This document shows, piece by piece, positions 1 through 64,000 of a stretch of 64,000 nucleotides of DNA (positions are counted from its first letter, which is position 1; each line of letters opens with the position of its first letter). Origin of the DNA: Octopus vulgaris. Taxonomy: Eukaryota. The notes beneath the pieces are model-generated. The model did no database searches. It saw only the letters and a program-made list of their open reading frames with translations, and was not told where the DNA came from. The stretch is from NCBI GenBank assembly GCA_951406725.2, contig OX597822.1:9796001-9860000 (forward strand). Direction: 5' to 3'. The position numbers and the translations under genes are program-made.

Positions 1-690
<690 letters not shown>

Positions 691-1268
691 ATCAGCAGCA
701 GCAGCCGTAAAAGCAGTAGCCGCAGCAGCAGCAGCAATAACAGTAGCAACAACAACAATAACACGACCATCGGCATTACCACCATGATCCTATCAGAATC
801 AATAGCAGGTCGAATACACACGTAGTGCCAATTCCTTCTGCGGACGAAAATCATATTTCCTCCTCCTCCTCCTCCGTAGAGTACTGGAGTTGACATAATA
901 GACAAAACCCTCTCCTATTTATCCCCACCAACCTAAATTCCTGGCTGTTCGCCCGACGCGGATTTCCTCCACAGACCAAGTTCGCATCAACTTCCTCAAG
1001 TACCACTTGAAAGGAAAGAGAGGGGAAAAATGGAGGGGCGGCCCTTAAGTGTCTTTAACGAAAAGCGGGTGAGAGTGTGTGGCAAAACGGGCAAGGCTGA
1101 AAGAGCTTATTCTAAGCATGTTCTTTTTTCTCTAAGTAGCAGAAAAGAAACTAGGTAAGGGCACTTTTGATGCATTGGAGGTGACAGAATAATCTGGGCC
1201 TGTGTGTGGAGTTCCCCCTGAGTTATCTGAGGTGGTCCTCCCACATACTGGACATTTTCTTCTTATAT

Positions 1269-1660
1269 AGGCGCAGGAGCGGCTGTATGATAACTAGCTT
1301 GCTTACAAACCACATGGTTCCGGGTTCAGTCCCACTGCGTGATACCTTGGGCAAGTATCTTCTACTATAGCCTTGGGCCGACCAAAGCCTTGTGAGTGGA
1401 TTTGGTAGACGGAAACTGAAAGAAGCCTGTCGTATATATGTATATATGTATGTGTGTATATATTTGTCTGTGTTTGTCCCCCCAACATCGCTTGATATCC
1501 GATGCTGGTGTGTTTACGTCCCCATAACTTAGCGGTTCGGCAAAAGGAACCGAGAGAATAAGTACTAGGCTTACAAAGAATGAGTCCTGGGGTCAATTTC
1601 CTCAACTAAAAGGCGGTGCTCCAGCATAGCCACAGTCAAATGACTGAAACAAATAAAAAC
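1269..1660 (+). mobile_element. SINE family A (tRNA-like head, CORE-like block, internal TA/TG repeat, LINE-derived 3' tail)
   Basis: Head ggcgcaggagcggctg...ggttccgggttcagtccc; CORE-like accttgggcaagt; tail ggcggtgctccagcat..cagtcaaatgactgaaac; more than 15 copies in the window. Confidence 0.9.
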
Positions 1661-1967
1661 ATATCATTTGGTTTTGTTAAACTTTTTGTTCTACTCGATG
1701 TAAGCTCCACATTTGTCTCTTAGATGTAAACAAAACAACACCGGTTGTCAAGTGGTGATGGTTTACATACACACACGACAGGCTTCCACACAATTTTCGT
1801 CAACCAAATTTATGCACAAGTCATTGATATCAACACCCATGGCTGTAGTAAAAGACATTTTACCAAGGTGCCGCTCGGTGGGGCCAAGCCCGAAACCACA
1901 TGGTTAGAAAGCGATCTTAACCAGACAGCTATGTCTGCGCCTATTAAAAGCAAAATGTTATTTCATT

Positions 1968-2515
1968 CCACTTCAACATGGCTATTCCGTAGGAACCGAC
2001 ATAACTGCCATTTTTAACCCCAAGAGGAACCTCTTCCAGCTGGCTATCGATGCAAACTTCACCCGATATATATTGTCAGCAGGGGAGCGAACCCCGACCA
2101 TCTTCCAGCGACTGGACCACCAGACCGTTCGGTTTCGAGCTATTTGTGCTCATCCTCAGTGGTGGACATCTGTCCGCTAGAAATAGCAGTAGTTCGCTTC
2201 CGCTCGCAAAACATACAAAAATTAAGTGCCAACCAGTCACTGATCTTGCAACAAGCAAAGTTGCTAGTTAGAAAATCTCTATTATAAGAGATGAAAGCAG
2301 TAACTATACAGAAAGGTAATGCTTACCACCACTTCAACATGGCTGTTCCATAGAACCTGACGTCACTACCGTTTGGTTGTTGCAAGATCGGTGACGGATT
2401 GTCACTCACTTTTCTATATATTGAGAACTGGAGGGGGCTCCTCCAGGGTTAAAAATGGTAGTAAAGTCGGTTCCTATGGAACAGCCATGTTGAAGTGGTG
2501 ACAAATATTACTTCT
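1968..2515 (-). mobile_element. Hammerhead-containing repeat (retrozyme-like): about 1.1 direct units of 361 bp plus an inverted, internally deleted copy
   Basis: ccacttcaacatggct recurs at 1968 and 2329; 2375-2500 is the reverse complement of parts of the unit; HHR at 2117-2165. Confidence 0.7.
2117..2165 (-). ncRNA. Type I hammerhead ribozyme
   Basis: Minus strand: CCACCA-CUGAGGA-U-GAGC(acaaaua)GCUC-GAAA-CCG(aa)CGG-UC-UGGUGG; three stems and all core nucleotides present, GUC cleavage triplet. Confidence 0.85.
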
Positions 2516-2521
2516 CGGTAT

Positions 2522-2733
2522 TACTCTTTACTCCTTTATTTGTTTCATTCATTTGACTGCTGCCATGCTGGAGCATCGCCTTTAATCGAGTAACTCGACC
2601 CCGGGACTTATTATTTTGTAAGCCCAGTACTTATTCTATCGGACTCTTTTGCCGAACCGCTAAGTAACGGGGACATAAACACACCAGCATTGGTTCTCAA
2701 GCAATGCTAGGGGGACAAATACAGACACACAAA

Positions 2734-2774
<41 letters not shown>

Positions 2775-2940
2775 GACGGGCTTCTTTCAGTTTCCGTCTA
2801 CCAAATCCACTCACAAGGCTTTGGTCGGCCCGGGGCTATAGTAGAAGACACTTGCTCAAGGTGCCACGCAGTGGGACTGAACCCGGAAGCATGTGGTTGG
2901 TAAACAAGCTACTTACCACAGAGCCACTCCTGTGCCTATA
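2522..2940 (-). mobile_element. SINE family A, full length
   Basis: Reverse complement of the 1269-1660 type. Confidence 0.9.
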
Positions 2941-3103
2941 TACAGATTTTATAACTAGCTACTTTGCTTGTTATTTCATTCATCCTATTTAACTAATTAG
3001 CTTTTATTCATAAGACATTCTGTATATGATCTCATTCAGTTATTCAATATATTCTCTTATTCCTTCATTCCACTATGTTTATTGCTCTATAATCTATGTT
3101 ACA

Positions 3104-3505
3104 TAAGGCGGCGAGCTGGCAGTAACGTTAGCACGCCGGGCGAAATGCTTACAGGTATTTCGTCTGGCTTTATGTTCTGAGTTCAAATTCCGCCGAGGTG
3201 GACTTTGTCTTTCATCCTTTCGGGGTCGATAAATTAAGTACCAGTTACGCACTAGGGTCGATGTAATCGACTTTATCCGTTTGTCTGTCCCTGTTTGTCC
3301 TCTCTATGTTTAGCCCCCTTGTGGGCAGTAAAGAAATAGGTATTTCGTCTGTCGTTACGTTCTGAGTTCAAATTCCGCCGAGGTCGACTTCGTCTTTTAT
3401 CCTTTCGGGGTCGATAAATTAAGTATCAGTTGCGTACTGGGGTCTATCTAATCGACTGGCCCCCTCCCGCAAAATTTCGGGGTCTTGTTCGTAGAGTAGA
3501 AGAGT
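3104..3505 (+). mobile_element. SINE family B (aaggcggcgagctggcag head; duplicated gccgaggtcgactttgcctttcatcctttcggggtcgataaa core)
   Basis: B-box-like gagttcaaattcc; many copies in the window. Confidence 0.85.
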
Positions 3506-3644
3506 ATAATTTATGTTACATACTGTAGCCCTTTACTTCATGTTTCATAATAAGTTTTTTGAAGTTCTTGTTTGTTTAAGAACGTTTTCCTCGTCTCTTT
3601 TAACCCGTCTCTTCGTTAGACCCTCTCTAACCGATCACTCTCTC

Positions 3645-4040
3645 TCTTTACTCTTTTACTTGTTTCAGTCATTTGACTGCGGCCATGCTGGAGCACCACC
3701 TTTAGTCGAGCAAATCGACCCCGGGACTTATTCTTTTGTAAGCCCAGTACTTATTCTATTGGTCTCTTTTGCCGAACCGCTAAGTGACGGGTACATAAAC
3801 ACACCAGCATCGGTTGTCAAGCAATGCTAGGGGGACAAACACAGACACATACACATATATATATATATATATATATATACGACAGGCTTCTTTCAGTTTC
3901 CGTCTTCCAAATCCACCCACAAGGCATTGGTCGGCCCAAGGCTATAACAGAAGACACTTGCCCAAGATGCCACGCAGTAGGACTGAACCCAGAACCATGT
4001 GGTTGGTTAGCAAGCTACTTATCACACAGCCACTCCTGTT
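3645..4040 (-). mobile_element. SINE family A, full length
   Basis: Sequence identity to the other copies. Confidence 0.9.
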
Positions 4041-4159
4041 ATTTTTTTCGTTACTTTTTGCTTTTAACCCTAGGAGTAAAACTCCACTGGCCAGTGGCTC
4101 GCATTCGGTTCCATTTCACATTTAATTCCTTTGCCATCAACATCCATATCTATTTTTCT

Positions 4160-4427
4160 TCATCATCCTCATCTTCCTCTGCCTCATCGTCGTCTTCCTC
4201 CCCCCACTTCATCTCCTTTTTCCTATTCTTCTCTAATTGACTTCTCTCTTTCGATCTCTCTCTATCCCTCTCTCTATCTCTTTCTCTTTGTTTCTCACTG
4301 ATTTTTTTCTTTCCCTCTGTTTTTGTGTATCTCTCACTCCCTTCGTCACTTTCCTCCTTCCTTGATCCCCTCTCCTTCTTCTTCTTCTTCTTCTTCTTCT
4401 TCTTCTTCTTCTTCTTCTTCTCCTTCT

Positions 4428-4459
<32 letters not shown>

Positions 4460-4899
4460 TTCTTCTTTCGATCTATCTCTCCCTGTTTGTCTTTCTATGT
4501 CTCTCTCCTTTCACCATCTCTCTCCCTCCTCCCCTCCATCTCCGCCACCCCTCCCCTCATCCCTCTCCCTCGTCCATCTCCTCTCCTCCCCTCCTCCACT
4601 TCTTCACTTCTTCTTCTTCATCTTCTTTTTCTTCTTTTCTTCATCTTCTTTTTCTTCTTTTCTTCCTCTTCTTTTTCTTCTCCCTTTAGCGTTCCCCCTT
4701 CCTCTCTCTCTCTCTCTTCCTCTCTCTCTCTCTCTCTCTCTCTTCCTCTCTCTCTCTCTCTCTCCACCTACCCTTCCACTTTTCACTCCCACCACCTCAC
4801 AACCTCTCTCTACCTGTCTTTCTTCCCATTCACTTTTACTCACTCATTTCTCTCCCTCCTTCTCCCCGCTCTCTCTCCTCCCACCTCTCTCTATCCCAA

Positions 4900-4933
<34 letters not shown>

Positions 4934-4990
4934 TCTTTCTCTCCCCTACCTCTCTCTCAGTATCCCTTGCCTTCCCAGTTCTTATCTTCC
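4160..4990. repeat. Polypyrimidine low-complexity tract with (TTC)n and (CT)n
   Basis: Direct reading. Confidence 0.9.
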
Positions 4991-5334
4991 CTGATTTCCC
5001 CATTTTGAAGAAATGCAATGCAACGGCCGAAATAACAAGATGAAATCGAGCGGATAATAAAGGAATATTTAGGTCCTGGCTCCTTACCTCTTGGCTTCGA
5101 ACGCTGACGGAGGGGGGGTGGGGGTGGCGATGTTGGTGGTAATGACTGAAGCGCTAGGGACGGACAGTGGTGGTGGTGGTGTCGTCGACAGTGATGGTAG
5201 TGAGGTGTTGGTGGTGATGAAGACGGTGCCTGCAATGGTGGTTTTTGAATGCGGAGAGGACGGCGCTGGCGACGTCGACTATGGATTGACTTATTCAAAC
5301 AGTTATCGAGACTGTTGTTACTCTTGTCGTGGAT

Positions 5335-5761
5335 GTGGTGGGGGTGGTGGTGGTGGTGGTGGTGGTGTGGTGGTGGTGGTGGTGGTGGTGGTGGTGGTGG
5401 TGTGGTGGTGGTGGTGGTGGTGGTGGTGTGTGTGTGGGGGGGGGTGATGGTGGTGGTGTGGTGGGGGTGGTGGTGGTTCGGTGGTGGTGGTGGTGGTGGT
5501 GGTGGTGGTGGTGGTAGTGGTGCGGTGGTGGTGGTGGTGTGGTGGTGGTGGTGGCGGCGGCGGTGGTGGTGGTGGTGGTGGTGTGGTGGTGGCGGTGGTT
5601 GCCGGTGTTGCTGCTGCTGCGCGTGTTATAAATAGTGGCAATTGTGATAGTGCCGACGATGGTGGTGGATATAATAACAGCGGTGGTGCTGGTCGTGGTA
5701 GTGGTGATGATAGTGTCGATTATGTAGTGGTGGTGGTTGTGATAGAAATGGTACAAATAAA

Positions 5762-5829
<68 letters not shown>

Positions 5830-5890
5830 AAGCAGCAGCAGTAGCAGTATTAGTTGTAGTATTGAGGCAATAGTCGTAGTGGTAGTAGTG
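5335..5890. repeat. (GGT)n and (GTA)n triplet repeats
   Basis: Direct reading. Confidence 0.9.
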
Positions 5891-6214
5891 AAGGCGCGTG
5901 GCTTAGTGGTTAGGGCATTCGGCTCACGATTGTAAGGTCGTGAGTTCAATTCCGGGGCGACGCGTTGTGTCCTTGAACAAGACACTTTATTTCACGTTGC
6001 TCCAGTCCGCTCAGCTGGCAAACATGAGTTGTACCTGTATTTCAAAGGGCCGGCCTTGTCACAATCTGTGTCACGCTGAATCTCCCTGAGAACTACGTTA
6101 AGGGTACACGTGTCTGTGGAATGCTCAGCCACTTGTACGCTAATTTCACGAGCAAGCTATTCCGTTGATCGTATCAACCGGAACCCTCGTCGTCGTAACC
6201 GACGGAGTGCTCCT
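5890..6214 (+). mobile_element. SINE family C (tRNA head, CORE-like block)
   Basis: A box tggcttagtgg, B box gagttcaattcc, gttgtgtccttgaacaagacact; 3' end ccctcgtcgtcgtaaccgacggagtgc. Confidence 0.85.
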
Positions 6215-6314
6215 TTTAGTGGTAATAATAGAGATGATCGTAGCAGAGAATGTTGTGGTGGTGGTTGTGATAGAAATTGACCTTATAGCAGGGTTATTGA
6301 TATTATTATTAATA

Positions 6315-7355
6315 AAGGCGGCGAGCTGGTTGAAAAGTTAGCACGCCGGGCGAAATGCCTAGCGGTATTCGTCTGCCGTTACGTTCTGAGTTCAAATTCC
6401 GGCGAGGTCGACTTTGCTTTTCATCCTTTCGGGGTCGATAAATTAAGTACTAGTTACGCACTGGAGTCGATGTAATCGACTTAATCCGTTTGTCTGTCCT
6501 TGTTTGTCCTCTCTGTGTATAGCCCCTTGTGGGTAGTAAAGAAATAGGTATTTCGTTTGTCTTTATGTTCTAAGTTCAAATTCCGCCGAGGTCGACTTTG
6601 CCTTTCATTCTTTCGAGGTCGATAAATTAAGTACCAGTTGCGTATTGGAGTCGATCTAATCGACTGGCCCCCTCTCCCAAAATTTCAGGGCCTTGTGTCT
6701 AGAGCAGAAAAGAATATTATTATTAATAAAGGCAGCGACCTGGCAGAATCGTTAGCACGCCGGACAAAATGCTCAGCGGCATTTTGCCTGTCTTTAAGTT
6801 CTGAGTTCAAATTCCGCCGCGGTCGACTTTACCTTTCAACCTTTCGGGGTCGATTAATTAAGTATCGATAAAACACTGGGGTCGATGCAATCGACTAGTC
6901 CTCTCCCACCGAATTTCCGACCTTGTGCCTGTCTGCGCTGCGTTCTGAGTTCAAATTCTGCCAAATTTGCATTTCATCCTTTTGCACTGGGGTCAATGTA
7001 ATCGACTTAAATCCTTCTCACAAATTTGAGGTCTTGTGCTTCCTTCCAGCAGAAAGAATCGTAGCACGCCGAGCAAAATGTTTAGGGGTATTTCGCCCGT
7101 CGCTACATTCTGAGTTTAAATTTCGCCGAGGTCGACTTTGCCTTTCATCCTTTGAGTCGATAAAATAATTACCCTTTATGCACTTGGATCGATGTAATCG
7201 ACTCACCCACTTACCCGCAAAATTTTCAAGGCTTTGTGCCTAGAGTAGAAATGATAATAATTATTATTGTTAATAAAGGCGGTGAGCTGGCAGAATCGTT
7301 AGCAAACCGGGCGAAATGCTTAGCGGTTTTTCGCCCGTCGGTACGTTCTGAGTTT
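6315..7355 (+). mobile_element. Tandem cluster of SINE family B copies
   Basis: Repeated heads at about 6315, 6729, 7050 and 7275. Confidence 0.85.
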
Positions 7356-8012
7356 TAAGTAGGATGTATGCGGTGCCGAGTAGTGCTATTTTCTGTATGT
7401 TAGATATACTTGTTAGTCCTGGTGTTTCTATTATGTATTTGTCTGGGTGTTTTTTTTTATCATACCTAATGCACCTACTATGATAGTGGAGGCGCAATGG
7501 CCCAGTGGTTAGGGCAGCGGACTCGCGGTCATAGGATCGCGGTTTCGATTCCCAGACCGGGCGTTGTGAGTGTTTATTGAGCGAAAACACCTAAAAGCTC
7601 CACGAGGCTCCGGCAGGGAGGGTGGTGATCCCTGCTGTACTCTTTCACCACAACTTTCTCTTACTTCCTGTTTCTGTTGTACCTGTATTTCAAGGGGCCG
7701 GCCTTGTCACTCTCTGTGTCACGCTGAATATCCCTGAGAACTACGTTAAGGGTGCACGTGTCTGTGGAGTGCTCAGCCACTTACACGTTAATTTCACGAG
7801 CAGGCTGTTCCGTTGATTCGGATTAACCGGAACCCTCATCGTCGTAACCGACGGAGTGCTTCTCTCTCTCTCTCTATTATGATAGGAATTGTTTGTTTTT
7901 AGACTCCACATTCGAGTTACCTCTGTTTCCAGGTCTTTGTACTTTGAAAGTTTCTTCATTTCTTTTAGAGAAACGTTGTCATCTGTTGGTATCGATATAT
8001 CGATTAGAAAAC
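7352..8012 (-). mobile_element. C-terminal fragment of an RLE-type (R4/Dong-like) non-LTR retrotransposon, split by a SINE
   Basis: Minus-strand peptides IDISIPTDDNVSLKEMKKLSKYKDLETEVTRMWSLK, IIVGALGMIKK and IQKIALLGTAYILLK; abuts (ATT)n. Confidence 0.7.
7487..7873 (+). mobile_element. SINE family D with target-site duplication
   Basis: tRNA head ggaggcgcaatggcccagtggttagggc...ggtttcgattccc; TSD ctactatgatag (7475-7486) / ctattatgatag (7874-7885). Confidence 0.9.
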
Positions 8013-8662
8013 ATTATTATTATTATTATTAGTAGTAGTAGTAGTAGTAGTAGTTGTAGTAGCAGCAGCAGCAGCAGCAGCAGCGACAGTAGTAGTAGTA
8101 ACGTTGTACAACTTGTTAGTGTTATTGGTGGTGGTTGTGGCCATGGTGGCATGGTGATATGAATAGTGGTGGCCGTTTATGTAGCGCTGGAAATAAAGAT
8201 TATAATGGCCTTTGTGTTTATTAACGGTATAGAGAGTGCTGTCTAGCCTGACCAGCCCCGGATTACACTCGATCGGGTGGACCTATGATCAAAGGCATTT
8301 CAATTGTGATTAACCCGAGTCTTTTCCGATAGGTAAGAGAACACTAGACTCCGTTATCCGTCGTATACTTTTCTAAGACGTCAGCGTGTGATTTGAGGAC
8401 ATTTGGCAAACGTTTATTTATTTATTGAACTGTTCATTAATTGATTTAAATATTCATTTCATTATTTGTCATAAGGGATCGAGACATATCAATGCAAAAC
8501 TAGAATGAAAGTTAATTAAAGGACTTACAAAGACATGAGGGGTAGGTTACACGTGTTACATAAAACTTGTATAGGAACGAGTATGAGAAGAACATACAAA
8601 TAACTGCACAAAAAAGAGAATAAATTAAAAGCACCCAATAATTTAAACTTTATTTAAAATTA

Positions 8663-9057
8663 TCTTTATATATAAAAGAGAGGTTATGTGCTGTCTGTCT
8701 CCTACGATTTAGATTCCTAACTACTCCCACATTTTGCGGTGCAGTTTAACTAAAACCGGGTATCTTATAGTCGTGATTCATATCGAGCCCTTCTGGGTAT
8801 TAGCGCGCGTCTACGATGAGTCTACGATTTAAAAAAAAAATTACCATCAATTTTTCTCATTTTTAATGCATTTTTGGCATTTATAAGGGAAGTAACTCTC
8901 TAAAATTTAGTAATTGAATCTCAGATCGTAAAAAGCTACAGTAACACCCCCCCTTGTGGTTAGCCATATTGAGATGGCTATTATACTTTACATCTCTAAA
9001 AATGCTTATATAGTTATTTCCCTTACAAACCCGAGCAACGCCGGGCGATACTGCTAG
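8663..9057 (+). mobile_element. Non-autonomous Helitron (395 bp)
   Basis: 5' TC, subterminal GC hairpin cccgagcaacgccggg, 3' CTAG, inserted between A and T; second copy at 39845-40239. Confidence 0.85.
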
Positions 9058-10904
9058 TATATTATAAGAAGAGTAAGGTAAGTTGTAATATGTTTGTCAC
9101 ATATTTCAACTGCTAAAAGGCAAACACTCTGCAGTCACTGTGGAGAAAAATAGTTTCTTACGGTAAAAAGGGTTGAAAACACCCGGTTCGTTTAGTGTCA
9201 CCATCTATTAGGAATCCCAGGCATCGATGTTTCGAGTTTTTTTTACTCTTGTCAATGAGATGTACTTGGGAAAGGTAACTCTGAACGAACTTAATAAAGC
9301 CATAGCTTTATATATAATTCAGTCAACACATTGACTGGTTTGTGACAAGAAAATCGCCCGACCGAGGTAAATAACGAAGTGTCAGCACGAAGTATATGCA
9401 GAAGTTGAAATATGTTTGTCATATATTTCTACTACTAAAAGTTACCGAGGAGAAAAGATCTCTCTTACAGGTGCTAACAGTAAAGATCACGTATTTTTTT
9501 CTCCTTCATTACAGGACAGAAAATCCGAATGAGGTTCGTATTCTAACATACGTATAGGCTATTTGTTTCCCATTATGATGCAAACATGCACCTCATTCCT
9601 GAATTAAATAGGGTCTGGGATCGTTAGCTGGTCTGCAATATATCTTCAACGTGTACCTGATGATGGTCATTTGTCCAACGTCGTTACCAGCCGCTCCAGG
9701 TCCGTTTCACTGGCACCTCCAACAGCGTGATCTTGTATGTTCACTGTTCCATTATGTTGAGAAGAGGGGGAACTCTTCTAAGAAGCCTATAAATTTGGAG
9801 ATCTTACTTATAACCTCTTCACATAAGTTTGTAAACCTCACTGTGTCATAGTGGCTGTTTCTTTTTTTTACTGGATGGTCAGTGTGTTCTTCATCTTGAA
9901 CTGAATTGGGGCCGAAACAGTTAAACGGTCAGCATTCTCAGCTTCTATTCCGATCAATAGCATAACAGAAAAATAAATGTTAGAAAATGTGTTGAGTCGA
10001 GAACACAAAGTTTCTCTTGAAAATAATGTTGAAGGCGTGCTTGTTTATGGCTCCTCTACCATCATTGTGACGATTACCTCTTACCGCCACTTCTACGAAA
10101 GCTCTTTTGCCATACGTGTTAATCCTGAAAATGTATTTATCAAAACTGTTAAGATAAACTTTTTCTCCACCTCCCCACTCCAGATAATAGGGGTAGACGT
10201 TCTGAAACTCTTTGGCAGTAAGAAGACACCCAGCCCTCAAAAAGAAAAGAAAAGAAAAAAGAATTTTCTTTCATAAGTTAATTTAAGAAAAAATATTTTC
10301 TAAGCAAAGCCCTGTTCAGTAAAGAGCAGTAGTAGTAGTAGCAGTAGTAGTAGTAGCAGCAGTAGTAGTAGCAGCAACAACTTATGTACAGAATGTGAGA
10401 TTAAGCCTTTCTAAATGAATTCGTTACAGTAATCACTTGCACTATGCATCTAATATCATTAAATTAAATCCTTAATGAGAGCGACTAATTAGATGCACTG
10501 AAACTTAGCTGGACTAAAATGCCAAACAACATTTAGGCTTATATAAAGCTTTTCTCTCACAATTTTGTATTCCCAATCTGTCTGGAATTTAGCTGTCACC
10601 CTTAAAGATTCGGGGGAAGTAAATAGCTGTAATATATGTGGTGTGATTTCTACTGATTTATGCCTTTATTTCAAAACAAAGGTGAAGGACTTCATGTAAG
10701 CATTATGGTTATAGAACTGCTAAATATAGTAATGAATTCACCCTCCTCAAACACTGTTAATCAATGAGTGTTCTCCGTCACAGCTGACCCAGGGTTAAAC
10801 AGCACTGCATTTACGTCAACATCATTACCAGCTACCCAACGTCAGCTGCAATAACTGCATAGCCACCCATACCACTATCAACAAAACGTGCCAAAGCCTC
10901 TTCA

Positions 10905-11115
10905 GGGTCACTTATCTTGCTAGAAATAACAGCCAAATTTCCCATAATCATACGTTACTGTCTTCAAAACAAAATGACGGTAGTCCTAGATACATTTCTG
11001 TCTAAAAAGATAAAGTTATAGAAAAGAAAGTGGGAAAAATGGCTTCCGGGTCACTGTTGAAATGCTTTTGATCAGAGACGGTCCTGTTCAATCAGGGCTG
11101 ACCTGAGACTAAACG
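10905..11115. repeat. Unclassified old interspersed repeat (gctagaaatarcagccaaat family)
   Basis: Related segments at about 8240-8408 (opposite strand), 25748-25770 and 42030-42205. Confidence 0.5.
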
Positions 11116-11530
11116 ACGGCGGCGAAGCCAACAACAACAACAACAAAGAAAGCAGTCTTTTGCCGAGCCAAAATAAATCAGATTAAATGAAAAATTTAAT
11201 GGAAAGTCCAGGCCGGGTATTATCGCAGCTCGAGCGAGACCTCCTTCACATAGATTTCCTTGGATTAAAAACCTTGTGTTTCCTGCTGAAAAACACGGAT
11301 CCACACAAATCCCCAGCCTTGTGCCGCTGGTTGGAATGTATCCTGGGGTGAAAAAAGAAAAAAAGAACGAAAAGGAAAGAGAGAGAGAGAGAGAGAGGGG
11401 GGAGAGGGGGAGACGGGGGAGGCATTAAGTCAATTAACTAAAGGAATGAAGGAAATGAGAAATAGAAAGAAAGAAAGACGAGAACAAACAAAATTGAATG
11501 CGAAAGAAACAGACGTAAAGAAAACTCTAA

Positions 11531-11850
11531 ATACACATATACACACACACAAAAATATATATGCACACACATGCACGCATATATACATACACACACATAT
11601 ACACACATACATACCCCCACATACATGAATATACACATATACACACACAAACATATATATGTGCACACATGCACGCATATATATACATACACACACATAT
11701 ACACACATACATACCCCCACATACATGAATATACACATATACACACACAAAAATATATATGTACACACATGCACGCATATATACATACACACACATATAC
11801 ACACATACATACCACCACATACATGAATATACACATATACACACACAAAC
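11531..11850. repeat. Minisatellite of about 100 bp, 3 units, built from CA/TA microsatellite
   Basis: catacc(c/a)ccacatacatgaat recurs at about 11610, 11710 and 11808. Confidence 0.85.
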
Positions 11851-12143
11851 GTACACACTCACACATATATACTTACACTCCCCCCCCCACTCCCACACAC
11901 ACATAAAGCAGCAACAACAGCAGCAGCAGCAACTACAACAACAACAACAACTGATGAAAAGCGAAGTGGAAAATGTAAGGAAATGAGTGATTGATCTCAC
12001 AGACTTACTTTTGGATCCTTTGGGAGAGGTTGCGTTTCACGTCTTTTCTTTCACTTCCCCACCTTCGCTCTCTCTCCCCCTTTCTCTCCTCATCATTCTC
12101 GTAATTTCTCTCTCTCTCCACCTCCTTGCTTCTCTTTCTGTGA

Positions 12144-12181
<38 letters not shown>

Positions 12182-12214
12182 GTCTGTCTGTCTGTCTGTC
12201 TTCCTTTCTACGCA

Positions 12215-12408
12215 TACTCTTTTACTTGTTTCAGTCATTTGACTGCGGCCATGCTGGAGCACCGCCTTTAGTCGATCAAATCGACCCCGGGACTTATTCT
12301 TTGTAAGTCCAGTACTTATTCGATCGGTCTCTTGTGCCGAACCGCTAAGTGACGGGGACATAAACACACCAGCATCGGTTGTCAAGCAATGCTAGGGGGA
12401 CAAACACA

Positions 12409-12458
<50 letters not shown>

Positions 12459-12630
12459 CATATATACGACAGGCTTCTTTCAGTTTCCGTCTACCAAATC
12501 CACTCACAAGGCATTGGTCGGCCCGGGGCTATAGCAGAAGACACTTGCCCAAGATGCCAAGCAGTGGGACTGAACCCGGAACCATGTGGTTGGTTAGCAA
12601 GCTACTTACCACACAGCCACTCCTGCGCCT
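12215..12630 (-). mobile_element. SINE family A, full length, little diverged
   Basis: Near-consensus copy. Confidence 0.9.
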
Positions 12631-12690
12631 ATGTATGTATTTACATGTATGTATTTAGTATGTGCCTTTGTGTGTGTGTAATTTATGTAA

Positions 12691-12721
<31 letters not shown>

Positions 12722-12751
12722 TATGTAAATTGATACATACACTTATATATA

Positions 12752-14009
12752 CAGGGGTTGGACAAAATAATGGAAACACCTAGCATCATAGCATTATAAT
12801 TTTTAAATATCTATAAAACCGTCAAAAGCTTGTTTATTTTTATGTTTTTTTTTATTTATTATTAGTGTTGCTTAATATGTTTTGCTAAAATTGCTGTTTC
12901 TTTTCAGAGATCATCAGAAACATTCATTAAAATGACAGATCTATCGAACTTTCAAAGAGGTCAAATTATTGGTGTTCGTATGGCAGGCACTAGCATAACG
13001 AAAACAGCCGAAATGTTTGGTGTATCAAGAAGTACTGTCTCGAAAGTAATGACAGCTTTTGAGAAAGAGGGAAAAACTTCGTCGAAACAAAATTGAAGAA
13101 AACCAAAACTTTCAGATAGGGACCAATCGGATTCTTACGCGAATTGTTAGAAAGGATCACAAAAGTACAGCTCCCAAAATTACTGCAGAGTTAAATGACC
13201 ACCACGAGAACCCAGTTTCCACAAAAAACTGTTCGCCGGGAGCTGCACAAAACCGGATTTTACGGGAAGGCTGCAATCATGCGATCAGATAACCACTACT
13301 TTCAAAAACAAACATAGCAAAGCGTTTAGAGTTGAGTAAAAACCTACAGTATTAGTCCCTAGAGCAGTGGAAGACTGTTATTTTCTCGGACGAGTTACCA
13401 TTTACCTTATTTCCAGCCACCGGCCGAGTATACGTGTGGAGACAGCCAAAACAAGCATCTGACCCAGACTGCCTTCTTTCAACTGTTAAACATGCAGGAG
13501 TATCTGTGAGGATCTGGGCGGGGTGTATATCTTGGAAATCCGCCGGCCCAATGCTTTCCCTTCATGGCAGAATTAATAGTCAAGACTGTTTAAGCATTTT
13601 ATCTGATCAAATTCATCCTATGGTTGCAGAGGGAAACGTGCAATCTTTCAGGATGATAATGCACCAATTCACATAGCTAAAGTTGTTACTGAATGGCATG
13701 AGGAATATTCTAGTGAAGTTGAACATCTTATCTGGCTACCACAGACCCCAGATCTCAATATTATTGAACAATTATGGTGCATTTTAGGAAAACAAGTAAG
13801 GAGTCGATATCTTCCACCATCATCACCTCAAGAACTGGAGACTGTTTTAGTTGAATGGACAAAAATTCCTTTGGAAACAATTCAAACTTCGTACAAGTTC
13901 ATACCTCATAGAATTCAAGCTGTAATTACTGCCAAAAGCGGTGCTACCCCGTATTAAAATAAATTTGTTTGAAATTTTAAGGTGTTTCCATTATTTTGTC
14001 CAACCCCTG
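12752..14009 (+). mobile_element. Full-length Tc1-type DNA transposon (DD36E), 1258 bp
   Basis: Perfect 30-bp TIRs caggggttggacaaaataatggaaacacct; TA on both sides. Confidence 0.95.
12932..13957 (+). pseudogene. Tc1 transposase pseudogene (frameshifts and stops)
   Basis: MTDLSNFQRGQIIGVRMAG HTH start; IFSDE; FQDDNAPIH...WLPQTPDLNIIEQLW; ends SGATPY*. Confidence 0.9.
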
Positions 14010-14138
14010 TACCTGTATGTGTGTGTATATGTGTGTGTGTATGTGTGTATGTGTGTGTATGTGTGTATGTATGTGTATACACACACATAAACACGCAAAC
14101 ACACACATATACATATAGATATTTATATATTCATCCAC

Positions 14139-14183
<45 letters not shown>

Positions 14184-14241
14184 CGTCAGTCAATCTGTCT
14201 GTTTGTCTCTTTTTATTTATCTATATATATGTGTGTGTGCA

Positions 14242-14302
<61 letters not shown>

Positions 14303-14308
14303 ATTTAC

Positions 14309-14353
<45 letters not shown>

Positions 14354-14357
<4 letters not shown>

Positions 14358-14588
14358 AAAATAGTAAAGTGTGAAAAAACGACAGAAGGCTTAAATGTTA
14401 AAAAATATATATATTTGTGTCAAAATGTCTGGAGAATATTGGAAAAATTTTTTTCCTTTCCTTAAAATGACATAAAAAAGGAAAAAAAAAAAAATTTTTC
14501 CAATATTCTCCAGACATTTTGACACAAATATATATATTTTTTAACATTTAAGCCTTCTGTCGTTTTTTCACACTTTACTATTTTCTTA
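14354..14588. repeat. Perfect inverted repeat of about 100 bp beside (TA)n arrays
   Basis: 14354-14454 is the reverse complement of about 14488-14588. Confidence 0.9.
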
Positions 14589-14626
14589 TATATTCACCCA
14601 CGTGCTTTACCAAACAAACTTTCTTA

Positions 14627-14726
<100 letters not shown>

Positions 14727-14727
14727 A

Positions 14728-14758
<31 letters not shown>

Positions 14759-14759
14759 A

Positions 14760-14797
<38 letters not shown>

Positions 14798-14989
14798 GCG
14801 ATGGACTCTCCCGTCGGTTTCGGCGTATGAGGATCCAACAACCTACTCTTTTTTGTGTTTTGTCAGTCATAATGCTTGTGACGAATGTGACACTTAAGTC
14901 CTGCCAACGAGTTGCAAGAAGGCCACAATCACTGCAAAGATGAAGATAACAGGTCAGTGCAGGTGGTATATTTGCAGCCGATATATATC

Positions 14990-15275
14990 GCTTAGTGGTT
15001 AGGATTTTGCTCTTACAATTGCGGGATCGTGGTTTCGATTCTCAGAGCAGGTGTTGTGCGGTGTCCTTGAGCAAAGCATTTTATTTCAAATTACTCTGCA
15101 TCATTTCGTCATGACATATGGCACGTCTGGCACTTGTATAGGTAATGTCGATTTGATGGAGAAAGTGTGCTTATGGGACAACAAAGATCTGATCACTGTA
15201 AACAAATGAACTGCGTGGTTGTTTAGCATGAACTTTCAGAACCCTCATACGTCGTCTAAGAAAGGGAGAATCCAC
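14990..15275 (+). mobile_element. Degenerate family-C-like SINE
   Basis: gcttagtggttagg...ggtttcgattc...gtgtccttgagcaaagcattt. Confidence 0.65.
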
Positions 15276-15339
15276 GATATATGTATGTAATATAACATAA
15301 TAATATAATATAATATAATATAATATAATATAAAATTAA

Positions 15340-15414
<75 letters not shown>

Positions 15415-15428
15415 TCTTACAAACGCTT

Positions 15429-15559
15429 GAACGGCAACGAGAAACTCAGAGTAACAGATTTTGTTGAATTTTCTGGTGCTTAAAATAAAGCATATTACTC
15501 TACCACTGGTATTTGAGTACTCTTTTTTCCACCTTGTTTCACATTTATGTGTTTACTCC

Positions 15560-15621
<62 letters not shown>

Positions 15622-15752
15622 CCGGAGTAAACACATAAATGTGAAACAAGGTGGAAAAAAGAGTACTCAAATACCAGAAAAACTGTCTGACGAACGGGAA
15701 CGTGAAACTCAGAGTAACAGGTTTTGTTGAATTTTCTGCTGCTTTAAATAAA

Positions 15753-15753
<1 letters not shown>
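15429..15753 (+). mobile_element. Small HHR-bearing, (TA)n-associated PLE-type terminal repeat in direct and inverted copies
   Basis: Forward copy 15429-15561, (TA)n, inverted end 15622-15677, forward copy 15678-15753; same family at 61124-61270. Confidence 0.7.
15679..15725 (+). ncRNA. Minimal type I hammerhead ribozyme
   Basis: aaaaCUGU-CUGACGA-ACG(ggaa)CGU-GAAA-CUCAGAG-UA-ACAGguuuu. Confidence 0.75.
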
Positions 15754-15800
<47 letters not shown>

Positions 15801-15859
15801 CTTTACTACCCACAACGGGCTAAACACAGAGGGGACAAACAAGGACAGACAAATGTGTG

Positions 15860-15983
<124 letters not shown>

Positions 15984-16111
15984 AATGATAACCAAGAGGA
16001 GAGTGGAGACTTATTCACATTCAAAACTGCAGCGACTACGATGCATAGTTGCATAGAGAGTAGTGTGCAGTTGCAGCAGTAGAAACCTGTATTGCGAATT
16101 GTTATATATAT

Positions 16112-16345
16112 AAGGCGGCGAGCTGGCAGAAACGTTAGCACGCCGGGTGAAATGCTTAGCGGTATTTCGTCTGCGTTATGTTGTGAGTTCAAATTCCGCC
16201 GAGGTCGACTTTGCCCTTCATCCTTTCGGGGTCGATAAATTAAGTACCAGTTACGCACTGGGGTCGATGTAATCGACTTAATACCTATGTCTGTCCTTGT
16301 TTGTCCTCTCTGTGTTTAGTCCCTTGTGGGTAATAAAGAAATATT
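16112..16345 (+). mobile_element. SINE family B
   Basis: Near-consensus copy. Confidence 0.9.
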
Positions 16346-16652
16346 TATATATGGTTTAGAAAACTTTTTGATAAAAAAGTTTTGGATATGAATAAATCTC
16401 CACTCTGCCCTTGGTTATCAATTGTATACTCTACGGAATATTTGTAGTTGTGAACAGGAACAAGTTACTACCCAACAAGTACAGCTTACAAGTACCAATA
16501 TCGCTTTTAAACTCGAATACAACGTAATTGGACTGTTGCGGATAGCCGGCATCTATACCAATTTGAGAGCTGACACGGTATCCGCCAGCATAATTTATCC
16601 CTTATATATACACGCACACACACATACATACATATGTATATATACATATATA

Positions 16653-16711
<59 letters not shown>

Positions 16712-16789
16712 GTGTATATGTATATACATATATGTGTGTATATATATACACACATATAAACATATATATGTATGTATGTATGTATGTAG

Positions 16790-16965
16790 TGAGAATTTCC
16801 AAAAAAACAAAAGACGAAGACGGGTGTGTAAACAACAAACAGATGTATTAGTTTAACGCTCGGGAAGTGAGAAAGTCTTTTACGTTTCGAGCCTACGCTC
16901 TTCGATAGAAAGGAACACAGAAATAAACAGGGAGAGAAAATAGAAAAAAGTTTTAGTGGCTAGAA
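16790..16965 (-). mobile_element. Solo 3' terminus of a Penelope-like element
   Basis: Homologous to 45461-45640 (aaacaaaagacgaag...gtattagt...acgtttcgagcctacgctcttc); next to TA-rich repeat. Confidence 0.8.
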
Positions 16966-17141
16966 ACAAAGAAAAAGGGGTAGAAAAGGAGAAGAGAAGA
17001 CAAAAGGGAAAAATAATGGGAGGGAGAGAGGGGCAAGGTAACAAGTGCGGATTGAGAGAAACGACGATTGGAAAAAGCAGATAGTACAAACAAGTTTAGA
17101 AAAGTTCAAAAGTTTCATACGATTTCTCATCCGCAAATACA

Positions 17142-17485
17142 AGAGGGCGAGATGGAATTCCTCTGAAGGATTTTGGAATAACGTTACTTGAAAGAGTGCG
17201 TATCTCGGAGATCAGAGGGATGCTCCATGTATAGTCGCTACTTCTCCGAATTGAGAGACCACATCGATTTTACAGACATGTGGTAAGAATGTTTCGGAAA
17301 AGAATCGCTGAACAAGTTTTACAAGCAAAACCAACTGGCAGAGACCCAGGAGCAGACCGCGAGCAAGAAGGTTGGATACTATCCTTGAGTTCAGTTGGCC
17401 ACGCTTCGAGACCCAACTGGATCGGTTGGAGATGGTTGCTTTTGGCAGGACTCAATGGAAGGCGTGGTTGTTCGATGAGAGGGAG
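17142..17485 (+). mobile_element. RTE-clade LINE 3' fragment
   Basis: Decayed EMEFL..GITLLERVRISEIR...HVVRMFRKRIAEQVLQAKPTG..RPR. Confidence 0.7.
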
Positions 17486-17957
17486 CTAACACTAATTGAT
17501 AATATCAACCTTTGACAGAATAATACACAATAATAATCTATAACAAATTGTAAACAATTATTATATCACTTATTGATATCTCCCTTTTCTAGTTGTTATA
17601 TGACATATTCAATGGAAAAAAGCTTTTATGTGACTTTCTCTCGCGACTGCCACATAAGCCTTAATATGTGAATGTTGACTAAACAATTTGAACGTTAACG
17701 GATAGTATTTTGAGCCTTATTCCTGCATTAAAATTAAACTGTTTTTATAACAGCGGCCGGAATTGTTATAAATCGCGACACAACTTCATACACTATAGAC
17801 GCTAGAAAATCTAACGTGAAACCGGTTAAATGTATTTCTATATTTTAAAATATAATCAAATTCTAGTTAATTCTAATATATTCTTTGAGGATTTTCAACT
17901 TCATTTCTAAAATCCCACCACTTGTTAGGATTAACAACAATCTCTCTCTCTCTCTCG

Positions 17958-18086
<129 letters not shown>

Positions 18087-18247
18087 CGTATTTTTGCCAT
18101 TTCAATATGGCTAACCCCTAAGGGTGGATGCTACTGTAGTTTTTAGCCCCAGGAGGACACACACCTCCAGCTGGCCATAGACACACTATCTGTGTCCTGT
18201 CAGTATTTGCAATGGGAAGTCATCCTTCCCGTCTTCAACTTATGATA

Positions 18248-18292
18248 CACACGGACTCGAGTTTCGAGGTATTGACCTCTCGTCAGCGTGTG
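18248..18292 (-). ncRNA. Type I hammerhead ribozyme, copy 1
   Basis: CACACG-CUGACGA-GAGGU(caau)ACCUC-GAAA-CUCGAG-UC-CGUGUG; stem I extends through an internal loop (caacu-augau / aucau-aguug). Confidence 0.92.
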
Positions 18293-18599
18293 ACAATCAT
18301 AGTTGTCGCCGAGAATAGATTTCCTTCACAAATACTTATACTTTTTCCAGCGTCCACTGTCGCTGATATTGAAAAAGTGAAATCAAACAATGATAAATAT
18401 CAAAGTGAGTTATATACAGTAGCGGTAACACATCGTGACGTATTTTTGCCATTTCAATATGGCTAACCCCTAAGGGTGGATGCTACTGTAGTTTTTAGCC
18501 CCAGGAGGACACACTCCTCCAGCTGGCCATAGACACACTATCTGTGTCCTGTCAGTATTTGCAATGGGAAGTCATCCTTCCCGTCTTCAACTTATGATA

Positions 18600-18644
18600 C
18601 ACACGGACTCGAGTTTCGAGGTATTGACCTCTCGTCAGCGTGTG
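18600..18644 (-). ncRNA. Type I hammerhead ribozyme, copy 2
   Basis: Identical to 18248-18292, 352 bp away. Confidence 0.92.
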
Positions 18645-18919
18645 ACAATCATAGTTGTCGCCGAGAATTAGATTTCCTTCACAAATACTTATACTTTTTC
18701 CAGCGTCCACTGTCGCTGATATTGAAAAAGTGAAATCAAACAATGATAAATATCAAAGTGAGTTATATACAGTAGCGGTAACACATCGTGACGTATTTTT
18801 GCCATTTCAATATGGCTAACCCCTAAGGGTGGATGCTACTGTAGTTTTTAGCCCCAGGAGGACACACTCCTCCAGCTGGCCATAGACACACTATCTGTGT
18901 CCTGGAGACAAACTATCTG

Positions 18920-19151
18920 TGCTATGGGGACAAACACAGACACACAAACACACACACACATATATATATACATATATATACATATATACGACGGGCTTCT
19001 TTCTGTTTCCGTCTACCAAATCCACTCACAAGGCTTTAGTCGGCCCGAGGCTATAGTAGAAGACACTTGCCCAAGGTGCCACGCAGTGGGACTGAACCCG
19101 GAACCATGTGTTTGGTAAACAAGCTACTTACCACGCAGCCACACCTGTGCT

Positions 19152-19234
<83 letters not shown>

Positions 19235-19440
19235 GTATATATATATGTGTGTGTGTGTTTGTGTGTCTGTGTTTGTCCCCATAGCATTGACAACCGAAGC
19301 TGGTGTGTTTATGTCCTCGATAGACCGATAGAATAAGTATTGGGCTTACAAAAGAATAAGTCCCGGGGTCGAGTTGCTCGATTAAAGGCGGTGCTCCAGC
19401 AAGGCCACAGTCAAATGACTGAAACAAATAAAAGAGAGTA
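18920..19440. mobile_element. Rearranged SINE family A (5' half on minus strand, 3' half on plus strand)
   Basis: Head and core on minus strand at 18920-19150; tail on plus strand at 19245-19440. Confidence 0.75.
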
Positions 19441-19447
19441 TATATAT

Positions 19448-19700
19448 GGAGGCGCAATGGCCCAGTGGTTAGGGCAGCGGACTCGCGGTTGTAAGATCGC
19501 GGTTTCGATTCCCGGACCGGGCGTTGTGAGTGTTTATTGAGCGAAAACACTTTAAGCTCCACGAGTCTCCGGCAGGGGGGTTGGTGGCGATCCCTGCTGT
19601 ACTCTTTCGCCAGCGGGGTCGCATCATTTGAAGGCTAAAACAATGCGAAGCGCATTGTGACCAGCGATGCGTAGCAACATCTGATAGCCTGGTCGGTCAA
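19448..19700 (+). mobile_element. SINE family D head with an alternative 3' module
   Basis: Matches the 7487 copy up to gctgtactctttc, then diverges. Confidence 0.8.
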
Positions 19701-19715
19701 AGAAAAGAAAAGAAA

Positions 19716-19754
<39 letters not shown>

Positions 19755-19759
<5 letters not shown>

Positions 19760-20140
19760 TCTTTTACTCTTTTACTTGTTTCAGTCATTTGACTGCGGCC
19801 ATGCTGGAGCACCGCCTTTAGTCGAGCAAATCGACCCCAGAGCTTATTCTTTGTAAGCCCAGTACTTATTCTCTCGGTCTCTTTTGCCGAACCGCTAAGT
19901 GACGGGGACGTAAACACACCAGCATCGGTTGTCAAGCAATGCTAGGGGGACAAACACAGACACACACATACATATATATATACATATATACGACAGGCTT
20001 CTTTCAGTTTCCGTCTACCAAATCCACTCACAAGGCATTGGTCGGCCCGAGGCTATAGTAGAAGACACTTGCCCAAGGTGCCACGCAGTGGGACTGAACC
20101 CGGAACCATGTGGTTGGTAAGAAAACTACTCACTTCTGCG

Positions 20141-20143
<3 letters not shown>
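19755..20143 (-). mobile_element. SINE family A
   Basis: Near-consensus copy. Confidence 0.9.
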
Positions 20144-20188
<45 letters not shown>

Positions 20189-20604
20189 TTCATATATGAA
20201 CGACTGTGTGTGTGTGTTTATGTATGTGTGTATATATTTGTGTGTTTGTGTGCGTAATGAATAACTACGCTAAAACAAAATGGATAGCTTTATTCCTTTA
20301 TCCACTCTTAAGCAGTCGGTGAGTAATGAAATGCCCTTGCAAAACTAGTAGCAACTATCTCAAATTACTATGGGCGGGTTCAAATGAAGGTAACGCAAGA
20401 CGGTATGAGAGGGCGAACGTGTATATTTTTATGGTAAATTTTACTTTATTTACCTTTCTCCAATTTTCCAGAGTAAGAGAAAAAAGATATATGAAAAATA
20501 TAAATTTTCCAATATCTGAATATAAAAACAAGAATTTTAGTAACAAAAACGTAACAGGGTATGATTGCAGTATGTCTGAGCTATAAAACGCACGCAGACA
20601 GATA

Positions 20605-20625
20605 TATACATACATAATACATACA

Positions 20626-20659
<34 letters not shown>

Positions 20660-20706
20660 CACACATACACACATACACTCCCATACACCCATACATACAT
20701 ACATAT

Positions 20707-20737
<31 letters not shown>

Positions 20738-20835
20738 CATACATACATACATACATACATACACACATACACCCATGCATACATACATACATACATACAT
20801 ACATACATACATACATACATACACACATACACCCA

Positions 20836-20869
<34 letters not shown>

Positions 20870-20975
20870 CATACATACATACACACATACACTCATACAT
20901 ACATACATACATATATACATACATACATACATACATACATACATACATACATACATACATACATGCATGCATGCA
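20605..20975. repeat. (TACA)n tetranucleotide repeat with periodic variants
   Basis: Direct reading. Confidence 0.9.
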
Positions 20976-21293
20976 TAGGGCGTGCCTATGTGGTAAGTCT
21001 TTTACTTCCCAACCACATGATTTCGGGTTCAGTCTCAGACGGCATCTTGAGCTAGTGTTTTTTTCTACTATTATCCCAGAAACTGAAACTTATTTCCATA
21101 ATGGTTTGCTAATTCCGGATAACTTTCGGATTCTCCAAATTATCTCCCCTTCTTATTCAGATTCGGTTGCAGTTGTCACTAGACGCATGCTTACTTTACT
21201 CTCATACAAAAGATAATTTTAATTAATCAAAAATTCGTTTTGTGTGATATTTAGTATACCTTCCTGTGTTTTTTTTTACACATGCATACGCGC

Positions 21294-21358
<65 letters not shown>

Positions 21359-22464
21359 GATATTGAATATTCTGCCAGAGACTTCAACACAGACACTGCC
21401 AACTTTTACATTGTAAAAGTATATTAAATACCTTACTTAAATCTATAGATTGGTCTTTCAATTGATATTTAATTGATTTTATGTAAGATTCTTACAAAAC
21501 GCATACACACATATATGCATAAACATTTATATAGATAGAGACATACATATATATGTACGTACATTCATACAAATATATGCATATATGTGTATATATATAT
21601 GTATATATATATACACACACACATACGCATATATATGTATGTATTCATTTTTTCTTTTATTTGATTGTCATTTAACTGCGGCCATGCTGTAGCACCGCCT
21701 TTATTCGAACAAATCGACCCCAGGACTTATTCTTTGTAAGCTTAGTACTTATACTATCGGTTTCTTTTGCCGAACCGCTAAGTTGCGGACATCAATGAAT
21801 ACAATGCATTTAAATATGAATAAAAAATTTTTTATGATTATAAGATTACCAATTGTATACAAGGTGTATAGAACTTAATGCTGCGTCGGAATAGTGCAAC
21901 CTATTAATGAAATTATTGGGCTTATAATATTTCAGTGGTTATATGCCCATTGCCTACAAAGAGAAACGTAATTTCAGAATGTTATGTAGTCATATTTATT
22001 TAGAATAAGATTACTTGAGATTCTGTTATACAAAGTTTGCATATATTCCTTCTTTTATAAATTGGTACTTTTGAGTGCCCAGAATATGCTGTAAAATTTA
22101 AAAACCCAAATGCGTACGGATAAAGATGCTTCAGGTTTCATATTTGCTTTGTTAAAAGAGTGTAAATGTTAGGTGAATCAATTTTTAAAAGAATTCGTAG
22201 TTAATTCTATATATGTAATAGAAGATGAGTGTCATCGCACTACACACACACATAAACACACACATACATACATACATACAAACATACAAGCACACACACA
22301 CATATATACATATACATATATATAACACCTACATACACACATGTACATGTATATGTAAATGTATATGTATATATATGTATATATATGTATATTTATACAT
22401 ACATACACATATATAGATGTATATATACTGTATACATATACCTGTATGTATATATTCTTGGGTC

Positions 22465-23203
22465 TTGGCCCCCGCAACTTCCTATGAAGTCAAAGGGTGC
22501 AAACCTGACACTAGTCTTCTCCATTTATTGTGGCTATGGCTGTGAGTCAGACTTCGGGTCCATTCATTTCTTGATACTCCGCCTGCTACTCATTCTTAAC
22601 TGTTCTTGGAAGAATGGTCTGTGCAGCGCCACTGAAACCTGTTACACGACTATTCCATTTCAGTTTTTTTTTACTGTTGTGAACTCTCCATGCGAGCATA
22701 GGAAATACTGGATGCTTTCATGAATATTTTTGTTTATGGCGTGGTTCAAATACGAGATGCCTAAGATGTTCTTCTTTCAAATGTCATTATCTTTCTCTGC
22801 ATCTCTGTAGAAACTTCCTGTTTCGCATGAATACAGGAAGATGGAAAGAATCGATGTTAATCTTAGCAACATATTTGTCTCTTCGTTTTGTCATGAGTTT
22901 GGTTAGGGCAATCATATTCTGTGACATTCTAGCAAGGACTTCAGGTTCGGATCCTTTAACATTAATAATTGTCCAAAGTATTTGAACAGATTCTCAATAT
23001 TTAATTTCTGTCCTTGTATAGAGATGTCTGTTGAAATGGTTCTGTTGCTATTTGTTATAAATTCGTTTTTTTATTCTGCACTGATTTCCATCTTCAAATG
23101 AAGAGAAGGTCCATCAACATGGTCGATTAACGCAATCAATTCTTATTCTCTTCCTGTCAGTTCACCAATGTCATCAGCAAATCTAAAATTAGTGATCTTT
23201 TCT
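22465..23203 (-). mobile_element. Old RTE-clade LINE fragment (RT C-terminal part)
   Basis: Minus strand KITNFRFADDIGELTG...FKYFG with many stops and frameshifts. Confidence 0.75.
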
Positions 23204-23429
23204 CTGGCAGAAACGTTAGCACGCCGGGCGAAATGCCTAGCGGTATTTCGTCTAAATTTTAACGTATCAACTTTTAGTCAATAATATCTAAAAATTATAT
23301 TTTACCAGGTTTTATGAAATATAGTTTGCTTTTTGTTGGCCATATGCCGTTCGTAACAGGAAAGTCTATTACCATCACACACACATACAGGTATAAACAC
23401 ACAAAAGCACATAATATACATGCATATGT

Positions 23430-23629
<200 letters not shown>

Positions 23630-23796
23630 ATGATTGAATTTCTTTAAAAAAAGACCAGCCATGCTGTATATTCGAGCCGAAAGGATAGCTTGGAGACACG
23701 AGGTATGATATATAAATCTGCCGAATTATTGTGCTTTCACAAGAAATTCTTAGTAGCACATAACTAATAACCCTGTATTTCTGTGTGTATATATAG

Positions 23797-23844
<48 letters not shown>

Positions 23845-23859
23845 GCATATACATACATG

Positions 23860-23942
<83 letters not shown>

Positions 23943-23954
23943 TTGTATGGTAAG

Positions 23955-24113
23955 TAAGGAGTGGCTGCATGGTAAGTAGCTTGCTTACCAACCACATGGT
24001 TCTGGTTTCAGTCCCACTTCGTGGCACCATAGGCAAGTGTATTCTACTATAGCCTAGGACCGACCAAATCTTGTGAGTCGATTTGGTAGACGGAAACTGA
24101 AAGAAGCACGTCG
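23955..24113 (+). mobile_element. SINE family A 5' half
   Basis: Head and core up to gaaagaagcacgtcg, then (TA)n. Confidence 0.85.
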
Positions 24114-24137
24114 TATATATATATATATATATATATA

Positions 24138-25980
24138 TCTTATTATAAAAGGCAGATTTTATCTGCCTCCCTTTGTCAGTTATAGAAATCTACAATATAG
24201 GATTTCTTCAATTACAATTTACCTAGCATTTTTAAGAGTAGAATGCATCGGGTCATGCCAGGTCCAGTTTTTAAAATTTAAACTCCAATTAAGCAAAATT
24301 TACAGAAAACTCACATTCTGGTGTGTATGTCAAATGCTTTTCTTAATGTGGTTTACACCACACGCACACGCACACACACAGTGTGCAACGAATAAAGTGA
24401 AAGTAATTTACTGTGTGTGTGTTGACAGGTAGACAATAGAATGCGATGGCGATGGCGATGGCGATGTAATATTTGTTTCTGTCTATCACGCTGATAGATA
24501 CATGAGTAAAATGTATGGCAAGCTAAGAGATAAGAGTGAGTGAAAATGTTCTTGGAAGAGAGTAAATAGCGACAGAGTGATTTGAGGAAGACTAAACTGA
24601 AAGTATTTCTATAAAACGGATCACTCATGCTATCAACATAATTTCTCCCACTTTCTCTTTGCAAGTGTACCTTAAACCACTACTCAAAAAATAAAAAAAA
24701 CACAGCAAACAGAAACAAATAAATACATAACGATTTACTCCTCACACAATATCTTCAATTAGAGTTTACCTAAGATTTTTCAAAGTACTCCATTCGGTCA
24801 TGCCATAACAAATTTCTTTCAATTTCACCCCCAATTAAGACAAAATTCGAGAAAACTCAATATTTTAACATTTCACTCCGAAAGCATTGATGTACATTTG
24901 TGCGTGCGTGAGTGTGTGTGTGTGTGTGTGTGTGTTTGATGGGTTGTGCGACACAGAAAGTGTGGTGTGTAAGTGAAGTGCTTTTGTTAGTGTGTGTAAA
25001 GAGACAGAGAGAGTGAAAGACAGAAATAACTGAACTTTTTTTATTCACTTTTTGTAGTGAGTGACTGAGAGAGAAAAGAGAGAGAGAGAGGTTATGTATG
25101 TATATATGTATGTATGGCTTCAGTGACACACACACACAAAAACACATACCTACGTACACCTAAAGCACGCACACACACACACACAAGCGGAGCGCGAATT
25201 TCAAAATTTTGGTAGTATTAATTTGCGAGCGTACTTCTAAGCGCGCGTAATTGAAAGTTTTCACTATGATATCATCACGTGCGAAAAAATTCGAAGGGTT
25301 TTGAACAATTGAGATACAGATGTCACGCCTGTATTGAAACCATTGCTAAGCTGCCGTAATTGCTTAATTAAGACTTTGTTTAAATTGAAAGGGGTAAATA
25401 TGTGACGAGGTTGAAAAAAATACCCCGAAAAAAAAAATGTACTGCTGGTATTTATATAATTCACTACTATTTTGCTACAATGTCATGAAAAAGAAAAAAT
25501 TTAGGTATGTACAACATATATTATACATTTTTTCTATTCATTCAAGGAAAATAAAAAAATTGAATTCGCCACCCCCTTTTACCCGTTCGCGTTTGTGTAA
25601 AAAAAAATTATTATTTAAGTTTTAAAAATTATTTACTTTGTTCAAAAAATATTAATATTAATTAATTTTCAAGAATTATTTAGATTTATTCTGTAAAATA
25701 GTAATTAATTCATTTATCTGTAAATCCGCGAGGTTGTTACTCAGGCACCTAGAAATAGCAGCCAGATTTTTATATTCTAAATAATTTGCAATTTCAAAAA
25801 ATATATTAATTTTGCGTTATTTAATTTGATAAATTCTACGGAATAATTTTGCGCGTTATATACGTTCGCGTTTCTGTAAAAAAAGTAATTATTTAAGGGC
25901 GATCGAGTATCGAGTACCTACGTCTGGCTCGCACGCGCGAATCCGCGTGTGCGCAACCGGGACCACTCTGCGATACAAGT
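24138..25980 (+). mobile_element. Probable long non-autonomous Helitron-like element (3' end uncertain)
   Basis: 5' a|TCttattataaaaggcag resembles the other Helitron starts; GC hairpin gcacgcgcg-aatc-cgcgtgtgc near 25930-25952. Confidence 0.4.
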
Positions 25981-26048
25981 ACCCATATATACATCCATAC
26001 ATACATGTGTGTGTGTGTCTATGTATGTGTATTAATGTGTGTGTGTTA

Positions 26049-26406
26049 TCTCTATATAAAGCTAAAGTTGTCTTTGTGCGTCACGTTTGGTAACCTTCAA
26101 CTAACACTATCTCCTCCGAGACCCTGCGGCGCAAGTTGACAAAAATTGAGAGTATGATAGAAGAAGGGTTGCTCTTCCTTCCGTAGAACATAAAATTCAA
26201 ATCGGACCATGTTAACAGCAAAAATTATTTACATCAAAAAGATGCTTTTTTCTATGAAAATCCCTATTTTTTACGATTTTTTCACTGCTGTGTCGCCACT
26301 TTTCGGTGTATTTCGACCAGAAAAATGTTCACAAAATTTTTACTTTTCAAAATTACAATTCCAGCGGGTCGAAACAAACCCGAGCAACGCCGGGCGATAC
26401 TGCTAG
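26049..26406 (+). mobile_element. Non-autonomous Helitron
   Basis: 5' TC, 3' acaaacccgagcaacgccgggcgatactgCTAG, A/T target. Confidence 0.8.
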
Positions 26407-26424
26407 TACATATATATATGTGTG

Positions 26425-26490
<66 letters not shown>

Positions 26491-26493
<3 letters not shown>

Positions 26494-28206
26494 ATACAAA
26501 AGGCAAAAATTGAGTACATCAACATTGAAGATGATGATATCGCACTCGCCATAGATGAGATTGACACAAACTCAGCTGCTGGACCTGATAGATTTCCAGC
26601 GATCCTTCTCAAATCGTGCTAACGAGCCCTTGCAAAACAGCTACAGCTTCTTTTCCAGAGCTTTCTTGCAAGTGGTAACCTCCCAGTCAAATTGAAAGAG
26701 GGGGTAATATGCCCTATCCATAAGGGAGGAAGCAGAGCAGATGCTAAAAATTATAGGCCTATCTCTCTGACCTCACACATCAGCAAAGTCATGGAACGAA
26801 TAGTCCGCAAGAAACTAACTTGAAGAAAATGACTTGCTGACTGACACCCAGCATAGATTTCGACCAGGTAGAAGCTGCCTAACATAGCTCCTGCAACACT
26901 ATGACTGGGTGTTAAAACAGGTACTAAATGACTCAAATGTGGATGTGATATATCTAGACTTTGCAAAAGCCTTTTATAAAGTCGACCACGGTATGATTTG
27001 TCACAAACTGCGTGGTCTCGGCATAGGCGGAAAACTTGGAGAGTGGCAGCACAACTTCCTAAAAGATAGAAGGCAGGCAGTTGTGACCAATTGAGCCACC
27101 TCCAAGAAACACAAATAACAAGCAGTGCTCCACAGGGCACTGTCTTGGGGCCACTGCTGTTCATAGTTGCCCTTTCAGACATGCCCTCAGTTGCTAAGAT
27201 GGCCACCCTTGCTAGCTATGCAGATGACAAAAGTCTCCCACACAATACAAAACCCTGGAAATATTGCAATCTGCAACAAGAGTTGGATACAATATACAGG
27301 TGGGCTGAGGACAACAACATGCAGTTTAATGCAGGTAAGTTCCAGGCCCTGCGCTACCGGCACACAAAGGTAAACGACACGCAGACTGGATACACTGGCC
27401 CGGGAAGAATTGCAATCCCTGAGTCAAAATCAGTGCGAGATCTGGGCATTGACATGAGCAATGACGCATCTTGCCAAGTACATATTACTTATTTGGTGAT
27501 AAAATGCAGACGGCTAGCTGGGATGGATTCTCCGAACTTTCAGAACAAGAGAGAAGGAGACACGGATGGTCCTGTAGAAAACATTCGTCCTCAGCCGCTT
27601 GGACTACTGCTCCCAACTATGGTCACCACACAATATAAAACTAACAGCAGAACTCGAAGCAATTCAGAGAAGCTACACAAAGAAAATCGTCTCAATGCAA
27701 AATATCAGCTACTGGGAAAGACTGAAAGTATTAAACCTCTTCTCCCTAGAGTGGAGGCGGGAGAGATATGCGGTGATATACATCTGGAAAATCCTGGAGG
27801 GTCTTGTCCCAAACTTTGGCATTCAAAGTTACCCCAACCGCAGAACGGGGCGCCACTGCATGGTGCCAAAGATTCCAACATCACCATCAAAATACAGGAC
27901 CAGATACTTCAACAGCTTGGGTTTCAGAGGACCACTACATTTTAACATCCTCCCTAAATGCTTGAGAGACTTGCATGTTGTGGATGTGGGTTTCTTTAAA
28001 ACTAAACTGAATCTCTTTTTGTTGGGGGTCCCAGATGAACCTACCTCACGACAGGAGACACAGATGCGGGCAGCGGCATCGAACTCCCTTGTTGACCAAG
28101 TGCCACGTATCTGAGGTGGATTCACATATTAGTGTAGCTCATTCAGCGGTGGTGCCCCAGCATGGCCGCAGCCTTCGGGCTGAAACATTTTAAAGGATTT
28201 AAGGAT
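26491..28206 (+). mobile_element. 5'-truncated CR1/L2-superfamily LINE, RT pseudogene with intact 3' end
   Basis: NYRPISLTSHISKVMERIV, DVIYLDFAKAFYKVDH, APQGTVLGPLLF, SYADD, YWERLKVLNLFSLEWRR; frameshifts; 3' stem-loop and short tandem tail; flanked by TA-rich repeats. Confidence 0.9.
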
Positions 28207-28790
<584 letters not shown>

Positions 28791-28932
28791 GAATTTGAGT
28801 GTGGGTGTATATTTAGCGCAAATGTATTTCACGAACAAGGAAGAAACGGAATATTCAAAACGTATTGTAGAGTTTATACATAGCCGGCTGAAATTTTAAT
28901 TAATCATTACCCACAGTTTCTCGTGTGTGTGT

Positions 28933-28975
<43 letters not shown>

Positions 28976-29016
28976 TATGTAAACATACGTATATATATAT
29001 GTATATATACACACAC

Positions 29017-29058
<42 letters not shown>

Positions 29059-29408
29059 TACATATACATATATATGCGTGTCTGTATGTAATTGCAAGCT
29101 CACACATATGCATATGTGTATGCGTATATGTATATGTATGTGCGTGTGTTAGTACGTGTGTATACAATATATGTATTTGTGCGTACAGGAGCACTTTGTT
29201 CTGGTTTTATGTTCATTCCTACTCCCCAGAGATACACAACCTAAATATATTGTTTAACACAAATATTAGGAAAACAATCACCCCTCTACTCCGTCCTACA
29301 CTCATACAAACTACTTACACCTACACATATACATATACGCTATGCGTGCGTGTGTGCGTGCGTGCGCGTGTGTATGTGTGTGCGTGTGCGTGTGAGTGCA
29401 CGTGTGTG

Positions 29409-29448
<40 letters not shown>

Positions 29449-29602
29449 TGCACGTGTGGTTTATCAATTGAATTTTTTAGCAAGCGGATATTTATTAATT
29501 TCACCATTTATCAATCACGTCTTTTAAATTTTTTTCTTAAAAAGTGTTTTGCTCTTCTAATTTTTCCACCCAGATTAATTGTTGTGATTCTATGTTTGCC
29601 TT

Positions 29603-29679
<77 letters not shown>

Positions 29680-29804
29680 ATAAGTGCGTTTGAGTGTTTG
29701 TGTGTGAGTCAGTAGTTCGCTTCCGGGCGCAAACATCTCTGCTTGTTTCAAAATACTATCATCGAAGTATGGTTGTTATTACATAGAATATATAGTGACA
29801 TGTC

Positions 29805-30100
29805 AGGGCCTTGTGGTTAGGAACTTGCACTCGCCATCGCGAGATCGTGGTTTTGGCTTTTTGACTGGGTGTCACATTGTGTTCTTGGGCAAAACGCTTC
29901 ATCTGGCCGTTTGCTCTGCAATTACTTCGACACCTGGTATGTGGTACACCGTGTACCTGTTCAGGCAACGTCGGGTTGAATACATACACAACACAGACAT
30001 TTGACCACTATAAACCAATCATTTGTGCAGGTTGTCCAGCAAGAAATTGCAGAACTGTATTTCACGGTCTATGAAAGACTACCATCATATAACGAGATGT
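29805..30100 (+). mobile_element. Degenerate family-C-like SINE
   Basis: ggccttgtggttagg...ttgtgttcttgggcaaaacgctt; body similar to the 14990 copy. Confidence 0.55.
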
Positions 30101-30144
30101 TGAACCCGAGTATCAGGGGTTCACTTCATGACACAAGCAACTCT

Positions 30145-30372
30145 ACTCTTACTTTTTTACTCTTTTACTTGTACAGTCATTTAACTGCGGCCATTCTCGA
30201 GCACTGCCTTAAGGGGTTTTAGTCGAAGAAATCGACCCCAGGAATTAATCTTTGTAAGCCTAGTATACTTATTCTATCGGTGTCTTTTGTCAAACCGCTA
30301 AGTTACGAGGGCGTGAACACCCCAGCGGCGGCTGTCCAGTGATGGCGTGAGGGCACACACGCACGCACACAT

Positions 30373-30410
<38 letters not shown>

Positions 30411-30520
30411 ACGGTCTTCTTTTAGTTTCCGTCTACCAAATCCACACACAACGCTTTGGTCCGACGTACACAAGACATATAATTCTACAAATTTCCCTCC
30501 ACCAGATACGGAACCCACGA
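30145..30520 (-). mobile_element. Degenerate SINE family A
   Basis: Similarity to consensus. Confidence 0.75.
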
Positions 30521-30845
30521 AAAGCAGCCAAATTCACGCATGAAACACTTTACCGTTTTAAAAAAACCAAGGTCCCATAGATCAATGTAGCCGCATGTCC
30601 ATTGCAGGACCTATTTAGCAGGGTACGTGTTCTATTTAGGGGCCTCGGTGTTAACCTTTTATCATGCGCATGTTTCAGTTATTGGACTGCAGTCATGCTG
30701 GGGCACTGCTTTCAAAACTTTACTCGAACAAATCGATCCCAGTAATTAACTATTTTAAAGTTTGCTACTTATTCTATCGATATCTTTTCCCAACCGCTAG
30801 GTTGTCAAGCGGTGGGAGAAAAAAGAAACGTAAAGAAATACTCAC

Positions 30846-31260
30846 AGGCGCAGGAGTGGCTGTGTGGTAGGTAGCTTGCTTACCAACCACATGGTTCTGG
30901 GTTCAGTCCCACTGCGTGGCATCTTGGGCAAGTGTCTTCTGCTATAGACTCGGGTCGACCAATGACTTGTGAGTGGATTTGGTAGACGGAAACTGAAAGA
31001 AGCCTGTCGTATATATGTATATATATATATCTATGTGTGTGTATATGTTTGTGTGTCTGTGTTTGTCCCCCCACCATCGCTTGACAACCGATGCTGGTGT
31101 GTTTACGTCCCCGTCACTTAGCGGTTCGGCAAAAAGAGACCAATAGAATAAGTACTGGGCTTACAAAGAATAAGTCCCGGGGTCGATTTGTTCGACTAAA
31201 GGTGGTGCTCCAGCATGGCCGCAGTCAAATGACTGAAACAAGTAAAAGAGTAAAAGAGAG
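30846..31260 (+). mobile_element. SINE family A, full length
   Basis: Near-consensus copy. Confidence 0.9.
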
Positions 31261-31667
31261 AGATATACACGTATACACACATATGTAAACGACGGTCTTC
31301 CACACAGCCCAAAGCCCTTAAATGACTACAACAGGATTTTTTTTCAAGTTTACCTGATGTATGGCCGTTCATACCTCTAGACATACCTATTTCGTCATGC
31401 TTGTATAATCCGAAATCTATAGATATGGATTTCTTGGTGTGTCTAATATGCATAGGCATATAAAACTGCATAAACCTGCAAACTATCGCATACACACATG
31501 ATGACGTCGAAGCCGGCTCTGAATCGAATTTTTTGACTCAAATAAAGATTTTATCGAAAGACAAAGGATTTTTTCTGTAGCGTAAAAATGTATTTCACTT
31601 CCTTCAATGGATTTATTGAATTTAGCCAATTCTAATGTATTAATAACTAGGAGCTTATCATGGAAGG

Positions 31668-31775
31668 ATAGGTGTTTTCGCTCAATAAACACTCACAACG
31701 CCCGGCCTGGGAATCGAAACTGCGATCCTACGACCGTGAGTCCGCTGCCCTAACCACTGGGCCATTGCGCCTCCA
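31668..31775 (-). mobile_element. SINE family D head
   Basis: Reverse complement of the 7487 head. Confidence 0.85.
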
Positions 31776-32019
31776 CTTAATCTCTTAAATACCATCCTGT
31801 AAATTTTCGTTCAGAAATGTCTAGTAAATATATATATTTGAACGAAAATATACATTCACTGTACTTTGAGATATCTGTCACTTATGTCGAACCCGAAATA
31901 CTTCGTTCGTTATATTCTTCCCATTTTCTATCATTTCCGTCAGTAATTTCATAATAAATCAGAACTTGTGCAAAATGATTTCTGTACTTACTCTTCATTA
32001 TATACAAATTCATAATAAA

Positions 32020-32238
32020 CAATCCTTTCTATTATAGACACAAGGCCTGAAATTTTGGGGAGGGAAATAGTCGATTACATTGACCCCAGTACTCAACTGG
32101 TACTTAATTTATTGACCCCGAAAAGAAGAAAGGCAAAGTCGACCTCGGGGGAGTTTGAACTCGGAACATAGCGACAGGCGAAATACTGCTAAGCATTTCG
32201 TCCAGCGTGCTAACGATTCCGCAAACTCGACGCCTTAA
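32020..32238 (-). mobile_element. SINE family B
   Basis: Reverse complement of the family B head and core. Confidence 0.8.
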
Positions 32239-32774
32239 ATTCATAATAAATAATAAAAAAATAGTCACTATATATTTTTTTTTGCATGGAAATTGAAAAA
32301 AAAAATGTGTTTGTTAAGAGAATGTCGTATCTAAATATATGCAGGAAGGAATTGTATTGCTCTGGTGAATTTGAAGGTTAGTTATCATATTCAGGAATGT
32401 GATCCGAAAGGGTTTTAAGTTTTTAACAATGGGGTGTTTTCAAATAGTAGTGGCACGTGAGCTCTTGTTTTGTATATGAATGGAGCCGTGAATATGCGCC
32501 TCTCACTGCATTTGAGAGATTACGTTCACACTCTCCCCCAAAATTCCTAGTATCTTGTATGTGTATGTATGTGTGTGTGTATGTGTATGTATGTGTGTGT
32601 GTGTGTGTGCAGTTCAACTCTTGATGTACTTTGGGTAGTTGACTACAACTGAATATCGTTTAGTCGAATATCTGCAAGGCTTTTCACCAAATCTAAATAT
32701 CTTATGAGTTTTGGTGCTGATACAAAAAAGCAATAGTTTGCTTGTAGAAACACCCTTTCGTGTCACTGGTGAAA

Positions 32775-32831
<57 letters not shown>

Positions 32832-32835
32832 AAAT

Positions 32836-32884
<49 letters not shown>

Positions 32885-33140
32885 TATATATATACATACA
32901 CAAGCACACACACATACATACACACATATATGCACACATACATACATATTGGCATATATACAAACATACATACGGTGTGTTGAAAAGTTCTTGGCTTTAA
33001 GATGTTGCGAGGTCTTTTACAGGGCTTAGAAAAAAAAACTAAAGGACCACTGAAATAGGTTTGTGAATCTGAGGGGAATATGTTGGGCAAAGTCATAATT
33101 AACCGATCCTCCTGCATTTAGTTTTACCGAAAGCCAGCTC

Positions 33141-33203
<63 letters not shown>

Positions 33204-33641
33204 ACACACAAACACACACACACACACACACACACACCCGCTCACTCACACATATTTTAGTTTAGTTTTTTATTGGTTACACAACATATAAACACAAATA
33301 CTCGCACACATATTAGTTTTTATAATTGCACGTATGTGTGTCCGTGTGTCCATGTATGTTTATGTCCTGACTACGCTTGCGCTTCGATTAATAGATACCG
33401 ATAAAAAGTAACAGGTTGTTATGATTGATAACCGACTAAATACTTGAAGGTTGATTCCCGAGCGTGGCTGCTGTTCAATGAGTGACAGCAATAAAAACAT
33501 CTGCATTTGTGTTTGAGTAGTGTTAAATACCTTGTGGTATTGAAATCCATAAAAGGGGGAATCGGCTCATCCTTTGAATATATATAAACAGAGTAATCTC
33601 GATAAATAAAGTTCGATAAAATGACTACGAAGGTAAATATT

Positions 33642-33700
33642 GAGGTTGATTGATTCTAGTTTCAGCTCATGAGCTGTGGCCATGCTGGGGCACCGCCATT
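33642..33700 (-). mobile_element. Very short retroposed CR1-type 3' tail
   Basis: Minus strand ggcggtgccccagcatggccacagctcatgagctgaaac; flanked by taaatatt direct repeats. Confidence 0.6.
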
Positions 33701-34372
33701 TAAATATTATTCAATATTATTCAATATTATTCAATAAAATTTCTTGAAGGTGGCGCTCCAGAATGGCCGCATTCCAATGGTTGAAACCTGCATAAGAACA
33801 TAAGAATAAATAACAAAACAAAGATGAATAAATGGCGTCAGTAATAACGAGGGAAGAGATGTTGAATTAAAGAAATATTTTAGACAGAAGAAGCTGTTTA
33901 GATAAAAGTATCCAGATAGCAGAAGTCAGAATTATTTGGTTTTATTTTGGTCTTGTAAAAGCAGCGAATCGGAAAAATGCAAGTTTGAATGACAGCAAGT
34001 CGTGAAGAAATGACGGTTGGGTGAGATTAACTTTCCTAGATCAAGGTCCATTTAACTTTCCAATGGTGGAAATTTATATTGGTGTGAATGTGTGGATGAT
34101 TCGAGACGCCATAGAGGATAAAAGAAAAGAAGTCAACAAAAAATAATATTAAAATAATATAAAGATAAAATGAAATGAAATAATAGAAAAAGAAGCCCTG
34201 AGGAATAAGATGAATTATGAGATAGTCTCTTGAAGAAGTGATCTAAAATATATATATATTTTTTTTATTTTGTAGTAGACATTTGGAGGGGTTGGTGGAG
34301 AAGTAGGTGTTCGACTGAAAGAATTGCTTCTATATTTTCTTTTTCAATTAAGTGTGAAGAAAAAAACGACTA

Positions 34373-34419
<47 letters not shown>

Positions 34420-34468
34420 TGATAAAGAGACAAAGGAAGAAAATTGATTAATCAATAATTAAATAAAT

Positions 34469-35085
34469 AAAGGCTGCGAGCGGGCAGGACCGTTACGGCG
34501 CCGGGCGAAATGCTTAGCGGCATTTTGTCGGTCTTTACGTTCTGAGTTCAAATTCCGCCAAGGTCGACTTTACCTTTCATCCTTTCGGAGTCATCGATAA
34601 AGAACCAGTTGTACACTGGGAGTCAATGAAATTGATTTACTCCCACCCACTAAATTGCTAGCCTTGTGCCAATATTTGAAAATAAACAAATAAATAAATA
34701 AAGGCAGCTGTGTAGTAAGAAGCTTGTTATCCAACCGCATGGTTCCGGGTTCAGTCCCACTGCGTGGCACCTTGGACAGGTGTCTTCTACTATAGCCTCG
34801 GGCCCACCAAAGCTGTGTGAGTGAATTTGATTGACGAAAACTGAAAGAAGCCCGTCGTATATATATGTCTATGTATCTGTGTTTGTCCACCCCACCCATC
34901 ATCACTTGACAACCAATGCTGGTGTGTTCACGTCCCCCGTCACTTAGCGGTTCAGCAAAAGACACGGATAGAATAAGTACTAGACTTACAAGAATAAGTC
35001 TTTGTGTCGATTTCTTTGAATAAACGCAGTGCTCCAGAATGGCCGCTGTCAAATGACTGAAACAAATAAAAGAATAAAAGAATAA
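34469..35085 (+). mobile_element. SINE family B followed by SINE family A
   Basis: B at 34469-34680, A at 34703-35085. Confidence 0.85.
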
Positions 35086-35495
35086 ACGGCAATTTGAAAA
35101 CCGAAAATTAGCAACAACAACAGCAACAACAACAACAACGGCTGTATCAAATACTCATAGAATGAAAGTGGATATTTGAAATTAGCCAAGAATCCCAGAG
35201 TTAGCAAACTAACAAGTAAGTTGAGCTGTTTCACTATGAAAGACGTCGAAAGTTATCAACTGTCGGCCAAATTTACGCTTCAATAACGAACAAGAATAAT
35301 GGGAAATGGGCAAAGCAGATTTGGCAAACGTTTGTCAGTGTTTTAGATGTAGAAGAAACCCGAATACTTCATCTCACTGAGTTTCCTCGGTTAAGTGGCC
35401 TGTTGGTGGTCAGCGAAGAATTGTCACGAACATTCCAGTCGGCACCTTACATGTTTTTGACTTGTGCTAATCCGAAATTGGATCGCTTTAGCATT

Positions 35496-35526
<31 letters not shown>

Positions 35527-35670
35527 ATACTGGGTTCTAGAGTTTGGTTTAATTAGTTATTCAGTGTAATTAGTTGATCTTTTTTTTTTGTTTTTTGCTT
35601 ACATTTTTTGCATGTTGGTAGAAAACTTGCGTTCCAGCTATATGGTTTTTCGGGTTCAGTCCCGCTGTGC

Positions 35671-35795
35671 TGCATCTTCGACAAGTATCTCCTGCTTTTG
35701 CCCCAGAGTGACCAAAGCCTTTGGAGTGGATTTGGTAATCGGAAACTGAAAAAAGCTCGTCGTACATAAATACATACATACATACATACATACAC

Positions 35796-35886
<91 letters not shown>

Positions 35887-35922
35887 TATATGTGTACGTA
35901 TGTATGTATGTATGTATGTATG

Positions 35923-35955
<33 letters not shown>

Positions 35956-36970
35956 CTATGAATATGTGCGTCTTTGTGTTTGTGTTTTGTTTGTCCCCCG
36001 TCACTGCTCGACAACCGATGTTGGTTTGTTTACTTACGTTCCCGTAACGTAGTAGTTCGGCAAAACTACCAGACATAAGAAAATACCAGGTTTCGATTTA
36101 TTCGACCAAACCCTTTAAGGTGGTGCCTCAGAATTGCCACAGTTCAAAGATAAAATTAAAAGAAGATTATTTCAGTATGGATATATTTTGGCACGACTTC
36201 AAGACAGAATTGTGCGGAGGGGTGTATGTGAGTAAATCGATATTAGTAGATGGAACTTACTTTATTTTGTCTTGAGCCGTAGGACTCCTAAGATGTGAGC
36301 TTAATCCGGTTTCTATGGAGTTTAAGTGACAGATATTGCAATGTTTCCTCACTTGAACGGATAAGATCTTTCTCGAGTCGAGTCACATGGGTTCATAGGG
36401 CCGGTTCCCCGGTGTCCATGGCGTATATATCCCCATCACTGGGTGGGACGCCAGTCTGTCGCAGAATTACTCAAATTTGCCAGCCGAGTGGACTCAAGAC
36501 AAAATAAAGTAAGTTCCATCTACTAATATCGATTTACTCACAAACACCCCTCCGCACAATTCTGTCTTGAAGTCGTGCCAAAATATATCCATACTGAAAT
36601 AATCTTCTTTTAATTTTATCTTTGAACTGTGGCAATTCTGAGGCACCACCTGAAAGGGTTTGGTCGAATAAATCGAAACCTGGTATTTTCTTATGTCTGG
36701 TAGTTTTGCCGAACCACTACGTTACGGGAACGTAAGTAAACAAACCAACATCGGTTGTCGAGCAGTGACGGGGGACAAACAAAACACAAACACATTCATG
36801 GCTATATATATATACATACATATATATGTGTGTGTGTATATATATATATATTTATGTATGTATGTATGTATTTATATACGACGAGCTTTTTTCAGTTTCC
36901 GACTACCAAATCCACTCCAAAGGCTTTGGTCACTCTGGGGCAAAAGCAGGAGATACTTGTCCAAGATGCA
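35671..36970. repeat. Local inverted duplication (arms 35671-36276 and 36493-36970)
   Basis: Arms share private SINE mutations and unique flank; they differ mainly in microsatellite length. Confidence 0.9.
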
Positions 36971-37449
36971 TCGCTGGATCGGGAATCGAAATCACAACCT
37001 TACGATCATAAGTAATACATCGGAACCACGCACCACTACCACAACCATCACCACCACTCAATATAGTAATTGTTACTCGTAAAATGACTAGTAATGTATT
37101 TTCGCCACTGTGGGTAATATCAAGTTATGTTTCATTAGTACAATAATTTTAGTTTTACTTTTCTCAAATTTGATGATGATACAAAATAATGAAATGAATA
37201 TTAATTTTGAAAATGAAATTAATTATTAAATTAAAATCTAATTCAGTAAACCAAATTTCTCAATTGTATATTTGCAATAAATATGTACGTGCTATTAATA
37301 ACTATAATATTGTTTAACTATGAATTAAATGCAGATGTAACATATTGAAAATTTTTTATAATTCAGCGAGGTATTTTTAGCGTGACCTAATAACCAACAC
37401 TGTGTAATGTTTGGTTTACCTATAAGCCACTCGTTACAGGGAAGATATA

Positions 37450-38325
37450 CAAGGTCTGATCAATAAGTATCCGGACTGCTGCCATAGTAACGAAGCTAAA
37501 GTACGCAGACTGTAGCCGCTAGGCAAAGATTGACCTTGACCTCTGCTGCGCATGTGCAGTAAATTTTAACGTTCTCGCTTACTTCCACTGTTTACAGCAT
37601 TGCTTGGAAAGAAGGTGTGTAGCGTGTGATCTTCGCATTGAACATAACAGAGAAAGTTGTCATGTCGATACCTGCTCAGAGGCCTACGCAAAGTTGCAGA
37701 AAGTGTATGGAGAGGAGTGTACGAGTGGTTCAGACGTTTCCAAAATGGCCGAAGAAATGTCGATATTGTCGAACTTTCTGGGAGACCCGCAACCAGTAGA
37801 ACTGAGATAAACATCGCAGATGTGCATGCAGCTGTGAGGGGTAATCGTCGACTCACCATCCGTAAGTTATCAGAAGATGTTCAGATTAGTTACGGCTCAG
37901 TTCAGTCCATTATCACTGAAGATTTGGATATGACACGCGTGTCTGCAAAGTTTGTGCCAAAACTACTGCAGCTGACCTAAAAATTCTCGGGTTTCAGTTG
38001 CACAAGATTTCTTTGATTGTGTCAAGAATGATGAAAACTTTTTGAAAACTTTGCGTAGGCCTCTGAGCTGGTATCGCCAAGCTTTTGGCAAAATTTCATG
38101 TAGATTCTGTGCTCAACTTCCTCTGCCATTATAAATGCGACGATCACATGCTACACACCTTCCTCCGAAGCATTGCTGTAAACAGCAAAATTGAGCTAGA
38201 ACATTAAAACTTAGTGCACAAACACAGCAGAGTTCAACATCAGTCTGTGCCAAGCGGTTTTACTCTGCGTACTTTAGCTTCGTTACTATGGCAACGGTCT
38301 GGATTCTTATTGATCAGACCACGAG
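37450..38325 (+). mobile_element. Mariner-derived fold-back element with long inverted ends and a transposase N-terminal fragment
   Basis: TA-flanked ends ggtctgatcaataag; WFRRFQNGRRNVD..SGRP..NRRLTIRKLSED..RVSAKFVPKLL; 38048-38325 is an inverted copy of the left end. Confidence 0.85.
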
Positions 38326-39177
38326 TATTCAACTGGAGTGACCATAACATATTACTGGTATTAAATTTATCTGTTGTTCTAAGGAAGAAAAGTAGATCGA
38401 TTAACCCTGCTGTAATTTGAAATCTGAACTGACGAAGACGAAAGTAAATATTTTGGGGGTCTGATGTTATTTAAGCAATATCTTCCGTCTACACAATACT
38501 TTTGGTTTAAAAGGAATGCTTGTTTTCATGGTAACTAATAGATGACATAACATGTGTAAGCGAAGTGAAACAATTTCCGTCGAGAATCGAAACTAGATCT
38601 GTTTGATTCTTCTAGTTCATTCATAGCTCATATACAGTGACGGGGAATCTTTTTTTTAATCCGGCTTGTCGAAATTTTCCTATAATAATCTTGTCATTGG
38701 AATGTCATATGTATTTTAGTTTCAGGGAAATGTTTTTAGATAATGTGCAAGGAGAGTTTAGCGAAGACTTTCATGTGCAATATAAAAACATGCGGCGTGT
38801 CATACATAGTTACCATTAAACCGTTTTAACTCGATAAGTATGTTATATCTGCGATTGATTCATAGTTAAACAACATTAATGTTATTGATAACATACATCT
38901 ATTCATTGCAAATATGCAGGGTGTACCAGAATGAACCATTTCAGTGAAAACGAACAATTTTTTAAATGACTCACTTTTATTTATGTTTAATATGTATTAA
39001 GAGCGTATAAATTTTTAACTTTGTTCATAATTCCAGAACTTTTACAGTTCTATATTTAAGGGATGAGGAATTTATTTTGTAGTAGACATTTGGAGGGGTT
39101 GGTGGAGAAGTAAGTGTTCGACTGAAAGAATTGCTTCTATCTTTTCTTTTTTAATTAAGTGTAAAGAAAAAACGACT

Positions 39178-39492
<315 letters not shown>

Positions 39493-39538
39493 CATAAAAA
39501 ACCTTAGGAATGGGAACCCAGGTTCAAAATTTCCCCAT

Positions 39539-39584
39539 GACACCTGGTGAAGGCCAGAGGGTATATCAGCCGAAACGTTGTGTT
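39539..39584 (+). ncRNA. Degenerate minimal hammerhead motif (PLE type)
   Basis: GACAC-CUGGUGA-A-GGC...GCC-GAAA-CG-UU-GUGUU; A6 mutated to G. Confidence 0.5.
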
Positions 39585-39844
39585 AACAACAAGCAAGATG
39601 AGGAAAATAATGTCCAGAATTTTTATAATTTGTTTTATGATCTTATTTCCATCCCTGTTGGATCCCGCTTTTCTGTCCACGACAGCTTTCTTTCAAGTTG
39701 GCTGCAATTATTTTCCCTAGATGGAGCAATAGTTTAGCTGAACTTAAAGAACTCATTCAGTTAGCAGTGCAGGTGATAACTCCTGAAATCCTTCAATTTG
39801 TGTTTCTCAATGCTAAGGGATACAGGCGGAGCACATGTTGAAAA

Positions 39845-40239
39845 TCTTTATATATAAAAGAGAGGCTGTGCGCTGTCTGTCTCCTACGATTTAGATTCCT
39901 AACTACTCCCACATTTTGCGGTGCAGTTTAACCAAAACCGGGTATCTTATAGTCGTGATTCATATCGAGCCCTTCTGAGTATTAGCGCGCGTCTACGATG
40001 AGTCTACGATTTAAAAAAATATTTAGCATCAATTTTTCCCATTTTTAATGCATTTTTGGCATATATAAGGGAAGTGACTCTCTAAAAATTTATTATTAAA
40101 TCTCAGAACGTAAAAAGCTACAGTAACACCCCCCTTTGTGGTTAGCCATATTGAGATGGCTATTATACTTTACATCTCTAAAAATGCTTATATAGTTATT
40201 TCCCTTACAAACCCGAGCAACACCGGGCGATACTGCTAG
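39845..40239 (+). mobile_element. Non-autonomous Helitron, second copy of 8663-9057
   Basis: TC...hairpin...CTAG, A/T target, high identity to the first copy. Confidence 0.85.
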
Positions 40240-40565
40240 TTCTCAATAAAATTTTAACGTAAGATTTATAAATCTATTTGTTTTGGTATCATAATTAAAT
40301 AATAAACATAAAATTCAGTCAGTAAAAAAAACAAACTGCTCGATATCAATGAAATCGATAATTAATTCTGGAACATCCAGTACAACTGAAAAATTTGTTT
40401 CATTCACAGTTTTTTTTATTCATTTGCGTTTTAAATACATTTAATTATAATTCTTTACCTTCATATCTTTTTAGAGAAACCAGTTATACTTAAATGGAAA
40501 TAATACATTTCTAAATCTCTCAAAGAGATTCATACAGTAGCAGCACGATAAAGTGATGGTATGTT

Positions 40566-41049
40566 GTCCCATGAAAGGGAAGAATGTTACTGCTATTGAG
40601 CCATAGGAAACACCGTTTTCTGTTGGCCTTTTCTGTGTCCTTATGTTTTCAAATGGGTGATAAGCACCCCCACCCAGCAAAGCCAGTAACCAGAGACTAG
40701 TTTCAGAGTCTTTGCTCATAATCAGTCTGGAGTAGCATGACTTGCTACTGTATAAATCTCTTTGAGATGTTTAGAAATGTATAATTTCTATTTTCGAAAT
40801 CAGTGAATGTATTTCACTTGAAATATATATGTTTTCAAAGGCGGATAGGTATCGACAGCTAGCAATCCATGCTACTTCAGACTGACGATGAGCAATGACT
40901 CTGAAACTAGTCTCTGGTTAGTGGCTTTGTTGGGTGGAGGTGCTTATCTTCCCTTTGAAAACATAAGGACACACTAAATGCGCCAAGGCCAACAGAAAAC
41001 GGTGTTTCCTATGGCTAAATAGCAGTAGCATTCTTCCCTTTCATGGGAC
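40566..41049. mobile_element. Inverted pair of about 175-bp HHR-bearing repeats
   Basis: 40566-40739 is the reverse complement of 40868-41049; HHR core in both arms. Confidence 0.7.
40875..40917 (+). ncRNA. Type I hammerhead motif with weak stem II
   Basis: cuuCAGA-CUGACGA-uGAG(caauga)CUCu-GAAA-CUAG-UC-UCUGg. Confidence 0.6.
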
Positions 41050-42280
41050 TATCACATTAAGTTGACAACATACATTCAGCTATACTTAATATATCCAAAA
41101 CAACTGCTCATTGTTAAACTTTTACTAAGCACTGCTCACGTCTTTCTATCCAACGTTCACTATTCCTATCTAACATTTATTTCCTTTAATCAAATACACA
41201 CCTATTTATATTCAGCATCAACTTCTTCCTGTCCAATGTTCATACCACTAAACCCAGTGTTTATTTTTTTGCTATGATTTTATGTCACTTCTCCTTATGC
41301 ACGTTTTACTACTTTCTGTTAAATGTTCTTTTAATCAAGTGTTCACTAAGTTTTATATATGATGGCCAATTCATTAAGTAATGCCATAATCACCACTTTT
41401 CTGTTCACTTCACTGTAAACCTCTCTGTAACGGTATTATCTGTTTTTAGCTTAGTATCCACTTATTCTGATTCACATAACTCATTATACTACTAACAAAT
41501 AAACAGCACAAATCTACGTCCTTCAACGTTACTACAATTTTATCTGTAATACAGGGTAAGAAGAAGTAAACGTATAAAAGGAAGTTGTGTATCCTAAACA
41601 ATAGGAAGTAAACATAAGATGAAAAAAGCATGAACTCTGGGTTTAGTAAAGCGAACCTTAGACAGAAAGAAACGGATGCTGTCTAGAAATAACTGAACTT
41701 CTGATAAGACAGACTGAATATTAGAAAGTGGTAAACATTGGATAAATGTGAACACCGTATAATAAAAGTGATACAATGGGCAATTTTATAAAGGTGCATA
41801 AGTGCAGTTGGATATACGAAAAAGATATTGAAAATTAAAATAAAGTATGTTAAAAATCTTGAAATGGAATGAGTTAGGTACTGTGACAAATGCAGATTTT
41901 TAGGTGACACGTAACAGATACAGTAACATGCTACACCGCAGTGAAAGCAAAACTATTTGATTGACTGGCCAACACAGAAGACTTTTGATCTACAGACGAG
42001 CCAACGAGAAAGCCTTTTCGTGGTCAGTCGTGCTCCTGCTAGAAATAGTAGCCAAATTTCGTCGAATAATATTCATAAACTTTGCAAAAAAAATATGTTG
42101 GATAATGTAGTTCCCAGTTACAGATGGTTTGACTTTTATTTTTAACTGTAACACCTTTGTGCATAGCTCTGCTCGATTAGTACTGACATGGAGCTAAACT
42201 ACAAAAACCAATTTCCGACCCAGTCATGCTGTTCCCTCTCTCTTCCTCTCGCACGCTGCCTCACTGTCTGTCAATCATTT

Positions 42281-42317
<37 letters not shown>

Positions 42318-42403
42318 GTCAGCGTCTCTCTTCTCTCTCTCTCTCTCTCTCTCTCCCTCTCTCTGCGTCTTGTACCACTGCTATTACATATTGTGTTGTA
42401 AAC

Positions 42404-42686
42404 CAGTGGTTCTCAAAGTGGTCCGTACTGTCCCCTCGGGGGCAGTGTAAAAATCCAGGGCTGGCGTTAAAGAAAAGTTGGGTGAGAATGGGGTGTCCAA
42501 AATGTAAAACAGATGTGAAACAAATATTAATAGGTTAATTAGGTTTAAGTTTTATATGTGAAATACCATTGTTTTGAATTTGTTGAAGAGAGTGATCGAT
42601 ATCTGTGGTGGGGATGGGGGAGGGGTGCAAAGAATGTGGCCCGGGTACCAAGGAGGCGGCAGCCTGAAAACGTTTGGGAACTACTG
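42404..42686. mobile_element. hAT (Charlie-like) MITE
   Basis: TIRs cagtggttctcaaa / tttgggaactactg; 8-bp TSD not recognisable. Confidence 0.55.
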
Positions 42687-42898
42687 GACAACATTAAGCA
42701 ATTCTCATCCACCCCACTCGACCACATCTCGAAATATTCATTCAGCTTTGTTCATGCTTTAATCTTTGTCTCTGCCTCTGATTGCTTCAGTTATACTTTC
42801 TGGAATTTTCTCTGTGAGGGAGCCTCTACGCGATCGATCATTCTGCTAGAATTTGCGAAAAGTTTCCCTCAATTAGCACTTCCTTCTTGAAAAAAATG

Positions 42899-43308
42899 AA
42901 GGCGCAGGAGTGGCTGTGTGGTAAGCAGCTTGCTAACCAACCACATGGTTCCAGGTTCAGTCCCACTGCGTGGCATCTTGGGCAAGTGTCTCCTGCTATA
43001 GCCCCGGGCCGACCAATGCCTTGTGAGTGGATTTGGTAGACGGAAACTGAAAGAAGCCTGTCGTATATATATATATGTGTGTATGTGTTTGTGTGTCTGT
43101 GTTTGTCCCCCTAGCATTGCTTGACAACCGATGCTGGTGTGTTTACGTCCCCGTCACTTAGCGGTTCGGCAAAAAGAGACCGATAGAATAAGTACTGGGC
43201 TTACAAAGAATAAGTCCCGGGGTCGATTTGCTCGACTAAAGGCGGTGCTCCAGCATGGCCGCAGTCAAATGACTGAAACAAGTAAAAAAGTAAAAAGAGT
43301 AAAAGAGT
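42899..43308 (+). mobile_element. SINE family A, full length, little diverged
   Basis: Near-consensus copy. Confidence 0.9.
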
Positions 43309-43408
43309 ATGCATTCGATAAGGTAATCCCTTCTTTTAATTTTAGGGGGTCCACTATATTTCAGGAAATGGTGAAAGGATTAGAGGAATCTTTCAGCGTG
43401 CACAAACT

Positions 43409-43476
<68 letters not shown>

Positions 43477-44403
43477 TTTAGAGAAATTGGGAAAGGTATG
43501 TTAGAATTACTTAGCGAGTTAAGTACAATCAGGGTGATACATACGCACCTGAATTTTGGAAGCGATCATGGAGAGATCATTCTAAAATAATGAGATTTTG
43601 GTAGCATCGGAAAAGAGACAGATTTATTGTATTTAGTTAAAATCTTACGGCTTCTGATTTCGAATTACACAAAGTCAGCCTTGCTTTGAATAATTCTGCA
43701 GTGGATGAAATAAGTACCAGTTGAACACTGGGGTCGATGTTATCGACTTACTCCTTCCGCCAAAATTTGAAATCAATATTATCGATTGTGTTCTTGTACC
43801 AATGTTAGAAAGTCAATTATACTTACTTTACTTCTTAAACACACACACACACACGCATACACAAAGAACAATATTTTATGAGGGGTATGGCTGGTTGATT
43901 CCGTTGGAAATTCATCTTCTCGTTTTAGATTCTCCTCTTAGACCAACAGAAGGCAAACCGCAGTCAGGAATTGAACCTGCTATTTATTTCTATAAATACG
44001 AGATATTTCTATAAAATACGAGTTATTTACATAAATTCTTTCTCCACATCAAAAGTGTGTGTGTGTGTGTGTGAAAGAGTGAGAGAATGAATTAAATGGT
44101 GGGGGTGAAAGTGAGAGTAAATGATCAAAACGAGAAGCGGGTGGGAATAAAAGGCTAGCATGCTGGGTGGGATGTAAGGTGAAGTAGTTTCGCTGTGATT
44201 AACTCGTCTATCATAACTTCAATGGCGGGCGGGACGCGAGGAAATCAACGATGAAGATAAACTGATAACTGTCATATTTATATCTCAATCATCTTACAAC
44301 TTATCCACTCTCTTACTCGCACGCTCTGCCCCCCCATCTCCTCCCCTCTCTGCTCCTCCCTCTATCCCTCTTCTTAACTCCTACTATCTCTCTCGTCACT
44401 CTC

Positions 44404-44440
<37 letters not shown>

Positions 44441-44576
44441 GACTGTGTGTGTGTGTATACTTCTCTCGACGTTTCCCAAATTATCCGCCTTTAAGTTCCT
44501 CGCTTTCTCACTCTCGACTCTCCATTTCATTCTTGCTCCTTTATTCTCTCCTTCCTTTCTCTCTCTCTCTCTGTCT

Positions 44577-44663
44577 ACACACACACACACACACACACAC
44601 TCACTCACACACACACTCACACACACACACACACACACACTCACACACACGCACACACACTCA

Positions 44664-44698
<35 letters not shown>

Positions 44699-44701
44699 TC
44701 A

Positions 44702-44738
<37 letters not shown>

Positions 44739-44753
44739 TCACACACACACTCA

Positions 44754-44804
<51 letters not shown>

Positions 44805-44880
44805 ACACTCACTCACACTCACACACACACACACTCACACACACATTCACACACACACACTCACACACACACACACACAT
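44577..44880. repeat. (CA)n with CT interruptions
   Basis: Direct reading. Confidence 0.95.
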
Positions 44881-45383
44881 CCTACTCTTCCGCTCGCTTT
44901 GTCTCTATATATGTCTGCCGCTCTCACTTTCCCATTTTATCATTTCATCCCCCCCTCTTTATACTCGTATGCTCAATATCAGACAACAACATCCACACGC
45001 TAACAGAGACACACATATTTTTCTCTCTCTCTCTTTCTGTCTCTTCACCTCCCTCTCTGTCCGTGTGTGTCTCTCAGTCTCTATCTCTATCTGTCTATCT
45101 GTCTGTCTCTGTCTCTGTATATCTGTCTTTCTCTCTCCCTCCCCCTCTGTCAGTGTCCTTTCTTCCCTCTTTGTTATCTTATGCTTTTCTCTCTTCCCTT
45201 CAACACCTCTTCTTCCCACTCTCAATACATCTTTACATAGTTATCTCTTTGTATCTGTCTCACCTCTCTATTACTAGGCCTACCATTTTTTATTCTCCAT
45301 CTCTCTCTCACTCTCTCTCTCTGTATACATACAACTATATGTATATGTATATGTATACACACACACACACACAAAACATATGC

Positions 45384-45461
<78 letters not shown>

Positions 45462-45557
45462 CGGGAAGCTTTATGAAAATAAACAAAAGACGAAGGCAGG
45501 CGGAAAACAAACGAACAATTGTATTAGTATGGCGCTCAGGAAATATAAATAAAACAA

Positions 45558-45597
45558 GTCTTTAACGTTTCGAGCCTACGCTCTTCAACAGAAAGAT
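45558..45597 (-). ncRNA. Variant minimal hammerhead-like motif at the PLE 3' end
   Basis: UCUUU-CUGUUGA-A-GAGC(guag)GCUC-GAAA-CG-UU-AAAGA. Confidence 0.55.
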
Positions 45598-46096
45598 ACA
45601 CAGAGAGAGAAAAACACAGAAAGAAGGAGAGAAAAAAATGCGTGCAGTAGCTAACGAATCAACATGGCGATCTGATTTCGGCCAGAGGTCAAAGATCAAA
45701 CATGAGACGCGAGAGCGAAATAAGGGGAGATAATAGGGTTGATAAAAGGGTTGAGGGACCAGCTAAAAGTGCGTGGGAGGGGTCTGGATGTGTGTATGTA
45801 TAGGGTTGGTGTATGTATTAGTATGTATAAGGGTGTGTGTGTGTGTGTGTGTGTGTATGAGAGAGTATTAGTGCGTAAGATTGGTCTGGACGTGCGTATG
45901 TATGGGGTTGGTGTATGTATTAGTATGTATTAGTATGTATTAGTACGTATTGGTATGTATAGTGTGTGTGTGTGTGTGTGAGAGAGTATAAGTGCGTATG
46001 CGGGGTCTGGACGTGTGTATGTATAGGGTTGGTGTAAGTATTAGTATGTACTGGTATGTATTAGTACGTATTAGTATGTATTAGTTGGTGTGTGTA

Positions 46097-47723
46097 TTAG
46101 TATGGCACATCATATGTGATGTGATGTGTAAAGTCATGTGGTGTAGTGAGGAGAAGAGGGGGAGGGGGAGAAGAGGGGGAGAAGGCGAGGGGAAGAAGAG
46201 GGGGAGGAGAAGGGGAAGAGGAGAGGATGGGGGAGAAGGAAGGGGAGGAGGGGGATGAAGGAGGAAAGAGGGAGAGGGGGAGAGAGGGAGTGAGGGAGCA
46301 GAGGGAAGGGGAAGAGGGAGGGAGAAAGAGGGAAGAAGGGAAGGGGAGTAGGGGTGAAAGGATGAAGGACTGAAGAAGTAGGGGTCGGGGGGAGAAAGGA
46401 TAGGTGAGGAGGGGGAGAGGGGGGTTAGATGAGGAGGGGGGAGAGTTGAGACCAAATGGCGTATAAGAGCGAAGAGAGAAGATTAATTCCTGTTCACGGC
46501 GCAAACGGGAATCCGGATGGCCTCTGTGTAAGGACAAACCGAACACAGATAGGTGTTGCAAGGAGTGACCGGTGGAGCGGAAATGGCGTGAGACCGGTGT
46601 GTCGTTCGCAAGGTGGATGTCACGAAGGTGTTCCGCGAACCGGTCAGCCAAGCGGCGTCCCGTTTGTCCGATGTACAAGGAATTGCAGAGAGAGCAAGAG
46701 ATGCAATAGATAATATTGCTGGAGGTGCAGGTGAAGGAGTGGATGATGGGATAGGGTCGATGGTGGGTGCTAGTGAGGCGGGTGGTGTTGGAGAGGTAAG
46801 GGCAAGTGCGGCAACGTGGGCGGGAGCAGGGGAGCGAGCCGGGTTGGGAGGTAGGGTCAGGGAAGGAGCTATGGACCAAAAGGTCTCCAAGGTTGTGGGC
46901 TCGTTTGAAAGAGGGGAGGGGTCGGTTAGGGAAGAGGTGTGAAGTGGACGGGTCGGACTGGAGATGACGGAAAGCTCGAAGAATGGTGCGTTGGAGACGT
47001 AGGGTCGTGGGGTGGTAAGTGAGGGGAAAAGGGAGGCGGGAGACTACAGGGCGGGTTCGGGGAGAGAGAGCAGATACACGGTCCACGGACCGTGCTCTGG
47101 CAAGGGCGGTGTGGATAGTGGTGAGGGGGTATCCACGTAGGGTGAAGTGGTGAGCCATACGTTGAGACTGAGTCTCAAAGTCATGGTCGTCACTACAGAG
47201 CCTACGTAGACGGAGGAATTGGGAATAGGGGATGGAAAGCTTGGTGTGTTCTGGGTGGGAGGAAGAGAAGTTGAGGTATGAGTGTGAGTCTGTGTGTTTG
47301 TAGTGAATGGAGGTGGTAAGAGTGGAGTGAAGAATGCTAACCGAAATGTCGAGGAAGGAGACAGAGGTGTTGGAGATAGTGGAAGTGAAGTGGAGGGCTG
47401 GATGGAAAGATTGGACGAAAGAGAGGAAGGAATCGAGATGTTCGCGGGAGAGTGAGGTGGCACCGATAATGTCGTCAATATAACGACCATATAGTTCAGG
47501 AGTGGGACCAGTGAAATTAGAGAATATTTGGGCCTCAACATAGCCAACGAACAGGTTCGCATAGTTGGGGCCCATTCGCGTTCCCATGGCCACTCCCGAG
47601 ACCTGATGGTAGAACTCGCCCGCGAACGAGAAGCAGTTCAGAGTAAGGACAAGTTCGGCCAGACGAATGAGTGTGGAGGTGTCAGGTACAGGGTTAGAGC
47701 GGAGGTCAAGAAAGTGTCGAAGG
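46097..47723 (-). CDS. PLE reverse transcriptase (C-terminal half) plus Cys-rich linker plus GIY-YIG endonuclease; uninterrupted but 5'-truncated
   Basis: FYHQVSGVAMGTRMGPNYANLF, YGRYIDDII, FLDISV, IPYSQFLRLRRLCS, CSRPRCRTC, NIIYCISCSLCNSLYIGQTGRRLADRFAEH, REQELIFSLRSYTPFGLN; the first residues of the listed ORF come from flank. Confidence 0.9.
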
Positions 47724-48037
47724 ATATATATATATTCACTATACTTTAATGTATTCACTTATACGAATATTCGTATGAGTACGTATATATTTGTGTGCAT
47801 ATACATACACACATACATATATATGTGGATATATATACACATATATATGTAATAACACGACATAAAAGCAAGCACATACATACATCTGTATACATATATA
47901 TAATAAATGTTTTCTTTTATGTCGAGTTATGATGAAAACAATTTAACATTAAACTGAAGGATTACTCAATACTTTATCGACAGTAACTTCGAAGTTTCGG
48001 CAAAAGTATATGAAAAACACAATCTGACAAGACCTTG

Positions 48038-48320
48038 CAGCGAGCTGGCAGAAACGTTAGCACGCCGGGCGAAGTGCGTAGCAGTATTTCGTCTGCCGCT
48101 ACGTTCTGAGTTCAAATTCCGCCGAGGCCGACTTTGCATTTCATCCTTTCGGAGTCGATTAAATAAGTACCAGTTACGCACTGGGGTCGATGTAATCGAC
48201 TCAATCCGGTTGTCTGTCCTTGTTTGTCCTCTCTGTGTATAGCCCCGTGTGGGTTGTAAAGAAATAGGTATTTCATCTGTCTTCATGTACTGAGTTCAAA
48301 CTTTGCTTTTCATCCTTTCG
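48038..48320 (+). mobile_element. SINE family B
   Basis: Near-consensus copy. Confidence 0.85.
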
Positions 48321-48372
48321 GCTTTGGAAGCCTAGTATTTATTCTATCTCCATCACGTATGAACAATAACAT

Positions 48373-48915
48373 CACTTAAATGGCAGCCATTTTTCTGCTT
48401 CGCGTGCCGTTGCTCTTTCCAAACCTTATACCATAACACCCTCCAGAGTTTCAGACCATACTTCTCTGATTTCTCTATTGATGTTCTCCTTCAGTTGCAC
48501 CCAGGTCTCCGGTTTGTTCCCGTAAACCCTCTTTTTCCGTTATCTCCACCAGAAAAAATCCGGGCTAGTCAAGTCTGGCGAACATGAAGGCCAGCTGACA
48601 TTACCGTAGCGGGAGATTATTCTCTCTCCAAAACACTGCCGTAGCAACTGCATTGTTTTTCTTGTGATATGAGCAGTTGCCCCATCTTCCTGGAATCATG
48701 TGCGAGGTCTACTTTGAATGGCTGGGCGCAAAAAGGTCTCAATCATGGATACATGAAAGAGAGGGCATACTTCAACAAACCGGAGACCCTAGTGCAACTG
48801 AAGGAGAACATCAATAGAGAAATCAGAGATGTGTGGTCTAAAATTCTTTAGGGTGTTATGGTGCAAGTTTTAGAAAAAGCACAGGCGTGCGAAGCCTAAA
48901 ATGGCTGCCATTTAG
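48373..48915 (-). mobile_element. DD41D (rosa/Visitor-type) transposase fragment with an inverted duplicate of its 3' part
   Basis: Minus strand FQEDGATAHITRKTMQLLRQCFGERIISRYGNVSWPSCSPDLTSPDFFWW (41 residues between the Ds); 48755-48915 is an inverted copy of 48375-48535. Confidence 0.8.
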
Positions 48916-49292
48916 CACGCCGGGCGAATTGCTTAGTGATAGTTTCGTCTGCCGCTACTTTCTGAGCTGAAATTGCGCCGAGGTCGACTTTGTCTTCCAT
49001 CATTTGGTGGTCGATTAAATAAGTACCAGTTACACACTGGGGGTCGATGTAATCGACTTAAACCCCTCACTAAAGGCGGTGCTCTAGCATGTCCGCAGTC
49101 AAATGAATGAAACAAGTAAAAGAATATATATGACGGACTTCTTTCACTTGCTGTCTACCAAATCCATTCCCAAGGCTTTGGTTGGCCCCAGGCTATTGTA
49201 GAAGGAACTCATGCAAGGTGTCACGCAGAGGAACTAAACCCGGAACCATGTAGTTGGGAAGCGAGTTTCTTACCACATATCCACGCCTGCGC
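48912..49292. mobile_element. SINE B/A chimera (+) abutting a SINE A 5' half (-)
   Basis: B core joined to the A-type tail at about 49070; minus-strand A head at 49130-49292. Confidence 0.7.
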
Positions 49293-49471
49293 ATACATAT
49301 ATATATATACATATATATATATATACATGCATATGTATATATGTACAATATATGCATGTATATATATGTGTGTACAGTATATATATTTAAAATATTTATA
49401 TATACATATATATATTTATAATTTATAGATGTATATATTTATGTATACTACACATATATATAAATATACAA

Positions 49472-49875
49472 TATTCCATCAGCACTGTCCGAATGATGTT
49501 GGCATCACCTTCAAAATACATCCAAGGCTTGGACCACGTGCCATCCGTCCACAACAAAAATCTAAATCGCATCACATAACGACAATACGGCACAACTATT
49601 TCACCTCAATTGGACCCGCTCTCTTCAACATTACACCAGGACACGTCAAAAAAGAAACTGACCACACAAAATTCAAGAAGTCTTTGGACAAATTCCTTCA
49701 AACAGTCCCGGACAAACCACCCACACCCGGATATGTCTCCGCAAACAATAACTCTCTGCTCGAATGGGCCTTGGTGCCCAAATCCTGAATTGAAAGACTT
49801 CGCCAGGTGGTGCTATTAAGTTAGACATGGCCTGGGCCAATACTGGCCAAAACCTTTCTAAGTTATTCTAAGTTA
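49472..49875 (+). mobile_element. 3' fragment of a second CR1-type LINE family
   Basis: HPRLG...IGPALFNITP...KFKKSLDKFLQTVPDKP..NNSLLEW, homologous to the C-terminus of the 26491 LINE; tail (ttctaagtta)2. Confidence 0.8.
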
Positions 49876-49877
49876 TA

Positions 49878-49914
<37 letters not shown>

Positions 49915-50053
49915 TCAATATATATATATATATTATACATACATACATACATACATATACATACATATATAAATATATATATATATACACATATATATAT
50001 TAAATTTTGCATATGTAACGTTTCAAAATGGTATGATTTAAATATATTATGCC

Positions 50054-50149
50054 TTTCTTCTTCTTCTTCTTCTTCTTCTTCTTCTTCTTCTTCTTCTTCT
50101 TCTTCTTCTTCTTCTTCTTCTTCTTCTTCTTCTTCTTCTTCTTCTTCTT

Positions 50150-50209
<60 letters not shown>

Positions 50210-50344
50210 TAGTTTTATTTTTATAGCGTGCTTTCACTTCACTACCGAGCGCAGCTCTGTGTGCCTTGGGTATGTGCTGTGATTTGTTGTGATGCTCTGA
50301 TGGTTATTGTATGGAAAGTGTTCTGCGTAGGATATTATTATTAC

Positions 50345-50408
<64 letters not shown>

Positions 50409-50441
50409 GTTGTTGTTGTTGTTGTTGTTGTTGTTTTGTCG

Positions 50442-50500
<59 letters not shown>

Positions 50501-50510
50501 TATTATTATT
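50054..50510. repeat. (TTC)n, (TTA)n and (TTG)n triplet arrays
   Basis: Direct reading. Confidence 0.95.
50206..50333 (-). mobile_element. Probable 3' end of the R4/Dong-like element inside (AAT)n
   Basis: Minus strand ILRRTLSIQ* plus short UTR; would continue the ..GTAYILLK terminus seen at 7352; AAT arrays on both sides. Confidence 0.5.
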
Positions 50511-50659
50511 GTCTGGGGAGAGTCATTCCCTTTCAGTGCCTTATCTATTGCAAGCCACATACAAAAACGAAATATAGATGTATATATATATATGTCTCCT
50601 CTTGTCATTGTACGTGTATATGCGTTCTGAGTGTGAGATAAATATATAGATAGATAGAT

Positions 50660-51400
<741 letters not shown>

Positions 51401-51404
51401 ATGT

Positions 51405-51440
<36 letters not shown>

Positions 51441-51452
51441 ATATATATATAT

Positions 51453-52288
51453 ACTTATAAATAAGGGCAAACGAAAAAAATTTCTAATGCCAAATATGCC
51501 GAAAATTGGACATGTTGTCCAATACCATATAATTTATCACAATATGCACGCTACTCGAAAAAAGCTGACAGAAATTTCTAAAAAATTACATTATTACCAT
51601 ATCGGACCGATTTCAGGGTTAGTTCGTAAGAACCCTCCCTTCGTCAATGATAAATGTGGCTAAAAGAAATAAATGAGATACTTACTCATACTCATGGAAG
51701 AAGCAAAACACTAAGTCATGAGCACAATTAAGTACCCCAAATAGATCTAAAATAGAAATATGCTGGCCATTGATAAAATTTTTTTTCGAAAAAATTTTTA
51801 TCCTACATTAAATATAAATTTAAGTGTTCACTTCCGGACTCTTTCACCCTGTGAGAGCCTTAGTTCAAATCGCACGTGTCTTGAATGGGCTGGAGTATTT
51901 CTATTCTAGATGTATTTGGGGTACTTAATTGTGCTCATGACTTAGTGTTTTGCTTCTTCCATGGGTATGAGTAAGTATCTCATTTATTTCTTTGCCACAT
52001 TTATCACTGACGAAGGGAGGGTTCTTATGAACTAACCCTGAAATCGGTCCGATATGGTAATAATGTAATTTTTTAGAAATTTCTTCAGCTTTTTTCGAGT
52101 AGCGTGCATATTGTGATAAATTATATGGTAATGGACAACATGTCCAATTTTCGGCATATTTGGCATTAGAAATTTTTTTGTTTGCCCTTATTTATAAGTT
52201 GTTTATAATTTTAACCTTTAAAGGCATTTTTAATATGCTGGCCATTGATAAAATTTTTTTTTCGAAAAAAATTTTATCCTACATTATA
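51453..52288 (+). mobile_element. HHR-bearing element in inverted plus tandem arrangement (PLE pLTR-like)
   Basis: 51453-51760 is the reverse complement of 51896-52199; 51760-51810 is a direct repeat of 52234-52286; TA repeats on both flanks. Confidence 0.75.
52002..52054 (+). ncRNA. Type I hammerhead motif with long stem II
   Basis: UAUCa-CUGACGA-AGGG(agggUUCuuauGAAcuaa)CCCU-GAAA-UCGG-UC-cGAUA; mutated minus-strand copy at about 51600-51651. Confidence 0.6.
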
Positions 52289-52295
52289 TATATAT

Positions 52296-52527
52296 ATTTA
52301 TATTATATTGAGGATACTACTATTCGTATACTATTCGTAGATACCAACACGCTAAGAGGGACCAATGCGGTCAAAACTACTAAAATAAACAAAATTTTAC
52401 CGAATGCAAAACTTCAAAACACATCATTTTAAAAAAGAATTTTGTTTATTTTAGTAGTTTTGACCGCATTGGTCCCTCTTAGCGTGTTGGTATCTACGAA
52501 TAGTAGTACCCTCAATATAATATAAAT
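52296..52527. repeat. Near-perfect inverted repeat of about 90 bp
   Basis: 52296-52396 versus 52438-52527. Confidence 0.9.
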
Positions 52528-52649
52528 GAATATTTTCAAAGAGGAAGATTTTACGGATTTTTTCTCTTACGAGGTTTTTCACGCTGACTACTGATAATTT
52601 CTTTTAAAGATTTTATCCTCAATTGTTAATTTATATATATATATATATA

Positions 52650-52749
<100 letters not shown>

Positions 52750-53556
52750 TATAGATAGATAGACAGAGAGAGATAGGTAGATATATATTTCCTACTGTCT
52801 AAAAATATCTAAGACCGCAAACATTTCTATACACATTTTTCTTAAATTTCAATATTCCGTTATTATTATTAACCCACAAACTGGAAGACGTTAAGATATC
52901 TAGTGCACAGTCTATTAGACAGCGGTCGACAAAATATTTCATAGAGTCATTGACTGACTGGATGTTACTACACACACACACTCACATACACACACATACA
53001 TACACACACACACACACAGAGATATAACATGTTATAATTTATTACACGCAAATTTATACGCACACACACGTGCCCCCCCCACACACACATAGACACAGAT
53101 ATATCAAGATGATTTATACATGAATATTTTTACATTAATATTTTTATGAGCATAATCATATGAATATATTTTTGATATGAATATTTTCACATGCATATCT
53201 TGTAATATAATAGTTCTTTTTTTGTTGGGACTGGTTGTTTCATATGATTATTTTTGGTTATATTTAGGAATAATTTTATATGAGTATATATCTATGCATT
53301 CATGCATTTATCCATACATATATGCATATGTGTGGGTTTGTGCCTATATATATATATATGTACGTGTATGTATGTGTATATTTATATATATGTAAATATT
53401 TTAAGAAGTGCATTTTTTGTAGACTTTTTTCTTTTTTTCACGTCTTTTTCCAATTATCTTTTGTGTTATCCTTATTGCTTAGATGAAAGATAAGCTACGA
53501 GAGAACGAGAGAGATAGCCTGATAGAACGAGAGTGATATAAAGTTAAATAGATAGC

Positions 53557-53794
<238 letters not shown>

Positions 53795-54381
53795 CATGGA
53801 TGGATGGATGGGTGGAAGTGATATGACAAGGGAGAGAAATAGCTGATGGGACGGAGAAACTGCAAAGTAAATTTAGCGAATGAGAGAAGGATTGAAACAA
53901 CAGCGTTGCAGAGCGTAAATAAAGACAAAGAGCGAACGAGGAAGGCAGAGGAGAACGTGATAAACAGATACATATTTTATGACAATAATAATAAGATAAA
54001 CAAAAATAGAAACAGCAGCAGTAACACCACCAACAACGGCCACTATGAAAAACAACTACAACAATAGTATTATAACCACAGGCGGTTGGGGGCGGGAAAA
54101 AAATGCGTAGATTCTTCCTCGTTTAGGTTTTTTTTTTTTTTGTTTCTACTGTTTTTGTTTTTGTATGTTATAAACAATATCTATAACAACAAAATATCCT
54201 CAGCAGCATTATCATAAAGTAGTTGGAACAATATTAACAACATCAGCGACAAACACACTACGAAATAGAAAAAAAAAAGAAATTCTTCAGTGAAAATAAT
54301 AATAATAACCATGACAACAATGTCGGCGAACGCATCAACAATCTCGACTATTACAACAGTAACAACAATTACAACAACAGC

Positions 54382-54415
<34 letters not shown>

Positions 54416-54721
54416 GCAACAACAACGGTAGTAACAACAAACATATCAGTAACAGCAGTTGAAATAGCAGCAACAGTTACAACATTAACAATAGCAACAA
54501 CAAAAATAATACAAACAACAACAAGAGCAGCATCAACAAAGACTACAGGGGTAACAGCGCCTCCTATGACGAATTAGGAACTTAGTCAAAATACACAACA
54601 GTTTTAAAAAAACAAAACAAAAACAAAAAATGTTTTGTTTAGTTTTAAGTGGACGCGAATATTAGATGCTTTTAGAGGTGAAATATGGGAAGGTCAACAT
54701 TCATACCTTATGATATTGTAA

Positions 54722-54807
<86 letters not shown>

Positions 54808-54808
<1 letters not shown>

Positions 54809-55169
54809 TAGCACTATGACCCGGCGTTGCCGGGTCATAGTACTAGTGCATGCATATACAGTTGCGTGCTAGCGCACATACACACGAGTACTGTCCAAAT
54901 CTCCGACCAATCACATTCAGCTAGCTGGTATTCAATTGGCGTATCAAGTTTCGGGCATTTTGATTGGGTTTTGGATAGAAAATTCACCAAAAATCACTTC
55001 TACTGATTTTTTAATTGCTTTGCGGGGTGACTGGGGAAATGTAAAGATGTGCACGACCACCCTTGGACGGTTTTGAATGACCATAGAAAGTGCGAGCCCT
55101 CTAACTGAAAAATTGTGGATTTCTATAAAGGACACACACGCAGACATTTTGCCGTTTATATATATAGAG

Positions 55170-55170
<1 letters not shown>
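54808..55170 (-). mobile_element. Non-autonomous Helitron inserted in (AAT)n
   Basis: Minus-strand 5' TC at 55170, long hairpin ctatgacccggc-gtt-gccgggtcatag, CTAG at 54808. Confidence 0.8.
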
Positions 55171-55214
<44 letters not shown>

Positions 55215-55218
<4 letters not shown>

Positions 55219-55770
55219 CTCTGGTACAATACCAAGTCCTGGCTCTCATGGCTTGTGAGCTTAACAGATTGGAAGTGTTACCATTTATATGTTTTGTCTT
55301 GGTGTAAAAGATGGGCTACAGCAAATATTCTGCTCAATTCCACAGATCTGCTTGTCAGTTGTTTTACCTTAACCAGTTGAGCATTTCCTTTGGTGGATGA
55401 TGATATGTGCATGTCTGATCACGAGCAGAAGTAGTGGGGTAGCATCGTAGCTACGTGTTGGGAGGAAATCTTTGGGGTTTGAATAATTCACTTCTGGAAA
55501 CATGGGTGTTTCGTTTAACATCCTTAAACAACCCTTATTCAGAGACTTTTTGAGCCGGATGGGCTACCCGACCTGAAGAAAATTCTAACTGAGCCCCACC
55601 TGGAAGGTCATGCGCTGTTTATTTTGTTATGAGATCACCATATCGCGCACATATGGTTGTGATGCATGTGCCTGGTGTATCCTTATCAGACGAGTAGTCA
55701 TGATGGGTATACTGGGCTTCGTATATTTTATCCCAGTGTCACTTTGATGGCTTGCACTGCTCTCTCACTC
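55215..55770. repeat. Unclassified island of about 550 bp between (AAT)n arrays, probably an AAT-targeting retroelement fragment
   Basis: Higher complexity, sharp AAT boundaries, no recognisable protein motif. Confidence 0.3.
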
Positions 55771-55771
55771 G

Positions 55772-55844
<73 letters not shown>

Positions 55845-56454
55845 ATTTGTATTTATTGACTGCCAATACAGTAGAGATTTATATAGAAAGGTGTAAACAA
55901 TAAATATCAATAACAATTTGCAAAATTAAAAATTCCACCAAACAAATTCGCTAGTAAGGGTGGGGAATACCACCCAGGCGTATCCAAGGAACACCACATA
56001 AATCGAGCCGCGGTTTCAAATTTTGGCACAAGGTCAGCTGTTTTAGGAGTTGAGGGTTTAGTCAATTGCATCGACGCCACTTTTTGAATAGCTCTTTATT
56101 TCATCGATATTGGAGAGATGAACGGCAAAGTTGACCTCAGAACCAAAACCCAATGTTCTAATGGACTCTGCCAGCTCAGTTTCTGCCATAGGTTTAAGTG
56201 TCAATATTGATGGCTCCGGTCGGAGATCGAACTCTTTTACCATGTCTTCTACTAAAGTATGGGCATGAAATATAAAGTAGAAGAACAACAGCAACATTAG
56301 TTATAGTGATGATGTTGGCGGAAGTGATGGCGGTGACTATCAGTTTTGGGACGAAAACGATGAAAATGATAATAACGATAACAGGGGAAAACGAAAAAAA
56401 ACACCCAGCAAAACAACAGCAATAAAAGGCAATAATAAAAAAACTCCAAAGATT

Positions 56455-57298
56455 AAACAACAACAACAACAACAGCGTTTAATATAATTTTATGTCGATG
56501 ACGGTGGTGATGATTATGATACTGCTGATGTTGTTGCTCTTGGTGGTGGTGGTAGTGATAATAATGATGATGATGATGATGAGGAGGAGGAGGAGGACGA
56601 CGACGACGATAATGATGTTGATGACGATGATGATTATGGAAATGATGATGATGGTTGTGGTGGTGCTGGGGGGTCGATGAGGATGACGGTGATGGTGGTG
56701 GAGGCGACGACAATGACGATGATGATGACGATGATGGTGGTGGAGGTGATGGTGGCGGAGGTGATGGCGCTTTAATGATTATGATGACGACGGCAGATTC
56801 CTCCAAAAATAACAAAGTAGTTGTAGTATTAGTAGTAGTAGTAGTATAGAAGAAGAAGAAGAAGAAGAAGAAGAAGAAGAAGAAGAAGAAGAAGAAGAAG
56901 AAGAAGAAGAAGAAGAAGAAGAAGATGAAGAAGAAGGAGGAGGAGGAGGAGGATCGAAGTAAAGATGAACAGAAAAAGAAAAAATAAGATGAAGAGGAGA
57001 CGAGAAGGAAAGCAAAAAATATTAAGAACGATAGCAGCAACAACAAGAACTACCATAACATTAATAACAAAACAATACACTGCTACATCAAAAGTATTAG
57101 CAAAAACAAACAAACAAACAAATCATTGAAAAACAGAGCAAAAGAAAAGAAAAAAGCAAATCAACTAAGAAATGAAAAAAAGACCCAAAAATTAAAATGG
57201 TGGACAGTAATGAAGTCGGAGACGTAAACAAGAAATAATGTTAAAAATACAAGCAAATAAAAAAAAAACAAAAAAAAACAAAGCGAGACACGACGATA

Positions 57299-57329
<31 letters not shown>

Positions 57330-57489
57330 ATTGCTGTTGTTGTAGTTAGTGTTGTTGTTATGTTGATAAACTGAAAACATTTGCAAAGTAGAGAAAAGAA
57401 GGAAAAAAAAAGAATAAGAAAGAAAAAAGAAAAAAGGGGAAATAAAGAAATAACGATGATGGCGAAACGATGATAAAATTCACACAGTT

Positions 57490-57538
<49 letters not shown>

Positions 57539-57557
57539 CACCACCACCACCACCACC

Positions 57558-57612
<55 letters not shown>

Positions 57613-57620
57613 TTATTACC
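56455..57620. repeat. Cluster of triplet repeats (GAT, GGT, AAG, GTT, CTA, CCA)
   Basis: Direct reading. Confidence 0.9.
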
Positions 57621-57653
57621 GCCGGCCGCATATTCACACATACAACTGTACAG

Positions 57654-57693
<40 letters not shown>

Positions 57694-58049
57694 ACTCACG
57701 CACACACACACATACAGACGCATGCTCACATACACTAACCCTACAACGTACAACATACACAATACTCGACACACAACAATTGGCTACGTAATGAGTCTTC
57801 TCAGTAAATTTTCCGCTTCACTTCACTTCGACTTGGCTCGCTTCACTTAACCATGACTATCGTTATGTCAACTGCCCGACTGTGAGCAATTCTTGCCTTT
57901 TATTTTTTCCTTCTGGATATAGTTGTTGTTGTTGTTGTTGTTGTTGTTTGTTTGGTGGCGTTCTTTTATCTCATAATTTTTTCCCTTTCAATTGTTTTTG
58001 TATGTCTTTATAATTTTTTTTTTGTGCGATGTATTTTATATATCTATAG

Positions 58050-58097
<48 letters not shown>

Positions 58098-58320
58098 GTT
58101 GTTGTTGTTGTTGTTGCTGCTGTTTCTTTTTTGCTTCGGCGGGAGGGAGCATCATCTTCAAAACCGATTGACTGCGTTAAGATATGATTGCAGAATTAAA
58201 CTAGTCGCGTACACACACACACACACACACGTATATATATATACACACACATTATATATATACTTACAAACACAGATATATATATGTATATATTAATATA
58301 TTTGTATACATACATACATA

Positions 58321-58360
<40 letters not shown>

Positions 58361-59249
58361 TATCTATATATATAGGTAAAAGTCAATTTATAATATACAT
58401 ACACGTTTGTGTGTGTGCGTGCGCGTGCTTGTATCTATGTACTGAAATATATACGTATGATGATGTGTGTATATATATTTATATATACATATATTCACAC
58501 ACGCACGAACACACACACGCACAAACAAACACACCACAAAGATTTCTCGCTGAGATTAGATCTCGCATTAAGAAATCCGCACTACCGCTATCACCACCAC
58601 CACCACCACCACCACCACTACCATCACGTCTGCTATAATTGTTCTGAGTTTTTTTTTTGTGGCGTTTCCGATACGATCTATGGGAATTTTTTGATTGACT
58701 ATGGAAGCGTAACTAAACATCTAGATTGTCTAGATGACGGAGATGTTTGCGTCGTTGTTTATTTTGCCAAAATATAATTTCTTTCTTCTTTTCTCTTATG
58801 CCGCATGATCCAGTAACGGTGGCTGCTAGAAGGAGGACTATATGACCTTAAGAGAAGAGACATCACTGATAAAACAATAGACAAGGCACAGTAACACAAA
58901 ACAAAGCGAAACAAGGAGATAAAGATAAAAACTCAAATCTAAAACGTCAACTACAAAACATTAGATTCGAAAATACAAAGCGAAGAGCAAATCAACTTTC
59001 AAAATGTGGTATTTAGCTACGGCCCTTTAACGTTGTTGTTTTCGTTCTTTTGTTCTTTACCTTGTGCTATGATTTAGTAAAAGAGGACATCATATTATAT
59101 ACAGGAAAAGATTTAAACAATATCAACTACAAGAACAACAGCAGCAGCGACAGCAGCAACAATGTCAATACCGAGAAGGAAGATTATAATAATAATGATT
59201 ATGATATTATTACTATTACTTTTACTATTAATAATAATAATAATGAGGT

Positions 59250-60393
59250 TCTGCGAGCTGGCAGAAACGTTAGCACGCCGGACGAAATGCTTAGCGCTAT
59301 TTCGTCTGCCTTTACGTTTTGAGTTCAAATTCCGCCGTGGTCGTCTTTGCTTTTCATCCTTTCGGGGTCGATTAAATAAGTACCAGTTACGCACTGGGGT
59401 CGATATAATCGACTTAATCCGTTTGTCTATCCTTGTTTGTCCTCCCTGTGTTTAGGCCCTTGTGGGTAGTAAAGAAATAGGTATTTCGTCTGCCGCTACG
59501 TTCTGAGTTCAAATTCCGCCGTAGTCGACTTTGCTTTTCATCCTTTCGGGGTCGATTAAATAAGTACCAGTTACGCACTGGGGTCGGTATAATCGACTTA
59601 ATTCGTTTGTCTGTCCTTGTTTGTCCTCCCTGTGTTTAGCCCCTTGTGGGTAGTAAAGAAATAGGTATATCTCCCGTCGCTTCCGTCTGAATTCAAATTC
59701 CGCCGAGGTCGATGAAATAAATACCAGTTACGCACTGGGGTCAATGTAGTCAGTTTAATCCCTTCCTCCAAATTTGAGGCCTTGTGCTTCTAGTAGAAAG
59801 GATATTATGACTATTAATAATAAGGCGGTGAGCTGGCAGAGTTGTTAGACCGCTGGGCGAAATGCTTAGCGTATATCACCCGTCGCTACGTCCTGAGCTC
59901 AAATTTCGTCGAGGTCGACTTTGCTTTCCATCTTTTCGGCATCGGTGAAACAAATACTATTTACGCACTGGGGTCGATGTAATCCATTTATTCCCTCCCA
60001 TCAAATTTCATGCCCTGCGCCTATACAAGAAAGGATTATTATTATCATTATTAATAATAAAAATAAAGCTGCGAGCTGGCAGAAATGTTACCACGCCGGG
60101 CTAAGTGCGTAGCCGTATTTTGTCTGCCGTTACATTCTGAGTTCAAATCACGCCGAGGTCGACTTTGCCTTTCATCCTTTCGGGGTCGATAAATTAAGTA
60201 CCAGTTACGCACTGGGTCAATGTAATCGACTTAATACGTTTGTCTGTCTATGTTTAGCCCCTTGTGGGTAGTAAAGAAATAGGTATTCCGTCCATCTTTA
60301 TGTTCTAAGTTCAAATTCCGCAGAGGTTGATTTTACCTTTGATCTTTTTGGGGTCGATAACTTAAGTGTCAGTCATGTACTGGGGTCGATGTA
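59250..60393 (+). mobile_element. Tandem cluster of SINE family B copies with internally reiterated core
   Basis: Heads at about 59252, 59822 and 60065; core repeated 3 times in the first copy. Confidence 0.85.
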
Positions 60394-61123
60394 TCAGGTC
60401 ATCCCATAAGCTCTGTCAGATTTTACCTTGTTTAAAATTGAATGAAATTTAATAGTATTTTAGAATGTCTAATGGAATTAAAAATTATTTTTATGTATTT
60501 GTGTACATTTAAACTAATTAAATATTATTTTACAGAATAATAGAATTAAAATTTCTTTGATTAAAGCCCTTTCTAATATGGACATATCCAAAGAGCATTT
60601 GGGGCACATAATGTACGAAAACGGAAACTTTGGATCCGAAGCGACTCGAAACATACCCTCAGTTTATGGGAAAGAATGCTTGAATGAAAGAACTTGCAGA
60701 AGATGGTTTGCAAAATTCAGAAGTGGAGATTTCAGCATTGAAGATGAAGATCGAACACGACATCCAGTTGAGTTTGATGGTAAGCTCCTTGAGGCATTAC
60801 TTGGAGAAAATCCTGCATTATCAGTTGCAAAATTGGCAATAAAGCTTAGTTCAAACCATATAACTGTTCATCGTCATCTTCAACAACTTAGAAACGTTCC
60901 TAAACTTGAAAAATGGGTGCCTCAGGAATTGTCCAAAAGCAACCGCAAATTCGAAGTTGATATCTGCTTTTCTCTCCATTCTCGCGAACTCATTTCACCC
61001 TTTTTGGATAGACTTGTGGCTGGTGACGAAAAATGGATATTCTATCGAAATGTTAAATGTCGTAAACAATGGCTTGGTAAAAGGGAAAAATCTCAACCAC
61101 AACCGAGAATAGAACTTCATGGC
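60394..61123 (+). mobile_element. Mariner element, left part, inserted at TA in a SINE and cut off by an HHR element
   Basis: ta|tcaggtcatcccataag left end; transposase frame follows. Confidence 0.8.
60578..61123 (+). pseudogene. Mariner transposase N-terminal half
   Basis: ERTCRRWFAKFRSGDFSIEDEDR, KWVPQEL, FLDRLVAGDEKWIFY; catalytic C-terminal half missing. Confidence 0.88.
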
Positions 61124-61270
61124 AAAAACTGTCCGACGAACGGCAACGGGAAACTCAGAGTAACAGGTTTTGTTGAATTTTCTGCTGCTTTAAATAAAGC
61201 ATATTACTCTACCACTGGTATTTGAGTACTCTTTTTTCCACCTTGTTTCACATTTATGTGTTTACTCCGG
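61124..61270 (+). mobile_element. HHR-bearing terminal repeat, same family as 15429-15753, ending at (TA)n
   Basis: aaaactgt-ccgacga-acggcaacgg-gaaa-ctcagag-ta-acaggtttt (core U4C) ... tttactccgg(TA)n. Confidence 0.75.
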
Positions 61271-62011
61271 TATATATATATATATATATATGTTACTACA
61301 TTCACTAGTCTTAATTTCCTTCTCACACCATATCTAATATTACTTATAACTGTCAATTCATATCCTAATTCAAACATAACTATGTCTTTCCATTGGACAC
61401 ATCAATTAAACTTTCTATGAAAATTAATTATTTGGATTTTAAATTACTTATCTACTTATTATAGAGGGATTGTATCTTAAACATTTTTCAGTCATATTTT
61501 CAAATAACCGTTAGCTTCATCAGTTTTAGTTTATACACAACAAGATTCAACAACATTCTTTAGTATGCTATCAATTTTTTATAAGGATAAAATATGTATA
61601 TCCGTATTTGCTATCTGCTGTTGCCTTCATCAAGCCTTCTGTAATAGTAATAATTCCTGTTGCATACTTCTTGCACTGAGGAGAACTGTGATATAAAATT
61701 TAAATTTAATGAAATTAACTTTCATTATTCTACCATGTTATTTACACATTGATATCGCTTTTCGAAACGATCGTATGCAGGTATTAAAATACTTTTAAAT
61801 TTTAACATCTTCTCCATTTTTTAACATACTTGATGAGTTTTTTACGGGATGCTTTACCATAAATTCTCATAACACACCATTTACATGTAATAATTTCATA
61901 TTCGCAAAAATCTTATGCCAGTAAGCTACCGGTAAAATATGAAGAATCTCTGTTAGAAATTGCCCTTTGGAACCTTCAAGAATAAAGGATGAAATATAAT
62001 TCAACCTCACT

Positions 62012-62055
<44 letters not shown>

Positions 62056-62056
62056 G

Positions 62057-62094
<38 letters not shown>

Positions 62095-62355
62095 TATATA
62101 CATATATACATGCACACACTTACGCGCAAGCAATGAGAGGGAGAGAGGGAGAGAGAGAGAAAGAGTGAGAGTGAGTGGGGAAGTGAGAGAGGGATGGGTG
62201 GTATATCCATGTTTTCTTTTATGAATGTGTATACAGCAAAAATAGCACGTCTGCCAGAGTAATAACGGGTGTATATAATAAAAGACCCATAAAATATGTT
62301 GAACTACAACTACAGACGTGGTTGTTTCATACACCCCCACTATTAAACACGCACA

Positions 62356-62403
<48 letters not shown>

Positions 62404-62447
62404 CATGCATGCATACATAAATATATATAAATACACACACATATATG

Positions 62448-62536
<89 letters not shown>

Positions 62537-62851
62537 TAATACATACATGTATACATACGTATGTATTTCTTGTTAGAAATATGTTTTCGATTATATATTT
62601 ATATACATTTATGCACTGCTGCCTACAAAAGAGTTTCGTTCCAGTGTTACGACAACACTTGTCTGATATTGTGTCAACATTACTTTACCATTTCCATAGA
62701 ATTTTCTGTTATCCGTAGCATGAGATGGGGCAGTTAGATACTCAACAAGGCTAGACATCCAGCGAGATGTTTTTAACAATGTGTCTGATAAATTCTAAAC
62801 AGGATTCTTTTGAGTCAAGATGTAAGGCGGGTAAGTTACTCCGATTGTATG

Positions 62852-62905
<54 letters not shown>

Positions 62906-62933
62906 CACACAAACACACACACACACACACACT

Positions 62934-62968
<35 letters not shown>

Positions 62969-63137
62969 GTATGTATACACAATGTGAATATATGTATATA
63001 TATATGTATGTATAAATATATATTAATATATATAAACTTATATATGTGTGTGTATACATATACATACACACCCACGCACACACGCACATATATATGTATA
63101 CATATGCATTCCCACACACTTATCCACACACACACAC

Positions 63138-63194
<57 letters not shown>

Positions 63195-63947
63195 AGTAGA
63201 GACATTTATTTATACATACATGCGTTCGTTATCTAGCTTTGTTGAATTGAAGGATAGCGTTAGATGCGTTTCGTTGGAGAAGGCCTAGGAGGGAAGTATT
63301 GAGGAAGAGACAACGTAGCTGTTTGTGCGTGTGAAAAATAGATAAAGATATGAAAAAAGTGACAATGAACACGAGTGAAAGCGGAGAAATATGGTAGCAG
63401 ACGGTAGCAGGAGAGTGAGCTACAGAGGTTGTTAAATAACGAGAAAGAGGTAGAGGGGAAAAGTTGAGAATAATGGTGATATAAGTAAATCGGAAAAATC
63501 GATTTGCATTTATAACGCATTTTTTGCAGCTTGAACACGGAGATATTGTATAATAGAATAAGGTGTTTACATATGCGTATTACGTAAAATGTTGACTATT
63601 ACTTATAGATATATTCTATGATATAGTTTAACACTGAAACATCGAAACTTAATACTGTTAACATAGTAATATATTCACGAGTGAGTTGTATATAGAAATC
63701 AGTTTCTCTTATTTAACTGAGTGCTCAGGAATTGTGCCACCGTGGTCAGAAAACGAAGATACTCAGTTGTTGATGAAATCCCGACAAAGAATAAAATCCT
63801 ATTCGGTTAATCTCTATTTTCCTTTTGCGGGATAGACAAAGAATTTTGTCTGTTTCCACACCCAGGATTGGTTAAAATCTATAGATATATTATAGATTAC
63901 AGTGGAGCACTGAAACATAATACTGTTAATACACAAGTAATTTATTA

Positions 63948-63993
<46 letters not shown>

Positions 63994-64000
63994 GTATGTA

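What the first reader, a model, noticed from the sequence alone, without database searches (positions are those of the whole stretch)
45461..47723. Young (TA)n-targeting Penelope-like element: plausible engine for the ribozyme elements
Seen: more than 420 codons of RT, Cys-rich linker and GIY-YIG without stop or frameshift, in a window where every other transposon ORF is broken or cut short. It has TA repeats at both ends and a solo 3' end at 16790. About eight sequence-unrelated or diverged HHR-like families occur in the window (2117, 9215, 15679/61125, 18248/18600, 39539, 40875, 45558/16875, 52002), many abutting microsatellites and in tandem or inverted form. Established: PLEs carry HHRs, form tandem and inverted terminal repeats, and are the proposed mobilisers of animal retrozymes. 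Inference: an autonomous/non-autonomous ribozyme-retroelement system using microsatellites as insertion sites, with roughly a dozen HHR-like motifs in 64 kb.
Basis: partly seen in the sequence, partly recalled or inferred. Interest (0 to 1): 0.7.

Follow-up and report, generated by a model that had tools for sequence, protein, structure and literature searches.

The report
Truncated Penelope copy, probably wrong engine
This is a front-truncated copy of a very young jumping gene that inserts into TA repeats; the small ribozyme-bearing repeats nearby are likely moved by enzymes of this class, but their insertion shape points to a different family in the same genome as the probable driver.

Summary
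The element is real: a young, TA-targeting Neptune-type Penelope-like element (PLE, family A) with a hammerhead-like motif near its 3' end. The window copy is 5'-truncated. It lacks about 535 of 1,078 codons, including much of the RT core, so it drives nothing; intact copies exist elsewhere (7 of 25 ORF starts seen).

Two are TA-inserted tandem retrozymes (353 and 486 bp). One is old, one is SINE-like without TA bias, and two were not traced.

The 353-bp retrozyme carries a PLE footprint: TA at 57 of 63 3' ends, and head-to-head twin arms with fixed long and short ends in 24 of 39 insertions. Family A never shows twin arms (0 of 40). A second Neptune-type family, B, does (11 of 32), and two B-retrozyme fusions were found. 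Only age favours A.

PLE mobilisation of retrozymes is already proposed in print, and this scan noted the twin-arm footprint before on other DNA of this genome. New here: evidence on which family drives it.

The parts
45461..47723 (-). 5'-truncated copy of Neptune-type PLE family A (unit positions 2234-4492 of 4,492)
   Evidence: 99.5% identical to a natural full unit from L031; all 29 sibling loci continue upstream of this breakpoint
46097..47723 (-). ORF remnant: RT C-terminal part, thumb, CX4CXXC linker, GIY-YIG with CCHH, Pro/Ser-rich tail; about 535 N-terminal residues missing
   Evidence: Pfam RVT_1 matches only profile 111-176 here against 1-176 in a full copy
45559..45596 (-). Minimal type I hammerhead-like motif of family A; core CUGUUGA (A6U) plus one extra A, 4-bp stem II, loop-less palindromic stem III
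   Evidence: core tally; cleavage untested
45384..45460 (.). (TA)n target at the 3' end
   Evidence: family-wide 37 of 40 3' ends
47724..47735 (.). Short (AT)6 at the 5' truncation point
16790..16963 (-). 3' end of an older sister family (A2) with a decayed hammerhead near 16875
   Evidence: 74% to family A; 836 candidates; linked to A-like ORF ends in L114 and L122; 9.4% median divergence
18083..18904 (-). 353-bp non-coding retrozyme, 2.3 tandem units, canonical hammerheads at 18248-18292 and 18600-18644; 3' end abuts (TA)n at 17961-18082
   Evidence: monomer folds at z -6.5
51453..52295 (.). 486-bp-unit retrozyme, twin-armed insertion (51453-51760 minus, 51757-52295 plus); hammerhead 52001-52060
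15429..15760 (.). 3' ends of Hydra-clade PLE family D around (TA)n, including a twin-armed insertion at 15622-15753; hammerhead core at 15687
61122..61272 (+). 3' end of Hydra-clade PLE family D, joined to the end of a mariner-like frame, TA at its 3' end
2000..2200 (-). Old non-coding hammerhead repeat family (motif 2117-2165, canonical core plus one extra U); no TA bias seen
39494..39625 (+). Hammerhead-bearing SINE-like repeat (core decayed in this copy); not TA-targeted
9200..9260 (-). Decayed hammerhead-like motif with a U3-A8 core; family not traced
   Evidence: read by eye
40492..40950 (.). Decayed hammerhead-like motif near 40875 in an inverted pair of arms (87% alike); family not traced

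Best explanation
The element is a 5'-truncated, non-coding copy of a very young TA-targeting Neptune-type Penelope-like element (family A), and the nearby tandem retrozymes are likely copied in trans by Penelope-type RT and endonuclease, most probably of a twin-arm family such as B rather than of family A. SHOWN: the truncation, TA targeting, family ages, single-arm insertions in A, twin-arm long/short-ended insertions in B, D and the retrozymes, and two B-retrozyme fusions. INFERRED: tandem transcripts are cut by the hammerhead into unit RNAs, possibly circles. The GIY-YIG domain nicks (TA)n, and the freed 3' ends prime reverse transcription. Family A primes once, at one fixed point followed by a TA-like tract in its own RNA. 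B-type enzymes prime from both strands at two fixed points, so the two cDNAs meet head to head. The fusions would be template switches in a single event.
For: Truncation. TA at 3' ends: A 37 of 40; 353-bp retrozyme 57 of 63, against a window background of 3.8% of positions, 1.3% outside TA runs; 486-bp 26 of 35 and D 45 of 50. Twin arms: 353-bp 24 of 39 (script 25, one false positive removed by hand), each pairing unit end 353 with 46-52; 486-bp 12 of 23 and D 20 of 30; B 11 of 32 (hand count); A 0 of 40; A2 0 of 30. Fisher, A vs B p = 4e-5, A vs retrozyme p = 2e-10. A and B were both sampled with ORF queries, so long templates can be twin-armed. Fusions with no TA between the parts: L044 joins B and the 353-bp unit head to head; L327 joins B to the 486-bp unit in the same orientation. 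No such fusion with A appeared in the adjacency scans. Craig et al. 2021 attribute inverted arms and the one-sided tail to PLE endonuclease and say LINE TPRT does not make them (PMC8557442).
Against: Age fits A best: median pairwise divergence is A 0.16%, 353-bp retrozyme 0.28%, B 0.93%, D 1.3-2.6% (all are top-hit samples and biased young). Tail lengths differ: about 25 nt in B, 47-50 in the 353-bp unit, about 70 in D, about 90 in the 486-bp unit. No retrozyme shares sequence with A, B, C or D at E <= 0.05. There are only two fusions; each could be two insertions joined by a deletion, and the B sample was seeded from L044. The twin-arm rate also differs between B and the retrozyme (p = 0.03). 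No full B copy with one continuous ORF was seen. Only four PLE families with ORFs were met; others may exist. The twin-arm shape could depend on the template rather than the enzyme.
Confidence: 0.6

Rival explanations
1. Family A is the engine, as the first reader proposed (through intact copies elsewhere, not this one). Twin arms would arise from the small circular template rather than from the enzyme.
For: A and the 353-bp retrozyme are the two youngest families, both with 0% median nearest-neighbour distance. Both target TA. A has intact 1,064-1,102-aa ORFs in 7 of 25 starts seen and 3,258 candidates.
Against: 0 of 40 A insertions and 0 of 30 sister-family short ends are twin-armed, while long B and D copies are. 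No A-retrozyme fusion was found. There is no sequence link.
Confidence: 0.2
2. The driver is the Hydra-clade family D, an unsampled twin-arm PLE, or several PLE families sharing the retrozyme RNAs.
For: D is twin-armed in 20 of 30 sampled 3' ends, closer to the retrozyme rate than B is. 11 of 20 D loci hold open frames of 718-727 codons. D's hammerhead has a long palindromic stem III like that of the 353-bp unit. Further PLE fragments turned up in flanks.
Against: D is older than the 353-bp burst, its tail length differs, and no D-retrozyme fusion was seen.
Confidence: 0.15
3. The retrozymes spread without PLE enzymes, by a LINE, by DNA-level amplification, or by repair at fragile TA hairpins.
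For: There is no sequence homology to any PLE sampled. TA runs are abundant. LINEs were named as an alternative in PMC7229834.
Against: Fixed long and short 3' ends, variable 5' truncation and head-to-head arms match B and D exactly. Copies are dispersed over many contigs at 99% identity.
Confidence: 0.05

Closest known systems
Neptune-clade EN+ Penelope-like elements (Craig et al. 2021, PMC8557442: passages, section 11, supplement search and part 54)
   Same: C-terminal GIY-YIG with CCHH, CX2-5CXXC linker with the long Neptune-type spacing, Neptune-like RT3 and RT4 motifs (compared by eye with Figs S1 and S2), partial tandems forming pseudo-LTRs, 5' truncation, microsatellite bias, hammerhead in the 3' end.
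   Different: Family A lacks the inverted arm and the one-sided tail described as frequent in PLEs (0 of 40). Its hammerhead core has U at position 6. Clade assignment is by motif, not by tree.
Metazoan non-LTR retrozymes (Cervera and de la Pena 2020, PMC7229834: passages and Discussion; Li, Clavereau and Pollet 2026, bioRxiv 10.64898/2026.07.22.740005: parts 1-3 of 5, supplements closed)
   Same: Non-coding tandem units of 350-490 bp with a type I hammerhead, co-existing with PLEs, which both papers propose as mobilisers.
   Different: In the parts read, those papers argue from co-occurrence, shared ribozymes and pseudo-LTR homology. Here there is no homology to the PLEs sampled, but there are PLE insertion footprints and fusions. 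Expression, cleavage and circles are not shown here.
PLE minimal hammerheads (Cervera and de la Pena 2014, PMC4209133: parts 1-2 of 4)
   Same: Extra base between positions 9 and 10.1, palindromic or loop-less stem III, and the U3-A8 core variant (seen in family B and at 9215).
   Different: An A6U core was not in the parts read; one full-text search for it found nothing. Lunse et al. (RNA Biol 14:1499), which covers PLE hammerhead variants, was not held and may describe it.
Hydra-clade PLEs (PMC8557442, section 11)
   Same: Family D (source of 15679/61125) has RWK, DKT, a CxCX5C-type linker, no CCHH, TA targeting and a hammerhead.
   Different: The second linker cysteine is present in only 3 of 20 loci, and the commonest hammerhead core has U4C.

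Membership tests
EN+ PLE, Neptune clade (family A) | Single ORF with RT and C-terminal GIY-YIG | tested here: met
   7 of 25 ORF starts run intact for 1,064-1,102 aa; Pfam RVT_1 and GIY-YIG, the latter below its cut-off
EN+ PLE, Neptune clade (family A) | CX2-5CXXC linker and CCHH in the endonuclease, long Neptune-type linker spacing | tested here: met
   one search compared by eye with Fig. S2 text
EN+ PLE, Neptune clade (family A) | Partial tandems (pseudo-LTRs) and 5' truncation | tested here: met
EN+ PLE, Neptune clade (family A) | Hammerhead motif in the pseudo-LTR | tested here: inconclusive
   Stems and cleavage triplet present, core has A6U; activity untested
EN+ PLE, Neptune clade (family A) | Placement with Neptune in an RT phylogeny | not tested
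Autonomous element (this copy) | Complete ORF with start and full RT core | tested here: not met
   Starts at unit position 2234; about 535 residues missing
Non-LTR retrozyme (353-bp unit) | Non-coding tandem units each with a complete type I hammerhead | tested here: met
   up to six full units in one arm (L210)
Non-LTR retrozyme (353-bp unit) | Self-cleavage and circular RNA | not testable with these tools
   Needs RNA assays; only assembled contigs were available
Non-autonomous derivative of family A (353-bp, 486-bp and 2117 units) | Sequence shared with the pseudo-LTR of the partner | tested here: not met
   No match at E <= 0.05, word size 7
Non-autonomous derivative of family A (353-bp and 486-bp units) | Same insertion footprint as the partner | tested here: not met
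   TA target shared; twin arms 24 of 39 and 12 of 23 against 0 of 40
Hydra-clade PLE (family D) | RWK, DKT, CxCX5C linker, no CCHH, TA targeting | tested here: met
   second linker cysteine intact in 3 of 20 loci

The most novel reading that the evidence does not exclude
PLE families in one genome split into single-arm (A) and twin-arm (B, D) integrators. Retrozymes with no sequence link to any of them ride specifically on the twin-arm Neptune-type family B, and the two fusions are captured template switches. That would name the enzyme that moves an animal retrozyme and supply a matched negative-control enzyme from the same genome.
Probability: 0.4. Interest if true: 0.65.

Novelty: new member of a known kind. 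Interest (0 to 1): 0.45.

Why it matters
Which enzyme mobilises animal retrozymes is proposed but, in the papers read, not shown, and how PLEs make inverted arms and tails is called an open mechanistic question (PMC8557442). This genome offers young candidate enzymes with opposite footprints and a very young passenger RNA, so both questions can be tested directly. The flagged copy itself is an ordinary dead PLE insertion.

Tried and rejected
Rfam scan: swamped by microRNA models matching TA repeats; only the 353-bp hammerheads appeared among the 150 rows shown of 265. One search used wrong coordinates and hit TA-rich flank; discarded. One search (A 3' end) returned only 51 candidates, mostly diverged, probably because the commonest words are skipped, so short young A copies are under-sampled. 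Expression: no RNA holder listed; four contig sets laid on the retrozyme hold it but cannot show strand, level or circularity, so no verdict. Minimum-energy folds of the 353-bp monomer and dimer do not form the hammerhead junction; such folds do not decide activity. ARAGORN found no tRNA in the window or in 19 of 19 loci of the 39539 family. The protein atlas gave only generic RT/GIY-YIG clusters. Rejected: 16790 as a copy of family A; 15679/61125 as a retrozyme; a pseudo-LTR origin of the retrozymes from A, B, C or D. Tail-to-tail neighbours sharing a TA run (L097, L194, L245, L305) were not counted as fusions. The TA count for A2 (8 of 30) is too low because matches stop short of the end; most ends printed run into TA. 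Literature searches; none listed a paper that assigns retrozymes to a PLE family by insertion footprint.

Full report
Verdict. The flagged element is a real but dead copy of a very young Neptune-type Penelope-like element (PLE). The claim that this family is the engine is not: its insertions have a different shape.

Setting. The window is G000:C9:9796001-9860000 in a 2.8-Gb animal assembly. It is likely a cephalopod; that rests on recall and on earlier scan notes and was not tested.

The element. A stop-free frame runs 47758-46097 on the minus strand. It holds the RT C-terminal part, a CX4CXXC linker and GIY-YIG with CCHH. A genome search gave 3,258 candidates; the 40 scored were all listed at 100% (rounded) identity. 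All 29 sibling loci continue upstream of the window's breakpoint. Natural full units are about 4.5 kb and often form partial tandems. Of 25 ORF starts seen, 7 run intact for 1,064-1,102 aa. The window copy covers unit positions 2234-4492 and lacks about 535 residues; Pfam RVT_1 matches profile 111-176 here against 1-176 in a full copy. It cannot encode a working RT. Family A ends at one fixed point followed by TA in 37 of 40 cases; two exceptions are internal tandem junctions. Linker spacing and RT motifs match Neptune rows in Craig et al.'s supplement by eye; no tree was built.

The hammerheads. A type I descriptor finds 5 motifs with a perfect core and 8 with at most one change, against 0.05 and 0.38 in 60 shuffles (descriptor written after seeing the motifs). 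The motifs at 9215, 16875, 40875 and 61125 fail it and look decayed or variant. Tracing six of the eight groups in the genome sorted them as follows. 45558 is family A's own motif and 16875 belongs to an older sister family, 74% identical. 15679/61125 leads upstream through a long non-coding tail into an ORF with Hydra-clade motifs; 11 of 20 loci hold open frames of 718-727 codons. 18248/18600 is a 353-bp tandem non-coding unit with 2,305 candidates. 52002 is a 486-bp tandem unit with 3,070 candidates. 2117 is old, with 19% divergence and TA at 0 of 25 matched ends. 39539 has a tRNA-promoter-like head in 9 of 19 loci and TA in 1 of 19.

The retrozyme footprint. In 39 independent 353-bp insertions (46 loci, 7 dropped as the same or a duplicated insertion), 57 of 63 3' ends abut (TA)4 or more; the window background is 3.8% of positions. 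24 of 39 are twin-armed: two 5'-truncated arrays joined head to head. The script counted 25; L205 was a neighbouring old fragment, and L214 was mis-typed but is twin-armed. All 24 pair unit end 353 with end 46-52. The 486-bp unit is similar: 12 of 23 twin-armed, with ends clustered at 136 and 222-230 (the two window loci left out). Craig et al. describe an inverted 5' copy and a tail at one end as PLE hallmarks not seen in LINE TPRT (PMC8557442). PLE mobilisation of these retrozymes is therefore well supported, though inferred.

Which PLE. Family A shows no inverted arm in 40 of 40 insertions with a visible 5' end; its sister shows none in 30 of 30, and one of 30 diverged A-like ends was flagged, an older 70% fragment. 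A second Neptune-type family, B, is 27% identical to A in protein and has 3,498 candidates. It is twin-armed in 11 of 32 insertions (hand count), 10 with long/short ends and one unresolved; Fisher p = 4e-5 against A. Family D is twin-armed in 20 of 30. Two loci join a retrozyme to B with no TA between: L044, head to head with the 353-bp unit and TA at both outer ends, and L327, B running into the 486-bp unit at a non-standard point. None joins a retrozyme to A in the same scans.

Against this reading. Ages favour A: 0.16% for A, 0.28% for the 353-bp unit, 0.93% for B, 1.3-2.6% for D, 4.9% for the 486-bp unit (top-hit samples). Tail lengths differ among B, D and the retrozymes. No retrozyme shares sequence with A, B, C or D, unlike the Xenopus cases in Li et al. 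2026. Two fusions are few and could be deletions, and the B sample was seeded from one of them. Short young A copies are under-sampled. B's RT-endonuclease frame is open for 784 codons in L319, but its 5' part lies in a separate overlapping frame.

Mechanism. Shown: structures, ends, ages, fusions. Inferred: the hammerhead cuts tandem transcripts into unit RNAs, possibly circles (model in PMC4209133 and PMC7229834); the endonuclease nicks (TA)n; A primes once, perhaps helped by the TA-like tract just after its 3' end; B-type enzymes prime from both strands at two fixed points. Odds: twin-arm family led by B 0.6, A 0.2, D or another family 0.15, non-PLE 0.05.

What is known. PLE hammerheads, TA bias, pseudo-LTRs and PLE mobilisation of retrozymes are all in print. 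Six searches listed no paper that assigns a retrozyme to a PLE family by footprint; most subscription papers are not searched, the preprint's supplements were closed, and Lunse et al. was not held. Earlier notes of this scan report the twin-arm footprint on other DNA of this genome; I saw them after my own counts, and they are not independent evidence. The element is a new member of a known kind. The family-level contrast makes an open question testable, hence interest 0.45.

Noticed in passing
window 45559-45596 and A/A2 loci: The A lineage keeps U at hammerhead core position 6 while position 7 varies (114 of 131 tallied matches, overlapping loci). Family B has a U3-A8 core and family D mostly U4C. 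Activity unknown.
   Followed up: partly
L318, L319, L328, L317, L320 (family B): Family B seems to have two overlapping frames: an ORF of about 410 aa ending at the same point in several copies, and an RT-endonuclease frame starting about 60 nt earlier. This is either a shared inherited break or programmed frameshifting; PLEs normally have one ORF.
   Followed up: partly
window 39494-39625; L338-L356: A hammerhead-bearing repeat with a tRNA-promoter-like head and an internal (AAT)n tract, 2,288 candidates, not TA-targeted, head inverted in 4 of 19 loci. It resembles the SINE-like hammerhead repeats of Schistosoma described in PMC6765202 (passages).
   Followed up: partly
window 18083-18904 versus 2000-2200 family: The young 353-bp unit and the old 2117 family share a 35-85-nt block near the 3' end in 7 of 25 loci; fragments of it also lie at 8931-8986 and 40113-40168. 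Possible conserved cis-element or common ancestry.
   Followed up: partly
window 14349-14597: An inverted pair matching the TA-proximal end of my family C slice; may be another twin-armed insertion.
   Followed up: no
window 60518-61272: A mariner-like transposase frame runs directly into the 5'-truncated end of a family D copy.
   Followed up: no
window 27070-28114: A LINE-like RT split over two overlapping frames; label recalled, not tested.
   Followed up: no
L036-L039, L298, L307, L313: 9 of 25 family A ORF starts break at the same codon (49 aa): a shared mutation in one sub-lineage or a recurrent assembly error.
   Followed up: no
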